Virus record (IMG/VR): IMGVR_UViG_3300032335_000208
Span: 1-33,439 of that record
From: a virus
Taxonomy: Duplodnaviria; Caudoviricetes
Length of the DNA stretch: 33,439 bases
Reading direction: 5' to 3' (one strand)
Positions within the stretch are counted from its first letter, which is position 1. The number at the start of each line of letters is the position of its first letter. The position numbers and the translations under genes are program-made. Shown here one piece after another: positions 1 through 33,439 of the stretch. The notes under the pieces were generated by a model that worked only from the letters and a program-made list of their open reading frames with translations, had not been told where the DNA came from and searched no databases.

Positions 1-123
1 TCGATGATTCATTCATAGTTAAATGGGCTTTAGAAACATTAGGCTTAGAAGAAAAGAAAATAGTTCCTTTGGAGGAAACTTTAGAAGAAGAAGTTGCACC
101 TGAAATTGAAGGCGAATAATGAA
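1..123. repeat. Terminal direct repeat, left copy (circular assembly overlap)
   Basis: Bases 1-123 are identical to 33317-33439; the repeat falls inside the last ORF and the holin start. Confidence 0.95.
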
Positions 124-433
124 CGATTGGGAAGAGATAGTAATACCAGGAGTAACGGGTTTATTTGGTTCATTAATTACCTGGCTATTTGGTAGAAAGA
201 AAGAAAAAATTGAGGTACAATCTTCCGAGATTACCAACGTTCAAGAAGCAATAAAAATTTGGAGAGAAATGGCAACTGATTTAAAAGCTGAGGTTGCTGA
301 TTTGAAAGATAAAGTGGAATCATTAACAACTGAGATTCATAACCTACGTTCTGAGAATGTAGAATTAAGAGCAAAACTAGATGAAAGTCAACCAAATAAG
401 CCAAAAAGGACTAAACCTAATAAAGAGGTTTGA
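119..433 (+). CDS. Putative holin / lysis-associated membrane protein with coiled coil
   Basis: N-terminal hydrophobic segment (IVIPGVTGLFGSLITWLF) followed by basic residues and a heptad coiled coil; directly upstream of the endolysin. Confidence 0.6.
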   Translation: MNDWEEIVIPGVTGLFGSLITWLFGRKKEKIEVQSSEITNVQEAIKIWREMATDLKAEVADLKDKVESLTTEIHNLRSENVELRAKLDESQPNKPKRTKPNKEV

Positions 434-836
434 GGGAGTTAAACTCAAGCCTTATTTATGTCCCGCTGGTATCCCAACAATATCAATCGGTTGCACTTAT
501 TACGAAGATGGCACAAAGGTTAAAATGACCGATGCACCTATTAGCGAAGCGAGAGCAACCGATATTTTTTTAAATGTTATTAAACATTATGAAAGGAGCG
601 TTGACTCATTTTGTCGTGATGACATTAATCAAAATCAGTTCGACTCATTGGTTTCGATATGTTATAATGTGGGCGCAGGCGCTTTAAAGAAAAGCACATT
701 ATTAAAGAAAGTAAATGCCGACCCAAATGATAAGTCAATTAAATTAGAATTTTTAAAATGGAATAAGAGTGGAGGCAAAGTTTTAAATGGACTTACCTTA
801 AGAAGACAAGCAGAATCCGAACTTTACTTTTCATGA
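381..836 (+). CDS. Endolysin, phage lysozyme (GH24)
   Basis: LIKRFEG..LKPYLCPAGIPTI catalytic region, NQNQFDSLVSICYNVG, KWNKSGGKVLNGLTLRRQAE. Confidence 0.93.
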   Translation: MKVNQISQKGLNLIKRFEGVKLKPYLCPAGIPTISIGCTYYEDGTKVKMTDAPISEARATDIFLNVIKHYERSVDSFCRDDINQNQFDSLVSICYNVGAGALKKSTLLKKVNADPNDKSIKLEFLKWNKSGGKVLNGLTLRRQAESELYFS

Positions 837-1288
837 AACAACTACTCATTAGTTTGCTAATTGCAAACTTTTTTTATTCTTGTAAGCCACAAAAATCGGT
901 TATAATCGAAAAAGAAAAGATTCGTGTTGACACAATTCACGATTATAAAGTAATAACTAAATTCAATGCGGTATATGATACGCTAATTATTGAGAATCCT
1001 TGCGATTCTACGGGCATCTTAAACACTTTCTATTCAAAGATAACCGTTCCACAAGGCAAGATAATTATAAGGTCTTACAAGGGAAATATTCAAGCAACCG
1101 TAAACATCGATTCAATCGAAAATGTCTATCGAAATATGTACGTTTCAAGTTTGCATACGGATAGTTTATCAACTAATAAAGAAAAAATAACTAATATCAT
1201 TCCAACTTGGTGTATCTTAACCATTATTTTTCAAGGATTGATAATCTTTGGTTACTTATATCTAAGAATATTCCATGTATACAATTGA
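833..1288 (+). CDS. Putative spanin (unimolecular architecture)
   Basis: Lipoprotein-like signal MKQLLISLLIANFFYS-C, C-terminal transmembrane helix, ATGA overlap with the endolysin stop. Confidence 0.65.
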   Translation: MKQLLISLLIANFFYSCKPQKSVIIEKEKIRVDTIHDYKVITKFNAVYDTLIIENPCDSTGILNTFYSKITVPQGKIIIRSYKGNIQATVNIDSIENVYRNMYVSSLHTDSLSTNKEKITNIIPTWCILTIIFQGLIIFGYLYLRIFHVYN

Positions 1289-1466
1289 CATAGAGCCAGT
1301 GGAAAAACCAAAATCAAGAGCAAATGATTTATTGTTTACAATGATGGATGTCTTAGAAAACATTGAACACGTTGATGACGCTGGTTTTGTATTAAGAATG
1401 AAAGTGCTAAACAATATCGAATTTTTGGTCGATGTTTTAATGGAAGAATATGAAAACGGAAGATAA
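1275..1466 (+). CDS. Hypothetical protein
   Basis: 63 aa ORF overlapping both neighbours in an operon-like arrangement. Confidence 0.65.
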   Translation: MYTIDIEPVEKPKSRANDLLFTMMDVLENIEHVDDAGFVLRMKVLNNIEFLVDVLMEEYENGR

Positions 1467-2442
1467 AATATTAAAGATTAAAGAACATTTCTACTCGACA
1501 AATATGAGTAAAAATGATTTTCATAAGCAATTTTATGAGATGTATGGCTACCAAAATGCCGAATCATTAAGAAAGTTTATGATTAAAAAGAATATATTAT
1601 CAAGAGATAGGTCGGCTCAAGAAATTAATAAAGTTATTCCTCCAGTAGTTGCAAACTATAATCTTGATGCGTTAGATAACTTTGGCATCGAAGAAAGCAT
1701 TGGCAAGGAATATGTATCCGCTAAACTGCCAAGCCATTTAAAGAAGATTGGAATACTATCTGACATACATTTTCCTTATCACGACCTTCAGGCATTAACT
1801 TGTGCTATCAAGCATTTAAAGGAGCAAGAGATTGACTGCTTGTATCTGAATGGGGACATCCAAGACTTTTATTCTATTTCTAGGCACGAGAAGGAAAAAG
1901 ATATGCGAGATTTTAAAAGGGAGGTCGATATGAATCGGGATTTCTTGCAAAAGTTAAGGGATATATTTAGAACAATTCCAATTTATTATAAGTTAGGCAA
2001 CCACGAGAATCGATTCGCCAGGTCATTACAATTACAAGCGGAAGAGTTTGCGCAGTTACACGACTTACAATTTGATATATTTTTTAGATTAGATAAGTTA
2101 GGGATTACAATGATTGAAGATTGGCAAGGTATGGAGATGGGCGATTTGTTAGTGATTCACGGTCATGAAGGGTTTGGCACTGGTGGATTAAATCCGAGCC
2201 AATCATTATTTAATAAAATGTTTTGCAATACTTTAATGGGTCACGTTCATAGGAAAACCGTTACAACTAAGAAGAATGGGTTTGGACAATATATTAATAC
2301 TTATTCAACTGGTTGTTTAACATCATTAAACCCTAAGTATATGCCATATAATCAACATACACACGGCTTTGCAATAGTTGAAATTGATAACGGAAAATCA
2401 AAAGTTAATAATATTCAGATAATTAACGGGAAAATTTTGTAA
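1450..2442 (+). CDS. Calcineurin-like metallophosphoesterase
   Basis: Motifs SDIH, NGD, GNHE, HGH and GHVH in canonical order. Confidence 0.88.
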   Translation: MKTEDKILKIKEHFYSTNMSKNDFHKQFYEMYGYQNAESLRKFMIKKNILSRDRSAQEINKVIPPVVANYNLDALDNFGIEESIGKEYVSAKLPSHLKKIGILSDIHFPYHDLQALTCAIKHLKEQEIDCLYLNGDIQDFYSISRHEKEKDMRDFKREVDMNRDFLQKLRDIFRTIPIYYKLGNHENRFARSLQLQAEEFAQLHDLQFDIFFRLDKLGITMIEDWQGMEMGDLLVIHGHEGFGTGGLNPSQSLFNKMFCNTLMGHVHRKTVTTKKNGFGQYINTYSTGCLTSLNPKYMPYNQHTHGFAIVEIDNGKSKVNNIQIINGKIL

Positions 2443-2447
2443 GTTTG
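2440..2447 (+). promoter_or_regulatory. Bacteroidota-type -7 promoter element (TAAGTTTG)
   Basis: Matches TAnnTTTG; no clear -33 TTTG; lies about 45 nt upstream of a terminator hairpin. Confidence 0.4.
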
Positions 2448-2449
2448 TC

Positions 2450-2528
2450 TTTTCATAGTTAGTTTAAGGTTAAATAGGTTTAAGTAAATAGAATCCCTAT
2501 CGGTCATATCGGTGGGGATTTTTGTTTT
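2450..2528 (+). ncRNA. Candidate small RNA antisense to early-gene leaders
   Basis: Non-coding interval between TAnnTTTG and a terminator; contains TTTTCAT, AGTTTAAG and GGTTTAAG, complementary to CTTAAACC...ATGAAAA leaders. Confidence 0.35.
2492..2528 (+). terminator. Rho-independent terminator
   Basis: AATCCCTATCGGT-CAT-ATCGGTGGGGATT stem followed by TTTGTTTT. Confidence 0.8.
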
Positions 2529-2594
2529 ATATGACCGTTAAATAAATAATTAAAATAATTTTATAAAAAGTTTTTTTATTTAAAATATTAGGTA

Positions 2595-2602
2595 TATATT
2601 TG
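2595..2602 (+). promoter_or_regulatory. Early promoter -7 element (TATATTTG)
   Basis: TAnnTTTG in an AT-rich intergenic region 40 nt upstream of ORF 2642. Confidence 0.65.
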
Positions 2603-2641
2603 TATCAACAAACAAGAAAATAAACTTAAACCAATAAAAAA

Positions 2642-2884
2642 ATGACAACTTACAAATCTTACACAACTACTTTTGGAAAATCAGAATGGAGAGTTATTGT
2701 TTCAAATGGCAATAGAAACCAAGTTTCAGTAGCTAAAGTAACTACATTAAGAAGACCATTTTATAAAGACTTTGCTTCATTTGAAAAAGCAATTAAAAAC
2801 TACAAAGACAAGAACGTTAAATTATATTTAGAATTAATTAGTCTTGGATTCATAATTGAAAAATCAACTTTAGTATCTGAATAA
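2642..2884 (+). CDS. Hypothetical early protein
   Basis: 80 aa ORF after the promoter, with an A-rich CTTAAACCAA leader. Confidence 0.7.
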   Translation: MTTYKSYTTTFGKSEWRVIVSNGNRNQVSVAKVTTLRRPFYKDFASFEKAIKNYKDKNVKLYLELISLGFIIEKSTLVSE

Positions 2885-2894
2885 ATAAACCCGA

Positions 2895-2914
2895 GCCGAA
2901 GCGGATTCTTCGGC
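2895..2914 (+). other. Intergenic GC-rich hairpin without U tract
   Basis: GCCGAAG-CGGATT-CTTCGGC, perfect 7-bp stem. Confidence 0.6.
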
Positions 2915-2934
2915 AATCTTAAACCAACAATCAA

Positions 2935-3066
2935 ATGAAAAAAATTATCGAGTTTTTTAAAGACTTTTACCAAACTGACCGAGAAGGTTTACTTGGTAGC
3001 ATTGCAATCGCAATATTTGGATATCTTTTATTTTGGCACATCGTACCTATAATCTCAGGGATATGA
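2935..3066 (+). CDS. Small membrane protein (43 aa; not in ORF track)
   Basis: MKKIIEFFKDFYQTDREGLLGSIAIAIFGYLLFWHIVPIISGI; CTTAAACCAA leader; ATGA overlap with the next ORF. Confidence 0.65.
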   Translation: MKKIIEFFKDFYQTDREGLLGSIAIAIFGYLLFWHIVPIISGI

Positions 3067-3209
3067 AAAAGTATACAGCGAAATTCAAAGATGAAGCTGG
3101 GTTCTATACTTGCACCTGGTTTTGCGAAGGACTTGAGGACTTTTGGTCTAAAGTGTATCGAGAAGAAAGAGTTTACAAATCAAAATTCATAGAGTTAAAC
3201 CAAGACTAA
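3063..3209 (+). CDS. Small hypothetical protein (48 aa; not in ORF track)
   Basis: MKKYTAKFKDEAGFYTCTWFCEGLEDFWSKVYREERVYKSKFIELNQD; fills the gap up to ERF. Confidence 0.6.
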   Translation: MKKYTAKFKDEAGFYTCTWFCEGLEDFWSKVYREERVYKSKFIELNQD

Positions 3210-3211
3210 AA

Positions 3212-3784
3212 ATGGAAAACAAATTAGCAGAAATTCAAGCAAAGGTAAAAGCACCTAAAGGGCAATTCAACTCATTTGGTAAATACAACTACCGAAGTGC
3301 TGAGGACATCCTTGAAGCAGTCAAGCAAGTAGTTAATCCGATGGGTTATTCTATTACGATTAGCGACACGATAATAAACGTAGGCGATAGATATTACATT
3401 AAAGCTACTGCGACTCTCTCAAACGGCAAGGAAACATATTCTACGGATGGCTATGCAAGAGAAGAAGAAAGCAAGAAAGGAATGGATGGAAGTCAGGTAA
3501 CTGGAGCGAGTAGTTCTTATGCTCGAAAGTATGCACTTAACGGACTTTTTGCATTGGATGACACAAAGGATTCAGATGCGACAAATACTCACGGCAAAGA
3601 GGAGGCAAAAAGTTTACAAGTAGAAACTAAGCCATTGCAATATTATAAGACTATAATTGACAGTCTTGATTCAATCGAAGGTTGTAAATCATTTTACAAT
3701 GACTACTTAAATGAGATTAAATCAAATCCAAATATATTACCATTGTTAACAACTAAAAAATTAAGTTTCACAATTAACCAATAA
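3212..3784 (+). CDS. ERF-family single-strand annealing recombinase
   Basis: APKGQFNSFGKYNYRSAEDIL and QVTGASSSYARKYALNGLF..D..D motifs. Confidence 0.9.
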   Translation: MENKLAEIQAKVKAPKGQFNSFGKYNYRSAEDILEAVKQVVNPMGYSITISDTIINVGDRYYIKATATLSNGKETYSTDGYAREEESKKGMDGSQVTGASSSYARKYALNGLFALDDTKDSDATNTHGKEEAKSLQVETKPLQYYKTIIDSLDSIEGCKSFYNDYLNEIKSNPNILPLLTTKKLSFTINQ

Positions 3785-3788
3785 TCAA

Positions 3789-4085
3789 ATGAGCAAATTA
3801 GTAAGCATTTCAATTAACGTAGATTTGTTAGACAAGTCTAAATTGTACAAGGGTAAGAAAGGTACTTACCTTAACATCAGCGGATTCTTAAAAGAAGATG
3901 CTGACAACTACGGAAACTTCGGTTTTGTGACACAAGATGGAGTTAAGACTCCCGAAAGTAATGCGCCAATCTTGGGCAATTTTAAAATTAAAGGAACGGA
4001 AGGGTTTACTGCACAAGCACCTAAGCCAATGCCAGTTTATGATTCTCCAAGTGCTACATTAGTCGAGAACGATTTACCTTTTTAA
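3789..4085 (+). CDS. Putative single-stranded DNA-binding protein
   Basis: Follows ERF; beta-rich core; acidic SSB-like C-terminus ENDLPF. Confidence 0.65.
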   Translation: MSKLVSISINVDLLDKSKLYKGKKGTYLNISGFLKEDADNYGNFGFVTQDGVKTPESNAPILGNFKIKGTEGFTAQAPKPMPVYDSPSATLVENDLPF

Positions 4086-4087
4086 CG

Positions 4088-4585
4088 ATGGAAGAAATAC
4101 AATTTAATCCACAACAATTTGAGATAGGCTTATTCGGTCATAACCCTATTCAAGATATGAGCAAGGCTCAGATTAATCACTTGGTTCATTTGATTAACGA
4201 AGGAGTAAAAGAAGGTGGCAAGGACATAAAGTCTTTGCTTGCAATCGCATCGAAGTACCAGTTGTTATTCTCTGAACTGGAGAAGACATTAAAGGAAAGC
4301 GCAGTCGATGAATTACTTAAATATGACAAAGGTCGATTCGAAGTTCATAACGTTGAGATGCAAGTTGCAGAAGTCGGAACGAAATACGACTTTAGTGCAA
4401 CCAAGCAATGGGTAGATTTACAAGACCAAATCGATGAGTTAAAAGAAAAGCAAAAGGAAGTCGAGAAGTTTTGTAAAGGGATTAAGAATAAGACAATTAC
4501 GGTAGATGAGGAAACTGGCGAATCCTTTGAGTTTTTTCCTCCAGCTAAGTCAAGTACAACATCAATCAAAAAAACAATACTATAA
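4088..4585 (+). CDS. Hypothetical protein (recombination module)
   Basis: 165 aa ORF with a coiled coil and VDEETGE motif, tightly packed with neighbours. Confidence 0.7.
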   Translation: MEEIQFNPQQFEIGLFGHNPIQDMSKAQINHLVHLINEGVKEGGKDIKSLLAIASKYQLLFSELEKTLKESAVDELLKYDKGRFEVHNVEMQVAEVGTKYDFSATKQWVDLQDQIDELKEKQKEVEKFCKGIKNKTITVDEETGESFEFFPPAKSSTTSIKKTIL

Positions 4586-4821
4586 TGATTAAGATAAAAA
4601 AGAGTAATATACATCAGGCAGTTGCCGATAGCTTAAACAAGAAAGGTATCTTGCCATTTAGCGCAAGAGAATGGAATGTTTTGAACGTTCAACAAGTGGT
4701 GTACTGGAATACCAGGAATAGAGAAAGTGGATATGTAAAGTATCCCGAAGTAATGAGAGAAGTTCAACTAATAGCTAAACAAATGCAAGATGAGAAATCA
4801 GGGCAAATCGAACAACTCTAA
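4585..4821 (+). CDS. Hypothetical protein, possibly DNA binding
   Basis: TAATG stop/start coupling; VADSLNKKGILP...W segment. Confidence 0.6.
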   Translation: MIKIKKSNIHQAVADSLNKKGILPFSAREWNVLNVQQVVYWNTRNRESGYVKYPEVMREVQLIAKQMQDEKSGQIEQL

Positions 4822-4909
4822 CGAAACGGCAGAATTTCTCACGATGGTCGGCATCGCTGGAATTATAGCAGTATGGATATTTTATTTAATCGTGGATTTA
4901 TTAAGATGA
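4790..4909 (+). CDS. Small membrane peptide (39 aa; not in ORF track)
   Basis: MRNQGKSNNSNETAEFLTMVGIAGIIAVWIFYLIVDLLR; ATGA overlap with the next ORF. Confidence 0.55.
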   Translation: MRNQGKSNNSNETAEFLTMVGIAGIIAVWIFYLIVDLLR

Positions 4910-5061
4910 AAGAACTAACATTCAACCAATGGCAAGACCATTTGAGTAAGCAATTGCAAAAGGATTACAAGAAATTATATCAAACCTCAAAATTTAAACC
5001 AAATGAAAACAAGTTTCAAAAAGTATCACGAAGAGAATCCTCAGATTTACATAGAGTTTAA
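4906..5061 (+). CDS. Hypothetical protein
   Basis: Probable start at ATG 4906 (MKELTFNQWQ), coupled to the upstream stop. Confidence 0.55.
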   Translation: MKELTFNQWQDHLSKQLQKDYKKLYQTSKFKPNENKFQKVSRRESSDLHRV

Positions 5062-5269
5062 GCGCTTGGCATATCAGCTAATCAATCGAGGATATGTAAG
5101 GCTCGGAGCAAAGCAGATATTCGAAGTCATCCGATGGCATACAATGGTCGAAGGGAATGATAGGTACAAAGTCAATAATAATTTCACTTCTGACTATGCA
5201 AGGTTATTTGAAAACGACCATCCGATTTATGCTGGATATTTTCTTAAAAGGCTTTGCAAATCGGTTTAG
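5003..5269 (+). CDS. Hypothetical protein
   Basis: 88 aa ORF, FKKYHEENPQIY...YKVNNNFTSDYARLF; TTAAACCAA leader. Confidence 0.7.
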   Translation: MKTSFKKYHEENPQIYIEFKRLAYQLINRGYVRLGAKQIFEVIRWHTMVEGNDRYKVNNNFTSDYARLFENDHPIYAGYFLKRLCKSV

Positions 5270-5283
5270 TTTTTTTATATTTG
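5253..5283 (+). promoter_or_regulatory. Bacteroidota housekeeping promoter for the replication operon
   Basis: TTTG (5253-5256), 19-nt spacer, TATATTTG (5276-5283). Confidence 0.75.
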
Positions 5284-5289
5284 TAAACA

Positions 5290-5384
5290 ATCGCCTCACT
5301 ACATTATAGCGATAAAAAGTCTTAAATGCCTTGTATTGAAATTGGAAGTAGTGAGCCAATGGATTTATGAGGCATTTTTATTTT
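5290..5384 (+). ncRNA. Structured leader RNA: two hairpins with complementary loops, then a U tract
   Basis: ATCGC/GCGAT hairpin with loop CTCACTAC; AAATGCCT..ATTGG/CCAAT..AGGCATTT hairpin with loop GTAGTGAG. Confidence 0.6.
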
Positions 5385-5392
5385 AATATATT

Positions 5393-6055
5393 ATGGGAAA
5401 ATTAATTATTAAAAATAGGTACGGAACGATACCTAATGATTTGCTTAATAGCATTCATATTTCTTTTAAGGCAAAAGGTATGTATGCCTATATTCAATCA
5501 AAGCCTGACAACTGGGAGTTTTCTGCTGAACGTATTTCTAAACAAGTAAAGGAAGGTTTACCAAGTGTAATTTCTGCCTTAAAAGAATTGGAAAATTTTG
5601 GGTATTTAGCACGAAATAGATACCAAAATAATAAAGGTTTTTGGGTTGTTGAGTACCTACTATATGAAATTCCTATTGAGGAAAACCTAATAATAGGAAA
5701 ACCTAATGAGGAAAATCCTATTATAGGAAAACAATCAAATAATAGTAATAAAGATTATAGTAAAAAAGAAGATAATATATATACTAATAATAAAGAAAGA
5801 GTAGTAAAAGCAAGTTTTTCTGAAATGGTTTCTCCACACCTTCACGAATTAAAAGATGAATACTCAAACTTTTTTTATTATTGGACTGAAAAAAATATTC
5901 AAGGTAAAGAAAGATGGGAATGTCAAAAGTTTTTTGAAATTAGTCGCAGAGTAAAAACTTGGATGCAAAACAAAACTAAATTTAGCAACAATGGAAATAC
6001 AACTGAGAAACTCGGAACAAGTGCCGCAAGAATGGAAGCCTTACGGAAGTGGTAA
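5393..6055 (+). CDS. Phage replication initiator (N-terminal HTH)
   Basis: TIPNDLL...SFKAKGMYAYIQSKPDNWEFS...LKELENFGYL; central repeated linker; C-terminal FFYYW..W domain. Confidence 0.75.
   Translation: MGKLIIKNRYGTIPNDLLNSIHISFKAKGMYAYIQSKPDNWEFSAERISKQVKEGLPSVISALKELENFGYLARNRYQNNKGFWVVEYLLYEIPIEENLIIGKPNEENPIIGKQSNNSNKDYSKKEDNIYTNNKERVVKASFSEMVSPHLHELKDEYSNFFYYWTEKNIQGKERWECQKFFEISRRVKTWMQNKTKFSNNGNTTEKLGTSAARMEALRKW
5679..5800 (+). repeat. Putative replication origin: iterons plus AT-rich tract inside the initiator gene
   Basis: AGGAAAACCTAAT at 5679 and 5695, variants AGGAAAATCCTAT at 5709 and AGGAAAAC at 5725, followed by an AT-rich stretch. Confidence 0.65.
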
Positions 6056-6740
6056 TGCAATTGCAATAAGACAAGCACAAAGTTCCATTACTTTGCGTGT
6101 AAGTAACGAAGATACTATAAAGCAAGCATTACGTTACTCGATGCTTTTGGTTGGCTTACGAGGAAGCAATCTACCTACCGAAGAAGAAAAGTTTGTATTA
6201 ACCAATTTTGTTAAATCAAATTTTGGTAATAATACTTGCGAAGAAATAAAATTAGCCTTTGAAATGGCAGTTGCTGGAAAGTTAAATATCGATTCTAAAT
6301 GCTACGAAAATTTTTCTTGTGAATACTTTGGAAGAATTATGAGTGCTTATTTAGAATTTGCAAGACAAGAGATTAAAAACTTACCTAAACCCATTGAACA
6401 AGTGAAAGAAAAACCAAGTGACCAAGAATTAATGAAACAAGCGATTGACACGGCTAACGAGTATGCTAATCAGATTAGATACTGCGAAAAGAACGATAAG
6501 AAATTTAATTTTATCGCTGGAGGTTTATCAATTCTATTTGATTACTTGGAGCAATTTAAGATTCAGACAATTTCAAAAGAAGAAAGAATTGAATTATGGA
6601 ATAAATATGCTGGTATTCAGGATATTGAGGAAAGAAAAATGCATTGCAAAACTCAAGGTTATATTAAATTTATAAATTCTTTAGTTACATTTGATTGTCA
6701 TATTGATAATGATGGAACTATTAAACCAAATGAAAAATGA
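5991..6740 (+). CDS. Replication-associated protein (possible helicase loader/inhibitor)
   Basis: Directly downstream of the initiator; EEIKLAFEMA motif; function inferred from position only. Confidence 0.5.
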   Translation: MEIQLRNSEQVPQEWKPYGSGNAIAIRQAQSSITLRVSNEDTIKQALRYSMLLVGLRGSNLPTEEEKFVLTNFVKSNFGNNTCEEIKLAFEMAVAGKLNIDSKCYENFSCEYFGRIMSAYLEFARQEIKNLPKPIEQVKEKPSDQELMKQAIDTANEYANQIRYCEKNDKKFNFIAGGLSILFDYLEQFKIQTISKEERIELWNKYAGIQDIEERKMHCKTQGYIKFINSLVTFDCHIDNDGTIKPNEK

Positions 6741-6946
6741 AAAGAAAACTAATTTACGGAACTGCGCTGGCTTTAATTTGCTATGCTTATTATTGTGCGA
6801 TTAAAAATAATCGGACATTACAAAAAAAATCAGTCATTGCAAAAGACTGGGGAATAGTAACTCAAGAGGATATTTATCCAGACTCAATTGATTTAAGACT
6901 TTACACAAGTCACGGAAGACTAAAATATAATAGCAATGAGAAATAA
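6737..6946 (+). CDS. Hypothetical protein with N-terminal membrane anchor
   Basis: MKRKLIYGTALALICYAYY; ATGA overlap. Confidence 0.65.
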   Translation: MKRKLIYGTALALICYAYYCAIKNNRTLQKKSVIAKDWGIVTQEDIYPDSIDLRLYTSHGRLKYNSNEK

Positions 6947-7214
6947 TAAGATAATGAAAAAATATAGAATAATAGAAATTAAAGAACCAGATATTATAAA
7001 AGTTTCTGAAATAGGTTGTTTACCTTATATGCGTCAAATAGGATACAGAGTGAAGTATAAAATTGAAGAGCTAAAAGAAGTAAAACTTTTTCCTTGGGGT
7101 AAAAGAAAAGAATGGGTTGATATTGGAAACTATTATGAAAAAATAGAAAACGCTGAATTTGATATTAAATTTTTTCAAACAGAATCAGTTAGGACTATAA
7201 TCAAAGAATACTAA
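6936..7214 (+). CDS. Hypothetical protein
   Basis: 92 aa ORF coupled to the next gene by TAATG. Confidence 0.6.
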   Translation: MRNNKIMKKYRIIEIKEPDIIKVSEIGCLPYMRQIGYRVKYKIEELKEVKLFPWGKRKEWVDIGNYYEKIENAEFDIKFFQTESVRTIIKEY

Positions 7215-7513
7215 TGAAAAATAAACAAACAGCAGTAGATTGGTTGGTAGAACAAATCTTGGTAAAATTTGAGGATCACATGAATGATGACTATGAAATT
7301 GATTATAGTAAGCCACCTACCCTTAAATTTTACAATGCATTTATTGATTCAACAGATTTATCTGAATATGTCAATAAAGCCAAACAAATGGAGAAAGAGC
7401 AGATAAAAGATGCTTGGGATAAAGGAGATTATTGCATTGACTTACCCGATGGTAGCTGGAAACAAAAATATGAATCAGGCGAACAATATTACAACGAAAC
7501 TTATGGAAAATAA
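7214..7513 (+). CDS. Small cassette protein, paralog 1 (KQTAVDWL...EKEQIKDAW...EQYYNETYGK)
   Basis: Shares two exact DNA boxes with the next ORF. Confidence 0.75.
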   Translation: MKNKQTAVDWLVEQILVKFEDHMNDDYEIDYSKPPTLKFYNAFIDSTDLSEYVNKAKQMEKEQIKDAWDKGDYCIDLPDGSWKQKYESGEQYYNETYGK

Positions 7514-7748
7514 AACAGCAATGCAAGAATTAATCCATTGGCTAAAAAGCGGATGGAAAGATGAGGATGTAGATACGGTAATAAAAAAGGCAGGGATGCT
7601 ATTAGGAAAAGAAAAATATCAGATAAAAGATGCTTGGGAAAACGGATTTATGTCAACTGGCGAAGGATGGAATGGAGAAATTCCACCTGAATGTCACGGA
7701 CAAGTTTTAGATACAGAACAATATTACAACGAAACTTATGGCAAATAA
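7503..7748 (+). CDS. Small cassette protein, paralog 2 (KTAMQELI...EKYQIKDAW...EQYYNETYGK)
   Basis: Probable start ATG 7503 (MENKTA) rather than 7410; paralogous to 7214-7513. Confidence 0.7.
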   Translation: MENKTAMQELIHWLKSGWKDEDVDTVIKKAGMLLGKEKYQIKDAWENGFMSTGEGWNGEIPPECHGQVLDTEQYYNETYGK

Positions 7749-7754
7749 AAAAAC

Positions 7755-7802
7755 AAAGTAAATCTATAAATTGACAAATTTAGATAAAAAGTAAATCTAT
7801 AA
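7755..7802 (+). repeat. 15-bp direct repeat, period 33
   Basis: AAAGTAAATCTATAA at 7755-7769 and 7788-7802. Confidence 0.8.
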
Positions 7803-7811
7803 CTTGCAAAA

Positions 7812-8162
7812 ATGAGAAACGAACACGAACACAAACTCCAGGTGGCAATTTGCAAATGGTTAGAATGGACACAAGACTTTTACTATTATGCGATACCAAA
7901 CGGAGGTGCAAGGCATAGGTTAGTTGCAATCAAATTAAAAATGGAAGGCGCAAAGGCTGGAGTTGCTGATATGTTTTGGATGGTTTCAAATAAGAAGTGG
8001 AAAGGATTATTTGTTGAGGTTAAGATTGACAAAGGAACTCAGCAACCAAACCAAAAAGCATTTGAGCAGATAGCCATTAATCACGGCTATTATTATGCGA
8101 TTGTACGAAGCATTGAGGATTGTGAAAGTTTGATTCGTAGATTTAAAGCAGATGAGATTTGA
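7812..8162 (+). CDS. VRR-NUC family nuclease (putative Holliday junction resolvase)
   Basis: EHKLQ, AIPNGG, GAKAGVAD, FVEVK, Q...Q motifs (PD-(D/E)XK fold). Confidence 0.88.
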   Translation: MRNEHEHKLQVAICKWLEWTQDFYYYAIPNGGARHRLVAIKLKMEGAKAGVADMFWMVSNKKWKGLFVEVKIDKGTQQPNQKAFEQIAINHGYYYAIVRSIEDCESLIRRFKADEI

Positions 8163-8371
8163 GCGAGAATTATAAAAAGGCTATTATGTGGATTACAATG
8201 AGAATACAACGACCTACGATTCAAGTAGTTATCGAAGGCGCAACGTATTTAGATTTAAATTATAGCCTTGAAATAAACCTTAATCGAATCAAAATTAAAA
8301 ATGGCTCATCATTACCAGCTTACCGACAAACAAAAAAAATTAAGGATTATTTGGAATTGCACAAACTTTAA
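8159..8371 (+). CDS. Hypothetical protein
   Basis: TTGA overlap with the nuclease stop; 70 aa. Confidence 0.55.
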   Translation: MSENYKKAIMWITMRIQRPTIQVVIEGATYLDLNYSLEINLNRIKIKNGSSLPAYRQTKKIKDYLELHKL

Positions 8372-8385
8372 TGTAAACTTTGCAT

Positions 8386-8628
8386 ATGGAAAACATTAAA
8401 TATCAAGGAGTTATCAAAGAAGAGGTCGACTTAGTTAATCAGCCTCCGCACTATAAGAGCAAAGGAGGCATTGAATCAATCGAAGTCATTGAGTTTTTTG
8501 AGTTAGGATTTCATTTAGGTAATGTAGTTAAATACATTCTTCGGGCTGATAAAAAAGGAAACAAGAAGCAAGATTTAGAAAAGGCTCAATGGTATTTGAA
8601 TAGAGAACTCGAAAAGTGGAAAGGTTAA
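8386..8628 (+). CDS. DUF3310 family protein (T7 gp1.7/SaV-like)
   Basis: VNQPPHY...IESIEVIE...FHLGNVVKYILRA..K....DLEKAQWYL. Confidence 0.9.
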   Translation: MENIKYQGVIKEEVDLVNQPPHYKSKGGIESIEVIEFFELGFHLGNVVKYILRADKKGNKKQDLEKAQWYLNRELEKWKG

Positions 8629-8714
8629 TCTATGAAGCCATTGCGGTAGGAATTATCGAGGTGGCTTTTATCGTTTATTTTGTTTTTGAAATAATCAGAA
8701 AATCAAAAGAATGA
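8616..8714 (+). CDS. Small membrane peptide (32 aa, GTG start; not in ORF track)
   Basis: MERLIYEAIAVGIIEVAFIVYFVFEIIRKSKE; ATGA overlap with the sigma-like gene. Confidence 0.45.
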   Translation: MERLIYEAIAVGIIEVAFIVYFVFEIIRKSKE

Positions 8715-9223
8715 CCAGGTCGCAAATCATTGAGGAACTTTACAATTCAAAGGAGATTAAACAAGCCTTGATGAAAATGCACCCCGCAAATTTAAGGGAA
8801 GAACTCAAGCAAGAAATGTTCGTTAATCTTTGCTCGATAACCGAAGATAAATTTTGGTCGATTTACAATAACAACGGAAGTAACGGATTAAAGTTTTGGC
8901 TTGTTAGGTGTATGCTTAATATGATTTATTCAACGGGAATGAATCAACCATTCTTTAGGCATTTCAGAGCCAAATACGAATCAATAGATGGATTAGAAGA
9001 ATTAGTGCAGATTGATGATGAATCTAAGGAATATAAAGAAAAGCTATTTAATCGAGTGGAGGTAGCAAGAAAAGAACTATCTTGGTATGAGGATATGTTA
9101 CTCGATACTTATGTCGAATTAAACTTTAATCAAACGGAGATTTCAAGAAAGACTGGCATTCCATATATGTCCATAGTCAAAACGATTTCAAATATTAAAA
9201 AGAAAATAAGAGATGAAGCCTGA
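8711..9223 (+). CDS. Sigma-70/ECF-like RNA polymerase sigma factor (putative late regulator)
   Basis: Region 2-like EELKQEMFVNL..LKFWLVR and region 4 HTH LSWYE..NQTEISRKTGIPYMSIVKTISNIKKKIR. Confidence 0.72.
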   Translation: MTRSQIIEELYNSKEIKQALMKMHPANLREELKQEMFVNLCSITEDKFWSIYNNNGSNGLKFWLVRCMLNMIYSTGMNQPFFRHFRAKYESIDGLEELVQIDDESKEYKEKLFNRVEVARKELSWYEDMLLDTYVELNFNQTEISRKTGIPYMSIVKTISNIKKKIRDEA

Positions 9224-9395
9224 CGAGAAAGCCAAAAGTTTATTAACGAATGCACTTTATTTTTGTGGCAATAAAGTATTTGCTTTTGAATTAGCACTTT
9301 ACATTTGTTCATTGGTTCTTGAGCAGAAACTTAAAGCAGATGACCAAGCATACTGGAGTTTAGTTAAGGATGAAATTTACCAAACAAATAAATGA
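9213..9395 (+). CDS. Small hypothetical protein (P.EKAK.L...YW..VK.EI family)
   Basis: Distant paralog of 9616-9828. Confidence 0.65.
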   Translation: MKPDEKAKSLLTNALYFCGNKVFAFELALYICSLVLEQKLKADDQAYWSLVKDEIYQTNK

Positions 9396-9619
9396 TAACG
9401 ATAATCGCAGCGGTTTCCTTTGCAGTCTTTTTTACAATGACTAATTTATATCAGTCATTTGGATTGAACTTTAAACCGTTCAGTTGCACTCCTTGTTTAA
9501 GTACCTGGAGCGCAATCGTTTTAATTGTTATTCCTATTGAGTTACAAGAATGGATAGCAATCGTATTTAGTTCGGGGATATTAGGAGCAGTCTTTTTTAG
9601 ATTAATAAACAAACTATGA
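9392..9619 (+). CDS. Small membrane protein with CxxC motif
   Basis: Hydrophobic helices around KPFSCTPCLSTW. Confidence 0.7.
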   Translation: MITIIAAVSFAVFFTMTNLYQSFGLNFKPFSCTPCLSTWSAIVLIVIPIELQEWIAIVFSSGILGAVFFRLINKL

Positions 9620-9828
9620 GTCCGAAATCAAAAGCAAAAGAACTGATTGAAAAATATGCAGATGCTTTGCCATCAGTTTTTTATAATTCAGATGAAGCTA
9701 AAAATTATCCAAGAGCCAAAATATGTGCATTAATTGCAGTAGACGAGATAATTAATTTATTAACTGAAGATATAAATCCATTAGTTAATTATTGGTTTAA
9801 AGTTAAATTAGAAATAGAAAAACTATGA
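9616..9828 (+). CDS. Small hypothetical protein (PKSKAKEL...CALIAVDEI...YWFKVKLEIEKL)
   Basis: ATGA overlaps at both ends; flanked by AAACTATGA repeats. Confidence 0.7.
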   Translation: MSPKSKAKELIEKYADALPSVFYNSDEAKNYPRAKICALIAVDEIINLLTEDINPLVNYWFKVKLEIEKL

Positions 9829-10109
9829 CCGAGCAAGACTTAGCATTTTTAGAAGCCAACATAATTAACTTTGAGGCAGTGTCTTTAGGGTTTACTCGAA
9901 ACATTGACCGAGATGTGCTTGAAGAATATGCAGTTATTTATCGTAAATATTTGAATAAAGATTTTATATTAAATTCGTGGTGTGGAAATTGTGTATTTGA
10001 TATGCTTAAAAGATTGTCAGCACATTACGAAGGATTAAAGTATATTGAAAAACTCAACCAACCAAAACCAAACGATGTCCAAACTAAGAATTTGCGCAGT
10101 CGGAAGTAG
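9825..10109 (+). CDS. Hypothetical protein with CxxC motif
   Basis: WCGNCV motif; coupled ORF. Confidence 0.7.
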   Translation: MTEQDLAFLEANIINFEAVSLGFTRNIDRDVLEEYAVIYRKYLNKDFILNSWCGNCVFDMLKRLSAHYEGLKYIEKLNQPKPNDVQTKNLRSRK

Positions 10110-11091
10110 ACATTCGGGAGTCACTTACCATCGCCTTGCGTTACCATTGTCAGTGATGAAAAAGGAGTATTGTATTATCACGGATACAATGACCGAAGAG
10201 ATGCTGATTGAGAAGCAGATAAACGTGGTCGTAGTCAATCGATTTTGTGAATTGATACCATTGCCCGATTTATTAAAATGGAAGGCTAAGTTAGGCTTTA
10301 AATTGGTTGTCGATATTGATGACTATTGGGAGTTATTTTCTCAGCATTTATCTGCGCCAACCTATCGGTCATTAGGAGTCACAAGAATAATCAAGACTTA
10401 TATTCAAGTGGCTGATGTGGTTACTACAACTCACAACCGATTACGGCTTGAGATCATTAAGATAAATCCTAATTGCTTTATTCTGCCGAATGCTTTGCCA
10501 TTTGACCGTGACCAATTTACTGCGGTAAGAAATGTAAACGAATTTGTTAACATTGCGCACACGGGTAGCATTACTCACTTTCCTGACATGAGGCAATTGA
10601 AGAATCCGATTAGAGAATTAGCCAAGTCTAAATCGTTTAAGGAGTCTACACGCATGCTTCTTTGTGGGTGGAATAAAGCAAACGAGTTTCATTGGAAGCA
10701 AATGGCTGATTGGTTTACTGCTGGAGAAAGATTAAACCACAAGATTCTTGAATCGATGCCCGTAGATTTATATATGAATTTCTACCTGGAGGCTGACATA
10801 TTACTTGCTCCATTATTAGATAATAAATTTAACCGATTAAAATCCAATTTAAAGGCACTTGAGGCTGGCGCTAAACGGATTCCCTTGATGGCAATTAAAC
10901 GAGCGCCTTACGATGACATTCCAACGGTGTGCTGGGTAGACAATTGGGAACGAGATATTAAAAGAATGGTATTCTCAAAGCAAATGAGAACGGATTTTGG
11001 CGAGTCAAATGCTGAATATGTGCGTGAGCATTACGATTTATTTAAAATTAATGAGGATAGATTTGCTATTTATTCTAAACTAATAGAATAA
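10075..11091 (+). CDS. Glycosyltransferase (GT-B, family 4-like)
   Basis: SGVTYHRL, VVDIDDYW, ADVVTTT, DILLAPL..NKFNRLKSNLKALEAG. Confidence 0.85.
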   Translation: MSKLRICAVGSRHSGVTYHRLALPLSVMKKEYCIITDTMTEEMLIEKQINVVVVNRFCELIPLPDLLKWKAKLGFKLVVDIDDYWELFSQHLSAPTYRSLGVTRIIKTYIQVADVVTTTHNRLRLEIIKINPNCFILPNALPFDRDQFTAVRNVNEFVNIAHTGSITHFPDMRQLKNPIRELAKSKSFKESTRMLLCGWNKANEFHWKQMADWFTAGERLNHKILESMPVDLYMNFYLEADILLAPLLDNKFNRLKSNLKALEAGAKRIPLMAIKRAPYDDIPTVCWVDNWERDIKRMVFSKQMRTDFGESNAEYVREHYDLFKINEDRFAIYSKLIE

Positions 11092-11828
11092 TGCCAGTTA
11101 TAAAATGTTCAAACGAAAAATGGCGCATCGGTAATGGCGCTTGTATTTATGAAACGGAAGAAAAAGCAACTGAAGTTTGGAAGGCTATATTGGCAAGCGG
11201 AGAATACCGAGCGGATATTAATAAGGTTTCTTTTGATTTCGATGACACGTTGTCTACGGCAAGAGGTCAAGAGATTGCGAAAAGGAATATCTTGCAAGGC
11301 AAAGAAGTCTATATCATAACAAGGCGAAACGAATATAATTCTTCAGAGGTTTATCGAATAGCTGAAAGATTAAGAATACCAAAGTCAAGGGTTTATTTTA
11401 CTAATGGTCAATACAAATGGATGTTAATTAAGCGATTGGGAATTGGCACACATTATGATAATAACCAAACCGAGATTGACTTAATAAAAATAAATACGGA
11501 TACTAAAGCAATGAAGTTTGCTTTTGTTGATAGTTATAACGACTATCCTGAGTCAGCGGTTAACAATGCCAAGAGAGCGTTAAAATATGTTGAAGAAAAT
11601 GGTTGGGGAAGTTGCGGAACTCCAGTAGGAAAAGTAAGAGCAAATCAATTAGCAAATAGGGAAAATATTACAAGAGATACGATTGCAAGAATGGCTTCGT
11701 TTAAAAGGCATCAGCAAAGTAAAGATGTTCCTTATGGGAAAGGATGCGGAGGCTTAATGTGGGATTGTTGGGGAGGTACTGAAGGTATTGAATGGGCAAT
11801 AAGAAAATTAGAGCAAATCGATAATTAA
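11091..11828 (+). CDS. Multidomain protein: HAD-like domain plus C-terminal phage head-associated domain
   Basis: FDFDDTL, IITRR and HYDNN (HAD motifs); C-terminal YNDYP...GTPVGKVRANQLA...WGG..G.EWA. Confidence 0.6.
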   Translation: MPVIKCSNEKWRIGNGACIYETEEKATEVWKAILASGEYRADINKVSFDFDDTLSTARGQEIAKRNILQGKEVYIITRRNEYNSSEVYRIAERLRIPKSRVYFTNGQYKWMLIKRLGIGTHYDNNQTEIDLIKINTDTKAMKFAFVDSYNDYPESAVNNAKRALKYVEENGWGSCGTPVGKVRANQLANRENITRDTIARMASFKRHQQSKDVPYGKGCGGLMWDCWGGTEGIEWAIRKLEQIDN

Positions 11829-11836
11829 AAATAAAT

Positions 11837-12484
11837 ATGAATAACTTTTATCATAGTGGCGCTACTGGTGATGTAATTTATTCTTTGCCCACTATTAAGG
11901 CATTAGGCGGAGGTATTTTTAATGTACAATTACCCGACCATTTGTATGACACAATTTTGCCATTATTGGAATCTCAGGAATATATTCACGAAGTTAAAAA
12001 AGGCAGAGAATTGACTGGTACAATATATAATTTAGATTTATTCCGTTCAAATATAGATTTACATTTAACTCATTTAGTACAATTGCATTTGCAAAGTTTT
12101 CAGATTATAGATGAAACTTGGAAACAAGGATGGTTAAAAGTTGAGCCAATAAAATCAAATAATAGTTTTATTAATATAACTCCAAGATATAAATCTTTAA
12201 TTACGGATTGGATTAAAGAAATTAATTTTTTAAAAGACAATTCAGATAATGTTTATTTCATTGGTTTAGAATCTGAATATGAGCCGTATAAACATTTAAT
12301 TGAAAGGTATGTAATTAAAGATTATTTAGAATTGGCTCAATTACAATTAGGTGCAAAATATGTTAGTGGCAATCAATCAAGTTTTATGGCAGTTGCTCAA
12401 GGAATTGGTAGAGATTATAGAATGAGCCAAGCTGAAGGGCATACAAATTGCAATCAATTTTTACCAAAAGAAACAATAATATGA
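11837..12484 (+). CDS. Glycosyltransferase family 9-like protein
   Basis: HSGATGDVIYSLPTIKAL and DYLELAQL..GAKYVSGNQSS resemble heptosyltransferase motifs. Confidence 0.6.
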   Translation: MNNFYHSGATGDVIYSLPTIKALGGGIFNVQLPDHLYDTILPLLESQEYIHEVKKGRELTGTIYNLDLFRSNIDLHLTHLVQLHLQSFQIIDETWKQGWLKVEPIKSNNSFINITPRYKSLITDWIKEINFLKDNSDNVYFIGLESEYEPYKHLIERYVIKDYLELAQLQLGAKYVSGNQSSFMAVAQGIGRDYRMSQAEGHTNCNQFLPKETII

Positions 12485-13017
12485 GCCGTGTAAGCGACAA
12501 AGAATTTTTTGATATTGAAGTACAAAACGGAATAACTCCCGAGAATCCTGATTATTATAATTTGATGGATGCAACGGCTGACATAATTATCGAATATGCT
12601 AAAGACATAATCGAGATAGGTGCTGGCATGGGTACGCTTGGAGAATGCTTGCAAAAGAAAGGAGTTAATTATTATGGCATTGAGCCTAATAAATATCATC
12701 AAGAATTTGCTTATAAAAGAGGAGTTATATTACAAGAGATTACTGATTATCCCGACCATTGTCAAATGGTTGTTAGCATTGAAGTAATGGAGCATTTAAC
12801 CGATGAGCAAATCAAGGATTATATGAACAATATAAATTGTCAATATTTTTTATTTTCATCAACTCCTTATTACACAACTCCTGAGCAAGATGAGGCTTGG
12901 GGTCATATAAATATTAAGTCCGAAGAAAAGTGGATTGAGTTCTTTGCTCAATTTGGATTTAGCTTAGAAAAGAAATTAACTTTACCGACCGAGTGGTCAT
13001 TACTATTTAAAAAATGA
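12481..13017 (+). CDS. Class I SAM-dependent methyltransferase
   Basis: IIEIGAGMG motif I, VVSIEVMEHL, GHINIK; ATGA overlap. Confidence 0.85.
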   Translation: MSRVSDKEFFDIEVQNGITPENPDYYNLMDATADIIIEYAKDIIEIGAGMGTLGECLQKKGVNYYGIEPNKYHQEFAYKRGVILQEITDYPDHCQMVVSIEVMEHLTDEQIKDYMNNINCQYFLFSSTPYYTTPEQDEAWGHINIKSEEKWIEFFAQFGFSLEKKLTLPTEWSLLFKK

Positions 13018-13553
13018 ATATCACAACAACCAAACTGACCGACATAAAGTCGAATCCAAACAATCCAAGAATAATCAAGGATGACAAATTTAAAAAGTTG
13101 GTAGCATCAATTAAGGAATTTCCTCAGATGCTATCCTTAAGACCTATTGTCGTAAATGATGATATGATAGTGCTTGGTGGCAATATGCGATTGAAGGCTT
13201 GCAAGGAAGCTGGACTAAAAGAAGTACCTATAATAAAAGCAAGTGATTTAAACGAGGACCAACAAAAGGCATTTATTATTAAAGATAATGTTGGGTACGG
13301 AGAGTGGGATTGGGATATGCTTGCAAACGAATGGGATGCTGAAGAATTAGTTGAGTGGGGATTAGATATACCAAATTTTGTAATTGAGCCTGATGCAGAT
13401 GAATTGATTGGAGAAGATAAAAACAATCCAGCTACAATGAAAATAACTTTTGAAAGTGTAGAGCAATTACAACAAGCCGAAAATGATATTAGAGAATTAA
13501 TTGATAGGAAATATAAAGGGGCTTATTTTTCAGTTTCAGCAGGCGAAATATGA
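13014..13553 (+). CDS. ParB/Sulfiredoxin N-terminal domain protein
   Basis: NPNNPR, RPIVV, LGGNMRLKA, IKDN..GEWD motifs. Confidence 0.88.
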   Translation: MNITTTKLTDIKSNPNNPRIIKDDKFKKLVASIKEFPQMLSLRPIVVNDDMIVLGGNMRLKACKEAGLKEVPIIKASDLNEDQQKAFIIKDNVGYGEWDWDMLANEWDAEELVEWGLDIPNFVIEPDADELIGEDKNNPATMKITFESVEQLQQAENDIRELIDRKYKGAYFSVSAGEI

Positions 13554-14152
13554 GATTAGAAAAAGCATCAAATAAAGCGATTAAATTTGCTTGTTTAAAT
13601 TACCATTATGCAAAAGCAGTACCTACTTATTCAATAGGATATTCGGTTTTTAATAATAATAATGATTTTTGCGGAGTGGTTTTATTTGGAGGTGGCGCTT
13701 CAGTTAATATGCCAACAAAATTTAATTTAAGAAATGGTCAATATTTAGAATTAAATAGAATGGCTTTAAATGGAAAACAATCTTCTACAAGTAAGGTTTT
13801 ATCTATTGCAATTAAACTAATAAAAAAAGAATGTCCAACCGTAAAAATGTTATTTAGTTATGCAGACAAAGGACAAAATCATAATGGGATTATTTATCAA
13901 GCAACGAATTGGATTTATATAGAAAATATTGAAAGTAGTGGAACTGAATATTTTTTAAATGGAACTTGGAAACATGATAGAGGAAGATATAATTGGGCAA
14001 TCGATTTTAAAACATTACCCAAAAGAAAAAAGGCTGGCAAACATAAATATGTTTACCCATTAGATAAAAGTTTAATTGAAATTTGTAATAATTTAAAAAA
14101 ACCTTTTCCTAAAAATTTGAGCGATAAGGTAGAATCGAACTCCCCTTCTTGA
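13550..14152 (+). CDS. mom: Mom-family adenine modification enzyme (GNAT fold)
   Basis: NYHY, GVVLFG, LELNRMAL, SYAD..QNHNGIIYQATNWIY, KHKYVYPL and PFPK motifs characteristic of Mu Mom homologues. Confidence 0.85.
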   Translation: MRLEKASNKAIKFACLNYHYAKAVPTYSIGYSVFNNNNDFCGVVLFGGGASVNMPTKFNLRNGQYLELNRMALNGKQSSTSKVLSIAIKLIKKECPTVKMLFSYADKGQNHNGIIYQATNWIYIENIESSGTEYFLNGTWKHDRGRYNWAIDFKTLPKRKKAGKHKYVYPLDKSLIEICNNLKKPFPKNLSDKVESNSPS

Positions 14153-14189
14153 CTGGTTGCCAAGTGTGCTACCATTACACTATTATCGC
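14120..14189 (-). tRNA. Non-canonical tRNA-Gly-like RNA (anticodon position ACC)
   Basis: Minus strand GCGATAA TA GTGT AATGGTA GCAC A CTTGG CAACCAG TCAAG AAG GGGAG TTCGATT CTACC TTATCGC T: full cloverleaf, U73, A33 instead of U33, G.A mismatch in T-stem, CCA not encoded. Confidence 0.85.
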
Positions 14190-14198
14190 ATTGATTAC

Positions 14199-14227
14199 CA
14201 AATATATAAAAAAATATGTAAAACAAA
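14199..14227 (-). promoter_or_regulatory. Bacteroidota-type promoter driving the tRNA-like gene
   Basis: Minus strand TTTG (14227-14224), 17-nt spacer, TATATTTG (14206-14199), ending 9 nt before tRNA G1. Confidence 0.7.
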
Positions 14228-14638
14228 ATGGCAAATGAACAAAATTTAGTAAGTTTCAAGAAAGGTCAATCAGGCAATCCAAATGGTCGACCAAAGAAGT
14301 ACGTTACTTTGTTAAAAGAATCGGGTTATAATATGACCGAGATTGGTATTACAATTCGTAAAATGCTTGCTATGAATATTGAACAACTTAAAGAGATATT
14401 TGATAATCCTGAAAGTTCAATATTAGAAAAGACAATCGCTGGGGCAATGAATAAATCTTTAAAGAACGGTTCATTATATTCAATAGAAACTTTATTAAGT
14501 AGAGTATTTGGAAAGCCTAAAGAATCGGCTGATATAAAACAAGATACTGAAATAACTATAAAATTTGCCAATGGAGATTATCCTACCGACTCCACACGAG
14601 GCGCAGAAAAAAGTATTACAGAGCAAGGCGAGGTTTAG
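14228..14638 (+). CDS. terS: Terminase small subunit (DUF5681-like N-terminus)
   Basis: FKKGQSGNPNGRPK motif; immediately upstream of the large subunit. Confidence 0.8.
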   Translation: MANEQNLVSFKKGQSGNPNGRPKKYVTLLKESGYNMTEIGITIRKMLAMNIEQLKEIFDNPESSILEKTIAGAMNKSLKNGSLYSIETLLSRVFGKPKESADIKQDTEITIKFANGDYPTDSTRGAEKSITEQGEV

Positions 14639-15737
14639 AGTGCTTATGTGCGGGCGAAGATTTGGCAAGTCATTGATTAGCCAGGTCATTACTTGCGTAG
14701 AGGCATTACAAGGAAAGTCAGTAGCTTACATAACTCCGACCTACAAATTAGCTAAAGTCTTTTTTGATGATATTGCTTTAATACTTCCGCCCGAAGTAGC
14801 AACTTCTAACATATCAGATTTAACTTTTAAATTGGCTACTGGTGGAGTCATTCGATTTTATACGGGCGAAAGATTAGACAATCTTCGAGGTATGCGGTTT
14901 CATTATGTGATTATCGATGAGGCTTCATATATCCCTGATTTAGAGAACGGTTGGAATAATGCTATAAGACCTACCTTAACCGATTATAAAGGCAAGGCGC
15001 TATTCCTATCGACTCCGAGAGGCAAGAATTATTTCTATTCTTTATATTTAAAAGGATTAGAAGCAAACGGAGAATGGGAATCGTTTAAATATTCGACTTA
15101 CGATAACCCTTATATTGCAAATTCCGAAGTCGATTCAATTAAAGCATCAGCTATTCCAGTAGTATTCGAACAAGAATACATGGCTAACCCAGCAGAGAAC
15201 GCTGCAAATCCATTCGGAAGTGAGGCAATTCGTAAGTGTACATCGGACTTATCTGCTAATATTGTTAAATGTTACGGAGTCGATTTGGCAAAGTATTCAG
15301 ATTGGACTGTCATTATCGGTTTAGATAATAGTGGTAATGTGGCTTACTATGACCGATTCCAAAAAGATTGGGCAAGCACTCAAAACATAATCCGCAATTT
15401 ACCAAAAGCACCAATGTTAATTGATAGTACTGGAGTAGGCGACCCAATAGTCGAACAATTACAACGGGAAGGGATGGACATAGAAGGCTTTAAATTTACA
15501 ACTACAAGCAAGCAAGAATTAATGTTAGGTCTTCAAGTGGCAATTCATCAGGAACGAGTACATTATCCCGAAGGAATGATTAAAAATGAATTAGAAGTTT
15601 TTGAATATCAATATACATCACACGGAGTAAAGTATTCAGCACCGACTGGGTTTACTGATGACTGCGTATGTGCATTAGCATTAGCGTGGCGCAAGTTTGA
15701 TTTTAAGTCAGGAACGGGCAGATACAACTTTGTTTAA
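14571..15737 (+). CDS. terL: Terminase large subunit
   Basis: Walker A GRRFGKS, Walker B VIIDEA, STPRG, nuclease motifs GVDLA, DSTGVG and DDCVCALALA. Confidence 0.95.
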   Translation: MEIILPTPHEAQKKVLQSKARFRVLMCGRRFGKSLISQVITCVEALQGKSVAYITPTYKLAKVFFDDIALILPPEVATSNISDLTFKLATGGVIRFYTGERLDNLRGMRFHYVIIDEASYIPDLENGWNNAIRPTLTDYKGKALFLSTPRGKNYFYSLYLKGLEANGEWESFKYSTYDNPYIANSEVDSIKASAIPVVFEQEYMANPAENAANPFGSEAIRKCTSDLSANIVKCYGVDLAKYSDWTVIIGLDNSGNVAYYDRFQKDWASTQNIIRNLPKAPMLIDSTGVGDPIVEQLQREGMDIEGFKFTTTSKQELMLGLQVAIHQERVHYPEGMIKNELEVFEYQYTSHGVKYSAPTGFTDDCVCALALAWRKFDFKSGTGRYNFV

Positions 15738-15740
15738 TTA

Positions 15741-15750
15741 GCTATTTATA
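15741..15750 (+). promoter_or_regulatory. Putative late promoter motif GCTATTTATA
   Basis: Recurs upstream of several late genes (11065, 22922, 25194, 32825). Confidence 0.5.
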
Positions 15751-15753
15751 AAT

Positions 15754-16401
15754 ATGAACTGGAAAGATGTCACGGTATGGCAATGGCAACAAATTCAAAA
15801 CTTGCTTGTAAAAAGGGAAGGTTTAACCGAGTTGGATATTGCAGTAAAGTCATTGGAGATTTTAACTTACCAAACGGAAGCACAAATTGATTCTCTAAGT
15901 ATTAAAGAATTAAACGAGCAGTTAAAAAAGATTACATTTATTACTGAGTCAGCACCCATACCAAAGCCAAGCGATATTATTAAGATTGGTAAAAAAAGAT
16001 ATAGGTGCGTTTATGATATTCGAAATATCCCTTATTCAAGGTATTTAGAAACTAAATTCTTTGGGGATGATATTATAAACAATTTGCATAAGATTGCAGC
16101 TTCAATGGTTATGCCTATGAAGTTGACCTGGCGAGGTTGGAAAGTAGCCAAGTATGATGCAAGCAAGCATGAGGAATATGCTGAGGACTTATTATCAGCA
16201 AGCTTTGAATCGGTTTATGGGAGTGTGGTTTTTTTTTGTCAAGTATTCAGCGAATCGATAACGAGTTTAAAGGATTATTTGAAAGAGGAGTTGATGAAGA
16301 ACGGGATGGACAAATTGGAAGCAGAGGTAACGATAATGGCTTTATGCAACGTTATGGATGGATTTACCAGGCTACCATCATTGCCGAACACGAAAGAATA
16401 A
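15754..16401 (+). CDS. Putative tail assembly chaperone
   Basis: Contains a T9 slippery run (VFF) opening an overlapping -1 frame ORF. Confidence 0.6.
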   Translation: MNWKDVTVWQWQQIQNLLVKREGLTELDIAVKSLEILTYQTEAQIDSLSIKELNEQLKKITFITESAPIPKPSDIIKIGKKRYRCVYDIRNIPYSRYLETKFFGDDIINNLHKIAASMVMPMKLTWRGWKVAKYDASKHEEYAEDLLSASFESVYGSVVFFCQVFSESITSLKDYLKEELMKNGMDKLEAEVTIMALCNVMDGFTRLPSLPNTKE

Positions 16402-16520
16402 ATTTAGCAGATGCTTTTGAATTGCCAACGATTCAAGCATTAAATGATTTAAGTTATATCAAGGCTAAGAATAGCTTTGATGCAGAGCAAATGAAAAAGA
16501 TATATGGCAAGCATTCTTAA
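16236..16520 (+). CDS. -1 frameshift extension of the tail assembly chaperone
   Basis: Open -1 frame entered at the T run 16229-16237; abuts the next gene. Confidence 0.6.
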   Translation: MSSIQRIDNEFKGLFERGVDEERDGQIGSRGNDNGFMQRYGWIYQATIIAEHERINLADAFELPTIQALNDLSYIKAKNSFDAEQMKKIYGKHS

Positions 16521-17172
16521 AGCACAAGAATCATTAGGGGAAAATTTTGATGTAGGTGGAATAGAAAGGCAAGGTGCATTTAAATTAAATGCAGTTGAAA
16601 AGGTCATGAAAGATGCTGCTGAAAAATTTATTGGATTAGCCAAACAAAGAATTAATCAAAAGAAAAAAATTGATAAAGGAAACTTAAATGATATTGACTT
16701 TTCATTTACTGAGAAATCGGGAAATAAATATTCTTTGACTATTGGATATGATAAAACAAACCCAGCATCAGAATATTATGATTTTCAAAATAAAGGAGTA
16801 AAGGGAATAAAAAGCGGTCAACCAAATTCGCCTTATAAATTTAGAACGTTAAGCGTTTCTAAAAATATGGTGGAGGCAATTCTTCAATGGTATTTAAGGC
16901 ATAAGAATTATATTAGAACAGAAGACCAACGAAAGGGATTAAGTCCGTTGCAAATAAAAAGAAAAACGATTTCCAACGTTGCTGACCCTAAAATTAAATT
17001 AAGACAATTAGCAACCAATACTGCTAAGAATATTAAGAAAAAAGGCATAGGTAGAGTAGGGTTTTTTGAAGACAATTTGGATAAAGCATTTGGACAAGAA
17101 TTTCAAGCAAAATTAGCGCAAGCATTAGGACAAGATATAGCATTAACGATTACACAAACATTTAAGAAATAA
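16504..17172 (+). CDS. Putative neck / tail completion protein
   Basis: Basic 222 aa protein, G.L..I...Y..F.NKGVKG pattern; structural context. Confidence 0.5.
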   Translation: MASILKAQESLGENFDVGGIERQGAFKLNAVEKVMKDAAEKFIGLAKQRINQKKKIDKGNLNDIDFSFTEKSGNKYSLTIGYDKTNPASEYYDFQNKGVKGIKSGQPNSPYKFRTLSVSKNMVEAILQWYLRHKNYIRTEDQRKGLSPLQIKRKTISNVADPKIKLRQLATNTAKNIKKKGIGRVGFFEDNLDKAFGQEFQAKLAQALGQDIALTITQTFKK

Positions 17173-18320
17173 TGGCAATTACAAGCGAATCAGTACCAGG
17201 TTCATACACATCGGCTCACGATAGTTTATGGCATATAGTTTCTTCAACCAATGTAGCACAATCCTCTTTTAAATATGTATTTGATATACAAGTTAGTAGC
17301 GCAACCGTTGCCACACTTAAAAATTATCCCGACTCAGGAAACTATGGTGTACTTGATGTCGCTCCCATTATCAGAAATTATCTTGGAAGCGGTTTTAACC
17401 CATCAGGAAGTTCAGTCTTACAATATGCTGGGTCATTCCTATTCGTCGACTATACTATTTTATTCGGAGAAGAATACGGAAATACAACCTATGCAAACTT
17501 AACTTCGGCAACGGCTAAGGGATGGAACTATTCTTTAAATCCATTTAGGGATTCAATTTCAACTTATACAAATAAGTTTTTAACGACAAGGGATAGGACT
17601 GCTGGCGAAGTAAAAAGTGGAGAGAAGTTTTTTATTACTTATTTTAATGCCAACTTATCAGCAGTAACGGCAACGATTCAAAAGATAAATGAGGATGGAA
17701 GTAATAGCGGAAGTTCATCAACGGGCGGAACGTTATCAAGTCTTTCATCATTGCTTTTAGATTTAAGTCCTACGGCAATAAATACTTATTTAGGAACTTC
17801 ATTTATTACCGATGCAACGTATGGTTATAAGGTAACGATTGGCTCAGATACAATGACTATTAAACAAGTATGCGCTCCAAGATTTACCCCAGTTAATTTA
17901 GTATTTCAAAATCAATTTGGAGGATATGACACTTTTGGTTTTAGGTTACTTAATCGCCAACAAAAGAATTTTAAAAGAACAACTTATCAAACTGCTGAAT
18001 ATCAAAGAAGTGGAACTTCAATGGCTTTTAAAAATAGTTCGGGAGTTCATTATGGAGGGGTGCAAGCATTAGCCACTCAAATCGATTGGAGTTACCTTGT
18101 AACAAGTGATTATGTATCGGCAGTAGATTATGCACTTGGCTCTGAATTGCTTGCTTCTAACGAGGTTTATTTACATTTAATTAATGGAGGCACGAGCAAC
18201 TATTACCCTATTGTTATGAAGGATACAAATTGGCAAGAGAAGGTTAGCACTTCGGATAAAATATTTAACTACCAATTGCAATTTGATTTAGGGCAAAAAC
18301 AATTTAGTCAATTTAGATAA
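17172..18320 (+). CDS. Tail structural protein
   Basis: S/T-rich beta protein; FQNQFGGYDTFGF motif; upstream of the large tail gene and tape measure. Confidence 0.6.
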   Translation: MAITSESVPGSYTSAHDSLWHIVSSTNVAQSSFKYVFDIQVSSATVATLKNYPDSGNYGVLDVAPIIRNYLGSGFNPSGSSVLQYAGSFLFVDYTILFGEEYGNTTYANLTSATAKGWNYSLNPFRDSISTYTNKFLTTRDRTAGEVKSGEKFFITYFNANLSAVTATIQKINEDGSNSGSSSTGGTLSSLSSLLLDLSPTAINTYLGTSFITDATYGYKVTIGSDTMTIKQVCAPRFTPVNLVFQNQFGGYDTFGFRLLNRQQKNFKRTTYQTAEYQRSGTSMAFKNSSGVHYGGVQALATQIDWSYLVTSDYVSAVDYALGSELLASNEVYLHLINGGTSNYYPIVMKDTNWQEKVSTSDKIFNYQLQFDLGQKQFSQFR

Positions 18321-20533
18321 TGATAACCGAAATAATAATTGAACAACAAAGACTCGACTTATTCGAGGATTTAGGAGCAGAACTAAACTACGCAATAGAT
18401 GACATTAAAGACTTTTCTTCGAGGAATACGAACTATTCAAAAACGATTAACATACCTGGTAACGCAAACAATAATAAAGTGTTTGGTCATATTTATAATT
18501 TTACCAGCGGTAATAATTACGGTATTAGTAACCCTGATGAACCAAATGTTGGCTATAATTTTGACCCGACCAAGCAAGCAAATTGTCAGATATTTGTCAA
18601 TAAGATACAAGTTTTTAAGGGAGTTCTTCGCCTTTTGGAGATAACCATTCAGAACGGAGTAATAGAATATCAGTGCGCAGTATTTGGGGAGTTAGGAGGA
18701 TTTGCCTCCGCAATAGGTAATAAGCTATTGAATGACGCTGATATGTTAGAGCATTTCTCGGATTATGATGAGGAATGGACTGCTGAAAATGTTGTTAATT
18801 CTTGGACTGCTTCAGGTGTAGCAAGTGGTTTAGGTATCGTTTACCCATTAATTGATTACGGTTTATGCAAGCATCCTGATACTGGCGGAGGAAAGGATTG
18901 GCATTTAAATGCTTTTAGACCAGCGTTTTTCGTTCATGAATTAATAGATAAAATAATTGATTTCTCAGGGTACACTTATACTTCTGCTTTTTTTGACACT
19001 CCTTATTTTAGGAGTTTAATCATTCCAAATAATAAAGGCAATCTTGAGCAATTGACTAAGGATTTATTGATTGTTGAATCTACAATTTGTGTTGAAAGTG
19101 GAAGTGATGTAGGTAAAACGGATTTAATTACATTTAATTTAAATCCAAATATTGTTTTATTTACTACGGCAGATTATGCTACTTATACATTTGAAGGAAC
19201 AAATGGAACTCTTGGAAAAATAAAACTTACTGGATGGCTTAATTTATCAAGTTCAGGTACATTTACCGTAAATTTAAAAAAATCAGGTACAACAATTGTA
19301 ACCGAATCATTTGCTCCAAATGTTGACAATCAAAATATTCCTATTGATTGGATTGTTGATTTTTCATTAAATGCAAATGATACTATTCAAGTTCAAGTAA
19401 TATTTTATACTGGAGTTGCATATTCAACATTATGCCCAATAGATTTTAAATTAGCATTTGAATCCGATTATGCTCAAGTTGGTTTAGCAACTGAGGGAGA
19501 TTTAATATCTATGGGGAATTGTTTGCCTAAAGGAATCCAACAAAAAGATTTCTTTGCTTCGATTTGTCGAATGTTTAATTTATATGTTTACGAAGACCCA
19601 TTATTAACCACTCATTTATTAATAGAACCATACATAGAATTTTATCGTAAAGGCGCTGGGTTTTTAAAAGTAAATGATGTTGGCGAGTTGTTATTACACG
19701 GAGAAACTGGAGATGCTACGGGTTTACTTTTGTTATCTGACCCAGTTGCTTCTTCAATTGATTGGTCAAATAAAGTCGACTATTCAAAAGAGATTTCTAT
19801 TAAACCAATGTCGGAATTAAATGCAAGGTATTACGATTACGTTTATACTGAGGATGACGATTTTTATAATGAAGCATATTTTAAAAAATACAATGAATCT
19901 TATGGCGATAGAAAAGAAGATACTGGATTTCAATTTGCTGAGGATAGAACGGAAGTAAAAGTAATATTTAGTCCAAGCGTATTGACTAAAAGCACGGAGG
20001 ATATAAAATTAAGGGCAAACTTATTTAAAGAAAGCAATGGCACTGAAGAACGTAAAGACAACAATGTTCGTATTATGTTCTTTAAAAAAATTAGTTTACC
20101 TACTCCAAACACAAATAGATATAAAATCAAAGATTACTATAATGGAACGGGAACTGCTCCAGGTGGTAATTTACTAAACGATGTTGAAAGTTACGGATAT
20201 GCTGGGCATTTAGATGACCCTGAACTTCCAACGCTTGACATTAATTTTGGAGTCCCAAATGAATTTTATTTTACTTTATTAAATCCTTACCCTACGGCTA
20301 ATTTATTTAATTCTTGGTGGGATGAATATTTAGCTGAAATAATAAACAAAGATAGTAAGCTATTAAGTTGCTATTTATATTTAACCGTACAAGATATTTA
20401 TTCACTTGACTTTGCTCAACTGATTTATATTGATGGCGCATTATGGAGGTTAAATAAAGTAGTTGATTTTAATCCAAGCATTCCCCAAACAACCAAATGT
20501 GAATTGTTAAGAGTAATTGAATTATTTTATTAA
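18320..20533 (+). CDS. Tail tip / baseplate hub-like protein
   Basis: 737 aa; YSKTINIPG..NNNKVF, YPLIDYG, WRLNKVVDFNP..TKCELL; adjacent to the tape measure gene. Confidence 0.6.
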   Translation: MITEIIIEQQRLDLFEDLGAELNYAIDDIKDFSSRNTNYSKTINIPGNANNNKVFGHIYNFTSGNNYGISNPDEPNVGYNFDPTKQANCQIFVNKIQVFKGVLRLLEITIQNGVIEYQCAVFGELGGFASAIGNKLLNDADMLEHFSDYDEEWTAENVVNSWTASGVASGLGIVYPLIDYGLCKHPDTGGGKDWHLNAFRPAFFVHELIDKIIDFSGYTYTSAFFDTPYFRSLIIPNNKGNLEQLTKDLLIVESTICVESGSDVGKTDLITFNLNPNIVLFTTADYATYTFEGTNGTLGKIKLTGWLNLSSSGTFTVNLKKSGTTIVTESFAPNVDNQNIPIDWIVDFSLNANDTIQVQVIFYTGVAYSTLCPIDFKLAFESDYAQVGLATEGDLISMGNCLPKGIQQKDFFASICRMFNLYVYEDPLLTTHLLIEPYIEFYRKGAGFLKVNDVGELLLHGETGDATGLLLLSDPVASSIDWSNKVDYSKEISIKPMSELNARYYDYVYTEDDDFYNEAYFKKYNESYGDRKEDTGFQFAEDRTEVKVIFSPSVLTKSTEDIKLRANLFKESNGTEERKDNNVRIMFFKKISLPTPNTNRYKIKDYYNGTGTAPGGNLLNDVESYGYAGHLDDPELPTLDINFGVPNEFYFTLLNPYPTANLFNSWWDEYLAEIINKDSKLLSCYLYLTVQDIYSLDFAQLIYIDGALWRLNKVVDFNPSIPQTTKCELLRVIELFY

Positions 20534-20542
20534 AATTAAGAG

Positions 20543-22297
20543 ATGGCTGAAAACGCAAAGGTTGGTATTGATTTAGTTGCAGATACACGAAGTTTAAGGT
20601 CGCAATTAAGGGAATCGGTACAAGAATTAGCAAGGTTACAAAATACTGCTGGCGCAAGTGCTAAAGAAATAGCAAACGCAGCCAAAAGAGCAGCCGAATT
20701 AAAAGACCGTATTGGAGATGCCAAAGCGACCATTGATGCGTTTAATCCTGATGCTAAATTTAAAGCATTTGGGCAATCTATTCAAGGAGTTGCGGGCGCA
20801 TTTGCTGGAGCGCAAGGTGCATTAGCTTTATTCGGAGTTGAATCTGAGAACGTTCAAAAGCAACTACTTAAGGTACAAGGTGCATTAGCATTTTCTGAAG
20901 GCTTAAATACTATCTTAGGCTCAATAGATGGATTTAAAAACTTAGCATTAGTAATTAAAACTCAGGTTTTACAAGCATTTACTACATTAAGAGGTGCATT
21001 AATTGCTTCGGGAATTGGTGCATTAGCAATCGGATTAGGTTTATTGATTGCAAACTTTGACAAAGTTAGGGATGCTGTATTAAAATTAATACCTGGATTA
21101 TCTGGATTAGGAGATACAATAGGAAAAATAGTGGATAAAGTTACCGATTTTATTGGTATCACTTCTGAATCAGATAGGGCGCTTGAATTATTTACTAAAA
21201 ATTCCAAAAGTCGTAAAGAGCAATATGAAAGAGAATTAAAAGCACTTGAATCGCAAGGTGTAGAAGAAGGAAAATTATCTAAATTAAGAAAGCAAATAGT
21301 TCAAGAAGATTTAAATGTTTTAGAAGTAAAAAAGAAAAATGGCAAAAAATTAAAAGATGAAGAAATAAAACAAGAAAAAGATTTAAAAAATGAGTTAGTT
21401 GTCATTGAGGGTAATTATAAAAAATCAGTTTTAGCTACACAAAAAAAAGGGGATGATGAGTATTTAAAAAAGCAAGCTGAACGGATTGATAAAGAATTAG
21501 CAAATGAATTATCACGAATTACAAGAATAAATGAACTTGCGGAAGCTGGCTTATCTGAAGAAGATAAAAAGATTGTCAAAATTAAGCAACAACTCGAAAC
21601 CGATTTATCGCTATTTTCTGATAATGAAAGATTAAAAGTATTTTTAACGAAAAAAGCAAATGATGAAATTGACCAAATTAAAAGAGACTCAAGTAAAGTC
21701 GAGGTTAAGGAATTAAAAGATGTTAAAAATATATTTGATGTAATACAAAATAATAAGCCTAAAGTTCTTGCATTAGTAAATAATGCAATGGATAAGTCTG
21801 TAAAAGAAAACGCTAAGTTTGAAATAGAACTTGAAAGAAGAAAACAAGATGAAAAATTAGGTATAGTAAGTAATGCACTTCGCACTGGTATGCAATTAGC
21901 TGGAGAAGGTACGGTCGCTGGAAAAGCATTAGGTATTGCAGATGCTACTATTAATACTTATGTCGGAGCATCAAGAGCATTAAAAGATTACCCAGCGCCG
22001 TTTAACTTTATTGCAGCGGCAGCGACCATTGCACAAGGTTTATTAACCGTAAATTCAATTATTAATACTCCTTTGCCAAGTATGCCTGGAGTTAGTGATA
22101 CAAGTGGAGGCGGAGGCGGAGCAAGACTATCCGCAGCGCCAGTACCTCCAAGTTTTACTCCTAATGCACCTACTTCATTAGACCAAACTTCAATCAATGC
22201 AATAGGTAATGTAAACGCAAGGGCATACGTTGTAGAGTCAGATATTACGGGAAGTCAAAAGAGAATACGGAGAATTGAAAACTCTGCAAGAATTTAA
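20543..22297 (+). CDS. Tape measure protein
   Basis: Ala/Gly-rich helices, hydrophobic segments, long charged coiled coil, C-terminal RAYVVESDIT. Confidence 0.82.
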   Translation: MAENAKVGIDLVADTRSLRSQLRESVQELARLQNTAGASAKEIANAAKRAAELKDRIGDAKATIDAFNPDAKFKAFGQSIQGVAGAFAGAQGALALFGVESENVQKQLLKVQGALAFSEGLNTILGSIDGFKNLALVIKTQVLQAFTTLRGALIASGIGALAIGLGLLIANFDKVRDAVLKLIPGLSGLGDTIGKIVDKVTDFIGITSESDRALELFTKNSKSRKEQYERELKALESQGVEEGKLSKLRKQIVQEDLNVLEVKKKNGKKLKDEEIKQEKDLKNELVVIEGNYKKSVLATQKKGDDEYLKKQAERIDKELANELSRITRINELAEAGLSEEDKKIVKIKQQLETDLSLFSDNERLKVFLTKKANDEIDQIKRDSSKVEVKELKDVKNIFDVIQNNKPKVLALVNNAMDKSVKENAKFEIELERRKQDEKLGIVSNALRTGMQLAGEGTVAGKALGIADATINTYVGASRALKDYPAPFNFIAAAATIAQGLLTVNSIINTPLPSMPGVSDTSGGGGGARLSAAPVPPSFTPNAPTSLDQTSINAIGNVNARAYVVESDITGSQKRIRRIENSARI

Positions 22298-22308
22298 AAA
22301 CAAATAAT

Positions 22309-22899
22309 ATGAAATTACCAATTTACCAACTTGAAATTAGTGAAGATTTAAACGACGATGTCGAGGTTGACTTCGTTGCTTTGGTGGATAGACCAGCAAT
22401 CGAAAGAGATTTCTTAAAGTTTAAAGAAGACAAGGCTAAATTCGTTATTCAGTCCGAAGATAGGAGAATTGTTTCAGGCGCTTTAATGTTAGCCGATACT
22501 CCTATTTATCGTAATGACCAAAATGGCGAGTATTATGTTACGTTTACTAAAGATACGATTGAAAAGATAGCACAAAAGTTCTTTAAGAAAGGTTATCAGT
22601 CAAACGTAAACTTGATGCACGATGAGGCTTTGGCAGTTGAAGGGGTAACAATGTATGAATCGTTTATCGTGGATTCTTCAAGGGGAGTAATGGCAATGAA
22701 AGGATTTGAGGATGCACCTGAAGGCTCTTGGTTTGGTAGTTTTAAAGTAGAAAACGAATCGGTTTGGAATAAGATTAAATCGGGCGAGTTTAAAGGATTT
22801 AGTGTCGAAGGTATCTTTAATTATAAGAAAGAAAAGCAACCTATGAGCGTAGAGGAATCGCTATGGTCAGAGATATGTTCGATTTTAGAACAAGTCTAA
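22309..22899 (+). CDS. Prohead protease (XkdF-like serine protease)
   Basis: VALVDRPAIE, NLMH, GSWF, IKSGEFKGFSVEG. Confidence 0.85.
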   Translation: MKLPIYQLEISEDLNDDVEVDFVALVDRPAIERDFLKFKEDKAKFVIQSEDRRIVSGALMLADTPIYRNDQNGEYYVTFTKDTIEKIAQKFFKKGYQSNVNLMHDEALAVEGVTMYESFIVDSSRGVMAMKGFEDAPEGSWFGSFKVENESVWNKIKSGEFKGFSVEGIFNYKKEKQPMSVEESLWSEICSILEQV

Positions 22900-22921
22900 A
22901 CGATAAAGTATTAATTAATCA

Positions 22922-22930
22922 GTATTTATA
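22922..22930 (+). promoter_or_regulatory. Putative late promoter motif GTATTTATA
   Basis: Intergenic, upstream of the scaffold/capsid genes. Confidence 0.45.
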
Positions 22931-22954
22931 ATCAAACAATAGTAAAAACAATTT

Positions 22955-23539
22955 ATGAACGTTTCAGAAGCAATTGAAAAAATTAAAGTTATGTTAGCGG
23001 ATAATGCCGTTCAACAAACTGAAGAAATTGCACCTGAGCCAGCGACTCAATTGGTATTCGAAACTTACGACCTAAAAGATGGTAGTAAGATTGACTTATC
23101 AGCATTAGAGATTGGCGCAGATGCTATGCTTGTTGACGATTCAGGTAACTCAGTTTCTGCTCCCGATGGAGAGTATGAACTTGCTGATGGTACTATGATG
23201 ACCGTTGTTGGCGGTAAGGTTGAAGGAATTGAAACTCCACAAGCCGAAGCACCAACTTCAGAAGAAGCTCCTATGGAAATGGAAGTGGATTCTCAATTTG
23301 ATGAAATGAATGCAACTATCACTTATTTGCAAGCCGAGAATGAGGCATTAAAAAGCAAATTAGGAGAATTAGAAAGCAAATTTAATCAAGGATTTAGTGA
23401 AATGTTAAGCGTATTGGAAGGATTTTCTAAGACTCCAGTTGCTGACCCAATCCAAAATCCAAAAAACAATTTTAGAATCGTTGAGCCTAAGGCTGACAAA
23501 ATAGAGCGATTCTTGGAAAGAGTTAAAACTTTAAATTAA
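22955..23539 (+). CDS. Capsid scaffolding protein
   Basis: Acidic; APDGEYELADG motif; coiled coil; lies between protease and capsid genes. Confidence 0.7.
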   Translation: MNVSEAIEKIKVMLADNAVQQTEEIAPEPATQLVFETYDLKDGSKIDLSALEIGADAMLVDDSGNSVSAPDGEYELADGTMMTVVGGKVEGIETPQAEAPTSEEAPMEMEVDSQFDEMNATITYLQAENEALKSKLGELESKFNQGFSEMLSVLEGFSKTPVADPIQNPKNNFRIVEPKADKIERFLERVKTLN

Positions 23540-23560
23540 AAATTTTAAAAAAGAAAAATT

Positions 23561-24523
23561 ATGGCATTTGTTGTAAGTACATTAACGGATTACGCCAAAG
23601 AAAACGAAGCTTTATTAGTAACATCTTCAGTTCTTGGCTCTAAAACTGCTACTTTGATTAAATCTCAAGGAAACGTTTTAGTTGGAGTAAAATCTTCAGA
23701 GAAAATTGGTATCATGGATACTGATGCTTTCTTTCAAGATGATAGCGATTGCGGTTTCAACGCATCAGGTACAACTACTTTCACTCAGCGTAGTGTAACG
23801 GTTGGTAAAATTAAAGTACAAGAGGCGCTTTGTCCAAAAGGATTAGAGTCTAAATATTTACAAAAAGCATTATCTGCTGGTTCTATGTATGATTCAATCG
23901 CATTCGCTGCTGATTATACTGCTAAGAAATCTGCAAGAATTGCTTCTCAATTAGAAACTGCAATTTGGCAAGGAGATACTGCTTCGGCAAATGGTAACTT
24001 GAACAAGTTTGATGGTTTTGCTAAGTTAGTTGCTGCCGCTTCTGCTTCAGTTATTCACGCAAACACTACTACTTTCTACGGAACTCCTTTGGCTGCTTCT
24101 GCTGGTATTACAAGTGGTGTTGTTGTTGCGGTTTTAGATGCAGTTTACAAAGCAATTCCAGCTTCAATAGTTGATAAGGATGACGTTGCTATTTTTGTAG
24201 GAAACGATGTATTCCGTACTTACACTATCGCATTAAAAAATTCAAATTTATTCAACTATACTTTTGATGGTCAAGCTACTGGAGAATTAACTTTGCCAGG
24301 AACTACAATCAAAGTTATCGCAGTTCAAGGTTTGAACGGAACTTCTAAGATATACGCTGGTCGTGTTTCTAACTTGTTCATCGGTACTGACTTATTGAAC
24401 GAAGAAGAGCAATTTGAATTATTGCATGACCCTTATGCAATGAACATTAAGTTCATGGCAGCGTTTAAATTCGGTGTGCAGTTTGCATTCCCTGATGAGA
24501 TGGTTGATTTCATCTTAGCTTAA
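23561..24523 (+). CDS. Major capsid protein
   Basis: 320 aa after protease/scaffold; LETAIWQGD...FDGF motif; high-expression-like codon usage; followed by a hairpin. Confidence 0.85.
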   Translation: MAFVVSTLTDYAKENEALLVTSSVLGSKTATLIKSQGNVLVGVKSSEKIGIMDTDAFFQDDSDCGFNASGTTTFTQRSVTVGKIKVQEALCPKGLESKYLQKALSAGSMYDSIAFAADYTAKKSARIASQLETAIWQGDTASANGNLNKFDGFAKLVAAASASVIHANTTTFYGTPLAASAGITSGVVVAVLDAVYKAIPASIVDKDDVAIFVGNDVFRTYTIALKNSNLFNYTFDGQATGELTLPGTTIKVIAVQGLNGTSKIYAGRVSNLFIGTDLLNEEEQFELLHDPYAMNIKFMAAFKFGVQFAFPDEMVDFILA

Positions 24524-24542
24524 TAATCTTACAAATAAGTTC

Positions 24543-24577
24543 GGGGAGTATCGCTTGGATGCGACTCCCCTAATTTT
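24543..24577 (+). terminator. Hairpin / weak terminator after the capsid gene
   Basis: GGGGAG-TA-TCGC-TTGGAT-GCGA-CTCCCC then TAATTTT. Confidence 0.6.
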
Positions 24578-24599
24578 AACACTTTAAAGAAAAATAATT

Positions 24600-25121
24600 A
24601 TGCCGTGTGCTTTAACTCAAGGATATTCTTTAGATTGTCGTGATTCATTAGGTGGGATTACAGAAGTGTATTTCATTGAAAAGGGAAATATTAGTGCTAT
24701 TACCGTTGCTTCGGGTTCGGTATCTGCATTGACTAAAGTGGCTGGTAAAAGATTCTATAAATATGAATTAGTTCCAGGTACTGCTTCTTTGACTGAAAAC
24801 ATTAATGCTAATGTGCAAAATGGTACGGTTTTCTATGCTCAAGAATTATCGATAGTATTGAACAAATTACAAGTTAATACAAGAAATGAAATTCTTTTGT
24901 TGGCTCAAAATACCTTGTTATGTGTTGTAAAAGACAATAACGATAATACATGGCTTTTAGGTCGTGTTCAAGGTATTAACTTAACGGGTGGTAACGGTGC
25001 AACTGGAACTGCTCAAGGTGACCGTTCAGGTTACACATTGACTTTCTCATCACAAGAGAAGGAATTAGCGCCAACGGTAGCATCAGGGGTATTTACTGCC
25101 TTGACTACTCCAGGCGCTTAA
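24600..25121 (+). CDS. Major tail tube protein
   Basis: CRDSLGGITEVYF, NGTVFYAQEL, TGTAQGDRSGYTLTF; followed by a strong terminator. Confidence 0.7.
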   Translation: MPCALTQGYSLDCRDSLGGITEVYFIEKGNISAITVASGSVSALTKVAGKRFYKYELVPGTASLTENINANVQNGTVFYAQELSIVLNKLQVNTRNEILLLAQNTLLCVVKDNNDNTWLLGRVQGINLTGGNGATGTAQGDRSGYTLTFSSQEKELAPTVASGVFTALTTPGA

Positions 25122-25143
25122 GATAGTCGTTTGGTTGACGGGT

Positions 25144-25173
25144 AAGGGGGGGGCAGATGCTTCCCCTTTTTTT
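25144..25173 (+). terminator. Rho-independent terminator
   Basis: AAGGGGGGGGCA-GA-TGCTTCCCCTT followed by a T run. Confidence 0.8.
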
Positions 25174-25193
25174 ATATAAGAAATTTTGGTAAT

Positions 25194-25203
25194 GCTATTT
25201 ATA
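25194..25203 (+). promoter_or_regulatory. Putative late promoter motif GCTATTTATA
   Basis: Directly after the terminator and before the portal operon. Confidence 0.5.
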
Positions 25204-25207
25204 TTTG

Positions 25208-25594
25208 ATGATACATTTAATCAAAGGTCAAGTCAACAAAATTATATTAACATTAAGCGAGAAGGCAACTCTTACTTCGCCTAATTGGTTATTCTATTTT
25301 AAGTCAAGAAATACAAACGAAACGGTGGCATTCGTGATTTTAAACAATGCCGATTTATCTGCTTATAAGGAAAGATTTAATGCTTTTAATATAACGGTAA
25401 GTTCTTATTTTGCAACTAAATTACCTGGCGAATGGTCTTATCAGATTTATGAGCAAACTTCAACTTCTAATTTAATCCCATCGCAAGCGACTTCAATGGT
25501 TGAAAGTGGACAAGCGACATTAAACGATACAAGTCAATTCAGTTTTACAACATATAGCAACCAAACAAATACGTATAAAGTACGAGATATATGA
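25208..25594 (+). CDS. Hypothetical virion protein
   Basis: Beta-rich 128 aa; GEWSYQIYEQ; ATGA overlap with the portal. Confidence 0.65.
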   Translation: MIHLIKGQVNKIILTLSEKATLTSPNWLFYFKSRNTNETVAFVILNNADLSAYKERFNAFNITVSSYFATKLPGEWSYQIYEQTSTSNLIPSQATSMVESGQATLNDTSQFSFTTYSNQTNTYKVRDI

Positions 25595-27444
25595 GCAATC
25601 AATTAATGGTTTTAACTTTTGCGGAGGCAAGACAACCTGAATATCGGGAGAAGAAAGGCGAAGGCGAAGGATACATTGAGTTCGGGAAAAAGAATGATTA
25701 TCCTAATTACTTGGTCGATTTATTTAATAAGTCTGCCAAGCATAATGCGATAATTAAAGGTAAGGTCAACTACATAACTGGGAACGGCTTCAAAATCAAA
25801 GAGGGTACTGACCCTATTGGTGAACAATTCATCGCACAAGCTAACCGAGTGGAGTCGTTGACCGAAGTTTTAAGAAAGGCATCTATTGATATTGAATTAT
25901 TTGGAGGCGCTTACTTGCAAATTATATGGAGTGTAACGGGGGAAAATCTTGCTGAGGTTTATCACGTTGATTATACTAAGATTCGTACAAATGCTGATAA
26001 TACTCAGTTTTGGTTTTCGGAGAATTGGGAAGATAGGAAGTACAAAAGGGAGGTCTTTAACGGGTTTAATTCTCAGTTACGACAAGGCACTCAAATAATG
26101 TATTTAAAGGAGTATCGCCCTAACTTAAATGCTTATGCATTGCCAGGTTATTTCGGTGCTTTAAACTATGTTGAATCGGATATTGAAATATCTAAGCACG
26201 TTTTAGGTAATGCTCAAACTGGATTTAGTGCAAGCAAATTAATCACGTTACCAAATGGCGAGCCATCGGATGATGAGAAGCGCCAAATTGAGCGTAAGTT
26301 TACCGATAGATTTACGGGAAGTGATGGCAAGAAGTTTATACTTTCATTTGTAAATGATGCTTCAAGAAAGCCAGTCATTGAAGATTTAGGAGCAAGTGAT
26401 ATTACAAAAGAAGATTTTGGTAATGTAGATAAAATGATTCAGCAAAATATCTTTGCTGGGCATCAAATTACTGCTCCCGATTTATTCGGTATTTCAACTC
26501 CAGGTCAATTAGGAACTCGCCAACAAATGCGTGATTCTTATGAGATATTTAAAAATACTTATGTCAATGATAAGCAAATATTTCTTGAGCAAGTATTCAG
26601 TTTACTTGCCAAATTACACGGTGCTAATTCAGAACTCCAAATCGTACCAGTCGAGCCGATTGGCATAGAATTTAGCGAGTCAATTATTTTACAAGTTGCT
26701 CCTAAGCAATGGATACTTGAAAAGTTAGGTATTGATATGACTCAATATCAAGAAGCTGAAATAGTTCCTGAGGTAGCACCCGTAGAAATACAACAATCAA
26801 AAGTAGAATTTAGTGAGGATGAGGTAGTTAATTTATTTTCTGAATTTGGAGTTCCTAAAAATGATTATGTAATTTTTAAATCAAAAGAGGTTTTTAGTTC
26901 GGTCGTAAATGAAGAAGAAGAAAAATTTCATTTAGAATTTGCTGAGGAAGTATTATCGGGATTAGAATCTAATATGTTAGACTTAATCCAAAAAGATAAA
27001 AGAATAACTCCTGAAGTAATTGCTGGAACTCTTGGGGTAGACATTATTATTATTGGCAGAATTTTAGATGGATTAGAAAAACGAGGTATAATCGGAAGTT
27101 CAGTTTCGAGAGGAATTACGGAAAGAAAATTATCAAAGCCATTATCGGAATTAAATGCGCCAAAGCCAACAACTACAAGTTTTATGGTTAGGTATTCTTA
27201 TGAGTGGAGAAGCGATATCCCAAGTAGCGAAAGAGATACTCCAGCACATCCAAGCCGTGCTTTTTGTAGACGATTAATGCAGTTAGATAGGTTATATTCA
27301 AGAGCAGAAATTGAAACTATTTCAGCACGATTAGGATATAGCGTATTTGATAGGCGAGGCGGTTGGTGGACTAAGCCAAACGGTCAACATTCCCCAAGTT
27401 GTAGGCATATTTTCTATGCTCAGACAGTAATTAAGAAAGGATAA
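25591..27444 (+). CDS. Portal protein with C-terminal wHTH-like and MuF-like extension
   Basis: FGKKNDYP..L..S.KHNAII..K, YALPGY, KFTGS, IFAGH portal-type motifs; C-terminal SRAFC...GG...CRH. Confidence 0.8.
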   Translation: MSNQLMVLTFAEARQPEYREKKGEGEGYIEFGKKNDYPNYLVDLFNKSAKHNAIIKGKVNYITGNGFKIKEGTDPIGEQFIAQANRVESLTEVLRKASIDIELFGGAYLQIIWSVTGENLAEVYHVDYTKIRTNADNTQFWFSENWEDRKYKREVFNGFNSQLRQGTQIMYLKEYRPNLNAYALPGYFGALNYVESDIEISKHVLGNAQTGFSASKLITLPNGEPSDDEKRQIERKFTDRFTGSDGKKFILSFVNDASRKPVIEDLGASDITKEDFGNVDKMIQQNIFAGHQITAPDLFGISTPGQLGTRQQMRDSYEIFKNTYVNDKQIFLEQVFSLLAKLHGANSELQIVPVEPIGIEFSESIILQVAPKQWILEKLGIDMTQYQEAEIVPEVAPVEIQQSKVEFSEDEVVNLFSEFGVPKNDYVIFKSKEVFSSVVNEEEEKFHLEFAEEVLSGLESNMLDLIQKDKRITPEVIAGTLGVDIIIIGRILDGLEKRGIIGSSVSRGITERKLSKPLSELNAPKPTTTSFMVRYSYEWRSDIPSSERDTPAHPSRAFCRRLMQLDRLYSRAEIETISARLGYSVFDRRGGWWTKPNGQHSPSCRHIFYAQTVIKKG

Positions 27445-27445
27445 T

Positions 27446-28030
27446 ATGAAGAATACATTATTTATAGGAGCAAACGCAATCAAGGAAAGAACGGCAATTC
27501 ATTCTAATATTGATGACAAATTAATAATGCCTGAGATTAAAACGGCTCAGGATATGTATATCTTGCCAGCTTTAGGAACGGCTTTATATGTGAAGCTTCA
27601 AACGGGTATTGAAAATAATACTTTAAGCAACCTTGAAACGGCTTTATTAAATGACTATGTTACTGATGCGCTTGTTTACTACGTTTTATCTGAGTTACCA
27701 GTTGGCTTATCTTTTCAGTTTTACAACAAAGGTTTAGTTCGTAAGACTTCGGATAATAGCGACCAGCCTAATATGCAAGATTTAATCGATGTAGCTAATC
27801 GTTATCGTTCAAGAGCTGAATTTTATAAGCAAAGAATGATTAAGTATTTGCAAGAGGTAAGCACGACAAACTTATTCCCTGAATATATCAATCCTGGCAC
27901 GGGCATCGATACGATGTATCCTGAGAAAGATGGTTATCAGTCAAGCATATTTTTAGGCGATGAAAATAGTTTGTTTGGAATGAGTTATCCTCAACACGTT
28001 TTAAAGAGCAAAAAAAATTATAATTATTAA
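27446..28030 (+). CDS. Putative head-tail adaptor/connector
   Basis: After the portal; NIDDKLI..I..AQD.YI.P.LGT.LY pattern. Confidence 0.6.
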   Translation: MKNTLFIGANAIKERTAIHSNIDDKLIMPEIKTAQDMYILPALGTALYVKLQTGIENNTLSNLETALLNDYVTDALVYYVLSELPVGLSFQFYNKGLVRKTSDNSDQPNMQDLIDVANRYRSRAEFYKQRMIKYLQEVSTTNLFPEYINPGTGIDTMYPEKDGYQSSIFLGDENSLFGMSYPQHVLKSKKNYNY

Positions 28031-28089
28031 TATGCCAAAAGCATTCTCAACCAAAAACATAAACAAACTAATTGTTTATTTAACAACAA

Positions 28090-28548
28090 ATGGCAATAAA
28101 ACAACTGACATTAAATCAAACAATCAAGCTGATAAGGGATATTGCCCAAAGCCACGACCAAATTAATACGGTCTATTTTGGCGATGTGTGGGAGTTCCTT
28201 TCTCAGCCTGATAATGTTTACCCATCGATGTTTTATTCGTTGACTGGAAGCCAAATAAACGGCAAAGAATTGACTATGTCATTTAGTTTATTCTTTCTTG
28301 ATAGGCAACTACAAGATGAAACTAACGAAACGGAGGTTTTGTCTGACCAATTACTAATCTGCCAAGATATTATTTCGATGTGCAAGCATCCAAATTTTAA
28401 TTGGGAAATTGGCGAAGGAATTACCTTAGAATTTTTTACTGAAAACGAGAAAGATTATTTGGCTGGAGTTAAGGCTGATATATCAATTATTTATCCGATG
28501 CTTTCAAATAGGTGTCAAATACCAACCGACTTTACATATCCAAGTTAA
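28090..28548 (+). CDS. Putative tail terminator protein
   Basis: Acidic 152 aa; YPSMF, VLSDQLLICQDI, F.E....LAG; position after the adaptor. Confidence 0.5.
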   Translation: MAIKQLTLNQTIKLIRDIAQSHDQINTVYFGDVWEFLSQPDNVYPSMFYSLTGSQINGKELTMSFSLFFLDRQLQDETNETEVLSDQLLICQDIISMCKHPNFNWEIGEGITLEFFTENEKDYLAGVKADISIIYPMLSNRCQIPTDFTYPS

Positions 28549-28551
28549 GAA

Positions 28552-30675
28552 ATGGCAAATAAGAAAATAAACCAATTAGTCTCAAAGACTGCAATTTTAT
28601 CTACCGATATTTTTGGTATTGGTGATGCAACTACGGGGCAACTATTTAAAAAGACTATTGCTGAATTGCAAGCTGCGATTGGTGGAGCAGTAATTTCGGT
28701 AAACGGATTAGTTGGAACGGTTGTCTTAGATACGGATGACATTCAAGAACTTGCAACTCCAACAAATAAGTATTTTACCGATGCAAGAGCGAGAGGTGCT
28801 ATTAGCTTAACGGTTACGGGTAACTCAGGCGCATCTACTTACTCAAGCGGAACGGGTGTCTTAAATGTGCCTACTTACACGCTTGCTGGTCTTGGTGGAA
28901 TTAGTGCTACTTTCTTATCGGGAACTTCGGGCATTTCTTATAATTCAACGACGGGTGTTATTTCGTATTCGGGGACGGTTTATACCGATGCTTCAATTCG
29001 TGCTTTGTTAAGTGGCTCAACGGGTATCAGTTACAACTCGACTACGGGAGCAATTTCTTATAGTGGCACGGTTTATACTGATGCTTCAGTTAGGGCATTG
29101 ATTTCAATGACAACTACGGGAACGAGTGGCGCATCTACCTACAACAATACAACGGGAGTAATAAACGTACCAAATTACACTCTTGCTGGGTTAGGTGGTA
29201 TTTCTTTGACTTCATTAAGTGGAGGCACGGGAATTACTTATAATAACACTACGGGTGCGATTAGTTATTCAGGAACGGTTTACACAGATGCAAGTGTGCG
29301 AGCATTAATTTCAGCTGGAACGGGAATTAGTTATAATAACACAACTGGTGTAATTACATATTCAGGTACGGTTTATACTGATGCAAGCATAAGAGCATTA
29401 ATTTCCTTAACTACAACTGGAACTTCGGGGGCAAGTACTTATAATTCTACAACGGGTGTTTTAAATATTCCTCAATATCAGGCGGTTTTAACTAATCCAG
29501 TTACGGGTACGGGTACAAGTGGTCATGTAGCATATTGGAATGGAAGTGGTAGCATTGCTGGTTCTGCAAATCATTTTTGGGATAATACAAATGGGCGATT
29601 AGGAATTGGAACTTCTTCTCCAGGCGCTCCATTAAGTGTAGTTGGAAATTCAAGTGGTTATACTTTATATTCAATTGGTAGAAATAATGCAGATAATGCT
29701 TCAGTAATTTCATTTAGAAGTAATTCTGCTGCAACTGAATATGCTTGGATTGAAAGTGGGGTAAATAGTCAATTAGATTTTGGTACAAATGGAAATTACC
29801 GTATGCGTATCACTTCTGCTGGTAATGTTGGAATTGGAACAAGTACGGTAACTAGTTCAGCAGGGTGGACACCAACACTTGTACTTAATGCAACATCAGC
29901 TGCTTTAATTATTAAAGGAATTAATGGGCAAGAAAATAGCTTTGGTTCAAGTGATTCTTTATATATTGATTGCTTAGGTAGTTCAACAGCGTCAAACAAT
30001 AATATAATTTTTAGAACCAGTAATACTAATTCTAATTTTAGTGCTTCTGAACGTATGCGAATTACTTCTGCTGGTGCATTATCTATTGGTATGACAACTG
30101 CTCCTTATGGAAGAGTAAATATTAAATCAAATTCATCAACCGTTTATGCTGGATTTGGTATTTATGCGGCTGGCAATGAAAATTTTACATTATTAAATCA
30201 CGATGGTAATGTAGGTTGGATTGGTTGTGATTCGACTGCGACTGGTTTTGCAACTCCTTTAGCATTTTGGATAAATAGTGCCGAAAGAATGAGGATACAT
30301 AATAACGGGAATGTAACAATTGGAACTGCTTCAGACCCAGGATATAGGCTTTATGTTAATGGAGCAATTTACGCTACTTCAAATATTACTGCTAATTCTG
30401 ATATAAGGTTAAAAAAGAATTTAGAAATAATTAATAATCCTACGGATAAATTAATGGAATTAAATGGCTATTCATATCAATGGAAGTCAGATGATTCGCA
30501 TCAATATGGGGTAATTGCTCAAGAGGTTGAAAAAATACTTCCGTATGCCGTTAGTACTGGTAACGATGGTATTAAAGGAGTTTCTTACAATCAAATTATT
30601 CCCGTTTTAATCGAGGCAGTAAAAGAACAAAAAGCAAAGATTGAGAATTTAGAGATACTTTTAGCTTCTAAGTAA
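28552..30675 (+). CDS. Tail fibre with internal repeats and C-terminal intramolecular chaperone (peptidase S74)
   Basis: Repeats of GISYN.TTG.ISYSGTVYTDAS.RAL; ERMRITSAG.VGIGT repeats; SDIRLKKN...GVIAQEVE...YNQIIPVLIEAVKE. Confidence 0.88.
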   Translation: MANKKINQLVSKTAILSTDIFGIGDATTGQLFKKTIAELQAAIGGAVISVNGLVGTVVLDTDDIQELATPTNKYFTDARARGAISLTVTGNSGASTYSSGTGVLNVPTYTLAGLGGISATFLSGTSGISYNSTTGVISYSGTVYTDASIRALLSGSTGISYNSTTGAISYSGTVYTDASVRALISMTTTGTSGASTYNNTTGVINVPNYTLAGLGGISLTSLSGGTGITYNNTTGAISYSGTVYTDASVRALISAGTGISYNNTTGVITYSGTVYTDASIRALISLTTTGTSGASTYNSTTGVLNIPQYQAVLTNPVTGTGTSGHVAYWNGSGSIAGSANHFWDNTNGRLGIGTSSPGAPLSVVGNSSGYTLYSIGRNNADNASVISFRSNSAATEYAWIESGVNSQLDFGTNGNYRMRITSAGNVGIGTSTVTSSAGWTPTLVLNATSAALIIKGINGQENSFGSSDSLYIDCLGSSTASNNNIIFRTSNTNSNFSASERMRITSAGALSIGMTTAPYGRVNIKSNSSTVYAGFGIYAAGNENFTLLNHDGNVGWIGCDSTATGFATPLAFWINSAERMRIHNNGNVTIGTASDPGYRLYVNGAIYATSNITANSDIRLKKNLEIINNPTDKLMELNGYSYQWKSDDSHQYGVIAQEVEKILPYAVSTGNDGIKGVSYNQIIPVLIEAVKEQKAKIENLEILLASK
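28777..29480 (+). repeat. Coding tandem repeats in the tail fibre shaft
   Basis: Five YSGTVYTDAS units interleaved with three SGASTY...TGV.N.P.Y units. Confidence 0.75.
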
Positions 30676-32810
30676 TGCCATTACAAGCAGATGGAGAGAT
30701 GACCTTTACTCAGGTCTATAATGAGATAACTGGCGAATCGTTGGTCAATCCTACTATCTCCATTTCCGTTGCTGAACTTGGTCAACTTCAAAATTCAAGT
30801 GGGCAAACAATCCCATTAAATCAATTTTATACTCCAAGACCCGATGGCAATCTTCCAACGGTATTCCCGACTGAATGGTATCTTTATTGCCAAAGGTGTA
30901 ATGTCCCAGCGCCTTACATAACGATTTCAAAGACTGCGCCTACAAGTGTAAACTCAGGAGTTGAATTTGCTTATCGATTAACGATTGCAAACAATGGTCA
31001 AGTCAATTCCTCAGGAGATATAATAGTTCGGGATTACATTCCAAATGGATTATCTTTTGTAAGGTACGAAAGAGATACTCCAGCTTGGGGATTTAGCATA
31101 TCAGGACAACAAGTAACGGCTACCTTTACTTCTTCTTTGCCCGTAGGATTTGGGGCAGTAATAACGATATATGTTACTACCAATACTCAAGGAACTTACT
31201 CTAATTTTGCAAGCGTTGAAGGCGGAGGCGAAACAATAACTAAGACTTCAAATATTGTAAACACGGGAGTCGGTGGAGTTCCAACGTTTACAAGTTCGGT
31301 CACTAAACGATTAGTTCGGACAATTCAAAAGAATGATTGCGATGCTTATGGAATAGGCTCATTCCAAGAGGTTTATTCTCCTTTCTTTACGGCTACTTAC
31401 ACAAGTACAATAAGCCAAGCGGATGCGGATACAAATGCAAACAATCAGGCAACTGATTTATGTAACCAATGGTTAGATGCTAATGGACAAGCGGCAGCAA
31501 ATCAATCAGGCACTTGTCAATATGGCTATCCACAAATGACATTATCAAAGACAATGCCTGGCGCTTTTAATCTAAATCAATCGGGAGAAGTTGAGATTAT
31601 TATGCGAACTTTAGGCGCTGCGACTTCGGGGCAAATTACAATGTTTGATGACTTAGCAAGTGGCTTTGAATATGTGAGTTTAATTACTAAGCCTGATATT
31701 TTTGATTTAAATATTTATGGTAGGTCAGTAACTTTTACAACTAACGCTTCCTTGCCAGCTGGATACTTTGCTTCTTTTAAATTTTTAGTTCGGGGAATTA
31801 CGGTTGGCAATTACAATAACTTTGCTTCGGCTTATGGTGGTAGTATTTTAAACAATAATGCGACAAGTAATACGGTCTCAACTTATGTATTTAGTACTCC
31901 TATATTTTCATTTACAAGGGTAATAGATAACCAAACTTATTCTAATGGCAATAATTTAAATAATAATGCAGCGCCAACGGATTTAATTTATAATGGGACT
32001 ATTTTAACTATAAATAGTTTCCCAAGTACAAATGATTCAAAAGTAAGAATTGAGTTTGAATTACCTATTCCTTTTCGGGTTGTTGATGATGTACAAGTAA
32101 ATTATAATACTGATTACTTTACATTTTCTCAAGGCTCTGCTTTTAATATTGCGGTCTTTACTCAAAAAGATAATGTAACCGTTCCCGTTGGGCAATACGG
32201 ATTTTATATATTTTTTAGTTTACCAATTACATATTATCGTATGTCAACGGTAAGCCAAGATGAAAATTTAAGACCTGAAGATAATTTAATTATCGATGCA
32301 CTTAATATTACCGTTCCAAGAAAGCGAGTTACATTAAATAAAAATTATGTAAATAATAATTTGATTGAATCGGGAAACATTACGACTATATGGGCAAATA
32401 ATTATACGTTTTTACCAATATTTCAAACGACTAATAATCGTATTCCTAATGATGTTAATGGATTGACATATTCATTTTCAGTTAATAACCAGGCTAATTA
32501 TAGTCCGCAGTATTCAATGGGATTTATTAACCAACAATTCTTTGCAACTCAAGTAATTTATGTGGTAAATCCGCCAAGAGATACAACAAATGGTGCATTA
32601 AATACTTCTTACCCTTATCAAGATGCTACTAATTTTGGCATAAGAATTTATTATAGAATTTATTATCAAGGAAATTTGATAGTATCAAAAAGCGGAGATT
32701 ATAATCCCTATGATGGCATCACAATTAACCGAGCAAATAACGAGCCTAAATATAGAAATACAACATTTGAAATAGTTGTTAATTCAAATGGCACTTATTC
32801 ATTTTGGTAA
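30675..32810 (+). CDS. Adhesin-like virion protein with DUF11-like Ig domains and a DUF5977-like domain
   Basis: ITISKTAP...YRLTIANNG...VRDYIPNGLSFV and a second similar unit; KNDC...STISQADAD..A...GQAAAN..GTC. Confidence 0.7.
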   Translation: MPLQADGEMTFTQVYNEITGESLVNPTISISVAELGQLQNSSGQTIPLNQFYTPRPDGNLPTVFPTEWYLYCQRCNVPAPYITISKTAPTSVNSGVEFAYRLTIANNGQVNSSGDIIVRDYIPNGLSFVRYERDTPAWGFSISGQQVTATFTSSLPVGFGAVITIYVTTNTQGTYSNFASVEGGGETITKTSNIVNTGVGGVPTFTSSVTKRLVRTIQKNDCDAYGIGSFQEVYSPFFTATYTSTISQADADTNANNQATDLCNQWLDANGQAAANQSGTCQYGYPQMTLSKTMPGAFNLNQSGEVEIIMRTLGAATSGQITMFDDLASGFEYVSLITKPDIFDLNIYGRSVTFTTNASLPAGYFASFKFLVRGITVGNYNNFASAYGGSILNNNATSNTVSTYVFSTPIFSFTRVIDNQTYSNGNNLNNNAAPTDLIYNGTILTINSFPSTNDSKVRIEFELPIPFRVVDDVQVNYNTDYFTFSQGSAFNIAVFTQKDNVTVPVGQYGFYIFFSLPITYYRMSTVSQDENLRPEDNLIIDALNITVPRKRVTLNKNYVNNNLIESGNITTIWANNYTFLPIFQTTNNRIPNDVNGLTYSFSVNNQANYSPQYSMGFINQQFFATQVIYVVNPPRDTTNGALNTSYPYQDATNFGIRIYYRIYYQGNLIVSKSGDYNPYDGITINRANNEPKYRNTTFEIVVNSNGTYSFW

Positions 32811-32824
32811 AATTTTGGATAATA

Positions 32825-32834
32825 GCTATTTATG
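32825..32834 (+). promoter_or_regulatory. Putative late promoter motif GCTATTTATG
   Basis: Intergenic; upstream of the gene run that leads across the circle junction into the lysis genes. Confidence 0.45.
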
Positions 32835-32858
32835 ATTGTAAACTAAACAAAAAACCAA

Positions 32859-33128
32859 ATGAAATTAGATTTTAACTTTGACTTTATTGGTCTTGATGAC
32901 CAAGTATTTGAGGGTGGTAACGCTGGTAAAATGTTAGCTGGCGCATTAGCCTCCGCATCTAAAGGAGATGCACTTAAATTTTGGGATTGGGCAAAGAAAT
33001 TATTTAAAGGCGAGGTCTTAGATTTAGACAAGTCAGACCAAGAAACTTTAAAAGGATTTGTAAAAGATTCAGAGTCGTTTACCGTGTTAGCCAAAGCGCA
33101 GTTATTAGAGATATTTATAAAAGACTAA
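32859..33128 (+). CDS. Hypothetical protein
   Basis: 89 aa ORF with an A-rich leader. Confidence 0.7.
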   Translation: MKLDFNFDFIGLDDQVFEGGNAGKMLAGALASASKGDALKFWDWAKKLFKGEVLDLDKSDQETLKGFVKDSESFTVLAKAQLLEIFIKD

Positions 33129-33129
33129 T

Positions 33130-33435
33130 ATGATAGTATTTATCGAGCCAATTAAAGGATTAAGAGAAATAGCAGACCGAGTGGAAATCAAGGTTGTTAA
33201 TTACGCTCTTCAGAATCCTGAGCAAACTTTGTATTTTAAATTAATGAGCCAATTTAATCCGATGATTGAAGAAGGCAATCTAATAATCCCTGAGCCAATC
33301 GTGGCGCAATGGGGAGTCGATGATTCATTCATAGTTAAATGGGCTTTAGAAACATTAGGCTTAGAAGAAAAGAAAATAGTTCCTTTGGAGGAAACTTTAG
33401 AAGAAGAAGTTGCACCTGAAATTGAAGGCGAATAA
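33130..33435 (+). CDS. Hypothetical protein (possible tail fibre assembly)
   Basis: WGVDDSFIVKWALETLGL motif; TAATG coupling to the holin across the junction. Confidence 0.65.
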   Translation: MIVFIEPIKGLREIADRVEIKVVNYALQNPEQTLYFKLMSQFNPMIEEGNLIIPEPIVAQWGVDDSFIVKWALETLGLEEKKIVPLEETLEEEVAPEIEGE

Positions 33436-33439
33436 TGAA
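33317..33439. repeat. Terminal direct repeat, right copy
   Basis: Identical to 1-123. Confidence 0.95.

Follow-up and report, generated by a model that had tools for sequence, protein, structure and literature searches.

The window, that is the whole stretch of DNA analysed here, is a phage genome of 33,439 bases with direct terminal repeats and is 100% complete. It belongs to a lake phage, the sequencing runs that contain parts of it being mostly freshwater metagenomes, and its host appears to be a member of the Bacteroidota, judging from the related genes that genomes of this phylum contain and from a promoter box described below. Profile searches (Pfam and PHROG) give the gene order glycosyltransferase, SAM methyltransferase, ParB-N, mom, DUF5681 and terminase large subunit. 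The gene for the ParB N-terminal domain (13014..13553, plus strand), recognised by profile matches, is the upstream partner in this DNA-modification slot and provides its context. The DUF5681 gene (14228..14638, plus strand), which precedes the terminase large subunit gene and is likely to encode the terminase small subunit (terS), forms the downstream boundary. Between them lie mom (13550..14152, plus strand) and, on the minus strand, a tRNA-Gly-like RNA (14120..14189) that is complementary to the final 33 nt of mom, with which it overlaps. The same arrangement of mom and RNA is found in two further contigs (L001 and L002), and a single contig from a separate freshwater run spans parB through mom into the RNA; it is therefore not an assembly artefact.

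The Mom protein

The 200 aa product of mom is a Mom-family GNAT protein and, from its Pfam, PHROG and fold matches, a predicted adenine glycyl-transferase. It matches the Pfam Mom family PF25680 (E 1.2e-33, 116.9 bits against a curated cut-off of 27.1), PHROG 1384 (E 8e-46) and, by sequence, Mu Mom 8bv8 (E 8e-12), to which it is 31% identical over 147 aa. Its predicted model (pLDDT 86.4) retrieves Mu Mom 8bv8 as the top Foldseek match (E 4e-12, TM 0.75), the next matches being other GNAT proteins at 1e-5, so that sequence and fold agree with the initial annotation of this ORF as a Mom homologue. Alignment places Mu residues H58, Y59, R111, S124, D149, Y159 and W181 at H19, Y20, R70, S81, D106, Y116 and W140, and the catalytic R70, S81 and D106 (Mu R111, S124 and D149) are invariant among 44 homologues. 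The position of Mu W48 is occupied by K9, and that of Mu R151, a residue essential in vivo (PMC13219725), by G108; the adjacent, invariant K107 may substitute for the missing arginine. Residues 190–200, which are encoded by the reverse complement of the RNA, are predicted to be disordered and are modelled with low confidence.

Mu Mom transfers glycine from Gly-tRNAGly to the N6 of adenine (Silva et al. 2026, PMC13219725), in keeping with the donor named in the initial annotation. It accepts all three E. coli tRNAGly isoacceptors, rejects Gly-tRNAAla and is thought to recognise the 3′ acceptor end of the tRNA (PMC13219725).

Structure and identity of the RNA

ARAGORN reports a tRNA-Gly(ACC) on the minus strand at 14119–14189, and the Rfam tRNA model RF00005 scores 40.4 bits, above its gathering score of 29. 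Both concur with the complete minus-strand cloverleaf seen in the initial annotation, and the match is the only one to RF00005 in the whole phage genome, in line with the absence of any second tRNA-like element noted there. Folding is markedly better on the minus strand (z −2.39, with 1/200 shuffles as good) than on the plus strand (z −0.83). G1 lies at 14189, U73 at 14120 and C74 at 14119, and CCA is not encoded. The acceptor stem is formed by 14183–14189 and 14121–14127, the D-stem by 14177–14180 and 14166–14169, and the anticodon stem by 14160–14164 and 14148–14152. The ACC anticodon (14155..14157) is preceded by A33 at 14158 in the loop CAACCAG, as had been described; in the family C35 and C36 are invariant and bases 33 and 34 are free. 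The variable loop (14144–14147, AAGG) has 4 nt and not 3 nt as earlier stated. The T-stem (14140–14143 paired with 14128–14132) has 4 bp and a bulged A at 14130, two pairs from the acceptor/T junction, which is a signature of the family. A T-stem irregularity had been recorded as either a bulged A or a G.A mismatch at pair 51–63, and only the former holds. Across 49 homologous sequences the canonical register with the mismatch pairs 61.6% of cells as against 100% for the bulge register, and the supposed 51–63 pair is unpaired in 48/49.

The 49 sequences, this RNA and 48 homologues out of about 60 distinct ones, also served for a covariation analysis. In the acceptor, D and T stems 98.2% of 735 cells are paired, compared with at most 53% in slid controls, and 11/15 pairs of these three stems show two-sided changes. 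In the anticodon stem all five pairs do (5/5), so that the stem covariation proposed as a check is present in all four arms.

Ten bases, G1, C2, G3, G10, C35, C36, C70, G71, C72 and U73, are invariant in the 49 RNAs; extraction of the RNAs demanded G1, C2, G71, C72 and U73, a demand through which none of the 80 close loci was lost, and in an independent set found with a model G1-C2-G3 and U73 are present in 65/65. The invariant set corresponds to the published determinants of bacterial GlyRS (PMC9976931), and the RNA of the window has G1-C72, C2-G71, U73, C35, C36 and G10-Y25. The sequence likewise contains G3-C70, the remaining identity pair named in the initial annotation, and the T-loop TTCGA recorded there. 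The RNA is thus likely, from its sequence, to be an acceptor of glycine from the host GlyRS. Bacteroidota GlyRS is of the same dimeric type as the enzyme of T. thermophilus. The latter also reads C50-G64 (PMC9976931), a pair mostly absent from the mom-linked family, and therefore charging could be poor.

Association of the RNA with mom

The co-occurrence of the two elements was scored from three anchors. The set anchored on mom comprises 101 loci including the window, of which one is cut off, and among the 100 scored the RNA is found at the 3′ end of mom in 91, against a chance expectation of 0.03 per locus; 84 of these came from one pattern search, 6 from a relaxed pattern and one (L098) from the RNA model. 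In close viral contigs the RNA adjoins mom without exception (80/80). The nine loci that lack it are those of phage phiEf11, two Listeria phages and six prokaryote genomes; matches of a relaxed pattern in three loci (L091, L093 and L094) have no cloverleaf and no model match and are regarded as chance. A second Mom subfamily, 28% identical to the Mom of the phage, has the RNA in 80/80 loci, in 45 of them antisense and in 35 sense to mom, and the bulge is present in 65/65 distinct sequences; some of these contigs are shared with the second of the RNA-anchored sets.

These RNA-anchored sets were collected with two patterns blind to mom, 120 loci each being taken from an estimated ~760 and ~240 IMG/VR stretches. 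A Mom match lies within 900 nt in 66/67 and 68/68 of the loci with full flanks (134/135 together), and in 93/120 and 94/120 when all 240 loci, including those with cut or 300-nt flanks, are counted. A bulged RNA without mom within 900 nt occurs at one locus (L191). In the first of the two sets the RNA is located 3′ of mom in 41 cases and 5′ in 25.

The third set is anchored on the terminase and holds 80 loci, 64 of them with at least 2.4 kb upstream; the 16 that were dropped had neither gene. Among the 64, mom and the RNA are both present in 3 and both absent in 61, with no discordant case. In the relatives that lack them, the slot between parB and terS is filled by a ParB-methyltransferase fusion, a pair of C5 methylases or an ATPase-GNAT. 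One locus (L107) has a terS 99% identical to that of the phage, a distant Mom of only 28% identity and an almost identical antisense RNA.

An enrichment of tRNA-Gly-like elements at mom, the expectation attached to the initial annotation, is supported by all three counts. The loci are related and redundant and the counts are not independent events, so the strength of the coupling, which is read here from gene order, lies in its recurrence in different Mom subfamilies, at different positions, on either strand and across host phyla. The link outlasts rearrangement, because the RNA occurs 5′ or 3′ of mom and sense or antisense to it. Gene order across many phages and two Mom subfamilies thereby establishes that mom and the RNA are genetically coupled.

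The RNA is an optional partner and is not required by all Mom enzymes, since Mu, eight other cultured phages and some prokaryote loci do without it. The whole Mu genome gave no match to the RNA model, nor did the surroundings of mom in phiEf11, LP-114, A511, P12002L, JD024, Vegas, AS-szw and E21. The model was likewise without a match in 6/15 mom loci of prokaryote genomes and in 1/2 further ones, and a Pfam sweep of 401 Bacteroidota genomes returned only 3 Mom genes, one with the RNA beside it. Cultured phages with a mom-linked RNA do exist. The Arthrobacter phages Wyborn and JKerns have unbulged copies in sense orientation and the Microbacterium phage MenE an unbulged antisense copy. The pair G50.U64 of the Wyborn copy ranks as the weakest in the table of PMC3239215. 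The bulged form was not found by blastn in any cultured phage. The tRNAs that the blastn search returned from the cultured phages Atu_ph07, RsoM2USA, XM05 and Lak-A1 are ordinary or unrelated and have no Mom match within 1.5 kb, and an odd tRNA-Gly of Vibrio phage Seahorse likewise lacks a mom gene in the surrounding 1.5 kb.

General tools often overlook the element. A strict pattern for the canonical T-arm gave only 6 matches in the 101 loci because of the T-stem bulge. ARAGORN at default missed the element in 12/21 loci, one of them cut off, and Rfam missed it in 9/11 loci other than phiEf11, two of which (L024 and L025) have none.

Orientation and predicted transcription

The predicted promoter of the RNA is TATATTTG (14199..14206, minus strand), which lies in the 38 nt that separate the RNA from terS, 9 nt upstream of G1, and has the form TAnnTTTG of the −7 element of Flavobacterium and Bacteroides (PMC7641319). 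This box lies 7–12 nt before G1 in 15/21 distinct upstream sequences of antisense copies, against a background of 1.1%, and within 3–20 nt of G1 in 0/42 of sense copies. In the second subfamily it accompanies 32/36 antisense and 13/31 sense copies. Sense copies that overlap mom have a box inside the reading frame about 33 nt upstream in 14/29 cases, compared with 0/20 for antisense copies. TAnnTTTG is not enriched in the phage genome as a whole (59 against 51.7 expected) and only its position matters; host tRNA-Gly genes, many of them inside operons, have it in 6/32 and are a weak positive control. A sigma-70 scan gave 9 sites where 6.9 are expected. Just 3′ of the RNA is a run of five U (14111..14115, minus strand), a possible transcript end that also corresponds to conserved lysine codons of mom. 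Runs of T follow 19/20 antisense copies, in part again as mom lysine codons, and a hairpin with a T-run follows 7/20. A weak terminator-like site is located at 14057–14036, with 0.4 expected, and like the sigma-70 count it carries no weight. In one RNA sequencing run two 151-nt contigs with a depth of 2 fall within mom and no contig falls on the RNA; such contigs carry neither strand nor expression level and speak neither for nor against transcription.

The promoter box of the antisense copies suggests that the RNA is likely to be a free-standing transcript rather than a part of the mom mRNA, and it most likely acts in trans, because the mom message cannot include a copy encoded antisense to it. 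Copies on the opposite strand with their own promoter box thus separate the role of the RNA from that message. A role in cis, as an RNase P or tRNA-like processing signal or as an antisense regulator of the mom 3′ end, would fit the overlap that the RNA of most close relatives has with the end of the mom reading frame, and the 33 complementary nucleotides in the phage. It is nevertheless very unlikely, for the same fold is found in sense and antisense and on either side of mom, the antisense copies have their own box and many sense copies an in-frame one, and neither C35-C36 nor the bulge is needed for processing or antisense regulation.

In the set anchored on mom 61 copies are sense and 29 antisense once the three chance matches are removed. 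Orientation changes nine times on a quick Mom tree and at least seven changes are forced by strong branches. Nearly all antisense copies have the 4-bp T-stem, and a small number of inversions, later spread by recombination, would explain the pattern as well as numerous separate ones. Phages often integrate at tRNA genes. The element could on that account be a relic in DNA, either an attachment site or a host tRNA gene that was captured and now decays next to mom while hitch-hiking with it, and the repeated changes of orientation would agree with such an origin. This is highly improbable, as two-sided changes in all four arms largely refute it, the fixed bulge is absent from host genes, and in L107 the RNA was kept where mom had been swapped for a 28%-identical relative. 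Profile searches found no integrase among the window proteins scanned, and no inverted repeats flank the RNA.

Translational features

Sixty distinct RNAs anchored on mom were compared with 26 distinct tRNA-Gly genes of Bacteroidota, which are the best model hits in 121 genomes. The bulge is present in 59/60 of the former and in 0/26 of the latter. U33, found in 26/26 host genes, is kept in 35/60 RNAs and lost in 25/60, and the 7-nt anticodon loop, also universal in the host set (26/26), is seen in 36/60, the other 24/60 having loops of 8 or 6 nt. Some copies have a shrunken D-arm. The anticodon is TCC in 47, ACC in 12 and CCC in one of the 60, and ACC occurs in 0/26 host tRNA-Gly genes. CCA is unencoded in 26/26 host genes, as in the phage RNA. 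Pairs 49–65, 50–64 and 51–63 set the affinity of a tRNA for EF-Tu, and G49.U65 and C50-G64 are tight pairs in Table 2 of PMC3239215. Host tRNA-Gly has these in 24/26 and 25/26 genes, respectively. The phage RNA departs from this tight T-stem by a bulge at that very site; the tables in PMC3239215 list no value for a bulge. From canonical bacterial tRNA-Gly it further differs in lacking an uninterrupted 5-bp T-stem, in A33, and in an ACC anticodon in place of GCC, UCC or CCC. The comparison upholds the earlier view that glycine identity is kept and translational features are broken. It shifts the weight within that view: ACC and A33 are present in this RNA, yet with TCC in 47/60 they do not characterise the family, and the bulged A does. 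Taken together, the covariation and this comparison demonstrate, at the level of the alignments, that selection has retained both cloverleaf and GlyRS determinants and has fixed the bulge, and that decoding features drift. The mom-linked RNA is real and conserved, and it is likely to be functional.

A working translational tRNA-Gly, which would replace a pool drained by Mom or host tRNA cut by defence nucleases, would also account for the link to mom. TCC as the commonest anticodon suits that function, CCA is encoded in the MenE copy, whose T-stem is canonical, and even Gly-tRNA(ACC) is reported to be functional in E. coli (bioRxiv 10.64898/2026.05.15.725136). Such a function is considered unlikely, given the fixation of the bulge at the EF-Tu site in both subfamilies, the odd-sized anticodon loops, the frequent loss of U33 and the shrunken D-arms. 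Gly-tRNA(ACC) is moreover described as the only four-fold ANN tRNA that is universally absent, and its overexpression was reported to be harmful (bioRxiv 10.64898/2026.05.15.725136). Tuning of base 34 to codon use was rejected, since the share of GGU+GGC does not differ, being 0.485 in ACC loci and 0.490 in TCC loci (p 0.72).

Proposed role as a glycyl donor

It is proposed, and held to be probable on the sequence evidence, that the RNA is a host-charged, EF-Tu-evading glycyl donor for Mom. The RNA would be transcribed from the TAnnTTTG box on the strand opposite to mom, trimmed at its 5′ end and given CCA by host enzymes, and glycylated by the host GlyRS. The T-stem bulge would weaken binding to EF-Tu and so leave a pool of free Gly-RNA. 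By homology to Mu Mom, the enzyme would then transfer the glycyl group to the N6 of adenine in dsDNA, the product rearranging to 6-NcmdA, and this base in new phage DNA would block host restriction enzymes. The logic follows a staphylococcal case, where EF-Tu-GTP sequesters Gly-tRNA and thereby inhibits FmhB, and non-proteogenic tRNAGly escape (PMC7826273). Several points count against the proposal: Mu Mom works with all three E. coli tRNAGly, the RNA is missing from Mu and eight other cultured phages, actinophage copies have no bulge, and the essential Mu R151 is a glycine here.

The RNA might instead be a tRNA mimic that serves as a decoy or brake on Mom and limits its toxicity or timing. 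The coupling, the fixed acceptor end and a bulge specific to Mom-linked copies would all be explained, and Mu, which has no such RNA, holds its Mom under tight Com control. That role is also improbable, as the invariance extends to C35 and C36, two GlyRS determinants remote from the acceptor end, and a charged RNA would be a substrate. A bolder form of the donor proposal, put at somewhat below an even chance, is a widespread two-part viral system of Mom and a dedicated, separately transcribed non-ribosomal tRNA cofactor, in which the bulge both hides the RNA from EF-Tu and marks it for Mom and these Mom subfamilies depend on the RNA. Such dependence could perhaps explain the missing R151. In this form of the proposal the RNA would be the first cosubstrate RNA of DNA modification that a virus encodes, concealed as a pseudo-tRNA in the genomes of hundreds of phages.

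EF-Tu and Mom are necessarily competitors for charged glycine tRNA. How the co-opting of the translation pool is tolerated was left open for Mu, late expression being suggested (PMC13219725). A private donor that evades EF-Tu, if it exists, would answer how the drain is tolerated. It would give phage 'pseudo-tRNAs' a role outside translation and provide a natural single-base way to route charged tRNA away from the ribosome. A phage-encoded tRNA is not mentioned in the portions consulted of PMC13219725, two of its supplementary files and the Mom preprint, and a literature search, with subscription papers outside its scope, found no link between a phage tRNA-like RNA and Mom activity. Wyborn, JKerns and MenE offer harmless cultured models with a mom-linked RNA, and short transcripts and purified enzymes make the donor role directly testable.

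Comparison with known systems

Mu Mom (PMC13219725; PDB 8BV8; PF25680) and the Mom of the phage share their family, fold and the equivalents of R111, S124 and D149, and the glycine tRNA donor of the former is predicted for the latter. R151 and W48 of Mu are not kept in the phage. Mu has no such RNA and uses any host isoacceptor, whereas the phage has its own, and parB lies upstream of mom in the phage where Mu has com.

In the Microbacterium phages MenE, Appa and relatives, parB-mom is followed by an opposite-strand tRNA-Gly(CCC), a layout like that of the phage. Their RNA is annotated as an ordinary tRNA opposite an 'acetyltransferase'; it has a tight canonical T-stem, a G7.A66 mismatch instead of the bulge, and encoded CCA. 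In the ssrA islands of Dehalococcoides, as here, parB and mom are accompanied by a conserved tRNA-Gly-like locus, whose anticodon is DCC (McMurdie et al. 2011, PMC3146451). By its description this pseudo-tRNA probably belongs to the same family as the phage RNA, although it lies within the initial 150 bp of what is annotated as mom and in an integrative island. The co-location of mom and a tRNA-Gly-like element was thus already in print in 2011, where the element served as a primer site and no function was given in the sections available (PMC3146451). New are the antisense copies of the RNA with their own Bacteroidota promoter box.

The closest functional parallel is provided by NP1–NP3 of Staphylococcus, to which the phage RNA is likened from sequence. 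These tRNAGly bodies are charged by GlyRS, have an altered T-stem, bind EF-Tu weakly and feed the GNAT-fold glycyl transferases FmhB, FemA and FemB outside translation (PMC7826273), and Mom is a GNAT protein too. NP1–NP3 are chromosomal and serve peptidoglycan synthesis, whereas the phage RNA is viral, gene-linked to its enzyme and has a predicted role in DNA modification. They weaken EF-Tu binding by A-U pairs (A49-U65/U50-A64/A51-U63), in contrast to the G-C pairs and bulge of the phage RNA. By this analogy the phage RNA may work like the Fem-type tRNAGly, yet with Mom as its partner and a different T-stem it is not one of them. The chemistry of Mom and the principle of the non-proteogenic tRNAGly are thus likely to be joined in one viral cassette.

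The parB-terS slot and its surroundings

The slot between parB and terS, which is occupied by mom in the window, is an exchangeable DNA-modification slot. Its occupants in seven related loci (L101, L104, L106, L114, L153, L177 and L179) are fusions of ParB with a methyltransferase, a pair of C5 methylases or a protein that joins an ABC-type ATPase to a GNAT; no tRNA-like RNA lies alongside the last of these in the loci compared. Upstream of parB, at 10045-13017, the window carries genes for a glycosyltransferase (PHROG 7162) and a SAM methyltransferase together with two unknown genes, which possibly constitute a second modification cluster. Relatives that lack mom still keep these genes.

Variation in the RNA and its genomic setting

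The D-arm is strongly shrunken in the RNAs of L183, L188, L207, L237, L243 and L246, all of which retain the CC anticodon bases (C35 and C36), the T-stem bulge and an encoded CCA. These are the family members that are most clearly non-ribosomal.

In the sense copies (L005-L010, L035-L038 and others) the mom frame continues through the entire RNA to yield proteins of about 214 aa. Excision of the RNA would take the stop codon out of the mom message, and may thereby serve as a feedback controlling the amount of Mom.

The bulged RNA of L191 is flanked by two genes, one glycosyltransferase-like and the other terS-like, and there is no Mom match within 900 nt. The gene adjoining the RNA in L185 (17-553) encodes a remote Mom-like GNAT (PHROG 1384, E 5e-5). 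The tRNA-Gly(TCC) of Vibrio phage Seahorse (L308:1494-1566) belongs to a tRNA cluster, has a 4-bp T-stem with an unpaired A at the junction, and has no mom within 1.5 kb.

Copies in cultured actinophages

Microbacterium phage MenE and nine related records of cultured actinophages independently display the parB-mom arrangement with an antisense tRNA-Gly(CCC) (L303:2151-2225 in MenE), in which a G7.A66 mismatch replaces the bulge. Existing annotation lists this RNA as an ordinary tRNA. In Arthrobacter phages Wyborn (L023:2583-2655) and JKerns (L309:2095-2167) an unannotated tRNA-Gly-like RNA spans the mom stop codon; it has no bulge, and its EF-Tu-contacting pairs are weak, namely G50.U64 and, as judged by eye, A51-U63.
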